Origin: Podarcis pityusensis
Lineage: Eukaryota
DNA: 64,000 nt
Reading direction: 5' to 3' (one strand)
NCBI GenBank assembly: GCA_964106645.2
Contig: OZ067054.1
Part shown: piece after piece, positions 1-64,000 of the stretch
Layout of the letters: the number at the start of each line of letters is the position of its first letter
Numbering within the stretch: position 1 is the stretch's first letter
The notes under the pieces: generated by a model
What the model saw: only the letters and a program-made list of their open reading frames with translations
Database searches by the model: none
Told to the model about the DNA's origin: nothing
Position numbers and translations under genes: made by a program

Positions 1-2
1 TC

Positions 3-920
3 CGCCACCTGGAGTTCAAGTGCCGCAACATCCTGCGAGCCCAGAAGATGCAGCAGCTGCGCGAGCGCTGCATGAAGGCCTGGCTGCTGGAGGAGGAAGG
101 GCTCTACACCTTGGAAGGTGAACCGAAGAAACACGAGTTGTCCGACATCACCGAGCTGCCGGAGCGCTCCGATAAGGACAGCACCAGTGCCTACAACACC
201 GGGGAGAGTTGCCGAAGCACCCCCTTGCTGGAGAGCCCCCTGCGCCGCTTGGCAGAGCCCCCCAACCTCAACCGGACTGCCCCACCTTCACCGCCCCAGC
301 CCAAATTCCGGCGTGAAGAGCGGGTGCGGCGCAGCCCCAAGGCAGGCGGGGAAGGCAGCCCGTACTTGGGGCGGCGGCAGCGGGAGGAGCCGCCCGCTCC
401 TATCAGCCCAATGAGCTTAGCCAGCATATGCAAGGACTCTCTAGGGGGCAAAGGAGAGCCCCGCATGGAGTGGAAAGTGAAGGTGCGCAGCGATGGCACG
501 CGCTACGTGGCCAAGAGGCCAGTGAGGGACCGGCTGCTCAAAGCCAGGGCCATGAAGATCCGCGAGGAGCGCAGCGGCATGACGACGGACGACGACGCCG
601 TCAGCGAGATGAAGATGGGGCGGTACTGGAGCAAGGAGGAGCGGAAGCAGCACCTGATCCGCGCCCGGGAGCAGCGGAAGCGCCGCGAGTTCATGATGCA
701 GAGCCGGCTGGACTGCTTGAGGGAGCGCGAAGGCAGCGAAGCCCGGGGAGTGTCTGGCGAGGTCAACATCCTGGCCCTGAGTCACCGCAAAACCATGAAG
801 AAACGGAGCCGGCGCATCCTGGACAACTGGATCACCATCCAGGAGATGCTGGCGCATGGCACTCGCTCAGCAGATGGGCGCAGGGTTTACAACCCACTGC
901 TGTCCGTCACCACGGTTTGA
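3..920 (+). CDS. PDZD4: PDZ domain-containing protein 4, last coding exon (5' part lies outside the window)
   Basis: Frame open from nt 3 ([32 protein letters not shown]...[34 protein letters not shown]...[29 protein letters not shown]...[10 protein letters not shown]). This matches the PDZRN3/PDZRN4/PDZD4 C-terminus as recalled. PDZD4-type residues and the tail-to-tail position with SSR4 favour PDZD4. Confidence 0.92.
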
Positions 921-1736
921 GCGCATTGGAAGGAGCAACAGAAGGAGTTGCGGTGATGTTCTCCTTCCCTCCAGCTTTGCTGGAGAAAGACGACTAGATG
1001 GGCCAATCCTTTCCTCTGTTATCAGGAAGCTTGCTCTTTGAACACACCAAGGAATCGCTCGCCGTTTGCTGCCAGAGCTCCATTGGGCTCTTTGAACCAA
1101 ATTTCATGGGGGACAGGAAGCCCAGAGTTCCTTGCAGCCTTAAGAACCAGAGGGCAAGAGGGGCCACAGCCCCAATCCTGCATCCACCAGGAGCTTGCTG
1201 CGGAGAGGTCTGTCCCCATCCCGACGCAGATTACCTGTATGGAAGGTGATTGTGCAGGGAAGCTCACTCACCTGACCCTTACTGAGAGCTTTTGCCAGCT
1301 TATCCCCAGCACATCACATTTGGAAGCACAAGGATTCAGCTGTGTTCCTCTCTGCGCAGTATGCGGAGCACAAGGAAAGTGAGGAGGCTCACCCCCTCCG
1401 TACTGGCCAAGGCCAATGAAGGCACTCCTCATCCCCTCCCCTTGGGATATTGTGACATCTTTCTTTCCTCTTTTTCTTTCTCTCTCTCTCTTTTCTCTTT
1501 TGTGGTCGTGGATCTCAATTCCTTTTTCATTTCTCTATTTAAATGGAAGCTTGGGCCCTGGCGGCTCATCCCACAAGCAACTGACAGTCCTCTTCCTGCA
1601 TTTTCTGTCACCTGCTTACCCCGCCCCACCTGCCCCACGGAGAGGGGCTCTAGCTTAGTGGGGGGAGGGGGGAGAGACTGTGGAGCAGAGAGCTTGTGGT
1701 AAAACCCTGTATCCAAGGCTGAACTTGCATTGTTAC

Positions 1737-1742
1737 AATAAA
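1737..1742 (+). terminator. Probable PDZD4 polyadenylation signal
   Basis: AATAAA ~820 nt after the stop codon, followed by U-rich sequence. Confidence 0.55.
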
Positions 1743-4148
1743 AAGAAAACTTTTTACTCATTGCAAAAAACCGTAAAAAACCGTTTCACGGGGGCTTTAT
1801 TTTTGAAGCTTAGTGGTATAGGACACCAGAAAACATCAAATCCTTTTGCACCATAACACAATCCTACAAAACATTCTTCCCCCCCCCCCATTTAAGGAGT
1901 AATATGCTGGCAGATACTGAAAATGGGGTTGCTTTGGGGGAGCGCGCTGCAGAGCAGCTGAGCATAAGCAAAACCCCTCTCCGAATCCTGGTGGCACCCC
2001 ACAACCAAGAGCTTGCAAGTGTCCCTTCCTGCAATCCCTCAGGCTGCAATCCTGTAAGAACTTACCTGGGAACATGTTCCATTGAAGCTAATGGGGCTTC
2101 CGAGGAAACATGCAACTTATTTGCACAGTAAATCAATATTTATTATTCTAAACACCTCAGATAGACTTAACAGAGCAGCCACGTTTTACATGCATGAAGC
2201 CCTGGGCTTCATCAAAAGGATCTCCAGCAGCAGAGCTGGGAAAGGCTCTACCCCGAGACCTTGCAGAGCTAGTCAGAGGAGCAGTGAAGAAGCCCACAGG
2301 GAGATGGACTAATTACTGCTTAGTGTATAAAGTAGCTTAAACTAACATTTGACTCATTTTTAACACGACAATCCAGTTAGTGCATATCACAGTGAAAAGG
2401 CTTGAAGCTGTTTTAGAACATGAACACAATTGTGAGATCAGATATGGCCTTGTGGCAAGAACCAGACAGAAGGAACACAGTGAACACTCACTCCTAATAT
2501 AGGTTCTTTCCCATTTTTAAGAAGTGTACTTGAAGGCTGTTTAATGCTCTTCTATGCTATCACTGCATAGTCTTATGGACATTATCTGTATTGAAAAATT
2601 GATTTATGGATTTTTACTGTCCTTACCCTTTTGATGAACCCCTGAATATATGTATATTTTTGCATGGGCATAAATCCCTGCATGCACTGCTCTAACAAAA
2701 CTACAAGCCCCGCCCCCCAAGTTCCTTAGGGAAATTCGTTACATTTAGGTTGGTATAGTACATGAAGTTTATATCAAAGAATAATATCCCAGGCAAAGGA
2801 AGGGTAGGTAGCATATTGCTGCTGAAAATTGCACACACACACCTCAGTGAAGGGAGTGGCAGCTGCAGCCAGAGGATAAGTTTGTTTTACATTGGGTCCA
2901 TACTTACTCTTGGTTCAATTAAGCAGCGGATTCTAGATGGAACATTCCCTCCCTACCCTCCCACAAATATTTATTTTCTTTAGCTTTTGAATTTAGCAAT
3001 CAAATGTTTAGGAAACCTTTAGTTACCTCCACTTCAAACAATATTTAACGTGAACTTGCTTCGCACTGAACTAATTTTACCTTTTGTATCATTGTAGCCG
3101 ACTTCTACAATGGGCTTAGATTGCCTAGAGAGGACTCAAAAAACCCTCCTGAATTCTAACAAAGGCAGGACTCCCTTTTTCTAACAAATTCTGAATTCTA
3201 ACAAAGGCAGGACTTCTTTTACCCTAGCTACGTCAAGACAAAGCAGCACTCAAAGTCAGTCCCCAAGTGCCTGGGAAGGGGCCAAGACATCGGATGGTTA
3301 ACAGAGCAATGTTAACTCATCGTGTCAAGCAGGTCACAGAGATGCGGGCAGCCACCTGAAAAAAAACTCAGGAAGGCAGGGAAGGCCAAGGTAGTCTCAA
3401 GCAGAGATGATATAGCACAAGCCAGATAGCTTTGCTTGCTCAAGGAAATGGCAAATGGGGACCTCTCCATAACCAGCAAGATTCACTGCCTTTCTAGGAT
3501 CACAGTAGGATATTCAAGAGAGATACTCCCTGCAGCCCCTCTGTGGCACGCTTTCCCTTACTAATCCGGCATTAGCACAACTTTAGAGCAATGGTGTAAT
3601 CCTAGCCGCACTGCACTGGCTCACACCAGGAGCCGCTGTCATTAGGCGGATAAGGAGCTGTGGTGCGAATATTGCTGCTTAACAGGATTAAGGCAAAGAA
3701 AAGGAGACCAAACCTCAGGGGTGGGGTGGCAGCTGCCATTACAGCACATCCACACCACAGAGCCAGCCACTGCTTAAAAGACTGTGCTGCACAAATGGGT
3801 TCAGGTTCAGTCTAGGAGGTGGATTCATGAGAGGTGCTTGTTCCTTTAAGTATCCTGGCATCCTCAAAAGGCTACTTTTAGGAACAAGAAAAGGAGGGAA
3901 GAAGTCCAGTAGAAGCAAACATTTCCTGCCTGAATCCCACCTGGTTATCCTGAGCTGCACTACTGGTCCTTGCATTCTTCTCTCATCCCCTACTCCCTGC
4001 AAGAGCCCCAACAGCTGATTATTGGCAGGCCAGAGGGGGAGCTGCACTGTGTGATGCGGCTCTTGGTGGAGCCCAGTGTAAAGAAATCCTCACCCATCCC
4101 TGGAAAGGACAAGGGCAAACACACACACAGCAAGTTTGGCATGAAAGT

Positions 4149-4154
4149 TTTATT
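4149..4154 (-). terminator. SSR4 polyadenylation signal
   Basis: AATAAA on the minus strand 8 nt after TAA, with GT-rich sequence further downstream. Confidence 0.8.
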
Positions 4155-4162
4155 GAAACAGA

Positions 4163-4267
4163 TTACGCTTGGATGTTGCTCTTGGCACTGAAAGCCATGT
4201 AATACACAAGGAGACCAATGAATGCTGCCAGTACCTCAGTGGAGACCCACGGTCCGCTCCAGGCACC
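4163..4267 (-). CDS. SSR4: SSR4 coding exon 6 (TM helix, stop)
   Basis: [34 protein letters not shown]; aag| acceptor. Confidence 0.93.
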
Positions 4268-7200
4268 CTTATTGGTTGGGGCGAGGGAGAGGAGGAGAAA
4301 AGAGAACAGAAAACATGTAAGTCACAGAGCTAGGCATACAGAGAGGCATCAGGAACGTTGTAGCTGAATCTTTTCTGTATCCCCGCTTTTGGCCTGCTGT
4401 GCACTTCCATGGAAGATCACAGAACAGCAGCGCCAAGGATAAGGAGCCTTGAGAGACTTAAAAGATTATTGGCCATGAAGGCAGATGGCTTCTACAGAGG
4501 GGAGGGATTTGCATTCAAGGTTTAACCCTGGCTCAGGTGTAGAAATAATCTCAACAGTCAAGCAACAAATTGGGGATCAGGCCTCAAACTGAGGAGACAT
4601 TTTCAGCCAGTGCCCTAAGTGCAAATCACAGCCACCCCAACCAAATTAAAAGGGACATAAAAAGCTTCATTCTGGACCATCCCTTTATGCCCAATATCTT
4701 GTTGCAGGTTGTTGTCCTCCACCACCACTTGCTGACCTCTCCATCCAACCCAAAAATCAAAGTACAGAGAATATCCTCTGCCTTGTGGGCAGATGACCCA
4801 TGCTCAACAGTCCCATTTTGGTGGGGCCAAGGTATCTGCTTCTGCCTTGCAGCAAGGGGCCCAAATTTGGACTCCCGGGTAATGTTCCATGGTGCCCATC
4901 ACAGAATAGACCCACAAACTACCAGTCCTCATTACAGCACTGAAAGATCTAGCATGGCTGTAAAAGATGTTCCACCTTGTCTTGGGCACTGGCCACCCTT
5001 GGAAGCAACCCCTTTCCCCAGAGAGGAGCAGGCTGCCCAACTCCTCCTCCTTTACTCACTCGATGATCCACATTGACCGAAAAGAGGGGTTTGATCTCAG
5101 AGACATCCTCGTTGTTGCGCTGAGCCTGGGGGGGGGGGGGGGAGATAGAATTGGGATATCTGAGTTTACATACAGTTAAACAGGGCTCCTTGTGGGATAA
5201 ATGTTCTCTCCACAGATCTGGTATCACTGCCACTCTCCTAGAAGGAGTAGCTCTACAGGGAAATGTCCAGTGGAGACCATAAAGAGCAACCAGGATGACG
5301 AATATGTTAAGATCTGAAATATTTTCTTTTCTTTTTTAAGTACTGGGGCTCAGGTTGCCATGGGATCCTTGCCATCCACCATTAAAGGAAGGGTCACTCT
5401 TTCGAGTTCCAAGTGTGCGCAGACAGGCTTCAGTTGCTCAGTGGTAACTGAGACACTGTGTGCTTCTCAAAGTGGGTATAAATGGGAGGTAGAGTGAGGA
5501 CAACAAATGTTAGAAGACATGGAGTAAGAGCTGTGAGACTAAGGCCAAGAGTACCAGCAAGAGCTTTCTTTCCTTATGCTACTAGCGAGGTCATGTCACC
5601 TACAGCCCATGTAATTAGTTAAGCCACCCCCTTCCCCCACCAGGGGGCAACCTCACCTTGCGCAAGATGCTATAGGACTCCTCATCAAAGAACTTCACCT
5701 CGTAGGTGCCAGAGCGAGCCAGCTTATGCTCCATGCTCCAAGAGACCTGCCAAAGAAAGGGATGGGCAATCAGTGCTGAGCGAGGATGGACTCCCCCCCC
5801 CCCCGACCAGAGGGGAACATAGATGGGCATGCACACAAAAGATGCTTGCACACATGTGCCACTCACTTCAGTAGCCAGGGCTACTACAAGCCAGACTGGC
5901 CAATGGTTCGGACTAGCAGCTTGCTTTAGCATGGAGTACACTATGGAGGGATCTATGGAACCAGACCCGCCATAAATCCAGAGCCATGCGTTTGTTCAGG
6001 AGGACTGCAATTTCCTAACTTGAATTTATACAGCATAAAGACTGCCAACTTGTTCAGCAATGCCAACGTCAAACATGAAGCCCAAAAACCATAAGGCAGT
6101 TATAGCCTACTTTCTTTAGTTGTTGGCAAACTGCACAACTTTCCCATCACCATCACGGACAAACTATATTGAGTAGAAAAGGGTGTATTCTACAATATTC
6201 TTGCTCTGGTTACCATTATTCTGTGTTGAACATGCCCTGAATGTTATACAAGTCTGATGAATCTGGTTTATTTTTACTTGATTCACTGTTTTTGTCTACG
6301 TTTTCAAGTAACGAAAATGAACATTAAAAAGTGCTTAAACAAGCTGGGAGAAAAATCCAGGATTCTGGATTTTAACAAAGCATCACACGTTGCAGAGAAG
6401 CCTGAAGGGAGCACATTCTCTACACGCGATGTATTAAAAATGCCCATTCTCAAAATATTCCCAGGAGTTAATGTCAATTAAGCTGGCCCCACCCAGAAGA
6501 TATGTGACTGAGCTAGAATTTAAACTCAAATCTGACACTGTTCTGTCCAGAGTGTTACTAGCATTTTGCTGTCTCTACCAGAAATCACTGCTTGTTCTTA
6601 CCTGATAGCGGCCAACATCCTGACCCCGAGTAACAGGAAACTGCTTGCCATTGACATCTGCATAGAGAGCAACATTCTACAGAAAGAGAGTAGGATGAAT
6701 ATCAAATCAAAGGGAATCACAGCACGCCCTATTGAAAGCTCAGGGACAATGGGAAAGGCAAATCTTTCTAGGTCAAATGCCAACATCCCCTCCAAGTTAT
6801 AGGGGTTGTAGAGTCTTTGGTGAAGATAACAGAGAGCCCCTGGATGCACCCTTTTTGTCCCTTTCCCAAAATGTACATGTGCCCCCCACATCAGTGGCTG
6901 GCACTACAGCAAGCCAGGCCAGCCAATGGTTCGGGGAGGCAAGTTAATGTAGCATGGGGTACACTATGGAAAGCCCATGGATTGGGACCCACCATAAATC
7001 CAAATCCATGCACATACTTGGATGCAACTGTTGCAAAACGGGAAACCCTAGCCCCTAGATTTAAGGCCCATTATCAAATCTACAAGGTGGCACTTTATTT
7101 TTAGCAATGAAATAAGCCACGTATTCCAGCACTCACTTGTGCTCCATTCTTACAGGTGAGGGAGATCTCAACAACAAAGACAGTCTCTGAAGAGATTACA

Positions 7201-9594
7201 GCATCTGAGGTAGTGTAGTAGGATGGAGAGATGACTGGGTCTGTACAGGTTTCAGCTGATAGGAAAGAAAAAATGGCTTATGAATCAACACATTATGAAC
7301 CTGAAAAGGGATAAGCGAGCATCTGAGGCCATTCATAGAGGGTGGTCTACATGCAATGTTCCTACGGAGCTCAAGATGTCAGAATGCACCTTAAGGAATT
7401 GCTGAAACCACCTACTGCTACCAACTGATTAATGAAAGGATCCTGTTGAGAGAACTGGATCTAAGGCTCAAGTAGTAAAGAAAACACACATCCTACTAGT
7501 TAAAAAAACAACAGCATCCAGAAGTTAGTAATAATCACAAGCTACTCACATTTGTGACAAGACACGTGTGTGCATGCACATACACATAAATCTATTAAAT
7601 ATTTATAAAACTGTGCCCTTTGTGAATTGCTACATCTCAATGTGGTGGCACCCCAACTGTGGAACTCCCATCTTAGGGAGACTCAACTTATCAGCTTCCT
7701 CAGAATTGCTAGACAGCTGGTCTTTTCAGAGGGTGTTTGTAATGTTGGCTCACAATCTGAGCTAGATTTAACTACAGAATACTGATCTTATTATGCGTTG
7801 GTTGATTATGATTCATATTTTTGTTTTATCATTTTCTACAAATTGCATTGCCAACTGCTTCAACAGCATTGGCTAGAAATTGGTCAAAACATTAAGAAAG
7901 GTCAGATAAAATAAAGTTTCTAGATGTGTCAAATATTAATCCAAACCCCATCAATAAAAGCTAGTAAGTTTTAACTTGGCTGTTACCAGTTTATGTACAG
8001 TTTATATACTTGGCCTTTACCAGTTCATGTACTGCCTCATTATACACATGCACAATGGTAAAACTGCACATTATAAAGGTACAAGTAGGAGCTGAAATGA
8101 AGTGAAGTGTTCCAAGATGCATACATTATGTTCCCCTGAAGCACCATTTTAAGAAAGTCATTAAGTATCCCTATATATTTTCTCTTCTCCTTTATGTTCT
8201 GTGCAAGATCTAGCCCCAAGAAAGAGCTCTGTGAAAACACAAATGGTTGCTTGCTGCTTTCTAACTTGACATTAAGCTCCTGCTGTTGTTTGGATGAACT
8301 GCTCCAGGAATACTTCATTAACATCTTCCAGGATGACGGAAAAATCCAAAGTTAACACAATATATTTTACTGAAACAAATGGGGAAGGCTGTAAAGAAGT
8401 GCGCAAGCTTTAGTGTTTGTCAACACTTTTCATCAGGCCAGAGCTTAAGCAGTGAGAACAAAGGAGGGGAGCGGATGGGAAATGTCATACGGGCATATGG
8501 TAAAAAAGCCACTATTAAACAGAGGCACTACAGGCAGAGTTTGGCCCAACTGCATGATTCCAAAGAAGACCCACTGAATTAGACTTAACTTCCAGATAAG
8601 ACCAATAACGATTCAGCTACACTTTGTGAAAAACGACAACCCCCAACCCTATCAGGCTGAGCCTTGGCATGTGGCTGCGAGGTGTTTCTACTCATAGAAT
8701 CCTAGAAATGTAGAGTTGGAAGGGGGACCCCAGGGTCATCTAGTCCAACCCTCTGCAATGCAGCAATCTCCACTAAATGACCATCCAATCTCTGCTTGAC
8801 AACTTCCAAGGAAGGAGAGTCCACCACCTTCAGAAGCTTCTCTTCTTGAGACCCTGGTGTGCAGCTGCCAGTCAACACGGGGCTAGGTGGGAAAATCCTT
8901 TGACTACCTTCCTATGTTCCTAAGAAAACCCCTGGAATGGGTCAGCTCACAAAGTCTGTCCAGGGCGGCCATGCCTGGCGCGCAGGTGGTGCCACGTGGG
9001 GGACCTTGAGACCGAGGGAGAAGCGTTCGGCCCTCCAGATGTTTCTGGCCTACAACTCCCACGACCCCTAGCTAGCAGGCCCAGTGGTCAGGGATGATGG
9101 GAACTGTAGTCTCAAAACATCTGGAGGCCCGAGGTTGAGGAAGCCTGGTTTACACGGTGCGCTAGACAAGTCAAACCGAGCTGTAAGGAAAGGCTTGAGG
9201 GCAGCACGAACGGCTCGGCCACCCGCCCCTTGGGCCCCCACAGCAACCCCGCGAGGTGGGCGAGCTTCCCGGGGCCAAGACACGTGTCCCCAACATTTCG
9301 CACACGCGTTTCTTCCCCCTACCCGACGACGCCCACAGAACCCTAGAAGTGCAGAGCTGGAAGGGACCCGAGGGTCATCTAGCCCACCCCTGCGAGGCAG
9401 GAACCTCTTTATCCCGGGGGGGGGGACCTCGAACCCACAGCCCTTAGGGCGGGAGTCTCGGGCCCCCGGGAAGCCGGAGGAAGGGCCGGTCCGCCCTCGC
9501 AGCCGCGGCAGGTGACCGTACCTCGCGCCCCGCTCAGCACCAGCAGCGCCGCCGCCGCAGCCAGACGAAGCAGCCTCAGCCCGGCGCCCGCCAT
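4163..9594 (-). CDS. SSR4: Signal sequence receptor subunit delta (TRAP-delta), complete spliced CDS, 175 aa
   Basis: Exons 9594-9522, 7255-7137, 6676-6602, 5746-5657, 5125-5060 and 4267-4163; all GT-AG with consistent phases. Product: [175 protein letters not shown]. Confidence 0.97.
5060..5125 (-). CDS. SSR4: SSR4 coding exon 5
   Basis: [22 protein letters not shown]; cag| and |gtgagt. Confidence 0.95.
5657..5746 (-). CDS. SSR4: SSR4 coding exon 4
   Basis: [30 protein letters not shown]; cag| and |gtgagg. Confidence 0.95.
5852..5989 (-). ncRNA. SNORA80: H/ACA box snoRNA, SNORA42/SNORA80 (ACA42/ACA67) family, copy A, SSR4 intron 3
   Basis: Minus strand: GCATGG..TGGATTTATGG..CCATAGTGTACTCCATGC hairpin, H box AAAGCA, second hairpin CGAACCATT..ACTGA, then ACA + 3 nt; 138 nt; same sense as the host gene. 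Confidence 0.88.
6602..6676 (-). CDS. SSR4: SSR4 coding exon 3
   Basis: [25 protein letters not shown]; tag| and |gtaaga. Confidence 0.95.
6875..7011 (-). ncRNA. SNORA80: H/ACA box snoRNA, SNORA42/SNORA80 family, copy B, SSR4 intron 2
   Basis: Paralog of copy A: GCATGGATTTGGATTTATGGTGGGTCC..CCATAGTGTACCCCATGC, H box ACATTA, CGAACCATT..ACTGA, ACA-TGT; 137 nt. Confidence 0.88.
7137..7255 (-). CDS. SSR4: SSR4 coding exon 2
   Basis: (A)[39 protein letters not shown]; cag| and |gtgagt. Confidence 0.95.
8692..8832 (-). mobile_element. CR1 LINE 3'-end fragment
   Basis: catagaatc..tagagttggaaggg..ggtcatctagtccaacc, the same CR1 3' terminus seen at 16107. Confidence 0.7.
9026..9147. mobile_element. 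Palindromic hAT-type MITE (left end eroded)
   Basis: ggccctccagatgttt..ctacaactccca..tgggaactgtag..aaacatctggaggccc..gaggaagcctg; many copies in the window. Confidence 0.65.
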
Positions 9595-10170
9595 CGCGAC
9601 CAGCGAGACGCGACGAGAAAAGGAGCGGCCCGCCTCCCGCGTGGGGGATGCTGGGGCCGAGGGCCCCCACAGCCAATCCGCTGCTCCGTCGCCGCGTGAC
9701 GCGAGGCGGCCGAAGGGAAAGAGACGTGGCCTTTCCTTGGAAGGTTCCTTAAAATGGCCGCCCGCGACTTTTGTCGCGCCGGAAACCGAGTGGCGGCCTC
9801 CAACTGCGCATGCGTGGGTGATAACACATCTCTCCTACAGCCTCTCTTGTCCTGGATATTCCCGCCTTCGCGCCGAACTTCCTTCGGCCAATAACTCAGG
9901 CGGAAGCATCTGATTGGACGTCGCTTCTGCGGTCAGACGTTTTCTGTCATTGGTCATCCTTGGCTGCCTGGCCCTGCCCATTGGACAAAGGAGACGAATG
10001 GGCGGGATGTATATGTATGAGGGTAAGCCAATGAGATCCACTTTGTGATAAGCAGTGGGATGAAAGTTGTGTAACTGTGCCTAATTGGTCAAGGGGGGGT
10101 GGTCACAGTTTTATAGGCCGGCTGCTGCAGCCTCTCTCTCGCTCCGCTCTCTCATTGGTGCAGCACAGGG
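9200..10170 (-). promoter_or_regulatory. SSR4 CpG-island promoter
   Basis: Dense CpG; YY1-like AAAATGGCCGCC (9751-9762); NRF1 TGCGCATGCG (9805-9814); ETS CCGGAA/GCGGAAG; several CCAAT/ATTGG boxes; GACGTGG (XBP1/UPRE-like) at ~9723. Confidence 0.75.
9522..9594 (-). CDS. SSR4: SSR4 coding exon 1 (signal peptide)
   Basis: [24 protein letters not shown]; phase-1 donor |gtacgg. Confidence 0.9.
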
Positions 10171-10483
10171 GGGCGGATTTGGCCCTGTGGTTCCCAGTTG
10201 CTGATCCCAAGGTTCTTGGGTTCAGACTTCCATTGGCCCCAACAGTTTGGCCGGTAGTCAGGAGCAATGGGTGTTCTATTCCAACAGCATCTGTGCCCAA
10301 GGCCTGATTCTCACTGGAGTGGCAAACCTGGGCCAGAGCTGAAATGCTCTCCTCGTTCCTGGCCATTGCCCGTTTTTGTCGGGGCTGATGGGAGTTGGAG
10401 TTGTTTTCTGCAAAGAGATACACTCCTAAGTTAAAAGTGTGTGTTTCTACAGGAGTATTTGCACTTCCTATACACAGTTTCTC

Positions 10484-13400
10484 TTTTTTAAAAAAATAAT
10501 ATTTATTAAAGTTTCAAAAGAAGAAAAATCACATTAATAAGAAAATTAACAATAAAAAGGAAAAATACAAAGTACAAAAAAGAAAAAACAGTTAAAAACA
10601 ATTCCATCTTTTCATCACTTCTTTTACGTTTACTTGTTTACCGGACCTCCTCATACCTCCCTCTTTTGTATTCCAGTTCATTTTTTTTTTAAATCATATT
10701 TATTAGAATTTCCAATAATATAGAAAAATAACAGAAAGAAAAAAAAATAGAATACATTTAGAACCTTACTTTCATTATCTTCTTTCTGGGACTCCCTCCT
10801 CCCCCCCCCCCCGACTATATTCCCCTTTCATTAATTTGGTTCCACAAGCTCTCACTCCCAATTTAAAACTTAATATGTTTAACCCATTAACCAATTTAAA
10901 TTATACAATTTTATCATCATCCCTCATCATTAACAGAAAAAGAAAAAAGATTTTTCCCCAAGATCAACCCCAATTTCCTTCCACGAATTCCCTTTTTTTT
11001 TAACATGCCAAATCATAATACCATGATATACAAAAGTTATATAAAAAAATAAAAGATAAAAAGTATAAAAAGGTTCAGACAGATAGTTACATTAGCCTTT
11101 GGATTCCAAAACTCCCCCTTCCCTTCCCCGGTTTGAATTCCACATGTCCATCAGTCTATATGTTGTCAGCCTGGAGATCTCAAGTCCATGGCCAGATTTT
11201 TCCCATTCCACCTTGCCGGTTTTCTTTTAATTTGTTTATTTTAATAATGTTTAACTTCAAAAATCCAGTCTAATAGATGCCTTTAGTTTCCTTGGTCTTT
11301 GCTGCTCCTCCCATTATTCTTTCCGTGTCGTAGTTAGTCCTTTGTTCTTTTTATTCCTTACTTTCTCAGGTTTCTTGTCTTGTTCAGCTGCTAAAACTTT
11401 CTTATTCCGAAATCTGGTATCTTTACAGAGGTTTGTTGTTCAGGAACAAAAACTTACGTCCAGTCCCTTCCTTTCTTCAATAGAAAATTCTATTGTCTCC
11501 TTTTAATGTAAACACCTCTGTAGACAAAATACTATTTCAGTTTTGCAGCTTTCCCAGAAGATAAGTCCTGTACGAATCCCAGAGTGATTTTCCACATACG
11601 ACCACTTGTAATGTCCCGAAACCCCTCTAGGGGGATTGTAGTAACTTTATATCCTCTAATCCAAAAGTCAAATTGTTGTTCCTTATTTTCCGACAGTTTA
11701 TATCCATATTGTGTCAAATTGTAACAGAATTAGCCAGCAAAGTCCTTGTAACAAAGTCCTCTTTATATTCTCCAGCTTTGACAGCTACTTTGACAGCTGT
11801 CAAAGTCTCCGTCTCTCTTCGCCAGGTTCTACGAATCGCCCCGGTTCCCAGGGGGGGTTGCATTTTCCCTCTCACCCTCCACTCTTCTCCTCCAGCACAA
11901 TTCTTGTAATTTCCCTTCGTGGAATTAATGATTTTTGTCAGCAATAAACTTCTCTTTCGATCTTGGTTACCCAGTCCTTGTTTTAGAATGTTTACAATCG
12001 GGGGGGGGGACTGACTTCCTTTTTAGATCCCCCCCGCTCGTGCCGAATCCGAAAAAAAATTTCTTTTTCTTCTCCTTTTGTACCCGGTTTCCCAATTACT
12101 CACGGGTTGTTGTTGATAGTCCGAATTTCCAATGGAAGAAGTCAGCGCTCTCCGTCGAATGGCATGCGGCTGCGCTCGGCAGGGGAAGCAATGGACTCAA
12201 AGCACCACGCCACTCCCCGGCACCCGATCCGAAGCCTTTAAAAAGGCTCCTTCACGAGTCGGGAGGGCGCTAGCGGTGCCAGCCGAGTCCCCATGTCCAC
12301 GGGCTCCGTGCCCGTGGTTTTTGAGGGTCCCCGCGTCGCCGGCACGGTAGGACCCAGCCCCTGCCGAGCAGACTCCCTCCGGAGCTCGGAGGGAGTCCGC
12401 CATTCGGCGATGGCGCCAACCCGGAAGTCCCCTCTTTTGTATTCCAGTTCAATTTGTTAATCCAACAATTCCTTTCCCTCCTTTTTAATCCTAATCTTTA
12501 ATCTTGATATATTATAACATTAAATTTTTACATATTAAAAACCAATTTTTCCATATTCTTTTATACCAGTACAGCTAGAAACCACTTAACTTCAATCCAA
12601 CATCATTCTAACATTCATTAATTTTGCAATATTTCTGTAAATAGTCTTTAAATTTCTTCCAATCTTCTTCCACCGACTCTTCTCCCTAGTCTCGGATTCT
12701 GCCAGTCATTTCCTCCAATTCCATGTAATCCATCAATTTCATCTGCCATTCCTCCAGTGTGGGTAAGTCTTGTGTCTTCCAATGCTTTGCAATAAGTATT
12801 CTTGCTGCTGTTGTAGCATACATAAAGAAAGTTCTGTCCTTTTTTAACACCGATTGGCCGACTATGCCCAGGAGGAAGGCCTCTGGTTTCTTCAAGAAGG
12901 TATATTTAAATACCTTTTTTAGTTCATTATAAATCATCTCCCAGAAAGCCTTAATCCTTGGGCACGTCCACCAAAGGTGAAAAAATGTACCTTCAGTTTC
13001 TTTACATTTCCAACATTTATTATCAGGCACATGGTAGATTTTTGCAAGCTTGACTGGGGTTATGTACCACCTGTATATCATTTTCATAATATTTTCTCTT
13101 AAGGCATTACATGCCGTAAATTTCATACCTGTGGTCCACAATTGTTCCCAGTCAGCAAACATAATATTATGTCCAACGTCTTGTGCCCATTTAATCATAG
13201 CAGATTTCACCATTTCATCCTGAGTATTCCATTTCAGCAGCAAGTTATACATCTTTGACAAAATCTTAGTTTTGGGTTCTAACAATTCTGTTTCTAATTT
13301 TGATTTTTCCACCTGGAAGCCAATTTTCTTGTCCAAATTGTATGCCTCCATTATCTGATAATAATGAAGCCAGTCTCACACTTTATTTTTTAATTTTTCA

Positions 13401-14138
13401 AAACTCTGCAGTTTCAATCTATCTCCATCTTGTTCCAAAATTTCCCAATATTTCGGCCAATTGACCTCCATATTAAGCTTTTTCAGAGCTTTCGCTTCCA
13501 TCGGTGACAGCCACCTTGGGGTTTTATTTTCCAATAAATCCTTATATTTTATCCAAACATTAAACAATGCTTTCCTAACAATATGGTTTTTAAATGCTTT
13601 ATGTGCTTTGACCTTATCATACCACAAATATGCATGCCATCCAAATACATTGTTAAAACCTTCTAAATCCAAAATGTCAGTGTTTTCAAGGAGCATCCAT
13701 TCTTTCAACCAGCAAAAAGCTGCGGATTCATAATAAAGTTTGAGGTCTGGCAGGGCAAATCCACCTCTTTCCTTTGCATCTGTTAATATTTTGAATTTTA
13801 TTCTGGGCTTCTTGCCCTGCCAGACAAATCTAGAAATATCTCTCTGCCACCTCTTGAAACAGTCCATTTTGTCCACAATTTGCAATGTTTGAAACAAAAA
13901 CAACATTCTAGGCAATACATTCATTTTAACTGCAGCAATACGGCCCAACAGTGAAAGCTTCAAATTTGACCAAATTTCTAAATCTTTTTTCACTTCAGCC
14001 CAACATTTTTCATAGTTATCTTTAAATAAATTCCCATTTTTTGCTGTCATGATAATCCCCAGGTATTTAACTTTCTTAACCACTGTTAAACCTGTCTCAT
14101 TCTGAAACCTCTCTCTCTCTATTGGTGTTAAATTTTTC
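10484..14138 (-). mobile_element. 5'-truncated L1 (LINE-1 clade) retrotransposon, ORF2 C-terminal part plus 3' UTR, interrupted by a nested insertion
   Basis: ORFs 14083-13376 and 13351-12686 are one frame split by a single TGA. Motifs VKYLGI, LSLLGRIAAVKMNVLPR, KERGGFALPDLKLYY and the CWKC..FFHLWWTC zinc knuckle. AATAAA plus A-rich tail; 17-bp TSD CCTATACACAGTTTCTC at 10467-10483 and 14139-14155. Confidence 0.93.
10681..12429 (-). mobile_element. Nested non-autonomous L1-type retroelement, ~1.75 kb
   Basis: 22-bp TSD CCCTCTTTTGTATTCCAGTTCA (10659-10680 and 12430-12451); poly(A) with AATAAA at the 3' end; CpG-rich 5' end GACTTCCGGGTTGGCGCCATCGCCGAATGGCGG; no RT ORF. Confidence 0.85.
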
Positions 14139-14513
14139 CCTATACACAGTTTCTCATGCAGGAAGTGTGTGGTGTATGAAGTGAAAGATGGAGCCTAATC
14201 TTAACAGTAAAGCGCCTAAAAGAGACACATTGAAACTGCAGACGGGGTTCTGATTGAGTCAGTGACCACAAATCACATGTGGAAATCAGGAGGCACATAC
14301 ATATTATGCCTGGTGGAGAGAAATAATTTGTAACCAGCTTAAAGGAGGTAAGTCTGAAACAAAAACCATATTTTCTCCATCTCCCCAATTTGTTGAGAGG
14401 CCTCCAGCAGTTTGAGAAGCATAAGTGCCACAGGAGTTTAAATTTCCATTCTCCCAGGAGCAAAGGCAGTAGCAGGGAAGATACAGCAGGGCACTGAACT
14501 AAATGCTATTTAG

Positions 14514-14841
14514 CATACCCTCCAATATTTATCCAATAAAAATAGGGACATCCCACTCCGTAATGATAATTTCACTATTTATACCCCACACATCTGATTG
14601 GGTTGCCCCAGCACTCTTGGGCAGCTTCCAACATATATAAAAAACATAATAAAACATTAAACATTTAAAGCACTTCCTTATACAGGATTGCCTTCAGACG
14701 GCTTGGGGATAGCTCCATACTCTCCAACGAAAATAGGGACATCCTAAGCAAAAGTGGGACATTCTGGGATCAAATCATAAACCGGGACAGCTTCTCTAAA
14801 TCAGGGACATCCCTGGAAAATAGAGATACTTGGAGGATCTG
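14514..14841. mobile_element. Degraded hAT-like MITE(s) with GGGACA subterminal motifs
   Basis: CATACCCTCCAA ... TTGGAGGATCTG imperfect TIRs; second internal left end at ~14716. Confidence 0.5.
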
Positions 14842-15145
14842 AATTAGTGAATGCTATCATAGAAACATCATCCAGTTATTTAGGAGTGAACTTATATAGA
14901 CAAACCTTATTAATGCTGAGGTACATACCAACCAACAAAAGATGTATCCACAATCCATTTCTGGCTTTGCTTTATGAAGCCATCTAATTTTACCCACAAA
15001 GAGTGTTGCAGGGCAGGTGCCAGTAATGGAAGCCCTGACATCTTTTTTTTCTGGTGGAGTTTCTCTCTCTCAACAGCTGCCAGAAAAACAGAAGTTCCAC
15101 AGGTGGAGCTTTCAGCAGCGTTGAGAGGCAATGAGGAGAAAATAT

Positions 15146-15646
15146 TGTGGTGCGACCACAAGTGCCCCAAGTCTCCCAAGTTCTTGTTTCGTGTTAAGAA
15201 GGAACCTGGATCTAGAAGAATGGGATATGTACCTACTTGCATTGGAGAGAATAGGGCTATCATCCCCGCCTCACCTGTTCTGCCTTTATTCCTGAAATAA
15301 GAATATTGAGGGGTCCCTTCAAAGGGTTCAGTTTCTAAAGGAAGACCCAACCTTCGGAGAGAGCATACCTTTTAAGGCTCAAACCGGTCAGGAAATGAAC
15401 AGCGACGAGACCAGGATACTCCTGTAATCTGATCCACACCATCTCCTGCCCTACGGAGGGTTACGGAGTCAATTGCCCTTCCACCCCACTTCAGAATGGG
15501 ATCTGACTTTGAGGGTTCCAACCAGGGTGTCTGGTGCTCCACCATCACCAGCGCCTAAGGATAAAGTTCCTTCAGCCCTCCAACCCAATGTTCTGTGCAC
15601 GCCTACATGCAGACTTTCCTGATCATTGTTTCTTCTCGTAACCACA
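15146..15646 (-). mobile_element. Possible solo LTR
   Basis: TGTGGT..ACCACA inverted termini, 501 bp; minus-strand TATA-like CTTAAAAG followed by AATAAA; no clean TSD. Confidence 0.3.
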
Positions 15647-16106
15647 ATCCAAAGATCCCCCGATCAGGGATAGCCAATGTGGTGCCCTCCAAGTGTTGCT
15701 TCCACCATCCTTAGACAGCATGGCTTGTGGTCAGGGATGATGGGAGTTGTAGTCCTGCAACATCCAGTGGGGATCACTTTGGCTACTCCTGATGCAGATG
15801 CAAACACTTCAACTTGAAGTGATATATGCAGTTCTTCGCTATTGCCACCAGGTGTCTCTCTGAAACTGAATAAAGTGGATAGGATGGGTCTGGAAATGGG
15901 CTGGTCCAGATGTATTGGGACCCAAGATAAAACATCCACTACAATGAAGGAGTGGGCATTGTTCTTGCACAACTCCTGTTCATCTCTGTGGGGATTCAGC
16001 TATGGATTTGTGCTCCGTGGGTCAGATGGGGCTGTCCATCGCGTTAGTGGCACCCAAACTCTAATGCCCCAGCTGACCCCTTAGTCAGGTTGCTAAAATA
16101 GTGAGG

Positions 16107-16816
16107 AATCATAGAATCATAGAATCATAGAGTTGGAAGAGACCACAAGGGCCATTGAGTCCAACCCCCTGCCAAGCAGGAAACACCATCAGAGCACTCC
16201 TGACATATGGTTGTCAAGCCTCTGCTTAAAGACCTCCAAAGAAGGAGACTCCACCACACTCCTTGGCAGCAAATTCCACTGTCAAACAGCTCTTACTGTC
16301 AGGAAGTTCTTCCTAATGTTTAGGTGGAATCTTCTTTCTTGTAGTTTGGATCCATTGCTCCGTGTCCGCTTCTCTGGAGCAGTAGAAAACAACCTTTCTC
16401 CCTCCTCTATGTGACATCCTTTTATATATTTGAACATGGCTATCATATCACCCCTTAACCTCCTCTTCTCCAGGCTAAATATGCCCAGCTCCCTTAGCCG
16501 TTCTTCATAAGGCATCGTTTCCAGGCCTTTGACCATTTTGGTTGCCCTCCTCTGGACACGTTCCAGTTTGTCAGTGTCCTTCTTGAACTGTGGTGCCCAG
16601 AACTGGACACAGTACTCCAGGTGAGGTCTGACCAGAGCAGAATACAGTGGCACTATTACTTCCCTTGATCTAGATGCTATACTCCTATTGATGCAGCCCA
16701 GAATTGCATTGGCTTTTTTAGCTGCTGCGTCACACTGTTGGCTCATGTCAAGTTTGTGGTCAACCAAGACTCCTAGATCCTTTTCACATGTACTGCTCTC
16801 AAGTCAGGTGTCACCC
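16107..16816 (-). mobile_element. Young 5'-truncated CR1 LINE
   Basis: Intact ORF2 C-terminus ([62 protein letters not shown]) and (ATTCTATG)n tail. Confidence 0.95.
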
Positions 16817-19635
16817 AAAACTAGGCTGCTAGTTAGAACTGAGGACCTGCTATGGCTGACTGGTGTCCATTGGGAATGGTAGGGTGGGAGCCCAACAGTA
16901 GGTGGTGCCAGAGAACCCACAACTGGCAGAGACAACTCCTAGTCCCGTCCCCCCCCCATCCTTCTCCCTGTGGAGTGTGCAAGGAGCAATGCTGGGACTA
17001 AGGAGGGGAAACCTGGCAGGCAGTCCCGCCCCCTGGAGAGGCTGGGAGTGGGAAGGGAGGGCAGGTGGGTGTTGATGGAGGTTGTTGGGGCAGTGCCCCA
17101 TTCCCCTAACAGATCAGCCTCTGCTAGGGCCTGTGTTTGCAGAATTACTGGGAGTGGGAATTAATGGTGGGGGCAGGGCAGGCAAGCCAGTTGCTGGGTC
17201 TCAGGCTGCATAAGCACCAAACATTTAAAGCACAAAAAAGAATCCCAGGACTCGGTCCAGGACTCTGTGAAGGATGCATAATGGTGGCATGGCAGCTAGT
17301 AAAAGTGCTGTTATTGTCACCAGAGCCACGGAGGGGAGAACCAAGTTAGTTGCTCCGGGTGAAGCCTCCAGAGGGTGCCACTGAGGTTCTCAGCTTGCGT
17401 GTGACCGCAAATGCACATGGGAGGGTGCCACAACAGCAACACCCCTTAAGAAAAGAAGAGAAAGGAACTGTGTGAAAAAAGTAAAGGAACAGTTCCACGG
17501 CCACTGCTAATGACAAGTCCTACACCTGAGAAAATGTGGGAGGATTTCTCTGTCTCCTGGAGAATTAAGTAAAATCTACCCCACCCCAAAAAAAGTTCTC
17601 TGCCCACAACTGGGATTGAGAAATTTGAGAGACCCTTGGCCACAGCTCCATTTAGAAGTCTTCCCAACCATACAATCAAAAACCAGAAGATGCAAGGAAA
17701 ATTACCCTTTTATTACTTAAAAAGAAAAAACCCCATACAGCAGAGTGGCACAGGACATGTTGTTAGGTGCCAACTAATCTCTGTGTTAATTATTCTTGAC
17801 TAGGCGTCCTGAATCCTGTTTTGGCGCCCAGTTCTTTGTTCAGAGTCCCATCTTCCCAGAATAGGTCTCCTTTTCCTTAATCCTTTAATTCAACACTGTT
17901 ATTTATGAGAAGGGGAATAAATCACAGCCTTCTTTTCGCTCCTGAAAATGGACTTTTATGGCTTTTGACGGGGTTGGGTTTCTGCTGCCCTTAGATGGCG
18001 AGGAGCGATTGCCATTAACCCTTGCCTTGCAGGGGTGAGAGAGGTTGTAGCGGGTGGGGAGGGTCCTTTGTGGCTGGGCGGAAACTCCCCAAAGGCCAGC
18101 AGCTCCAGCTAAGGGCATCTGAAGGAATGTGGCTTCTCAGGGTTTGTCAGGAGGAGACTGAAGGATGTTTTCTTTTCTGCACATTTCGAAGCACAAACTG
18201 GTTGTGGTTTGCTTTGCTTTCTATATATATATATTTAAATGCTTTTAGAACCCCATCTGCATTTCTGTTTTATCTTAAAAGTCTTCTGGTGTGGTGGAGG
18301 AGAATGGATACGACGAGTCAGGGTTTTAGGAATTTTTGAAAACCAAGAGCTTTGTAACTTGCATTCAAGTTTTGCATTTCCTTGTTCAGATCCTTTTTAA
18401 GAAAAAAATATTTTGTAGGCTTTTGAAGCTTAGACACCAGAGTTTTGGTTTTAGGAATTAAACAACAATAACTACGTAACTTTCATGCAGTTTTGTCTTT
18501 CCTTCCTCAGATTCTTTAAGAAAAATGCCCTTTCGCCTATGATGGTTTACAGCCCACTGATAATGTCTTGCAGCACAAACCCAACTGTGTCTACTGAGAA
18601 GTAAGTCCTATTGAATTCAGTGGGCTTACTCCCAGGCAAGTAGGGTTATGATTGCCGTTGTCCCTTGGCTCCTTGTAACTTGTGGTACAACAGTCTACAT
18701 GTCTGTCAGTCTAGAGAAGGAAGAATGTGGCTCTGACCTGCTTTCCAAGGAATTGGCTTCTTTAAATAGAGCATTGTTCTTCTGCAGGGGACGTTGCCTC
18801 TTTTGCTGGGAATGAACTGCAACCATTTCATCATGACATCACAGGGGAAGAGGAGCAGAGTGTTGCTTGATCCAGAGCCAGGAGATCATGCTTTTGACTC
18901 AGATCTCTCAGGTCCGAGCTCAGCTTCTAGTTTAGCCATGGACTCACTGGGTGTGCTCAAGTATTTAAGTCTCTGTTATCCATCTGTAAAATGGGCATTG
19001 CCTGCAGATGTTGGGCACAATGAGATCACCTACATAAATGTGCTCGCTCCTCTATCAGCATGTGCAGACCATCTTTTGAACCTAACCTTTAACCTTTTGC
19101 CCTCCGCTAAACCTGGAGAGCTTATATACCAACACTGAATGCTGAACCAACCCTGAATTTGCTGGCTGTAGATCCTAACGTAACCAGAACAGCACCTTCT
19201 GCACAGAGGGAGGTGTCAGTGGGTTTGGGGGAACCCCAAAGGTTTGTGGAAGTGCAAACAATTATTTTGTTAGAAATCTCTAAGGGGTGATGAAGCCAAT
19301 CCAGTGCTCGTGCTACGGCACCTCTCCTGCGCTGCCCTCCCTGCGGCCTTACCCTTCTCCCTCCAGTAAGCTCAGGGAGGTGGCTGATGAGAGACCAGGG
19401 GCCACTGTACCCCTTTCTGCCAGCCACCCTTGCCCCCAAACAGCCCAAGCTCCACTGAGCATGCTCAGTGACCGCAGAATGCCATCAGACTGCTGGCAAA
19501 AATGGAAAGCTCAGGAGGGGAGAAACTCTGAACAGCAGTATTCCATGCTGCAAAACTTTGTTGCAGGTTCCGCTTTTTTAAAACTAATGTTGGCCCACCA
19601 TTTTGGCATGCACGCCTCAGAGAAGGTCTGAAGTG

Positions 19636-19810
19636 GGGACAGGGCTATGGCTCAGAGACCGAGAACATGTGTTGCATGCGGAAGGCTCTAGATGCAGACA
19701 ACCAAGTAGCTGGTGGTAGAGAATCAGGCCCCTCGCTGCCAAAGTACTGGATAGCTGCTGGTGCCAGTCAGAGTAGGTAATACTGGGCTCAATGGACTAT
19801 GGTTGCTTCT
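19636..19810 (+). mobile_element. Degenerate tRNA-derived SINE (Squam3-like)
   Basis: gggctatggctcag..gcatgcggaagg head; gccagtcagagtag..tactgggctcaatggac tail. Confidence 0.5.
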
Positions 19811-21425
19811 ACACTGTACCTTTAGAGCACATTATTTCCCTCAAAGAATTTTGGGCGCTGTAGTTTGTTAAGGGTTTCTTGGAATTGTAACTCTGACGGA
19901 TAAACCACAGCGGCCAAATCCCTTCTGAGGAACAGAGTGGGTTTTAAAGGTCAGTGTGCACACAGCCAAATGGCCTGGTATCTAAGGAGGGTATAAAGCA
20001 CAAACCAAGTCCTGTGAGGGACCTGGCCCCTGTTCCTTGGGGTGCTTTGCCTCTCTAGTCATGGCCGGCCCACCCATGAGGCCGACTGAAGAGGTTGCCT
20101 CGGGAGGCAGAATCCCAGTGTGGTGGGGCCCCACTGGAGAAGCGGGGAGAAATGGCTGCAGCGTTGGCTTCTGGTGAGATTTGGGCAGAACCCGCAAGCT
20201 GCTGTCACACCACCTCAGTAAGCGAGGCTTTGGCGGTGGAGGCCGGCCCCTTCTGCTTCGCCTCAGGCAGCGAAATGGGACGGGTCAGTCTGGCCTCCCG
20301 TGCACTGAGCCGAGTCAAGAGGGCCAGGCCACAGTGCAAGCCTGGCCTCATGCTGGAACCAGGCCTACACCTCCACCGTCTCCCATGTGGGCACGGCGCA
20401 TGTCCCGGGGTGCCACACTGCATATGAAATGGCACCCTCAACTGTCCCCTTGGAGGGAGAACTTCAGCAGTTGCCACTTGTCCCCCAGTGCGGAGAACCC
20501 GGTGGCCGTGCATGCTGCTCTTAAAGGCCAAAGCGAAAGCCCATCTGGGATCTCTGGGGCAGCAGTGGCAAGAGATTGGTTTGTGAAGGGGGTGTGGGTG
20601 CTGCGGTTTGCTTACAGCTGTCCAGAGGAAGTATCTTGTTCCTCCATTTCCACAAGACCGGCTGAAATTGTCCAGCTGTTTGAAAAAATCTAGGCAGCAG
20701 GTCCGGGGAAGGCCAGGGGTTGTGGTTGTGTGTCTGCATATGTGTGAGAGAGAACAAGGACACTAACGAGAGAAATCCTGCCCAGCTGGTGGCATCGGGG
20801 TCCAAGAACAAGGGCTTAATGCAGTGGAACGCCCCTCCTCCTGGCATGAACTGCAGCCGGAAAGGCAGGCGAGAGGTGCTGCCTTCCAAGCCAAGTGCTC
20901 CGCTTGCCAGAGGGAGCGATGCCCAAAGAAGGGAATATCTGAGCTGTGGAGCATCGCTCTCCAGGATGCTCCTGAGCCGCTGCCCTGGGTGCCAGCATCG
21001 CTTCTGTGCCAAGCCAGCCAAGACGTCCCAGGAGAGCTAAACCCTAAGCTCACCTTGGCCTCTCTTAAGCTCTGACAGCCATTATTAGCAGGCTGCACAA
21101 ATCCATGGCGCGAGGGGTCTGGGACTGGCGCCATCAGAGCTCGAGTCAGGCCTGCCGCGGAAGCAAGCGAGGGGGCACCCAAGGAAAGGGTCCGTCTGCA
21201 GGAGGCATCAGCGGGGCAGAGACTAGGGCTGTGCACATTTAAAGCACATGCCTTCCCCTCCAAAGAATTCTGGGAACTGTAGTGTACCCTTCACGGAGCT
21301 ACGAATCCCAGCAACCCTGAACAAACTGTCTCTCGGGATGCTTTGGGGGTCACGTTTTTTAAAGTTGCTTTAAATGCAGGATGTATGCAGCCTAGCATTC
21401 CGATGCACAAACAATACCTCTAAAT

Positions 21426-22214
21426 TAAGGTTACCAGATTTTTTTCAAAGAATCTAGGGACAGTTTTTTTTAAAAAAAGGAGAAAAAAAAATATTAAAAA
21501 AATATTTTTTTAAAAAGAGAAGTAGTATCTTCTCTTCTGTGGTCTCCTCTGTTGCGCAGCCTTCCTCTGGGCCTCAGCCTGCTGTCTTGGAGTGCTAGCT
21601 GCCATGGAGAAGGCTCGGGTCAGGCCTGGGCTCGGCCATGTGCCCTTGCCCTCCCGGTGCTCTCCTGCCTCCTCCTCATGGCAGCGGCACGGCAAGGTCA
21701 GGGCTCTCCTCTATTTTCTCCTTCCTCTTCCTTCTCCTCTCCTCCTTCTCCCTGCATCGGCTCTGCGTTTTTACTGGCCCCGGAGCGCCGCTGGGCAGTC
21801 AGCCGGTTGGCTGGGCGCTCTGGCTCCCGGCTTGATTTGGGTCGCGGGGTGTGTGTGTCAGCAGTTCCCTCAGTTGACGCGCTGGGTGTCCCCAGTTCCC
21901 CCTCGGTGGTGGCAGTGCTTCTCAGCAGCCTGGAGCCAGCCTGGTAGCGCAGTTGGCTCTGGCTGGCTTCAGGAGCTGTTCGCTGCCATGGTGCCCGCCA
22001 TTTTGCCTCGCCGGAAATCCCCATATGATGTGTCTTATGCCATAGAACCAATCACACAACATTCATTGCCTACTAATAAATCTACAACATTTAAAATATA
22101 AATCCGGGGACATTAGATGAAATCCGGGGACATTCTGGGGATGGATTTTGTCCGGGGACAGATTTGTAAATCCGGAGACTGTTCCCGGGAAAATGGGGAC
22201 GTCTGGTAACCATA
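21426..22214. mobile_element. hAT (Blackjack-like) non-autonomous DNA transposon, 789 bp
   Basis: TIRs TAAGGTTACCAGA / TCTGGTAACCATA; perfect 8-bp TSD CTCTAAAT (21418-21425 and 22215-22222); repeated CCGGGGACA subterminal motifs. Confidence 0.88.
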
Positions 22215-24339
22215 CTCTAAATTAACCTCCAGTACAGCTCGTAAACAAAGTGTCAAAGTATAATTAAAACGGGATTTCTTTTTAGCGCTCAAATATCTTC
22301 ATGGGTAGTATTTTGGTCATTCGTAGCACAGCCCTGTGAGGCTGGTCAGTTTTATCATTCCCCTTTGGGCAGATGAAGGAGTGAGAAATCAGGTTAGGCC
22401 TAAGGTGGAGCTGGGGATACTTGCGCTATACTACAGTTGCAGAGTATAGCAGGGGGTTTGTAAGCAGCTGTTGGAAAGTCTGCCCTGGAAGGCACAGAAA
22501 GTTGTTGGGGTGGTGTGAGAGAGGAGGACATAAAAGAGATCTTACAGTGGCTCCTTCAGCCTTGGAGTGAACCTGGTTTTGCAACTGAAGTGACAAATGT
22601 GCATCTTGGAGCATTGAACGCTGACTCGTCCATCAGTCATGCTCCCTTTGTCAATCCTTCAAGCAGATTGCCCCTTCTATTTTATTTCAACATCAAAAGC
22701 AACAAGAGGAGGAATGTAGCAACAACGAAAGCCAAAAGCAATTCTTCTGGGAATTGGGGGCTTGAGGGTGGGAGAGGGGTTTTGTGATGATTGGTATTAG
22801 CCAATTGGGAGCCTGCCTAGCTGGCTTTTGCTGTAATAATGTCGTTCAGAGCTCACCCCCCGGGAAGGGAATTACACTTGGACCGAACAAAATCGAGGAG
22901 CTTCTAAGTTTGCTCTTGCAAAAATGTCATGTCTGCCTTTGATCTTCTTTCCTGACTCCTTTCCAGAACACGTTTTGACAAGGCCAAGAATTGGAATCCA
23001 AACTTTTTTCCTTATGTTTATATTTCTCTCTCTTTCCCCACAAAGACTTGTTGCCTTGCTGCCTCCCTGGTAGTTTACTCACATTGCAGACCCCAATACA
23101 GGACCAGCCCAGCTCCAACTCCCATCAGCCCCAACCAGAATGGGCAATGGCCAGGGACGATGAGAGCTGCACACATCACCTGGAGAACGCCAGACTGGCT
23201 CAGGCTGATCTAAATGAAGGGGGCACCACTGTTCCAGAGATCACAATGCAAGCCCAGGCAACCTTTGGCTCCCCAGACCAGACTAAACTACAATTCCCAT
23301 CATCCCTGGCCATTGGCTATGCTTGCTGCTGCCGATAGGAATAGGTAGTTCCGCAACATCTGGAGGGCCACAGCTTCCCCACACCTGGCATAAAGGATGG
23401 ATGCTCTTTTTGTCAGATGCAGCCCTGGTCTTCCTGGATCTGGGTGTGGGAAGTGGACGTCTCATTACAGGCTGTTTTAACACACGGCTGTGTTCTTGGA
23501 ATACAGTGGAGTCTGTGTTTAATTTTTATAGGTGCCTAGACAAAGGACTGCATGTCACCCCTGCCATTCCCAGCCCCCGTTGCTCCTAAGTGAGTCAGGC
23601 CAATTTTAATTTGCTTACTGGGTTTATTTCATGACATTAATCCATGTTGCCTTTTAAAACAAAAAGAAGGCAGTAGTCAACTACCAGAGGAAATTCATGC
23701 TAAGTATATCTGGTAAACGAAGAGGAGTGCTGCCACACAGCCAAGCTGGACCAGAACCTTCTTATTTCTGCCACGGCAAATGTCCCTGGTGTTTTGATCT
23801 GCCTGCCCAAGGAATCAGGACTCCTGGGCTCCCGCCCTGCACTGTGATTATGCATTGAGCAGGTGGGGCAGGCAGCTGCGTTTGGGAAATGTTGCCTCTG
23901 ACCAATTTCCTCCCTCCCTCCCTCTCTCTGTACTGTCAGAGACCCCTCCCAGCATCTGCCCTGCTGTGGCTTTTTTGACTTCCTCTGTGCCAGAGAGCTG
24001 AGGAAGCTTTGCTGCTTGTTGTCTGCCAGCTAGGTGGAACCAGCTCGCAGCAAGTTGAATGCGGCAGGAGGTTTTTTTGGAGGGGGCGGTGGAAGCTGCT
24101 TGCTTGCTCAGTCCATGAGCAGCAGCTCTGCCCCCAATGCTCGCAGTTGCCAATAATATTCACACATGAGAGGGGTTCACAGCTCGCTGAAAGCCACTCT
24201 GCAACCTGTTTCTGTACATTCCCACAGTTCACAAAAGGATGGGGAATCTACACCTTCCAGGTGCTGAGTCAAATCCTCATCAGAACCAGCAAACATGTCT
24301 GATGGTCATGGATGATAGGAAGTGTAGTCCAACAACCTG

Positions 24340-24476
24340 CAGCCTTTCTCAACCTGTGGGTCCCTAGATGTTGTTGAACTACAACTCCCATGATCCCAAG
24401 CTCACAGGACCAGTGGTCAGGGGTGATGGGAACTGTCGGCGAAAAACATCTGGGGACCCAGGGTTGAGAAAGGCTG
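24340..24476. mobile_element. Palindromic hAT-type MITE
   Basis: TIRs CAGCCTTTCTCAACC / GGTTGAGAAAGGCTG. Confidence 0.75.
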
Positions 24477-26534
24477 GGAGGATCACAACCTCCTCGTCTC
24501 TTTATTTGGTAGGAGGATAATTAATTTTTCTGAGTGTAGCAGCACCTGATCATTCTCTCCATGCAATAAAAAATACTTCTCCTGCTGACTGACTGCTGTT
24601 AAGGACACGGGAGCATGCCAGACTGATATTTTAAAAAAATAAAATTTATGGTCAGTTGACAATCCTACTCAGTGGTAGAAAATGCACCCTGTAGGCGCTT
24701 CTTTCAAGGGAGCCTTGGCGTTTCATGAGCAAAGGCCTGCTGGAGGGGAGAACCTTCCTCACTTTCCTGCAAAGCGCTGCCTCACTTTGCATTGTAGGCA
24801 GAGGAAGGTTCTTTCCCCCCTTGCCTTAGGCTAAGGGTTTTCCAGGAAGGGTGTGAGCTTACAGCAGCCATGCAGATTGCTCAACGGGTTATTGTGGCAG
24901 CTCTGCAGTGATTCAGACGCCTATCTTGCAGAGTTCAGCAACAGCTGCCAAAGTTGTACTTCAAGTCAGCCCAAGCCCTGCTGGCGCCTGCAGATTGCGA
25001 GTGTGTTTAAGGCAAACAGTGTTTCAGCCCTAGACACCAACAGGGACATCAGGGATTTCTCCTGTGCAAGTCAGTTAATTGACCGTACATTGAGTGTGCA
25101 CAAGATAATTTCCAAGGGGTTGTCTCCCAAACTAGGTGTCCTAAATCAGCAGTGGCCCTCCAAATGCTGCTGGACTCCCAACTCCCATCATCCCTGACCT
25201 TTGGGCCAAGGCTGGCTGGGGCTGATAGGAGTTGTAGTCCAACAACATGCAGAGGGCCAGAGATTCCTTACCACTGCCAATCCAGAGTTAGAGTAATCTA
25301 TATGCTGACTCTAAGAGACATAAGGCAGCTTCACAGTATTTTACAAGCTTCCATAAGATACACATTCAGGACCCACATAGGAATTCCTCTCTCCCACCCA
25401 TATGTATGAAAATATGAAACTCCCACAACCCTGACTTTCTGTCCAGTATGTGTTGCTTTGCAAGTTCTGTGATGGACAAAGGACCTTCGTTGGGAAGGAA
25501 ACAGCATTTTCCACTTTTAAAAAAATGTTTCCATATGAAGATGTCCTCCTTTTAGGATTGTGTGTGTTGTATTTGGTAACTAGGGTGTCCTGGGCAAGAT
25601 GGGCATGGGACATTTCAGGCTTCTAGATGGGGAAGCACTCGAACAGGGTTTTGGTAGACCCTGTGCATGTTCCAGTTCCAGACATCTTTCTGCATGATAA
25701 TAGAGAAAGCATTGATCAAAAATTCTATAAAATCAAAGAGAAAGAGCGCCTCATCTTCCATCAAGAGTGCTGTAACAAGCCATTCTAGAACAGTGTTTGA
25801 AGTTGTGAATCATCATCATCTGACTTAAAACAGGGGGGAAAGTAATTTCTATACCTTAAAAAAGAGAGTGCTGTAACAATGGGTAGATTTAGCAAGAAGC
25901 TCAGAAACAGAGCCACAAACCATAAACTCCACTGCAGAATGCTTGGTTGTTTTATCAGGGTATCTGAGGTCAAGATGAATGGGCTCTGCTCTGCTCCCTG
26001 GAAAAAATATTCCACAACCCTTCTATTAAAATCATATTTGAAATGAAAGTTCAGGTGCCAATTTAGCCTGGTTTAGTGGTGCCAGGACTTACTTTGATTT
26101 GGACACCACTTTGCCATTGTGGGGACCATGTACTAAAGATCAGAAATATGGTGAGCGAGCAGCAAAGTGGATTTGTTGGTGTTTTCTCTTTCCCAAGCTT
26201 CCCAAAAATAGCAGTAAAGCATAATACACTGAAAAGCAGGTCACAGAGCAGGAGCCAAAGCCAATGCCCATTTGGTACCAGCCTGAGCATACTTCCAGAC
26301 AACTTTTTCACTGAGCATTCACCCCGATTTGTTTGCAGGGAAATTAAAGGGTCAAAGCAAGTGTTTTCCCTCACTCTCCAGCACTTTCCTTATCATGAAA
26401 AGTGAAGTCTTTGGGAGAAGCAGGTTTGTTGCACAAGACCTTGAAAACAACTTTAATTGTGCAGCCTGAAATTTGCCAGGATGCAGAAGCACCCCAGGAC
26501 TCTTACCAGAACAGAAACCTTGGGGCCTTGGGAA

Positions 26535-27344
26535 CCTAGGAAGTTGCCTTGTACTGCGTCAGATCACTAGGTCCATCTAGCTGACACTGAATCAGCCACC
26601 TAGCATGAGTTCCCGGTGCCAGGGGAGCATGCACTGGAGGGGCATGCATGTGCCAGGGGGCGGGGCGCAGAGGGTGAAGGATCCCACTGTGGCACACCAG
26701 CCGACACTGCCAGAGGGGCCCTGCCCTGCCCCAGAGTTCAGCAGGGCTGCGCTGCAACACCTACCCATCCATGCAAGGGGGAGCCAGCCAACGCGGCACT
26801 TGGTGGGGGCAAAGTAAGTGCCCCCACGCTGGCACCCCCAGCGTGGCCTGGCCTGCTGCTCCTCTCTGCATGTGTTGCCAGGGTTGCCATACATCCAGAA
26901 TTTCCCAGACATACCTGAAATACTGCGGTCGGAAGCAGTGTCCAGGCAGAAATCATCAAAATGGGAAAATCCAGACGTACGGCAATCCATGTCAGCAGTG
27001 TCATTTTTGCCAGCTTTCCTTTAAAACAGCTCCACAACTAAGAAAGCTCAACAACTTTGGCCCAAAAGGGTGGGGGGAGCTCAACACTTTTATGGCCACC
27101 CTAAGCGTTGCTTCCTCTGATGCCAGGAGAAGGGCCCTGGAGGCACCTGTTTCATACCCAGTCAAAAATCTGCTCTGGGCCACCGCCCTGCTGGCACACA
27201 CCCACCCCGCTCCGCCCCTGCACTGACTGGTAGCAGCTTGGCAGGGTGCACTCCCTGTCCTACTTGGAGGTGCCACTGGGGTTTGAACCTGGGACCTTCT
27301 GCATGCAAGGCAGCCGCTCTAGCCCTGAGCTGTGGCCCTTCCCC
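26535..27344 (-). mobile_element. tRNA-derived SINE (Squam3-like) split by an insertion that contains a hAT MITE (26879-27103)
   Basis: Minus-strand A/B-box head at 27344-27270 (AGCTCAG..GGTTCAAACCC); tail at 26590-26535; internal TIRs CAGGGTTGCCATA / TATGGCCACCCTA. Confidence 0.6.
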
Positions 27345-29440
27345 GGGAACTTGCTGCTGAGCTCTTTGCTGCATGCTTGGTGGCAAGCCAGGAAACAGCA
27401 GGGTGCAAAGACGTGAAACCTGCCAGCTCATAGCTAGGCACACTGAAGTTTCCCCTGCACGGTAGAGGCCTCCGTGCTGTGCGCAGGTAGAGCCGCTGGC
27501 CATAATGAACCACAGGCAGCTGCAGCCTCAGCACCTCCACCACCAGCTTGAGTTCCCACAGTGGTGTCAGCTCAGATCACAGCCATACTGTGCCTCTTTC
27601 CGCTGTAGCAGAATGAGATTGTTTAAAAATAGGTTTAGTGAGTACATCAAACCATATATTCACACACGAAACCAGAATAGACAGAGCTTAACTCCCAGGG
27701 CTTTGGCAAAGTGCTTGAGATTGGCTAACTTGCAAATGAGTGGCCAGGAGCTTTAGCATTCATGTTCTCGGTAGCTGGGCAATCCTCCGCAGCCACCAGT
27801 GTTTTGAGAAGGTGAAGCCACGTGGAGGGAGACAGTTTGCTCTGGAGGGAACACATGCAAGGCGAGGATGAACTAAGTGCTACATCCCAAGGGGTAGAAA
27901 ACTGGGAGCAGAGTTTGAGGGATTGGACATCTTCTGCAGAAGCATCTCCTGCTTATGTCCTTGCATGCATATGTAAAAAGAAAGCAGATACTGCAAATAC
28001 ATTCCAGCAGTTCACTAAGTCCTGCACTGTTGGGTGGGGTGGGGGGTTTACTTCTCATCATATAGGGGTTGCCTCCCAGATGTTAGGACTCCCAATTGTC
28101 TCTGACTACTGGCTCTACTGTCAGCGGCTGATGGGACTCCAACATCATCTGGAGGGGGCCCCTGACTTGGAGGGAAGGTAAATGGGGTTGCAAGCTAGCA
28201 GCGCTGAACTCTGTGCCAAGATAATCAAGTTATAGACCCCCCCTCCCCATCTCAATTATACAAATATGCAAGTTTTCTTACCTTGCATAATTTTCATTTT
28301 GCAACTCAGGGGAAAGTAATGACATAATAAGCAGTGAAGCCCCCACCCACTCAATTCAATTATGCGAAGGCTTCTGAGATTTCAGTACCTTTGCCCACAT
28401 ATTATTAAGCGTTATCTTTGCAATCAAAGAAGACAGAAAGTTGCTTCCCCTCTCCTCAAAATGGAAAACCACCAAACTCTCTGCCAAACGCTACATTCCA
28501 CATTATTTCGCCCACTTCCACAGAATTGCAGCATATACACAACCCTGCTATTAGGGGGACGCATATATGGTGAACAAGCACCGCTCCACCCTAGAGAGCC
28601 AGCATGGAATGTTGGTTGGTTGTAGGCCTCGCTTACAATTACAGCTGAGCAAGGGCACTTCTGGACTGAATCCCACCCCAAAATAGAGACAACCACACGC
28701 CAGTAAATTCTTATTGGGCAATCACAGTGGACTGGGAAGTTTTGCACAACAACCCCACTTCCTCAAACGACTGGCCTTTTTGCATTAAGGGAGGTAATGG
28801 GAAAGTGCACTGGAAAGTGTGGGGCAGGACTTGCTTTGATGCAACACCATTTAACTTCCCCAGAAACCAATTAGGACAAATGCTTAAAAACAAAAAATCA
28901 GGCCACCTGGAAGCACCCTAAGAGTAGAGAGACGAGCTTATTGTCAGGAAGACAAAATGCACTGGCTTTTAAACAAAAATGACCAATTGTTATTTTTTCC
29001 CCCTGTAGTCCTTTTCACTAGCAGGCACAGGTTTCTCTATACCAAATATGACTCTTCTCCCTCCCTCCCCCCCCTCCGAAATTCCACACTCATTTCCATT
29101 CTACTTCATACCCTCAGCCTCCCTGAGTGTTTCTGCCAAGCTGGCCTGCATCCTTGAACTCTGCCTCTTGGATGCCTAGATGAAGAAGAGTGTTGGTAGA
29201 AAGCAGCCTCCCATACAAAGGTTAAAAATGTGTTTATTTCTCCACCCACCTTTGCCTGTTGTCCCACCCACCACTTACAGGTAGCCCCTGGATAGTTGCA
29301 CAGCTGGAATTGTGGCCCTCAGTCAATTATAATCCCCCCCCCAACTGCCATGCAAGCTCAGTTAAGCAGAAACAACACTGCTGAACCCTGTCCTTTAAGT
29401 GTCCTGTCCTCGCATCAAGGGAATGGCCCTACAGGCTGCC

Positions 29441-29619
29441 CATATCTGTCAACTTTCAGATTTGAAAATAAGGGATGGGCAGCCTCGAAAATAAGGGAAC
29501 AGCAGCCTCACCTGTCTCGGGGACAATCTACGGGATATTTAACAATCTGGGATAGCAGCGGGAAAAGGCGCTGGAATAAGGGAATTTTCCGCAAAAAAAG
29601 GGGAAGGTTGACAGCTATG
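29441..29619. mobile_element. hAT MITE, 179 bp
   Basis: TIRs CATATCTGTCAAC / GTTGACAGCTATG; perfect 8-bp TSD AGGCTGCC. Confidence 0.85.
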
Positions 29620-30050
29620 AGGCTGCCATAATGCTCAAACTAAACATGGGAGACCCATGCTTCTCTCTTTGATGCTTAAATGTGTTTCAATGCTATTCCA
29701 TTTCCCTCCATGGAGCTCAAGGAGAGGCATACGTTATTTCTTGTACCCTCTTCAGTTTCCGCCTGTTTATTTTGCTCAATAAGTACTGAATTTTGCTCAG
29801 TTGGCCTGGAAAAGGGGGGGGGGGGACAAAAAGCAAGAATGGAAAGGGCCAAAAGGACATTTACTGAAGAAATCATGGAGTAGGAAATGCACTAAGGCCC
29901 ATTTTGATTGTGGCGAATACTGATCACAATCTGAAAATGTTAACCAAGTTAAACTTTGAACACAAAACTTTAGCCGAGCGCTATTGTTTAGTTCTAGAGA
30001 AACGCAAGGAAGATTTTGAACCACAGCTACCTTCTGGTCTAGGTGGGATG

Positions 30051-30127
30051 TTTGAAAATCATTAGCTTAGAATGCAGCAAGTATTTCTCAAAGTGTTCCT
30101 AAGCTAATGATTTTCAAAGTGTTCCTA
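30051..30127. repeat. Perfect 20-bp inverted repeat overlapping a 14-bp direct repeat
   Basis: TTTGAAAATCATTAGCTTAG (30051-30070) / CTAAGCTAATGATTTTCAAA (30099-30118); TCAAAGTGTTCCTA twice. Confidence 0.85.
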
Positions 30128-30962
30128 GTAACCCAGGAGTTTCATCCTAAGAGTAGCAAGGGACTCTCCTAGGGGAGGTTGCCCACCAGACCTCTGGGGC
30201 TGTGCAGCCATTAAGCACCTTAGAGCAGCCTTGCTGGCTCCGCTCCAAGGCCCATCTAGTCTAGCATCTTGTTTGCACAGCAGCTAAGCAGATGCCCAAA
30301 AGAAGCCTGTGAACAGGACCTGAGCCCAACAGCATCCTCCCCCTCCAGAGTTTCTAGCAACCAGTGTGCAAAAGCATCTTGCCTCCAACCGTTGAGCCGC
30401 TATGGCCAGCAGCCATTGATAGGATTCCACACACTCATTGGGGAGAAGATTCCATAGTTTAACTGTGTGCTGTGAGAAGGACTTCAGCTTCACTGGATGC
30501 TCAGGAGTCCTAGTGTTCCGAGGGGGTGGGGGCAACCCTTGTGTACCAAGTTCAGAATCCTTTGCTAGATAAAGCCATGGGCAGCTATTAGGGAGAGAGA
30601 TACAGATGTTCCCCCTGAATTAACCATTAATTCAGATTCCCAGCTTTAGGTTTAGAAAAGTTTCCAGCCTTTGTAGAACTGTACAAACAAGGTCTCGCTT
30701 GTTCTGTGAGAAACTAGCCAGGGACCACCGCCTTTCTGTTATGTATGTTTGTTTATTTGACCAGAGGACAGAGGCCCAGGTGTGCAGGAGTCCATTATCA
30801 GGACAGCATGGAAAGGATCTCCACGTGTCTTCTACTTCCGAACACACTGGCTCCAAGTGGAAATCAACACAGCCCAACAAACAAACAGCTGAGTCCGCCT
30901 TTGCAAAGGGACCAAGTTAACAGAATTGACCAGGACAACCAAAAGCCATTTGAAGCAGAACT

Positions 30963-30968
30963 TTTATT
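30963..30968 (-). terminator. Probable FLNA polyadenylation signal
   Basis: First minus-strand AATAAA seen, ~700 nt after the FLNA stop. Confidence 0.65.
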
Positions 30969-31673
30969 CCCTTCCCTCCTCAAAAGAAAGGAGACCGGCA
31001 GTTGTGCACAACAACAATAACAACAACAAACAACGACTTAAGACTTGGAAGGATTAAAACAAGATTTTTGGTTATAAACTGGCAAAGCAAGGAGAGGCAC
31101 AACAGCAGCTCCCGCCACTTATCTGTGTATCAATGGAGCTTCCATCTCAAGCCGAAGAAGGGAAAGTGAAAATCTAGAGAGAAAAGGGACCGGCCGCCTG
31201 CAGTTCCATCGGGTGCAGTGGTTTTTGCTTTGTTTCGTTCTCTCAAGCAGTGGATGGCACCGATACAGGTATGTGGTACCAGGTGCCTGTTTTTGAGGCA
31301 GGAAGGACGCCTTCCTGGCAAACTCAGGGAGGGAGGCACAAAATTCAGTCCATGGGCACGAAGCCAGTGCTTTGGCAAGAAAAGCAAAATCAAACCTGCC
31401 CCTCAACAGTCCTCCCCTCCAAAAAAGGGTGGGGAAGGGGGGAAATCACTGACAAAACTGGTTGAAAAGAGTTAGTGCTGCATGTAAACAGATCCACAGG
31501 AATCCGCCCCCCCCCCATCCCAAGGGCGACTTGCTCCCTTTCCCCACCCACACCGGCACAAAGCCTGCCAAGGAAGTTTAAGAGGCAGCGTCTCAGGTGG
31601 GCGAGTTGGGGTAGTGGCATTACAAAGAGGGCTCAAGAGGGGCAGTGTTATAATCGGGGGGGTGGGGGGAGGA

Positions 31674-31861
31674 TTAAGGCACGGAGACATGGAAGGGGCT
31701 GCCGGGGATGTGCTCCTCTCCCCACTTCACCACCAGCACATAATCCCCTCTGTCCTTGAGCAGGTAGGTGACGTTGTAGAGCCGGTTGCCCAGGTGCTTC
31801 ACCACAATCTCCTCGCAGGGGGTCTTGGGGCCATGCACCCCCACCAGCAGCATGTTGTTCC
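31674..31861 (-). CDS. FLNA: FLNA exon 48 (last coding exon)
   Basis: [23 protein letters not shown]...[12 protein letters not shown]. Confidence 0.95.
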
Positions 31862-34800
31862 CTGCGGAAAGAGCAAGGGGTGGGAGGGGGGGTCCAGTCA
31901 AAAGTGATGCATGCTGTAATATTTAGGTCGGGAAGAGCTAATCCCGTTGAAAGACCTAATATTTAAGTATACAAGAGAGGCAAAAAGGTGTTTCGCTCCA
32001 AATGTCTCACTAACTCAATTATCCCTCCCCACTCTTCTCTCCTTCCATTTCTAGACCAGCCTCCCCCAATCTTGAGCCCTGCAGGTGATTTACTGCTGAC
32101 TGGGGCTGATGAGATTGTTGTCGAAAGCAGCTGGAGGGCACCAGTATTGGGGGAAACTGGTCCAAACATGCAAGTAAGCAAACAGCTTACTTTTTTTTGT
32201 CCCTTTGTTCTCCTTCAGACCCTCTCCAGTCCCCATCCTTCCCCCCACCCCCTGCACAGGTTGCCAATTAATGGCCTCACTAGAGTTGCCAACTTTGGGC
32301 CTCAAGTTCTGGCACCTCAGGCTTTGCCTCTGAGCACCCTGGTGTGTCTCTGGGAGGCCACCCTTGAAGAAGATCCTGAATCCCAATTTCTTTTAGGAGC
32401 TACTGTGCAACCTTATTTGGTCTAGGCTAGGTAGCTTATCCTTGCTATTTGTGGTGGTGTTTTGTTTTAAAATACACTTCCAAGTTACAGTGGTGCCTCG
32501 CAAGATGAAATTAATTCGTTCTGCGAGTTTTTTCGTCTTGCGAATTTTTCGGCTTGCGAAGCACGGTTTCCCATAGGAATGCATTGAAAATCCAAAAGGA
32601 AACAAACTTGCAAGACGTTTTCGTCTTGCGAAGCAAGCCCATAGGGAAATTCGTCTTGCGAAGCAACTCAAAAAACAAAAAACTATTTCGTCTTGCGAGT
32701 TTTTCGTCTTGCGAGGCATTCGTCTTGCGAGGTACCACTGTATATGACTTGTCCATCCATCATTTCCCACATCAAGCTCCTTAGCTAGGATGGGGCCAAC
32801 CATACATTTCAATTCGAAACACTCATCTGACCCCATAAGCAAACCCACCCAGACCATCACCTGGTCAGTGCCCAAATTAGCTTTCCAAAGCTTCTAACCG
32901 CAGTGACCAAAACCTTGCAGTTGTGTGCCTTTCTTCCCGTCCCCACCTGCCAACAAATCTACACCCACCTGCTTTGCTGCAATCAACAGTGAAAGAGTTC
33001 TTCTGCCCCACAAAGCCCTTGTTGAGGCCCAGGCCCTTGGCAACCACCTTGCTGGCATCAGAGGCAAACTTGGGGGCTGCTCCATCATGTTTGGCCACTC
33101 CATCCATGAAGACCGAGGAAGTCTCGTGGAGGCTGTGGCTGGGGACGAGACGGGCCCCTGCCAAGGAAAAGGAAGGACGATTACACAGGTGCGAGGAGCG
33201 TAAGGCTGTATCTGGGCAACACCCTCTTTGCCGCCCCTTCCCCAAAGTACCATCAAAATTGGCCTTCATCATCCTGGTGCCCTCCAGATGCCGTTGCACT
33301 CCAACTCCCATCAGCCTCTGCCAACATGGCCAGTTGGCAGGGTTGGTGGGAGTTGTCACCCAGCTTCTGGAGGGCAATTGGGGTAGGCCGATCTATGTTA
33401 AGGTTGCAGTCTCTGCTACAACATGAAGGTTACAATGCTACTCGTGTGTCCTCAGATATGGTCCATAGTCTGGAGTGATGGCAAAGCCCTTAAAAAGTTG
33501 GACACCTTCTTGCCTAAGCCAAGCTTCTCTCTGCCTCCCAGCCCAGGCTCTTACCTGTGATTTTGGCCTTGAAGGGGCTGCCAGCAATGTGGTACGGGCC
33601 ACCATATTTAATGGAGATGAGGTAGCTGCCAGGTGCCATGGGTGTGTAGATGACCTTGTAGCCCTCTGGGCACTCTTGGCAGTCCATCTTCACCTTAGAG
33701 GGGCCATCAATGGTGACGGCCAGTGCCCCAGGCCCAGCATTTGTGGTGTTGACTATGAACTCAGCAGGGCTTCCTGTAGGAGAGAAGAGCAAGAGGTGGC
33801 AACTTCTCTTCAAGGCTCTGGGCAGCCTCTCATCCCTCCCCCCTCCCTTCCTCTAGGCTCTCTTATTACCTGTCATGCCACCTTCTAAGCCAGGGCCGTA
33901 GGCAGACACCATCCCTGGGTCCCCAGCTTGGCCCAGCTCCCCAACACGGATCTTGAAGGGACTGCCGGGAATGTGGCTGCCGTTGAACTTGACGTCAACA
34001 GAGTAGATGCCATTCTCACGGGGGATGAAACGCACAGCGTATTTGTCTGTGGGAAAGGTGAGAGGAGGAAGAACAGGCAGGTGTAAGCAGCCTTCCAGCA
34101 GTTGTCATTGGCTCTGAGAAGTCGTGTGTGTGTGTGTGCACGCGCGCACACACACCCACACCCACACCCACCCACACACCACAGAATAGATCCCAGAAGA
34201 GAAGCACAACGAAGTAGACAATTTAGTGGAGATGACCCCTATATACTAAAATATATCCAGCAAATTCAGCCAGCATGAATGACACAGGCTAATGGTAGCT
34301 CAGTAAACCTGGGGCCCTCCAGATGTTGTTGGACTACCTCTCCCATCATCCCTCATCATTGGCCTGCTAGCTGGGGATGACTTAACTGCTTAAGATCAAG
34401 AGCTAAAAGCCAGATAGAGACCTGTTGGGGTAAGCTCTGGTTTTAAAAAAGCACACTTGAAGTGGAACTTGGTTTAGAGCAAAAGGCATTTGCCAGTGGG
34501 CATGCCAAAACCAAAATGCGCTTGGCTGGGAGAAGCAAAGGGGAAGTGGCTATGGGGAGCATTTCCACTCCCCTCACCTGCCCTTTTCTCTAGAAGAGAA
34601 TATTCCCAAGGCCAAGCTCCTCACATGTAGCCTGTAGTTCTGTGTCTGCTTCCTTCTCTAGTAAAAATAAGCACATGGGTCCTGATCCAGATAGGGGTAC
34701 AATACACACGAGTGTGACGGTTACTAATAGTTTTTAAAGCTCCCAAAGGTACCCTGTTTCTTACTCTAAACACACATCTGCAGCTACAGGTTACATAACA

Positions 34801-37800
34801 AAGCACAATTTTGCAGTTTAGACCGCCTTGCTTTTATTTGCAAATGAAACACCTTGGATATTTCAGCCCTTGCCAGTCTTACTTTGTATGCTGTTACAGC
34901 AGAGCTTTCCAAACATTTCATGTTGGTACACACTTTTTAGACATGCATCATTTCACGACACAGGAATTCAGTTTTACTAGCAAACCAGAGATTAAACTAA
35001 CCCCTTTCCACCCTGGAAGGAGTGCAGGGAGAGTTCATGCAACACAGAGCTTGGAAAGCTCTGCTCTACAGAAACAGCCCTGATCTGCCCCTGAATCTTA
35101 CTGAGCACCCTAAATAGGTGCAGATTTGGGGAACTGAATATTATGGACCCCCCTTCACAATTTCATAGATGAGCTGCACATCTATCTATCTTGAAGCACA
35201 ATAGAGCTTGGCCTAATTTTTGCAACTTATTCAAAAGTCTGCAGCCTTGCCTCAAAGTGTGGAGTCACACCAGGCAGGAGATTGTGGGCTGGCATGATGG
35301 CTCACAAGCCAGGTGGCAGGAAGCTGCCCATGGGGACTCGCATGCCATCATCGCCACCACCAACACAGCAGATGCCAATACAGGAAACCAGCAGTGCAGA
35401 CACAGCAGCATTTTGACACAGCAGCCTGCACAGAGAACTGCACGAGCTCTGGCCTTTGCAGCAACAGGGCTGTGACCTCCTAAGTAAAGTAACTTGGCAA
35501 AATGGGCACTCTAGGCAGGTGGCTCGTGAGCAGCAATTGCTAACCCACAACCTGAGTCGAGACAGCAGCAGGAGAGAAGGGGTGTTGCTTTTTTCTGTCC
35601 TGCACAGCTTAAGACACACCCTGTCCACTTCCACTCACAATTCCATGAAGAGAACCGTGCTGGGAGAGTCTTCAAGCCAGCAGGAAGCGACTGGGCGCTT
35701 AAAATTTGTCTTTTTGTTGGCCTTGGGCATGTTTCTGCCCCTCCCATTTCCTCTTCTGCATTGCCAACTGAATCGGCAACTGGGAACTGGGATCAACCCC
35801 CACCTCCAGACAGCCTTTTTTTTTGTTACCACACCTATTCTTAGTTGTACGGCGTAGTAGTCAAGTAAGCTGTACTCAGAGTATGCCTACTGAAATCAAG
35901 GAACCTAATGGAGTGATAAGTCACTTTGAATCACCAATTATTAGTTACTGTTTTTACAAAAGCAACTCAAAGTGGCTTATCACATCAATCACATAACATT
36001 CACACAAAAATCAGCATAAAACAAAACAGAAAAATCTAAAACACATCCATGTTTTTAAAAGGCAGGGTCAAAACAATTTCAATGGGTCTACTCTGAGAAA
36101 AATTTAGCTGAGAACCTGAGAAAAGCAGTTTGAAGTTGGGAGGGGGCAGAGTAAGGAGGATGCCAGCACCTCCCAGCTCAACATCACTCAGTCCCAGAAA
36201 CAACCGCTGAGATTTTTACGCAATGCATGGGTTGCTGTTACAGAATGGAAGCTGAATACTTGGGGGGGGTGTGGTGTGTGTGTCCTGGATTCAGTTTGCA
36301 TTGTTGATTACTGCCACTCCCAACTTTGAGGAGGAGAATTTACTAGTTCTGGACAGAGCCAGGCTCCTTGTAAGTCTACGTTTGCAGTTTGGTTGGCCTT
36401 CTTGCTCTTTGATGTAGACTGAGGCTGGACCCTGCAGTGCCTTTCATCAAGGAATGCAGCCATCGTATAAGACTCCTGGCCACCATCATCATGCACAGGC
36501 TTGGCAACCTGACTTCTTACAGTAACGCCCTTATGGTGGGAGCCTGTGGGCCTCCACCCACAACAGCCCTAGCCAGCCTGGCCAATGCTCACGGATGATG
36601 GGAGTTGTAGTCCAACACCTGGGGGAGGGGCACAGGTTCCACATCTTTATATGGACCTGACAAATGCTATCTGGGAACTCCAGCTACAGCAGAAGTCCGT
36701 TGCCCATGCCTTGACAGAACTGCAGAATATGCTACGGGGATGGGTCATTCTGCTACAAACTACTTGGAGGTTTGCTCAATCTTGCTCAAGGTGCTGACTT
36801 ATAAAGTCTTGTTTGGTTTTAGACCAGCATCTATCTCTGGGAGCATCTTCCATCAGAGGGAAAACAAGATCTGCCGGGGGCTCTTGTGGAGTTCAGCCTT
36901 TGCCATGGAAAAGGCTTTTATTTTTATATTTTTTAAAAAAGCTAAACAAAGATCCTGAGTGTTCTTTCAGGCCATGACCCAAGCCACCACTGCCGTTTCC
37001 CTTTCACCTTGAGTTTTTGTAGCAGTTGCTTTTAAAACTGGATGTGAATGACCCATCTTCCAACACAATTAAATAATGACTCTGCCTCCGACTGCAAAGC
37101 ATCTATTTTATTTATATATTAGACTTATATACCACCACCACCCCCGTTATCAAAAGATCTCAGGGAGGTTCACAACATCTAAGCAGATCATTCTTTAACA
37201 AACCCATTGGATCTGCTTGGACCTTATATCACTTCAACGGGAAAGAGGCCAACCACACACAGAAAAATCTCAAGCCCAAGGAACCTGTTGTGGGCCTCAA
37301 TTATTTTGGAATTACAATCCAAACTTGCTGGAGCTGATGGGAAATGGCAGTCCAACACCACTTGGAGGGGCCACAAGTTTCCCACACCTGCTCTCCACCA
37401 TCAGATGCCTGCCCTCCCCTGTTACAGTTGCTAGGAGTTCATTTTAGAAAGGAATAATAGAACTGTAGATTTGGAAGGGATCCCAAGGGTGATCTAGTCT
37501 CGTCCAACCCCCTGCAATGCAGGAATCTCGACCAAAGCATCCAAGGCAGGCGGCTACCCAACCTCTGCTTAAAAATCTCCAAGGAAGGAGAATCCACCAC
37601 TTCCCAAGGGAGTCCATTCCACTGTCAAAAGAGAAAAGGACCCAACAGGGGGTGGGTCATCCACTGTACAGCAAGCCTGACCCTGCTCTGCCAGGCCCTC
37701 CTTACCTTCGTCAATTTCTGTGACATGGCACTCTTCTAGGGCCCCCGAGGGGCTGTGCACCTTGGCATCAATCACACCTTTGGCCCCGTTCAAGCTGACG

Positions 37801-40800
37801 GCAAACGAGGCTGGCTGGTTCACCTTTAACCCTGACTCCTGGAAGCACACAGCACGTTAGGCAGCAGAAAGGACAGAGCGGGCAATGGCATCAAGCTTTG
37901 GCTACCACAACCCCCCCCCTCCTCACCCCCTTGAGGACAAGGCAGAAGGTCACTTACCTGAGAGCCAGGTGGCTTAGAGAGGGAGAGCTGCCCCAGGAAA
38001 CTGGGCCGCAGTGCAAGAGGCAGGCAGGCAAGCAGCAACAGGGGAGGATTTGTTAGGCTAGTACCCTGAAAGAGGGAGGCTGGCAGTTTTCAAAAGGATG
38101 GCAGCAAGATTGGCAGAGGCATGGGCCAGGGAAGCTCTCCATCTTTAAGCCCCAGCAGCCAAAAGGAGCAGGGGACTGTTAGCAGCCTTTAAACGAGACA
38201 CGAGAAAAACCCCAGAGCAGATCCCTAGATGGCCAGCAGGGCTGACACAGTGGCTGTCCCAAGGCTGGCACAAGGCACCCACAGAATCATAAAATTGTGG
38301 GGTTGGAAGGGACCACAAGGGTCCAACCCCTGCACCCATCTTGTCCTAAGTTGTTTAATCACCTTATCTTGGCAAAAACCTCAGTCACACCACACCCCCA
38401 GATCAGTACAGATTGGGAGCACACCCTCGCCCCAATCTGCGTCTCCTCCCGCCCCACTTTCAGGATCCAAGTCTCTTGGATCAAGGAACAGCCAGCCCAG
38501 GAGAGCAACAGTGCCAACTCAATCCAGCCAGCAGGGGGAGCAAATGGGCGGTTTCTCCCAGTGCCTCACCTGAAGACTAGAAACAGTGAGTCGACGGGCA
38601 TCATCTGAGGTGGAGGTGGCAGGTACCACAAAGGGACTGTCTGGGATGTGCTCATCATTGAACTTCACAGAAACCTCGTAGTCTCCTGCAAGCAAAGAGG
38701 GAGGAAGGAAGAGGAATTAAGGATGCTTATCCAAAAGGCTCAGTCAATGGAGGACTGGAAATCCAGACATGGGGAGTTTTTTCTTGTTTGAGCATGAGAT
38801 CAGCACCTGAAGCCTTGCTCTGCATCAGGCTGGCAGGTATTTGGGGCTTTTCAGCAGTGGCCATGCACATCTTTGCAAATACATACGGCTACATCACCAA
38901 TTATTTTTAAGGAAACACTCTGAAGATTTCTTTATTATTATTATTCAGTCTGCATTTAGTTAATAGAATGCGTAAAAAGAAATATTAGATGTTGCCACTG
39001 CCAATTTTAATTGAATGATTTTTTAATTTAATGATGTTTGTAATTATTGTATTTTCTATCAAATTATCAGTTTGACGTGCAGATGGGTCCCCATATGGAA
39101 CAATTACCACATATTTACTATTTGGGTAATGTCAGCATGAAGTTGCATTTCATATTTAACAGTTTTCTTGAAATTACATATTTCAACAACTGAACTGCCA
39201 AAAATGGGAGTGAGAGATGCTCCAAAAACATTTTGAGTGATGCTTTCTGTATCTTAAAAGTTTTCAGTAGACTTCAAAATTCACACCTCTAGCATGTAGA
39301 AGTTCTTCTAAAACACCATACTACCTCAAGCCCCAATCCTTAATTAATACATTGTGTTTGATAAGGATGGAGGTTATAATAATGCATCTCCCAAATACAA
39401 TCTGTTGAAAGCAGCCCTCCCCTCCCTACCTTCAATAAAAAGCATTTGAGATCTAGCTGAGATTCCCTCCCCTACTTGCAAACTGTGGGGCAGCCAGTTA
39501 CCCAGCTTGCGTTCCAGATGGCCGCTTCCAAAGATCTGCCAGCCTCATTAGCAAACAGAAAGCTCTTTAGAGCACTGGATCCATTCCAGGTAGTTGGCAA
39601 CACGATGCCTGTTGGATTCCAGAAGTTGGCTGCCTGCAGATTCCCTGAGTGGCTTATGGGAGCCGTTCCCAAGAGAAGGAGCTAGAACAAGCTCTGCAGA
39701 GAGGGAGGGAGGCCTGCCTCTGGAGCTTCTCCAGCAGCCACCCGTTGGACCAGACCTCGGTTTCCGAGTTGCAACATACAACTTCCATCTGCCTTGTGCT
39801 CAACATATGATTCTTTGAATCGGATGTTGGAACACGATCCTTACTTTACTATTGCTTAAGGCAGATCTACAACCTGTGGAGCAAAGAGCAGCAGGGATCT
39901 CCCTCCACTGAGCCTTACACCAGCCATATTTTCTTTCTCTCTAATACCTGTGTCTTCTGGCTCCTATCGCTCTGCCTAGAAACAGCCGGAAGCCTTGCAA
40001 TCTCCAGGCCTTTGACCTGGCCATTGAAAACCTAGATGGATTGTTTTTAGATCACCTCTCCACAGTGACGTGTAAGGCTGCCCTTCTTGGCTCTTGCATT
40101 CTCTACTACCTTCACCCCCCCCCTCAGATTCAGTTAAATTGGGAGCTATCTACATCCATTTAACACCACATTTGTATACCACCTCTCAGCTGAAACAAGG
40201 GCCATTCCACAAGCTTGGTTTACAAGGGGGGAAAGTATGAAAGCCAGTGCAAATGCCAAGAGTGAGGATAGCCATGATGGCAGTGGCGGGGGTTCTCCAG
40301 AAGCTGCCGGACTACAACTCCCATCAGCCCTAGGGAGCATAGCCAAAGGTCATGGATGATGGGAGCTGTGGTCCAGCAACATCTGGAGGGCACCATGTTG
40401 GCTACCCCACTCAGTAATGGAATTGGAACACAATATTGAAAACCAAGAAGAAAAGAGTTAAACCCTTCAACATCGAATTAAATGTCGGATGTAATAAAAA
40501 CGGTGGCCACTTCCCCCTGGAAACCATCAAGGACAGGGCCAGTCTAGCCTCCCTAGGGAGGGGATTCCAGAACCAGGGACCTGCCCCAGAAAAGGCCGTT
40601 TTGCCCTGACACCAAACATCCCCTCTTTTGGTGGAGAGAACCTAGTCCTTCACCCTGTAGTGCTGATAAAGCCTGTTTTCAGTCCACACACCCCTCATCT
40701 TGGCGGCCTCTTCTCCTAAAGCTGAAGGCCAACACTGAAAGCTGGAGATGGCAGAGCCCAACATTTTGATCTCTCACTAAGTATTCCCTAATCCTCATGC

Positions 40801-43800
40801 ATCTGCTACAGCTGGCAAAATTGCCCCACCTCACCCTCTCAGGCACACAAAACACCCCCCTTCCCTCCTGCATCCATGCCCTCCCTTCTTTAAATCTCCT
40901 GTTAAAAACCCTCAGCCCATGCAGCCATCTTCTCCATGCAGCGCCCATGACCACTTACCAGGTTCTTGCACAATGTAGGAAACACCACATGAACCATCTT
41001 TCCGGTCTTCAAAAGCAATCTCTGCCTTACTGGGGCCCTCCACAGCAATGGAGAGGCCACCAGCCCCAGCCTCCCGCGTCCAGATGCTAAACTCAGCTGG
41101 GGAAGAAGGCAAACAAGTCTTATTAGGAGGTGCTCCATCATTCTCTTTTGCTAATGCAAATCCCACCTTAGCACTAAGCTTGGGACAAAAAGCCTTTCTC
41201 TTACTAATATCCGAAACATCCTTTGCAGAGTTTGTTCCAGTAACCACTGCATAGCCTTCCCCAACCTGGTGTCCTCCAGAGATTTCAGATCCATCAACCC
41301 CAACCATTGGCCAAACTGGCAGGGAGCTTTAGTCCAAAATGTCTGGAGGGCACCCAGATGCTCTAGTGGGACACCTTCGCAGGTGGTGTGGATCCTGACC
41401 CTTGTGTTTGGGGATGCTTCTTCTGATATAACACTTAAACCAAAAACAGCCAACATGGCGCTCTGCAGGTGTTGCTGGACTACAACTCCCATCAGCCTTA
41501 GAGGGCATCATGTTGGCTACTCCCAACTTAGGGCAGAACTGCACCATACATCTAAAGCACCTTCCCAAAGAAGCCTGGGAACCACAGTTTCCCACTCACA
41601 GGACTACAAGTCACCGTACCCATAACAAACGACAGGGCTCAAGATTCTTTGGGGAAGTGATGTGCTTTAAGTGTATGCTGTGGATTTGCCCTTAGCCACA
41701 AGGCCCAGGGGGATTCTGATAGCAAGACTGGTGGTGCTATATAATCATCATCCAAGTACACTTGAGTTTTACAGAACACGCCCAGGGGACAGGCCCCTCT
41801 TCTCGGGATATGGGAGCTGAAAACTGAAGGGAGATGGAAGGACAATGTGGCCTGGTGGGCGGAAGATGACATTGGGAACATTTCCCCATCATTTCTTTAT
41901 CATTAAATGGTGCCTAACCTATGGTTCTATGGACTACAGCTCCGATCATCCCTGACTACCATTTTTTTGCTGTCTCGGGCTGATGAGAGTTGTGGGTCCC
42001 AACAACTTCTGAAGGATGATCAAGGGTCTGGAAACTAGGACTTATGAGCAACAGTTGAGGGAGTTGGGTGTGTTTAGCCTGGATAAGAGGAGAGGAGATA
42101 GGAAAGCCCTCTACCAGTATCTAGAGGGCTGTTACATGGAAGAGGGAGCAAACTTGTTTTCAGTGGCTTCAAGTTACAAGAAAGGAGATTCTAACTAAAC
42201 ATTCAGAAGAAGCTTCTGACAGAGCCATTGGACAGTTGAATGAGCTCCCTTGGGAGGTGGCGGACTCTCCTTCACTGGAAGTGTTTAAGCAGAGGTTGGA
42301 TGACCATCTGCCATGGTTGCTTTAGCTGAGATTCCTGCATTGCAGGGGGTTGGACTAAATGACCCTTGGAGTCCCTTCCAGCTCTACCATTCTGAGATTC
42401 CAGGGTTCCAAGGCACCCCTGCAGTCATGTCAGACAATGCAGGCTGACCTGCCTCAGTCCCCATCACTGCCTCAAAAGACTTTTTCAGGCACAGGTTGTA
42501 CCAGCTTAAGTGCTAGCATCTCACACCCCTCCCTCCCACAACTCCCAAGTTACACCCTTTTGCCTATCCTGTCCCCTTCCCACCTCCATCCAAGGCCACA
42601 GTCCTACCTGGCACGCCAGCTTCAGCTCTCTCCAGTCCAGGGCCACCTGCCCGGACCTTGTGTGCGCCACCCTCACCAAGAGGGCCCACGGTGAACTGGA
42701 AGGGGCTTCCGGGCACATGCTGCCCTTTGTACTTGACGCTGACGGAGTGGATGCCCGTCTCAGTGGGCACAAAGCGGATGCAGTAAGTGTTGTTTTCTGC
42801 CTCCAAGATCTCTGCATCGTGGGACTTGCCTGAAGGGCTGGTGACCTGAGCCGTCATGTCCCTGATGTTGATTTCTGTGGGAGAAGGGGCAGCAAATAAA
42901 ACAGCTGTAGAAACATGGGACCGCAGCTTCACTCCTTCCCTACCATCAGCCAACAGCACTGTGCTAAGACCATCAAGATCCACATGCATTCTATGGCAGG
43001 GGTGGCCCACAGGGCATTCAGAGCAGCTGGATCTTAGTCCAGTTCACCACTTAATCCCTTGTTTCCCTACCCCATTCTCAAGGTAACTTAATGCTGCTCC
43101 TTGTCTGAATAGTCAGATCTTAATAATTTTCTCCAGATCCAATATTTCTTTTAAAAACAAAACAAAACAACCATTGTAAATACAAGGCAAGTGATACTGC
43201 ACCCCTATTGTTCTAGATCAGTCACCCCCAACCTTTGGCCCTCCAGATGTTTTGGACTACAATTCCCATCATCCCTGACCACTGGTCCTGTTAGGTAGGT
43301 ATCATGGGAGTTGTAGGCCAAAACATCTGGAGGGCAAAAGGTTGGGGATGCCTATTCTAGATGAAGGCCAGGACAGGATCCCTTCCACAATAGCCTTGGC
43401 AGGAGCAGACACCACTGGCAAGCAGAGGTATTTCACTGTACAAATGTCACACTTCTTCCAGAGGCGATCTGAATTCTAACACAGTGTGAGGCCTGTACTG
43501 GTAGCCAGCACCAGTTACAGAACATGCACATGGTGGTGGTGCATTGAGGAATGCGGCCTTCCCAAAGAGATCCCCCCTCAAGGAGGTAGATTTGCAGTGG
43601 TCCTTTCCCCCTTTTCAAAACATGCATAAAATTACCCTCATTGTTTCCAGGTAGTTCTGCTGACATTAGGGGTTTGGACACAATGCCCTAAACTGCTGAT
43701 TTATATTCAAATAGAAGCAGTGTTCACTCCACTTGCAAACACAACAGTCTAGCCACAGTTTTACTTCTGAGCCTTACAACCAGGAAAAAAGCAAGCACAT

Positions 43801-46800
43801 ATACACGAAAAAACTCGAATAAAATTCTGAAACTCTACATATTAAAGGGAAACAACAACAGGAGAAATGAAAAGAAAGCAATTGTGCTGGGATGAGAGAA
43901 TGGGAAAACTTTAGGAGGCATTGAGGGCTACATAACATGAGGTCAAGGGCTGTATGTGGCTCCCAGTTACCAACCTGTGTCTTAAACCAAAGTGTTCCAC
44001 CAACTTGGCTATGATTTGGAAGGACTCCCAGATGGCCATGCCTGTCCTACACTTCAGCACTTTCCCCATTCTAACAGCCTCTGTGCCAACTGGGGGAACT
44101 ACAAGTCAGCTGGGCTGAATATGCTTTGGTTTTGCACTGTATCATTCTGAGCTGGAAAACAAGGCTTATGGAGATTTGAACACATACTCTGGGTTCCAAA
44201 ATTTCGCTGGGCACTGTCCATGGGCCTTCCAAACTTCTCTGTGCCAAGTTCAAGGGTGGGATTGGAATAATCCTGACCTTTAACCATGTGGGAGGGGTAC
44301 TTAATAGCTCGTTTTGGGCAATAGCTCTCCACTGCTGGGCTTGTTTCAGGCAGCACCCCAAACCACAAAGCCTATCCTTAAGCCACTCACCTGGGATTTT
44401 CAAACTGAGGTCGCACTGGCTGCCAATGTTGGCAACCGAGGGGGCTTTGCGGCGGCGTGTGATCATCTGCTTCATTCGTCCTTCTCCTGTCACCTTCACA
44501 GAAAATGGACTCCCTGCACCAGAGACATGGAGGGGGAGAGAAAGTAAGCCAGAGGGAGAGGGACTTGCTGGCTCAGCCACATGATCCAATTGGCCCTTTC
44601 AGGGAGAGGAGATCATGGATTTGGGTGGGGGTAGGTTTCAGGGCAGGAGCCCAAGAAAGCATCAATTTCCCTGTGTAAGCTTTTGAATGTCACCACACAC
44701 ACACACACACACACACACCCCACCCTCAACATCCTCCAGTGTAGCCAACACCTCTCATCTGGCATTAAATCTCATTAAGAAAACTATGCAATCATTTTGT
44801 CACACGTTTTAGACTTATCACTAACTGGAAAGCTAAGGACTGAATGTTCTCCATACAAGGCCTAAATAAAAAAATAAAAAAGCCACACCAAGTTAGGAAA
44901 TAAGCTAGGCAGGCCTCTTTGCCTTGGTCTGCTGCTGGGGAGGATCCAGAGGAGCATTGGACTGCCCTTTATCTGCAACCCTGAACAGCAAAAAGCTGCA
45001 ACAAGCAATGCTGCTGATCATGCAGTGTGTAGGCTGCATATACATTGGAGCAGATATTTGTTTTACAAGTGGTGAACCCCCTGCTTTCAACTCCTGCAAT
45101 GCTTTGTATCCATAGTTCAACCAGAAGCAAGCACTGGAAGGTAATTTGCAATCTGTTCCAGCAACCCAAGTATTACGGACACCTTTGTCTTATCTTCAAT
45201 TGGAGACATGTTCTAGGATCCCACCAGCACTTCCTGAACGCACCTTTGCTCCCCTCGGCCCATGCAACAACCCACCAAAGAGGAGACTACCCGCACCTGG
45301 AACATGCTGGTCTGCAAACTTGATGTTGATGATGTAGTTGCCAGGCTCTGTTGGACAATACGTGACTTTGCAAGTACCATCCTCTAGGTCCTCAGTATTG
45401 ATGTCGACCTTACTGGGGCCTTCAATGGACAAGCTCAGCCCACCATAACCTAAGAGAGAGGCAGTTTGTAGTAACAGGGCTTTGTTATATGTTTGGACAT
45501 CACCACCATGAGCTATAGGGGACGCGGGTGGCGCTGTGGGTTAAACCACAGAGCCTAGGACTTGCCGATCAGAAGGTTGGCGGTTGGAATCCCCATGATG
45601 GGGTGAGCTCCCATTGCTCAGTCCCTGCTCCTGCCAACCTAGCAGTTCGAAAGCACGAAGTGCAAGTAGATAAATAGGTACCGCTCCTGCGGGAAGGTAA
45701 ACGGCGTTTCCGTGTGCTGCTCTGATTCGCCAGAAGCGGCTTAGTCATGCTGGCCACATGACCCGGAAGCTGCACACCGGCTCCCTCAGCCAATAAAGCG
45801 AGATGAGCGCCGCAATCCCAGAGTCGGCCACGACTGGACCTAACGGTCAGGGGTCCCTTTACCTTTACCATGAGCTATACATGTGCATACAGGCACGTAC
45901 ATATGAACACACACTGTGCTTTGGAAACAGTTGCAAGAGTGAAAAGCATAGGCAATTTGGTCTGCTTTTACTGCTTGTGTTACTCCACTGCAGTTACCCA
46001 TGAGGAGATGTCAAAGTATTAAAAGTCCAGATGGGGGGCCTTGATGACCTCCAGATACTGTTAACTACTACATGGATCAGTTCTCCTCTCCACCCCATGG
46101 CCAAGGAGGACAGGAGCTGGTCCAGCAAGAACATCTGGGGGACCACAGATTCCTACCACTGTTTAGATACTTTGAGGACCTTCCCCCTCAGTTTCTAGTT
46201 TGCAGTCATGGGAGTCTTTCCCTGATCTTTCTGACAACTACTAGACACAGAATACTGGAATATATGGTCTGATCCAGAAGGGTCATAGAACTTTCTGTCT
46301 AAGCCAGCTTCTCAAAATGCAGACTTTTGCACATCCTTGTTTCTTTCAAACCCTGAACGGTAGATGATCACTTCAAGCACTTGAGAGCTCCGTCACTGAG
46401 ATGCACTTCAGGGATCCCACTTCCTCCAGGGATTCCGAATTCTTTTTGCAATCTCTTTTTTCACCCTGCTTCTTACTCTTTAGTCTACCTTGATCACATA
46501 ACAGTACATCCTGCAAAAGTCACATGGTCCACTTTTCAAGAAGGGCTTCTCTAAACACCTATGCACGTAGGGTTGTAACTAGTATGCATGGAGCAGTAGA
46601 ACACCAGTATGCTACCTTTCCTATGTCTATTCCTGAACATCAGGCTAGCCAAAGATGGGGCTTGTCAGCTAGAGGACAAATAGCCAGCGTCACCATGGTG
46701 AAACAGATTGGATCAGTGGGGTGGAAGAGATGAAAACAAACCAAGGATCTTAGTGATTTGTGTTTCTGGTGTATTGCTCCCCAAGAGCAATAAGAACTAA

Positions 46801-49800
46801 AGAGCCTTGATGGATCAGGCCAGAGGGCCCACCTTAGTCCAACACTTTGTTCCAACAGTGGTCAGCCAGATGCCCAAAGGAAGCTTGCAAGCACTCGCCC
46901 CACCTGCCACTCCCAGCAGCTGGTCCTCACTCAAGGCAAACTCCCTCCAACAGCACAGCCACCATGGCGAGTAGCCCTTGTCTTTGAACCAAAGGATTAT
47001 AAACCTGCATACCAGCATCTCTTGTGTCAATAATGAACTCTGAAGGTTCAAATGTCCGTCCCTCGCTGAGCCCTGGGCCAGAGACCCTGACGCGGCTGGC
47101 ATCACCAATTTCAGACTGGCTGATCATCACCGTGATGGGGCTGTTAGGGATGTGCAGCCCATTCTTCTTGATGTTCACAATGTGCTCTCCAATCTCTTTG
47201 GGGACAAAAGAAATTCCTACAGAAAGATGGGGTGGAAAAGAAGAAGCAAAAGAGAATCATTATGCCTAGATAATCTTTTCTTCTACCCATGAGCTCTGCC
47301 AATCGGCTTGGGACATAACCAGAAAAGTGGAGGTCTTCTCGGTCACTCACCAACATGCCCATTGCGTAGGTGTTTGAGCAGACAAGGCTCCTCACGACCA
47401 GAAGGTGGGATCACAGTGGCTGTCAGCTGGCTCAGGTCCGTCTCAGTGATGTTCAAGGGGATGTCAGCAGAGGAGCCCACTTTGAGATGGGACATGCGCA
47501 TCGTGTCATCTCCTGCAGAAGCAGAGAAAGGCAGGCATTGTGCCGTCAAGGTGGGCCTGCAGCCTACCTTCTCCTTCCCCTTCAGTGTGAGCTTACCACC
47601 CGCCCCCTTCTTTCCTTAATTAGCCCAGGTGGGCCGGCCCCAGATCTCACCAGTAATCTTGGCAGTGAATGGACTTCCTGGGATGTGTTTGTCATTGTAT
47701 TTCACCAATATGTTGTAGTCGCCAGGCAGAACGGGAAGATACGACACCGTGCAAGTGCCATCCTGGTTATCAGTGCAGCCAATCTCAGCTTTGGAGGGGC
47801 CTTCGATGGCCAGAGAGAGGCCACCTGGAAACAAGCAGAACATCAGACGTCAAGCACGGGGAGATCCATTAGCCCTAGTGCCCCAGTAACTGAGCCAGCC
47901 CCAAAATAGGGCAGCGTGCTCCTGTGCTGAAAATCAAGGCAGACCCCCCCAAAAAAATGTGTGTGTGTATGTGTGTGACTATACAAGTTTGCATATTTGG
48001 TTTTGCTAGGCATCTCAATAACAGATTTGTTAAGAAGAGCACACAATCCTAAACCTATTTTCGCTGCTGCTTCCCTGCAGCAAGGAATGGAGGGATCAGG
48101 CAGCTACTGTGTGCATTTACACAGAACAGAAGCATCAACAGCCTTGCCCAAATGGCCAGAAAACCAGAGGGCAGGAGCAGTTCCAAGCACCAAGTGGACC
48201 TTGTGGACTCACCTTCTCCTGCATCTTTTGTGTTGACGGTGAAGACTGCTGGCTTGTTGACTACCCCATGGATGAGTCCCGGTCCATAAGCAGTCACGTG
48301 GCCACTGTTGACGTAGTCCACATAGAACTGCAGTGGGCTACCTATGGAGGTGGGAGGAGGGTATGGCGTCAACATCTTTCAGATACCTACTAGCACACAT
48401 TTAGTTGCTCCAACAATGTGAGCTTGGTAATTTCAGAGCCAAACACCTTTTTGTGTGTGTTACCTGGGATGTGCATGTTGTCGTAACGGATGTCCATCTC
48501 ATGCAAGCCAGCCTCTGTGGGGGCGTAGCGCACTGTCACTGTGCCATCCTTGTTGTCTGTGATGTCTGGCTTTGCCACCTTGCCAGAGGGCATGCGCACC
48601 TCACCTGTGGGGAGGGAGGAAACCACAGAAAGCATTTTTAAGCTGGTGGGGTCTGTTCACCAGCGTAGAAATGCAAGGACCCAGGCACCTGTTTTTTGCA
48701 AGGACCCCGGAGAGGACATTTTAAGGGGATCTGGATTAAAATCACTGGTCCACAATTCACTGGGCTTAGCTAGCCACTGGATTCATGTAAAGCTGTAATT
48801 CCATCTACCTTTCATAGAGCTGTTGAAAGGAGAGACATTTAATATGCTGCAATCCTAGGAGTTTGAAAAACTGAACTGGTTTGGCAAAGCTCTATTTGCT
48901 ACACCATCAACAGATTAATTTGAGGTGAGGAAGTAGATAAGCTTTCTAGATGGTTAGACCTGGATAGGTTGGACTAAGAGGTTAGACTTTGGGTCCCTCC
49001 CAGCTCCATGACTCTTAGAGATAAAAATATGCTACCAAGGATGGAGACATGCTTAAGATCTATATCCAAATCCTTATATACAGTAGGCCAGGTCCTAAAC
49101 CACTTTGGTCACGTCCCCCTCCCATCCCATTACCTGTGATCTCTCCTTTCTTGATGGTAAAAGGAATGACCAAGTCGAAAGGCCGCAGTCCGGCATCCAG
49201 TCCATTGACAGGACGGTCTGTTGCCTGGAAAAGACAGAGGCACCCCCAAACCCAACACAGCAGTGAGAATCGTTTTTGCTTTTTCGAGAGCCAGACAAGA
49301 CAAGGAGGGATGGGAAGAAATGGCAGGAGTTCATAAACAGCGATGGAACATGGAGCAGACAAAGACAGACTTTGAAAAGCCACCAGGTACCAGACAGTCG
49401 GGGGAGAGAAAGAGCGTGTAGACAGGCAAGCTGGCCAGGAAGCCACCTGAGCTGTTGCATAAAAATGGATTTGGTGGACCTTCTTCCCTTTAAATGCTTT
49501 TAAATTTCAGGTTTGCTTTGGTAAGTTTGTATTGCAAACATTGGCTTGGGAGAGTTTTGGAGTCAGATTCTTGAACTAAGCACAATGCTGGGTTCTGAAG
49601 TGGAGCTCAGCAGTCATTTTACATACTGAGAGAGCCATTCCAACAGCTGCTCAGTGCAGAAAGAGGTCCTGGGACTCAACACACTCAAGCTGGCAAGAGC
49701 CAGAACTCGATTTTGGTTTTGTTCCTAGTTCCAGAACACATTTCTGGAGAGATGACACTTATTCCCCCTGCCCCCTTTCTATTTCATGGTGGGTTTAAAC

Positions 49801-52800
49801 AGAAGCTGAGGGAGTTTGGTTTGGTTTTAGAGCTGTTTCAGGAAGCATTCCCAATGGGGTGGCATTCACTGTAGTATCTGGGAGTTGCACAAGTGGAAAG
49901 TAGGGCAGTTGCTTCTGTGCAGCACATTCTGTCATGGCCCTGTCATTTGGTAGCTGAATATTTCATCCACAGGAGAAAAACTGAATGCCAGTTTTATGAT
50001 CATCAGCTGAAAAGGTCAGCACTGCAAGGCACTAATGCAGAAAGGAATTACCACTCTACAACACTGCACTGCCCCCATTTGTTTGGCAGTGATTGTCCCA
50101 AATGTGGCTGTGTTTCACTGGAGTGGAATCCCACTGATGTGCAGCCAGCTGTTGCAGCACAGTTGGGGAACCTGTGTGACCCTCCAGATATTGCTGGACT
50201 ACAACTCCCATCATCCCCAAGCACTGACTGTCCCAAAGAAGCATCCTTCTTTGCATCCTGGAAAGGTGAACATCACACAACCTGCCTGAGATATGACTTG
50301 GCAGACCCTCCCCCCCCAAAAAAAAGAATGGAGGTATTGACAAGGACGACATACAAAGCACAGATGGCCCCCCTCCCCAGCATCAAGAGAGAAAGGGATG
50401 TGACCTCAAAGACAAAGACACCCTGGGAAAAGCCCCGATCCGGTCACATTCTGGGGGGTCTCTTCCCCCCTTGGAATTCAGGTGTGGGAGAGGCCAAGCA
50501 AGGGTGGGGGAGAAGAGGTGCCCATAAAGTTGCTTCTGAAAGCAGCCCACCTGCGTTAGCATCAAAGCAAAGTTGGGGGCAAGAGAGAGAAGTGATGAAG
50601 AGTCTGCACAGGGCATCAGACAGACCACCCAAAAGAGCCACAAAGCCCACTGCTTGGATTATTGTGGGGCACTTGCAGGAGCAGAGCCATTGCCCCACCC
50701 CACAAAAGCTTTCTGCACAAGCAAAGGAAGCAGAGTTTCAAACTGCGTTGATTCTGCTCTGATTCTCTTCCTAGTTGACACGATGACTTCTAGCATTGGA
50801 CACCGTGTGTGTGTGTGTGTGTGTGTGTGACTCACAGCTGCTCAATAAAAGGCAGCTATTTCCAAGGATTGTAAGCCCAAGATCACAAAGTTTGTGGAAA
50901 TGGTGAATTGTCTCCTGGCTCAGTTCTTTTTTTCTTCTTTTTTTTTAAAGTTGCTGCCTCAGAAAAGGTGGTCTTGAAACTTAGTGACTTTCCCACTCAA
51001 TGAAGGAATGTCCTCTAGGCCATCCCTCCTGATGAGGCTTCCTCCAGATCCCAGACCCAGGGGACATGGGACCATTAGCCCTTTGGCCCCACCGTAGTTT
51101 TGGTCTGGGTTGGTGGCCCCCCTTGCTTACTCTTCCACTTTGGAAACAAACAAACAACTGCGAGTTTTGTGAATGGCACTGTGTCTAGTTCGGCTGCAAG
51201 CACAAACAGATTCACAGCTTGCCTGTAATGCCAAGGAGAGAGACCTGTAGCTCAGTGACAGGCAACCTGCTTTGTGTGCAGAGGGCCTCAGAATTTCCAG
51301 AGAAAAGGAGGAGGTTGCTGCTGCTGCTGCTGCTCCTGGGAAGGAAACCCAACTAGCAGATGCTCCTCAGGAGCTCTGGCAGAAGAGATCATTGGGGTTA
51401 GATCCGGGTTTCCCAAACTTGGGTCTCCAGCTGTTGCTGGACTACAACTTCCATCACCCTTAGCTAGCAGGACCAGTGCTCAGGGATCATGGGAATTGTA
51501 ATCCAAAAACAGCTGGAGATCCAAGTTTGGGAAACCCTGGGTTAGATTATTCTGTTTCCACCAAGAATCACCAAAAATGGAAAAAAACCCCAATAATTTG
51601 AACATCAGTTTCAACAACTCTCAGGGCAAAGGCAAGTGCTGGAGCCTTTCCTGGGAGTGGGTTTCCATTTCTTGGCGCACGTTCTAACCCATCTGCAGTT
51701 TCCAGATGTGGGTTCATAATCTAACCCTGCCACCAGATGTTTTTGTTTAAAGGAGCAGGGAACCTTTGATCTTGCGACCTCAAGCAGAAAACCAGCTCCC
51801 CCCTCCCAAGCAGTGGCAAACAGCGCAAAGCAGAGGCGGCTGAATTCCATGGGGTTCTCCCCCCACCCAGAATGCCCTGGGCTAGCTTTTCCTCCAAGAA
51901 ACTGAACTGTTACTGCCGGTCCCCAGGGCTGCTGTGCACCAGGTGGATATGCGTAGGGTGGGGCCCGCATCGACTGGGCCATCTGCTGGGGGGTCGTGCG
52001 CTCGCCATCCAGGGCCTGTGGCGGGAATGGGGCAAGAGCGTTAGAATGGACCAGTGGAGAGGCCGGCTCAGGGCCAGGACAACCCTGCCATGCTTCCATT
52101 TCAGAACTTAAAACCACAGGAACAGGGGAAACAGCCCAGTGGCCCTTTCTGGGAAGCCTGCTGCCATCATGTCATCCCATAACCATCATCTCCCCGGGAC
52201 ATGTCCAGCCCCTTTGCAAAAACAGTAAAAAAAAATTTTTTTTAAGAAAAAACCTTCAGTGCTCGGTCATTATTGCACAAAACAATCCAATCTTCTCTCA
52301 GATACTAGCTCTTTGCCAGAGGATAGTATCCCACACATATCTCCCACAGCAATATGGCAACATAGGGCACCTATGGTTGTTTTGAGAATTATTTGCTTCA
52401 GAAAGGGCTTGAATCTGGCATCCACACACCCCCCCTCACCCAAAGTAGTAAACAATCAATGGAGCTAGGAACTTGCTTTTCAAAGGAAACCTAAGTTTAG
52501 ACGTTCAGAAAACCAAGCTTGGTATGTCTAACTGTGCTATAACATAGGTACACCAGGAAAAAGGTGATGGGGAGTGACAGCACCCCTGTGAGCCCCCACC
52601 CAAAAATAATGTCTGCAATCATAGAAGCCACACACTCTGGTGCAAAGTATTTCAAGTTTGCATGTAGCTGAAGTATTGTATGACCAGGCCTGCACAAGGA
52701 AACCAATTCTGTTTGCCAACGCAAAATAATGATCTCATTGCCTGAAACGCACATGTTGCAACGTGGTGCCAATTTATGTCTAGAGCAGAGAGACAGCCCA

Positions 52801-55800
52801 AAAATGTGGCCTGTGGGTTGAGAATGGGGTTTCTCCTTTTGCACACAAAAAGCACAGGAAACTGCAATGCTAAAAAGTATTCTGGCTACTTTAAGGGATG
52901 GTCACACACACTTTATAACTCTCAGGGATAGAGCTGGAGGTATGGGGGGGGGGGGAGAATACCCTGCTGAATGAATTATGATCTGGATTTTCTATCATAG
53001 CCATTCTATTCCCTAGGGAGGGATTGTGCCATTTTAAGAAGCCTGCATGAAGTGGATGCAAATAAATGACTAGAAGAGTTAAGATAGGCAGGACTTATTT
53101 TATTCTGCAGAGACACTTTGTAGGGGGCGGGGCAAGAGAACTCCAGAAAATAAGGTAGGTGCTAGCATATTTGCAAAACTAAGCAGGGTCCGGTATGGTT
53201 TCCAATTGGATGGGGAACCTTGATCCTGCATTGCAGGGGGTTGGACTAGATAACCCTTCGGGTCCCTTCCAACTCTGAAATTCTATAATTCATGGGTATG
53301 AGCTACTACTGTGATGTAGTACTGAATTAACAGCAGAACTAGGGTAAAAGAACACACAACACACAGAGCCTCAGGGAGAAAAAATGTTCTGGGCCAGTCC
53401 TGGTTGCGATCCTAGGCAATTTTTTCTGGGACTCAGCTAGGTCTATTGAACTCAGTAAATTTCCAAGATGCCCAGCGCTGACTGCAAGTGCTATAAAAAT
53501 GTTAAGGATGAAATGGAGGTGGGGAAGAAGAATATTAAGGGTTTTTGTTGCCGGTGATGCTTTTAACAGAGTTAAAGCAGAAGTTCAGTTGTGCAAGAAA
53601 TCTGTGCTCAAGTGGAAAGACTCCAGTTTCTTGGCTATGAGGTGGGGTAAGAGAGGAAGAGGAAGAAATCAGGTTCAAAAATGCTTTCCACTGAGTCAAA
53701 ACTTCCCTGGCGGAGGGACATTCGCTTGCTTGTTTCTAACACACACAAGACAATGCCCGTAAAGAAAAAAGGGACACTGTCCCTTCCCAACTGCTTCCTC
53801 CCTTCCTCCGCTTTCTGTGACTGAGCCAGAGGGTTCCTTTTGCATTGGAACCTGGAAAGAGTGAGTAATGCATTAAACAGGAAGGCTGGGTCTACAAAAG
53901 CCAACCAATGAGTCACATGTTACAGCAGGACAAGTTTTGTGTGTGCGTGCATGTAACATTTGTGTGCAAGTTCCTAGCTCTCATTTTTTTAAAAAAAACA
54001 CAAAACACATTTTTTGGATCTTTCACATCGATGCAATTTGAATGTAACAGATTTGATGCTGGGCTCCAGATAAACACATTGTGCAGAATACGGGCTTATC
54101 CACACTTACTTTCCCTCCACTTTTTCTAGGCATGGTGTCCAAGCACCTTCTTTTTGCTCACGACTTTTCCCCACGGAAACCCACTCTTTAAGAGGCAGGT
54201 TTAGGGAAGCGTGGCTGATTTGGCTGCCCTGGGCATGGAGCCTTGGGAGCACAACTATTACACAGAAGGCAAGAGGTGGGGAGTGCGCCAAATTTTGGTG
54301 TTGCACAGGTTGACGCTGAAATTGGGGGCCCCAAGGTCTGCCACTGCTTTAAAGCTCAATTGGAGCAAACAGCAATCCGCAGGAAACCCAAATCGACCTT
54401 TGCTCCGATTGAGCACTAAAGAGCGGGTTTTTGTGGAGAAAGCTCCAGGCAAAGAGAGAGAAAAATACTCTGACATACGAGTTTTTAAGCACGCTTATGC
54501 CTGGAGGAAAAAGTAAGTGTGGATAAGCCCTCAGTCAGTAGAATTTGCACCATTTCAAGGAACCCTATTTTTTCAAAACAGAAAAAGATCATTAGACAGA
54601 GGGGTACACTAAAATCACATGCTGCTGTACACTTACACCGGGTTCCACCCCACATTGTGGGTGCCCAGCGCATTACACGCATGTCATCACACGGCCTGAG
54701 GGGGGCTGATGGGGCCCAACGGGCCCTCCTGTGGCTGCAACGAGCCCCATTGTGCCTCAGTGCACCATGAAATGTCATGCGTGCGCTGCGTTGGGGTGCC
54801 CCCCGGCACCCAGTGAACATTTTGTGGGTGCCTTGGCACCCAGGTCCCCCCAGAAATGGCCCCTATGCTGCAATGCTACACCACAGGCAGGGAGTGTACA
54901 TGGAGAAGCCTTCAAAAATGCAATTTCCCACCTGCAGATGAGAATTCTGCTACTTCTGAGTAATGATCCCTTTTACTTGATCTCCTCACCACACAAATAA
55001 GAGCAGAGGGAGCAAATATAGATTGTTTTTACCATTAAGGGGTGTATAAATTTTATGAAATAACAAGATAAACAATCTATACATCAGAGCAGCACAGCTT
55101 TTTCTGCCACCTAGTGCACATGTATCCTCCCCAGGAGTGAGCAGGGGGCTGCCCACTCGATTATTCCGAAGCAAACTGAGGCGTCTGCTCCTGCAAAGAG
55201 TGCCTAAAGGCAAGAAACAGAGCAAGTCCTACCCGGAAGTTACCATCCCCCCACCCCTCAAAAAGCAGCAGGTTATAAAACTGGACATACCAATGATCTG
55301 TTTAAAATAATATGTGTCTAGCCCCCAAGACTGCAATGTGGCAAAATCTGAGGCTGAGGTGGAGTTTTCAGCAGCTTTTGTGTAAGGCAGCTGGGAGCAT
55401 TCTGTATGCTCTGCTGCACTGCACAGAACTTCTCCCTCTGCCTGTGCTCTTATGACCCCCTCTATTTTGGGGGCACAGGGGGAACAACCACTATATTTCT
55501 AATCTGATCATGGATGCAATTTCTTCTAAAAAAACCCCAACAACCCCAATTAGTCTGACCACAGCCTCCTTTCTGCAGGATTTTTTATTTTTGCCATTCA
55601 GAACATGCAACCCTAGAGCAAACAAGCAGAGCCCAGAACGTGTAATTCTCAGATCTAGAATGCACATGACCTTTTTTTAAAGAAGGGGACTCACCTCCCA
55701 CTTCCCATGTATGTATATATGTATGTTAATTTGTGTTAACCAGCTCAGATGTAGCCCAGGGCTTAGATCTGAACTCAGTGCCAGGAGGACTGTTCCATCT

Positions 55801-58606
55801 AACATGTCACAAGTTTTGGGACAGACACACAAGAAGTATCCGAAACAAAGACCGAGCTCCTTTGCTAATACTGCCCCCGCTCTTTCAGGTAAAATCATCT
55901 CACCACCACAGTTCTGGGCTTCTAAGTCAGTATGGCAGGAAGTTCCATTATCACTCATTTAAAGGAGGCAGAACTACCGCAGGACAAGACTTGACCTTGC
56001 ACACATGTATGAGCCTTCCAACATCAGCACCGTGCTAGCCACAATCGCATTAGGCATTAAACCCTTTGCTGAACCAGACACCTCTGGCCACATGCTGCTC
56101 CCTGGTCACCCCAAGACTCACCGTAACCTGGAAAGGACTGTTGGGAATGTGCTCTCCTCCAAAGCGCACACAAATGACATATTTGCCTGGTTGGGGCGCC
56201 GTGTAGAAGATGTCAAAGGTGCCGTCCTCATTTTCCACCACATCCACGTCCACCTCTGTGCCATCAGGAGTGCATACTGTGCAAGTCACCTTGCCCTTCC
56301 CGGCAGCCTTGGCATCCACCGTGATCACCGTCTCCTCACCAATTTGGATGGTGGGCCCAATGCCGGCTCCTGGCAGAAGGGAAAGCCAATGAGGAATGGA
56401 GAACTTGAGTCCAATTCCCAACTCCTTCCCATCATGCACCATGGGTCTCCCTAAGCTCCCAGCCTCTTATACCAGCTGACATGGCCTCATGGGGACTTTG
56501 AGACAGAGGACAGGTTGACCAAATTGTGGGGGGACCAATATTGCACAGATGAATTAAGCCACTGTAGGTCAAAACAGAGCACCTTACCAATGGGCTATAT
56601 TCACCCATTCAGTTGCAGGTACAAGTGGTCAGTTTGATTGTATAAACCCAAAGGCCTTCACAATGGACGACAGAATAAAAGGAAACTTTGCAAGTAAGAA
56701 AACACAGGCTGGAACACTAGGGCCAGTTCACACTTGCTGGTGGACCCCACGCAAGCTCTTTCCAGGAATCCTTGCATTCACATGAGAGGCCTGCATTTGC
56801 AGACACCACAATTTGCTCAAAATGATGGCTGTTCCAGCCAATACCAAAGCCTGGTCAGCAGTTAAGTTTTCGGCAGGACAATGTTTAGAACTCAGCCAAG
56901 ATATGTTACCCATCCACCACTATCTACTAGAGACTCTTCCCCTGATGCACCTCAGTGGCTCACTCCCATTTTCACATGTGCTTATGCAAGGGAGAAGGTG
57001 ATTGAGGTGCAGAGGAGAGGCTGTCAGAGCCCCCACACCAATTGTGTTGAGGTGGGGGTTAAAAAACCCTTCCAGCTTGCACAGGAGGCTGGGAGCTGGA
57101 TCAGACCCAACTCTTGCCATCTGACACCAAGCCCCCAAAGAAACAGTCAGATAACATTACATTTTTTAAAAAGGACTAAAGCAAGATGGAGTTAGGGCAA
57201 CTAAAGCCATGATTGGACCCCAGCAGCAGCAGCATTGGTTGTTCATAAAGCAAGGGATGTTACAGCTTTGGGTAACTAGGGGTTGGCCAATGCCAAGGAA
57301 GTGCTTGTTTTCACTGAAGAACGAACCCTATGCAATCAAAGCACAAGAGGAGATTTTGAGCCACAGACTTTCAAACTAGCTTAAAGGCAGCCAACATGGT
57401 GCCCTCGAGCTCCCATCCTACCTGACCAATGGCCACAGAAACTGGAGCCAATGGGAGTTTGCCCAACAAGATCTGGAAGGCACCACAGTGGGTTAATCCT
57501 TCTTACAGAGAGGGCTCTGGCTTAAAGAGATTTCCAAAAGCAACAACACTGTTAACAAACAGAGAAGCTGCTGTAAATATAATGTTTGGGTTCTCCCCTC
57601 ATCACATCAAGTTCAAGCTGAATCGAGATTTCTATTGTTGGCTTAGGTTCCTATTGTAAAATGGCAAATCATGATCAGAGCTACACACACAATAATAAAA
57701 ACTGGGCCCCTAGTGCTGGCTATGAGAGTGTGTTTTTGGGAATGAGTGCTGGGAAGGGGAAATGTTTAGATTTATGTCCAGCCAAATTTGACTCCTAAGC
57801 CCTCTGGATAGCAAAGACAAGCCGTGGGCTACCAGTTTGCCTGTCAAGCTGCTTGGAGGATGCAAGTGGGGGGAGAGAGAGATGAGATAGTGCATGTTTA
57901 GGCACCAGGCAAAAACATTCCTCTTTACCCAGGCCTATGGCTATGGCCCACAGCCTGGAAAAATGCGGGGGGGGGGGGGAGGACTGTTATTATGATGACT
58001 ATTTTATTATTAGGCTGTCTGCCAGTATGCTTTTTATTATGTTTTTATCACTGATGTTCTGTAATGTGTCATTAATAAAGGACAGTATATAAATTGAATA
58101 ATGATGTTTCTTCACTGTGGTCTCGGGCTCTATCTGCAGCTTATGACTCCTCTAATCTACTCAGGAAGACCATGAGGTGTTATTTTCCCCTTACACTTGG
58201 GGTGGGGAACCTAGCTTCCCTGAAGATGGCAACCACTTATCAGTTTCCCTGGTCTGAAGCTGCTGCCAGGAATTCACCCCGATGACCTTTCCAGTGGGGG
58301 CACCTAGGCTGCGGAATGCCCTCTCCAAAAAGACTCGCCTAGCACCTGCACTGATCTTTTGGATGATAGGAAAAGACATTTCAATGCTCCCAGGGCCTTG
58401 GCATTTAAAAGAAGTGTTGCTGCTCTGTTGCTTTTGCTTTGGTTTGATGACATTTTCATCCCCCAAAAAGTTTTTGATTTGAGTTTCTACTGAAATGAGG
58501 CTGCATTTTAATGTTGTATTTTAATCTTGTTTCAAGTTGTATTTTAATCAATTGTTTTATACTTGGTATTAGCCACCCTGAGCCCGATCTTGGCTGGGGA
58601 GGGCAG

Positions 58607-58651
<45 letters not shown>

Positions 58652-61600
58652 TTATTCTGTAGTTTTAGATTTGTATGTGTTACAGTTTTAGCCTCTTATT
58701 CTTGTGAACTGCTCAGAGTTTTCAAGCTATTTGACAGTATAGAAATGTGGCAAACAAAATCTGTTCACGTGCCTGATACAGACCTCTGAAGCACACTTCT
58801 TGTGGAAAGCCAAGACAACGTCAACAAGGACTCCCACAAACCTAAGTGGTCACCTGAGCCACCACAATGCTTGCAACATGCCTGCCTGTAGACAGAAGCC
58901 TTCCCCAGAGTTAAGAAACATGCATGTACCTGATCCATTTCCTGATTCACAAGCTCACGCCCCTCATTAGGCAAGCACAGCAGGAGATGGAAGATGGAGA
59001 GGGAGGCAACGGGTAGGAGAGGACTATTTGGGGAGGCAGGGAGGGTGGAGAGAAGGGGGTGGAAGGGGGAAATGTACCATGACAGCCATAATCCAACCCA
59101 CCACTAACATTCAGATCCACCTCCTTGCTTCCTATCAATGGCTAGGGCTGCAGAAAATGCAAGGCTTCCAGCTCTCCCTCCCCCTCCCTAATAGTTCCCT
59201 CTCTTCTGCCTCTGAAGCAGAGACTTAGTTCACAGCAATCCTATCCTGTTGTAAGAAGCAAAAAGTGAACATGTTCCAGCAGGGGCAAACTAGTGGCTCA
59301 TCTCTGCAAGTAAAAAACTGAAAAATGAAAAAGAAAGGAAGGACCCTGTTTTGACCCCTAGCATCTTTGCTTCAAGGAACACCTTCTCTAGCAGGTCTGC
59401 AAAAGGCCTCTGCCTGGGACCCTGAAGAGCCACTACTGATTTCAATAGTCCATAATGGGTTAAGACAAAGTACGGGCCCCAACTGCCTTCATGTGCGCTA
59501 CTTGTAAAGCTGGCATTCCCTTATGCTGGCACAAGTCCTATCATTCAAACTCATCATATGTTTGCTGAAAGTGGAACAGGTATCAAAGGGAGCTACTGAA
59601 AACAGTTCTTGTTTAGCAGCAAGCGCAGGGGAGATCATTTTTTTAAAAGCTCAAAACAAACAACAACTAAAGCAGGGCTGTGTCCCTTCAGATATAGGGA
59701 CTACAGTTATCATCCCTGGCCACTGGGCCATGCTGGCTATGTCTGGGAGGAGGTGCACCACTGCAAGTGCCACAGCCTCCCCCCCCCCCCCCCAATCCCT
59801 GAACCAGAAGCTTTAATCAGTGGCACTGCACTTTAAGCGCCCGCCTGATCATTTTGGTCCTGGCAAGGTTTTAACAGACCAAGGAATACATATGCTTCTT
59901 TTATAGCCTAACCAGGGAAATGGCAGCTTTTATCCAGGTTCTGTGAAGTTCTCTATTAGCAACTGACCCAGTTTTCAGCAGGCACCTGCTTTGAGAACAA
60001 GAGGTCCCTTCCAGATGGAGCAGTCCAACCAGCCCTTTGGGCAGGGAAGCCTGGCTGCCCTCTCCTCTCTGACCTGGGGCAGAGGTGGAGCCCAATGCCA
60101 GTGTGAGACCATGCAGCAGAAAAAGAAGCAGCGAGAGCAGGCAGGCAGGCAGGCATACTTGGGGTGGGGGAAGGAAGCCATTAGCAAGCTGCTTACCTAG
60201 CCCATGACCTCCAATCGACACTGAGGTGAAAGGGCAAAGAGCAAGGGTAATCAGAGTGAGACAAGAATCACACGGAACAGTGCACAATTAAAATAAAACA
60301 CAGGAGAACGTAGGCAATGTGGCATTTCCCTCCCCACGGTGGGTGAGCGGTGTGGCCGGATGTGCCCGGCAAAAAGCAATCAATGTGGTGGGAGGGCGTG
60401 GCATTATTTTAGCGTGGCTCGCCCCACCCTCCAGCAGCCCTCACCCCCCAAGACCCTCACCTGGGAGGAGCGCTCACCTGTGACGGTGCACTTGCTGGCG
60501 TCGCCAGTGGGCAGGGCCCGGATGCGGTACGGCGAGTAGGGGATCTCATCCCCACCGTACTTGATGAGGATAGTGTACCGGCCGGTCATGTCTGGGACAT
60601 ACGACACAGTGTAGGTGCCATCTTGGTTGTCACGGATGGTGGCTTTTTTGGGCTTGCCCTCAGGATCCTGGCCACGGCACAGCCCAGGAAGGGGGGTTTA
60701 GAAGGAAGGCAAGCATTTCAAGTTAAGAGGCGGCAACTGCAGCAGCCATTCAAAACCTAGGTCCCTGCCCCAAGTTGTTATGGTCACGAGAATCTGACAG
60801 GAATTTGTATGAGTGAAAACCCACTTGAACCCAGTATGGCACAAGAAGGACAGCCGCCGTCATGAGCATTTCTTGCTGTTACATAGGAAAGCACTGAAAG
60901 GACATTTTATGTTTAAAAGGGGGGGGGGGCTGAGCAAGGCATGAATGAACTGGGATACCAAGGAGGAGTTGTGAAATTGGTCAGTGACCTACACAAAACC
61001 CTTGTTGTGCTTTAGATGCAAGCTCAGCTTAAGGCTTGCCACCACTATAGACCTCTGGTTCAAAATGAGTACTGAAATCTACTGTCTTGCTGCAGTGGGA
61101 TCCTCAGGAGTCAAGAGACTCTCACCAAGTGCAGAGTTGGTGGCCCTTCTAAGTATAGGATGAGAAGGGTAGCCTGAGTCAAGGGCAGAAAGCTCTGGAA
61201 AATGAACAAGGCAGCGTTTTCTGCCATTTGGAAGTGTTATCAAAGCTCCCACTCCTGTACAAGACAGCAAGTATGGCTATGTGACCATAGGGCTTATAGA
61301 AATCAGTGAGGATGTTGCCACAAGGCAGTGCCACCACGTGACTGAATGAAGGAGCTCACAGTCCACCTGACTGCAGCTTATGTGTACCTTCAGACTTGTC
61401 CCATATTTTCCACATCATCTCCCATTGATTTCTCCCCCAAGTATCTACCGTGGAACCGACCCCTCTGCCCTGAAGGCCTTCTCACAACAACCCCCAACCT
61501 GCATTCATCTCCCCTTTGGACATTGTTCCACTTACGGTGATCTGGACGGCCAGCAAGCCCTCTCCAGCATCCTTGGCATCAATTGTGAACTCCACAGGCA

Positions 61601-64000
61601 GACTGGCTGGCACACCTGTTGTGTTCAGTCCTGGGCCACTAGCCTTTACCTTGCTGGCATCATGTGTGGGAAGAACCTTAACCTTGAATGGACTGTGAGC
61701 ATATAAAAGAGGGAGGGAGAGAAGTGCCTCTGTTAATGTTAGGCAACTGACAGAAATGGCCACACCCCCATCCCTCAATTCCAGGGTGCACAGGTGTTCC
61801 CCCACAGGATCATTCATCTTTCTCATCTTTCTCTTACACAAAATAAAGGCATTATATACCAATCTGAGGCCACTGCAGCCTGAGGGAATCCTCTACCCGT
61901 GAGAAGTTCCCATTGACAGGACAGCACATTCAGCAGAAACAACTGGTAAGTGTAAGACATTGTACACTGGGCTCAGTGTTCCAGGAAAAGCTTTCAAGTC
62001 TTGTGCCAGTTTTTGCTCTAACACAATTTGCCAGTCAACAGCAAGAGACAAAATGATCTGTGGCATAAGGTTATGCTTCCAACATTGATTACATTGATTA
62101 CATGGGAGTCTTTAATAGATTTGCAGAGGCCCTCTCTCAAACAACTTGCCCAACGTGTTCAATGAAACTTTAAAAACATTATCCTGAGAGGTAAGTCCCC
62201 AAGCCTCAGATTCTCAAGTGCTGGGTTTACAAACACTCTGGATTTCTAGTAAATGGTGAAATCATCTGAAGCTTTGGAAACATCAAAAAGCAGCCATCAC
62301 TGTTAGAGTCTCTGCCTTGGCTCAGAGGGGCTAGAAGCTGCGGCCAATCCACAACCCATACCTGCGGGGCACCTCCTCATCTCCATAGTGCACAGCAATG
62401 CTGTATGGGCCTTCCCGGCTTGGCACGTAGCTCGCGGTCTGAGTCCCGTCAGCATTGTCCACCACATCTACAGGCTCCACCACTCCTGCAGGAAGAGTTC
62501 AACAGGTGAGAGAAGGGCCAAGCCCCAGGAAGGCACTACTGGTCTAGTCAAGCCGAGATTTGCTTACCTTTAGGGCCCTGAACTTTGACCTGGAGGGGTG
62601 CCACACCTGCCTTGCTGGTGTCAACCGTGAAGGACTGGGGGACATTGGCTCTGACAACACCTGGAGTCAGGCCAGGGCCTGAACATTTAACTTTAGATGA
62701 ATCTATCACATCATGCACAGGCACTTTGAAGGGGCTCCCTATGAAGAGAGAGAAAAGGGGATGAAAAAAGTTGGATTTGAGCCCAGAAACCACTCCAGGG
62801 TTTCAGGTAAAGCACACACTCCTTACATCAAATGCAGTTTTAAAAGAAGTCTCTTGCTTTTGAGTCCCACCCATGCTTGTGTTTCAGGAGGCCAACTTTC
62901 CTAACCAGCAAGTCCTATTTGCAATCCAATTGCCTGTCTCTTTGATCTTCCAGGGGACTCAAGCGAAGCATACAATAATAAAACCATAGAATTGTAGAGC
63001 TGGAAGGGCCACAGGCGGCATGACCAATGCTCAGCAATGATGGGAGTTGGGGAGTCACAGGTCCCCCACCCCTATGCCCTGCGGTCCGCAGCCTTTGATC
63101 CCACACTAAGCATTACACCATCCTGCAGGCCCAGCGCACTCCTGCTTTGCTGGAGATTGCTCAGAGGAGAGCTGACGAAGTGCAGCAAGAACGCAAAACA
63201 GAGATGGATATAAACTTGTTTTGCGGAATATTTAGGCCAAGGAACCTGGGGCAGTTTGAAATCTTGCTTTCATTATTTAGGTACCAGGAGAGCCTAATGG
63301 GACTATATGCCTCTCTTTTGGCTAGAAAGGCAGCCTAAATTTCCACCAGTGCCCTGCCTGCAAAAAAGAAAACACCAAAGTGGTGAAAAATCAAGAGCAA
63401 CAATTGAATTGTGGAGCCAAGGGAAGAGCAATCTTTTCCGGTCAGTGGACCAGATCCCTAGGTCACCCAGACCTTGTCAGCCATTTTGGCAGGTGTGCAG
63501 GGCCACCCAGGTGTCAATCACCTGATGTTACCATGGCAGCTGGCAATGTGTTTCCTTTGCCCAGGCAGTGCAAAATCAAAGCACTTGGCCAAAGGCACAA
63601 AACATTGCAATCCCCAACAGCAATTCAGTCAAATCCCACTTTAGGCAGGATCTTTACCTGCCTCACACCAAATGCTATATGATGGCAGGTGGGCAGGACT
63701 CAGGGAAAACGATTGTGGGCCAAATTAGGACTCCTGCCAGGCCTCATTAGGACCATGGGCCAGAGGCTCCCTCTCCCTCTCTAGGGCCATGTATGCCAAG
63801 AGCGACAGAAGATACCACCATCACCAACCTATAAATCAGTTGCCCATGCCACTTCCTGCCTACCACTGCCACACACACAACGCAGCCCCAATTGGTACCT
63901 GGCACTTGGTGGCCACCATAAGTGACGTTGAGGTTGTAGGTGCCAGGTTCATAGGGAATGTATTCCACCGAACAGCTGCCATCTTTGTTGTCAGTGCATG
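31674..64000 (-). CDS. FLNA: Filamin A, 3' half (Ig-like rod repeats, hinges 1 and 2, dimerisation repeat 24); 24 exons, 5' part outside the window
   Basis: Repeated HIPGSPF filamin motifs; FLNA-type peptides ([60 protein letters not shown]); exon phases chain into one ORF; Xq28-type neighbours. Confidence 0.96.
32488..32740. mobile_element. Tc1/mariner (Tigger/pogo-like) MITE, 253 bp
   Basis: TA TSD; TIRs CAGTGGTGCCTCGCAAGA / TCTTGCGAGGTACCACTG; internal TTCGTCTTGCGA repeats. Confidence 0.9.
32969..33157 (-). CDS. FLNA: FLNA exon 47 (hinge 2)
   Basis: [45 protein letters not shown]...DCSKA. Confidence 0.93.
33555..33773 (-). CDS. FLNA: FLNA exon 46
   Basis: [16 protein letters not shown]...GSPFKAKIT. 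Confidence 0.95.
33870..34046 (-). CDS. FLNA: FLNA exon 45
   Basis: [13 protein letters not shown]...GPGLEGGMT. Confidence 0.95.
34900..35063. mobile_element. hAT MITE
   Basis: TIRs CAGAGCTTTCCAA / TTGGAAAGCTCTG. Confidence 0.65.
37455..37626 (-). mobile_element. CR1 3'-end fragment
   Basis: atagaactgtagatttggaaggg..tccaaccccctgcaatgcagg..ggagaatccacca. Confidence 0.7.
37706..37838 (-). CDS. FLNA: FLNA exon 44
   Basis: [21 protein letters not shown]...VTEIDE. Confidence 0.95.
38175..38211 (-). promoter_or_regulatory. Predicted editing-complementary sequence (ECS) for the FLNA Q/R A-to-I site
   Basis: Pairs with transcript segment 38587-38550 (exon 43 end + donor): 26 Watson-Crick + 8 G:U pairs over 37 aligned positions. 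Confidence 0.75.
38570..38685 (-). CDS. FLNA: FLNA exon 43 (ends in the Q/R editing codon CAG)
   Basis: [39 protein letters not shown]; not represented in the ORF track. Confidence 0.95.
40959..41096 (-). CDS. FLNA: FLNA exon 42
   Basis: [46 protein letters not shown]. Confidence 0.95.
42012..42400 (+). mobile_element. Older CR1 3' fragment
   Basis: [28 protein letters not shown] (degenerate CR1 ORF2 end) and ggttggactaaatgacc..tcccttccagctct terminus. Confidence 0.85.
42608..42874 (-). CDS. FLNA: FLNA exon 41
   Basis: [17 protein letters not shown]...[10 protein letters not shown]. Confidence 0.95.
43219..43354. mobile_element. Palindromic hAT (Charlie-like) MITE
   Basis: 8-bp TSD TTCTAGAT on both sides; fold-back body. 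Confidence 0.8.
44391..44513 (-). CDS. FLNA: FLNA exon 40 (41-codon exon with the Ser2152-equivalent site)
   Basis: [41 protein letters not shown]. Confidence 0.95.
45297..45449 (-). CDS. FLNA: FLNA exon 39
   Basis: [25 protein letters not shown]...FADQHVP. Confidence 0.95.
45518..45866 (+). mobile_element. Full-length Sauria SINE (POM/lacertid type)
   Basis: GGGACGCGGGTGGCGCTGTGGGTTAAACC head, (ACCTTT)n tail, 13-bp TSD ACCATGAGCTATA (45505-45517 and 45867-45879). Confidence 0.92.
47013..47216 (-). CDS. FLNA: FLNA exon 38
   Basis: [20 protein letters not shown]...FIIDTRDA. Confidence 0.95.
47351..47512 (-). CDS. FLNA: FLNA exon 37
   Basis: [17 protein letters not shown]...LRNGHV. Confidence 0.95.
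47651..47824 (-). CDS. FLNA: FLNA exon 36
   Basis: [15 protein letters not shown]...[12 protein letters not shown]. Confidence 0.95.
48213..48341 (-). CDS. FLNA: FLNA exon 35
   Basis: [23 protein letters not shown]...TKDAGE. Confidence 0.95.
48464..48604 (-). CDS. FLNA: FLNA exon 34
   Basis: [15 protein letters not shown]...YDNMHIP. Confidence 0.95.
49134..49224 (-). CDS. FLNA: FLNA exon 33
   Basis: [30 protein letters not shown]. Confidence 0.93.
51404..51539. mobile_element. Palindromic hAT MITE
   Basis: TIRs CCGGGTTTCCCAAACTTGG / CCAAGTTTGGGAAACCCTG; 8-bp TSD GGTTAGAT. Confidence 0.85.
51914..52015 (-). CDS. FLNA: FLNA exon 32 (hinge 1); donor position uncertain
   Basis: cag|[31 protein letters not shown](GPA)|gtaaca; resembles the human hinge 1 (AL...Y.Y..G.QQ.W). 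Confidence 0.75.
54092..54530. mobile_element. MITE with perfect 21-bp TIRs (PIF/Harbinger-like)
   Basis: GGGCTTATCCACACTTACTTT / AAAGTAAGTGTGGATAAGCCC; TSD not clean. Confidence 0.7.
56122..56369 (-). CDS. FLNA: FLNA exon 31
   Basis: [21 protein letters not shown]...[10 protein letters not shown]. Confidence 0.95.
58230..58651 (+). mobile_element. L2 LINE 3' fragment with (AAT)n tail
   Basis: gaccttt..gtgggggcacctaggctgcggaatgccct, AT-rich UTR, agccaccctgag..ggagggcagggta, then (AAT)~14 at 58609-58651. Confidence 0.65.
60197..60220 (-). CDS. FLNA: FLNA exon 30, 24-nt alternatively spliced microexon
   Basis: cag|TGTCGATTGGAGGTCATGGGCTAG|gtaagc encodes VSIGGHGL, the peptide of the known alternative human exon 30. 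Confidence 0.9.
   Translation of the reverse strand, partial: CRLEVMG
60478..60667 (-). CDS. FLNA: FLNA exon 29
   Basis: [26 protein letters not shown]...DASKCTVT. Confidence 0.95.
61536..61692 (-). CDS. FLNA: FLNA exon 28
   Basis: [23 protein letters not shown]...LAVQIT. Confidence 0.95.
62362..62485 (-). CDS. FLNA: FLNA exon 27
   Basis: [41 protein letters not shown]. Confidence 0.95.
62568..62738 (-). CDS. FLNA: FLNA exon 26
   Basis: [24 protein letters not shown]...VQGPK. Confidence 0.95.
63899..64000 (-). CDS. FLNA: FLNA exon 25 (partial)
   Basis: [33 protein letters not shown]. Confidence 0.93.

Follow-up and report, generated by a model that had tools for sequence, protein, structure and literature searches.

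A likely filamin-A Q/R editing-complementary sequence in an intron of the lizard Podarcis pityusensis

The FLNA locus and its Q/R exon

We analyzed a window of 64,000 nucleotides from Podarcis pityusensis (GCA_964106645.2, contig OZ067054.1) that carries filamin coding exons on its minus strand. On protein identity, we assign the host gene to squamate FLNA rather than FLNB or FLNC, with identities of 98–100% to Varanus FLNA over the 4 exons that it covers and, in the same 4 exons, 89–98% to tuatara, against 66–80% to Pogona FLNC and 66–77% to gecko FLNB. The coding exon at 38570–38685 (−), sixth counted from the 3' end and presumably exon 43 in the 48-exon numbering, ends in a CAG codon (38570–38572, −) that aligned to Q2341, residue 2341 of the 2647-aa sheep FLNA. 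The A of this codon, A38571, lies at position −2 from the splice donor, and the exon is followed by a host intron of 731 nt (37839–38569, −) and by the next FLNA coding exon (37706–37838, −). In mouse papers, the Q/R exon is called exon 42 (PMC6166124, PMC7462079).

The exonic part of the pairing described below holds 5 consecutive T-ending codons, the longest run of this kind in 1032 codons, with a chance of about 0.001 (by arithmetic) of such a run at a given place. At 38586–38567 (−), the lizard is identical at 20 of 20 positions to a mouse guide sequence that spans the end of the exon (PMC9685389); a mouse primer lying in the exon that follows matched at 19 of 21, so that exon identity to mouse is non-specific. 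Two AATAAA hexamers at approximately 30967–30962 and 30757–30752 (−), about 0.7 and 0.9 kb past the FLNA stop, are possible alternative poly(A) sites.

Editing of the FLNA Q/R codon has been reported from birds to mammals, with ADAR2 performing most of it in mouse (PMC3866242), and it sets vascular smooth-muscle tone in mice (PMC6166124). The mouse editing-complementary sequence (ECS) lies within a 228-bp part of intron 42 whose deletion abolishes editing (PMC6166124). The Q/R-equivalent site of zebrafish flna is edited at 18.5% according to the supplement of PMC4053846, and a whiptail lizard is selectively edited at Gabra3 (PMC3141254). Our search of the openly accessible literature returned no paper that reports editing of a filamin in any lizard or other reptile. 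Among 305 stored proteins, the Q/R motif was found in 203, with 198 carrying Q and 5 carrying R. All 5 R proteins belong to a chicken cluster of 14 members, 8 of which cover the site (5 R, 3 Q); edited transcripts leave such mixes in databases, and this one agrees with the editing reported for birds and mammals. Chicken filamin-A (P0240, NP_989905.1) has R at the Q/R position, apparently derived from an edited cDNA. A Thamnophis filamin-C-like protein (P0076) has an extra GQ directly after the equivalent Q, as a tandem acceptor at that junction might produce.

Predicted pairing across the exon end

A sequence-only reading of this DNA had proposed that the minus-strand segments 38587–38550 and 38211–38175 pair with each other, and its coordinates, strand, and pair counts were all reproduced. 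The 5' arm (38550–38587, −) comprises the last 18 nt of the exon and intron positions +1 to +20, covering the donor CAG/GUGAGG, and forms 34 pairs with the 3' arm (38175–38211, −), including 26 Watson-Crick and 8 G:U pairs, with 3 mismatches and 1 bulged base (U38560), an energy of −38.7 kcal/mol, and a span of 338 nt between the arms. Within this duplex, A38571 pairs with U38191 (A:U) beside a C:A mismatch. An edited A that is A:U-paired and preceded by a 5' C stands in a suboptimal editing context, so editing levels at A38571 could be low. A38566 (−), at intron +4, is also paired in the duplex; mouse Flnb pre-mRNA undergoes editing at its counterpart +4 A (PMC6161736).

The minimum-energy fold of the region contains the duplex. 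When 12,792 sense-strand windows across the 64 kb were compared as partners of the 38-nt arm, 38211–38175 came out best (−38.8 kcal/mol vs −36.7 for the next), leaving a thin margin of about 2 kcal/mol over the second-best. With a fixed −20/+20 probe applied to 22 donors, each compared with 12 random stretches, the FLNA Q/R donor reached z −5.3 and the runner-up −3.1, making it the clearest outlier of the donors tested in a comparison where the position of 1 donor is possibly off by 12 nt and the targets were sampled in finer steps than the background. The donor at 37705 (−), with z −3.1, has a better-than-background partner at about +45, which is probably a local G-rich hairpin. Folding of the whole region beat shuffles only mildly (z −1.9), with 2 of 100 shuffles being equally good. 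At 37 °C, 4 of the 5 folding windows gave 6 sampled duplex pairs probabilities of 0.78–1.0; in the longest folding window, which adds upstream intron, a rival fold won and the same 6 pairs fell to 0.19–0.24, recovering to 0.69–0.80 at 25 °C. The list from a plain inverted-repeat search held a 13-nt piece of the duplex and not the full duplex, and an Rfam search of 37600–38600 gave 2 weak matches, both far below the gathering threshold.

It had also been argued that the strand asymmetry of the G:U pairs indicates selection at the RNA level. The asymmetry itself is real, with 8 G:U pairs on the sense strand and an energy of −20.3 kcal/mol for the antisense version, but chance duplexes reach similar values: the 39 best chance duplexes had a mean of 4.5 G:U pairs, 3 of them had at least 8, and 1 had an equally large strand gap. 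The argument is largely circular, stemming for the most part from the way in which the duplex was found, and we dropped it as independent evidence.

The duplex continues into an inner irregular stem with its 5' arm at 38491–38541 (−) and its 3' arm at 38217–38269 (−), comprising 38 pairs at P ≥ 0.5. Of 3197 windows, 2 paired equally well with the inner-stem arm, in a count from which the partner's own place had not been removed. This candidate editing-inducer stem has the structure expected of an inducer, being a long stable stem that adjoins the edited duplex beyond an internal loop. The whole element is thus predicted to be 1 irregular hairpin of about 72 pairs (34 + 38) with an apical loop of about 220 nt, in which 2 local hairpins (38408–38440, −, −16.5 kcal/mol; 38464–38482, −, −8.9 kcal/mol) and a repeat fragment are placed. 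The sequence-only reading had assigned the shortening of the loop to hairpins at 38409–38439 and 38464–38482; both do fold, but we rejected them as the main loop closers, with the inner stem doing most of the closing. Its repeat scrap in the loop was borne out by an interspersed fragment at 38278–38323, which is presumably CR1-like and recurs 6 times elsewhere in the window at 77–83%.

Mammalian FLNA is listed with a conserved adjacent inducer stem of 105 nt and 36 bp at a distance of 38 nt from the Q/R site (PMC5654063, Table 1). The inner stem resembles it in that its 38 predicted pairs begin 30 nt from the site. The lizard arms, however, are split by a long loop, and sequence homology to the mammalian stem is only hinted at. 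The inducer function of the mammalian FLNA stem is itself a prediction in PMC5654063, and the lizard stem is a candidate by analogy.

Conservation of the intronic arms

We read conservation of the intron from database gene calls that run through the donor, comprising 15 proteins in 6 clusters from few lineages, with 7 of these being bird-type and 8 mammal-type. All 15 read-through tails start with VRHREKPP, and the lizard intron frame reads VRHWEKPP. Over intron positions +1 to +24, 23 of 24 lizard bases were compatible with the read-through peptides, 14 of them fixed by the genetic code, and the sole incompatible base was U38560, which is predicted to be unpaired at P 0.95.

The bird tails end by +132, short of the ECS, and gave no match to it; the ECS comparison draws on mammal-type calls. 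Two peptide stretches in 2 frames, GVFLVS and FFSCL, which stem from different sequences, matched the lizard frames at 38213–38195; here, 15 of 19 bases are fixed, all equal to those of the lizard, and 19 of 19 are compatible. Against 85 control stretches, the ECS match was equalled by none for P0269 and by 1 for P0268; for P0267, it tied with the best control, and the top match was the adjoining 38228–38211, a segment agreeing with the mammal-type read-through peptide at 6 of 6 positions in 1 lineage and 4 of 6 in others. In the distal ECS, KGFEQ placed on 38190–38176 agreed at 13 of 15 bases after manual alignment over a 2-nt indel, and the 2 differences swap one pair for another, shifting an internal loop. 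Lizard-mammal differences in the arms thus fall on the bulge or shift a loop, with no double-sided change among the peptide comparisons. A HMMER search of the frame crossing the ECS against 1.84 billion representatives returned only 3 long repetitive proteins, which we took as irrelevant. Read in this way from translated gene calls, both intronic arms are conserved between lizard and mammals.

The same calls place a known edited site in the lizard intron. Human and mouse FLNA have another edited A in this intron, at a distance of 213 nt from that of the Q/R codon (PMC4053846), with a second supplement placing the mouse sites 212 nt apart; according to the supplement of Pinto et al. (PMC4053846), this intronic site is conserved in mouse, dog, and opossum and not in chicken or zebrafish. 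Three mammal-type calls have a stop codon that begins at +211, and the next base, +212, lies 213 nt from the −2 A, which makes A38190 (−) the likely lizard equivalent. A38190 stands in a UAA context, mismatched to C38572, and is predicted to be a second editing site, with the mapping resting on peptide positions.

The proposal that this is the squamate FLNA Q/R ECS is therefore well supported by the codon at 2341, by both conserved intronic arms, and by the known intronic site that maps into the element. Taking these together, we regard it as very likely that 38211–38175 is the lizard orthologue of the FLNA Q/R ECS and that ADAR2 edits A38571 by way of the hairpin, changing Q2341 to R. Compared with the mouse and human Q2341R duplex (PMC6166124, PMC4053846, PMC7462079), the lizard shares the gene, the codon, and the −2 position, as well as the sequence of the exon end and of +1 to +24, the ECS core, the equivalent A on the ECS side, and a donor covered by the duplex. 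The 2 differ by a 2-nt indel and a shifted 2 × 2 loop, and editing is observed in mouse and human whereas it is predicted in the lizard. The partner of the edited A lies at +379 in the lizard and at about +211 in mammals, with the lizard apex being about 170 nt longer than the mammalian loop, a gain that takes in the 2 small hairpins and the repeat fragment.

The ECS could be orthologous but little used in the lizard, surviving as a relic or as a low-level substrate that the added loop length and the repeat insertion have weakened, and the rival fold that won in 1 of 5 folding windows is in line with that account. The inner stem, however, would keep the arms close, and lizard and mammals agree at all 15 fixed bases of the ECS and all 14 of the 5' arm, which would need continuing selection; we consider little use of the ECS very unlikely.

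Editing and splicing of the host intron

For an ECS that serves editing, the preferred reading, the proposed course is as follows. The intronic segment 38211–38175 would fold back on the exon end and donor of the FLNA pre-mRNA, with the 34-pair duplex continuing into the 38-pair inner stem, which, judging from mammals, would help to load ADAR2. ADAR2, taken to be the enzyme on the same grounds, would act before intron removal and convert A38571 to inosine, so that the codon would be read as CGG, Arg, in repeat 22. As in mammals, A38190 on the opposite strand may be edited too, and the highest editing levels would be expected in smooth-muscle-rich tissue.

In a simple donor matrix, replacing the −2 base by G took the score from 7.0 down to 4.9 bits. 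Inosine at −2 would weaken the donor in this way, and edited transcripts would therefore splice more slowly. For mouse, the literature already links editing with splicing: intron 42 is retained in edited Flna (PMC7462079), Flna splices about twofold better without ADAR2 (PMC10984384), and FLNB behaves alike, with editing-linked reduced splicing (PMC6161736). The FLNB Q/R site (PMC6161736) and the GRIA2 R/G site likewise have an ADAR2 site at −2 of a donor within an exon-intron duplex and show splicing reduced after editing (PMC7462079), although these are other genes and the lizard locus is FLNA by protein identity. The sequence-only reading had the duplex couple editing to splicing by masking the 5' splice site. 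Coverage of the donor was upheld, with positions −2 to +6 all predicted to be paired; the masking part fared less well, as the stem is intact in ADAR2 knockouts in which splicing is raised, making editing or ADAR2 action a likelier link than structural masking alone.

The same evidence bears on the view that the stem is kept mainly for splicing control, hiding the donor from U1, with editing as a by-product. Such a role would fit the fully paired donor, the strong alternative donor downstream described below, and the poorer splicing of edited mouse Flna (PMC7462079, PMC10984384). It fits poorly with the rise in splicing on ADAR2 loss with an intact stem (PMC10984384) and with mouse ECS deletion, which is reported to leave FLNA mRNA and protein levels normal and yet to give a vascular phenotype with raised smooth-muscle contraction (PMC6166124). 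Further, transcription reaches the donor about 360 nt ahead of the ECS, which would let U1 bind first, and we hold a mainly donor-hiding role to be very improbable. Least probable of all is that the complementarity arose by chance in a G+U-rich intron, for although the margin over the next window is thin, the whole-region z modest, and the G:U count attainable by chance, the best partner in 64 kb falls in the right intron, a known edited intronic site maps into it, and the read-through conservation of both arms to mammals largely refutes it.

Beyond the editing hairpin, which we continue to read as the substrate for Q/R editing, the same intron holds a second stem downstream of the ECS, with its 5' arm at 38129–38151 (−) and its 3' arm at 37971–37993 (−). 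It is a 23-nt inverted repeat with 87% complementarity, 17 pairs at P ≥ 0.94, and an energy of −33.4 kcal/mol against −25.3 for the next best in the window, enclosing a candidate acceptor and overlapping a candidate exon. This candidate exon (37958–38065, −) is 108 nt long, in frame, and open over 36 aa, and it ends at a consensus donor, CAG/GTAAGT (37952–37960, −, with the intron side from 37957), 119 nt from the acceptor of the host intron. In 32 kb of sense strand, 3 sites scored at least 8 bits; the donor at 37957 was the highest of them and alone lay away from a known exon end, and it could serve as an alternative donor. No insertion at the candidate-exon junction was found in the retrieved FLNA proteins, among which the squamate Varanus and Gekko fragments do not extend to the site; among the 203 stored filamins with the motif, 2 had an insertion, both FLNC-type models. 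Among the literature matches listed, none dealt with this candidate exon or donor in the FLNA intron.

We also considered a 2-stem switch, in which ADAR2 editing would weaken the Q/R donor and splicing would move to 37957, with the second stem gating the choice; we think this unlikely. If it were true, the exon would either be extended into a stop codon, leading to decay or to a filamin cut in repeat 22 that ends before the dimerisation end, or the 108-nt exon would put 36 residues into repeat 22, and the mouse-type "intron retention" would be a regulated alternative splice in squamates.

Returning to the orthologous Q/R ECS, a known mechanism is extended to a new lineage, with the lizard likely recoding the same Gln to Arg as mouse, human, and chicken. 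With the ECS, its edited A, and a stem like the inducer present in a lizard, the architecture as a whole would go back to the ancestor of amniotes. In the longest folding window, the predicted pairing is about 0.2 at 37 °C and rises to about 0.8 when the temperature is lowered to 25 °C, and the lizard coordinates given here let temperature-dependent recoding be probed in an ectotherm.
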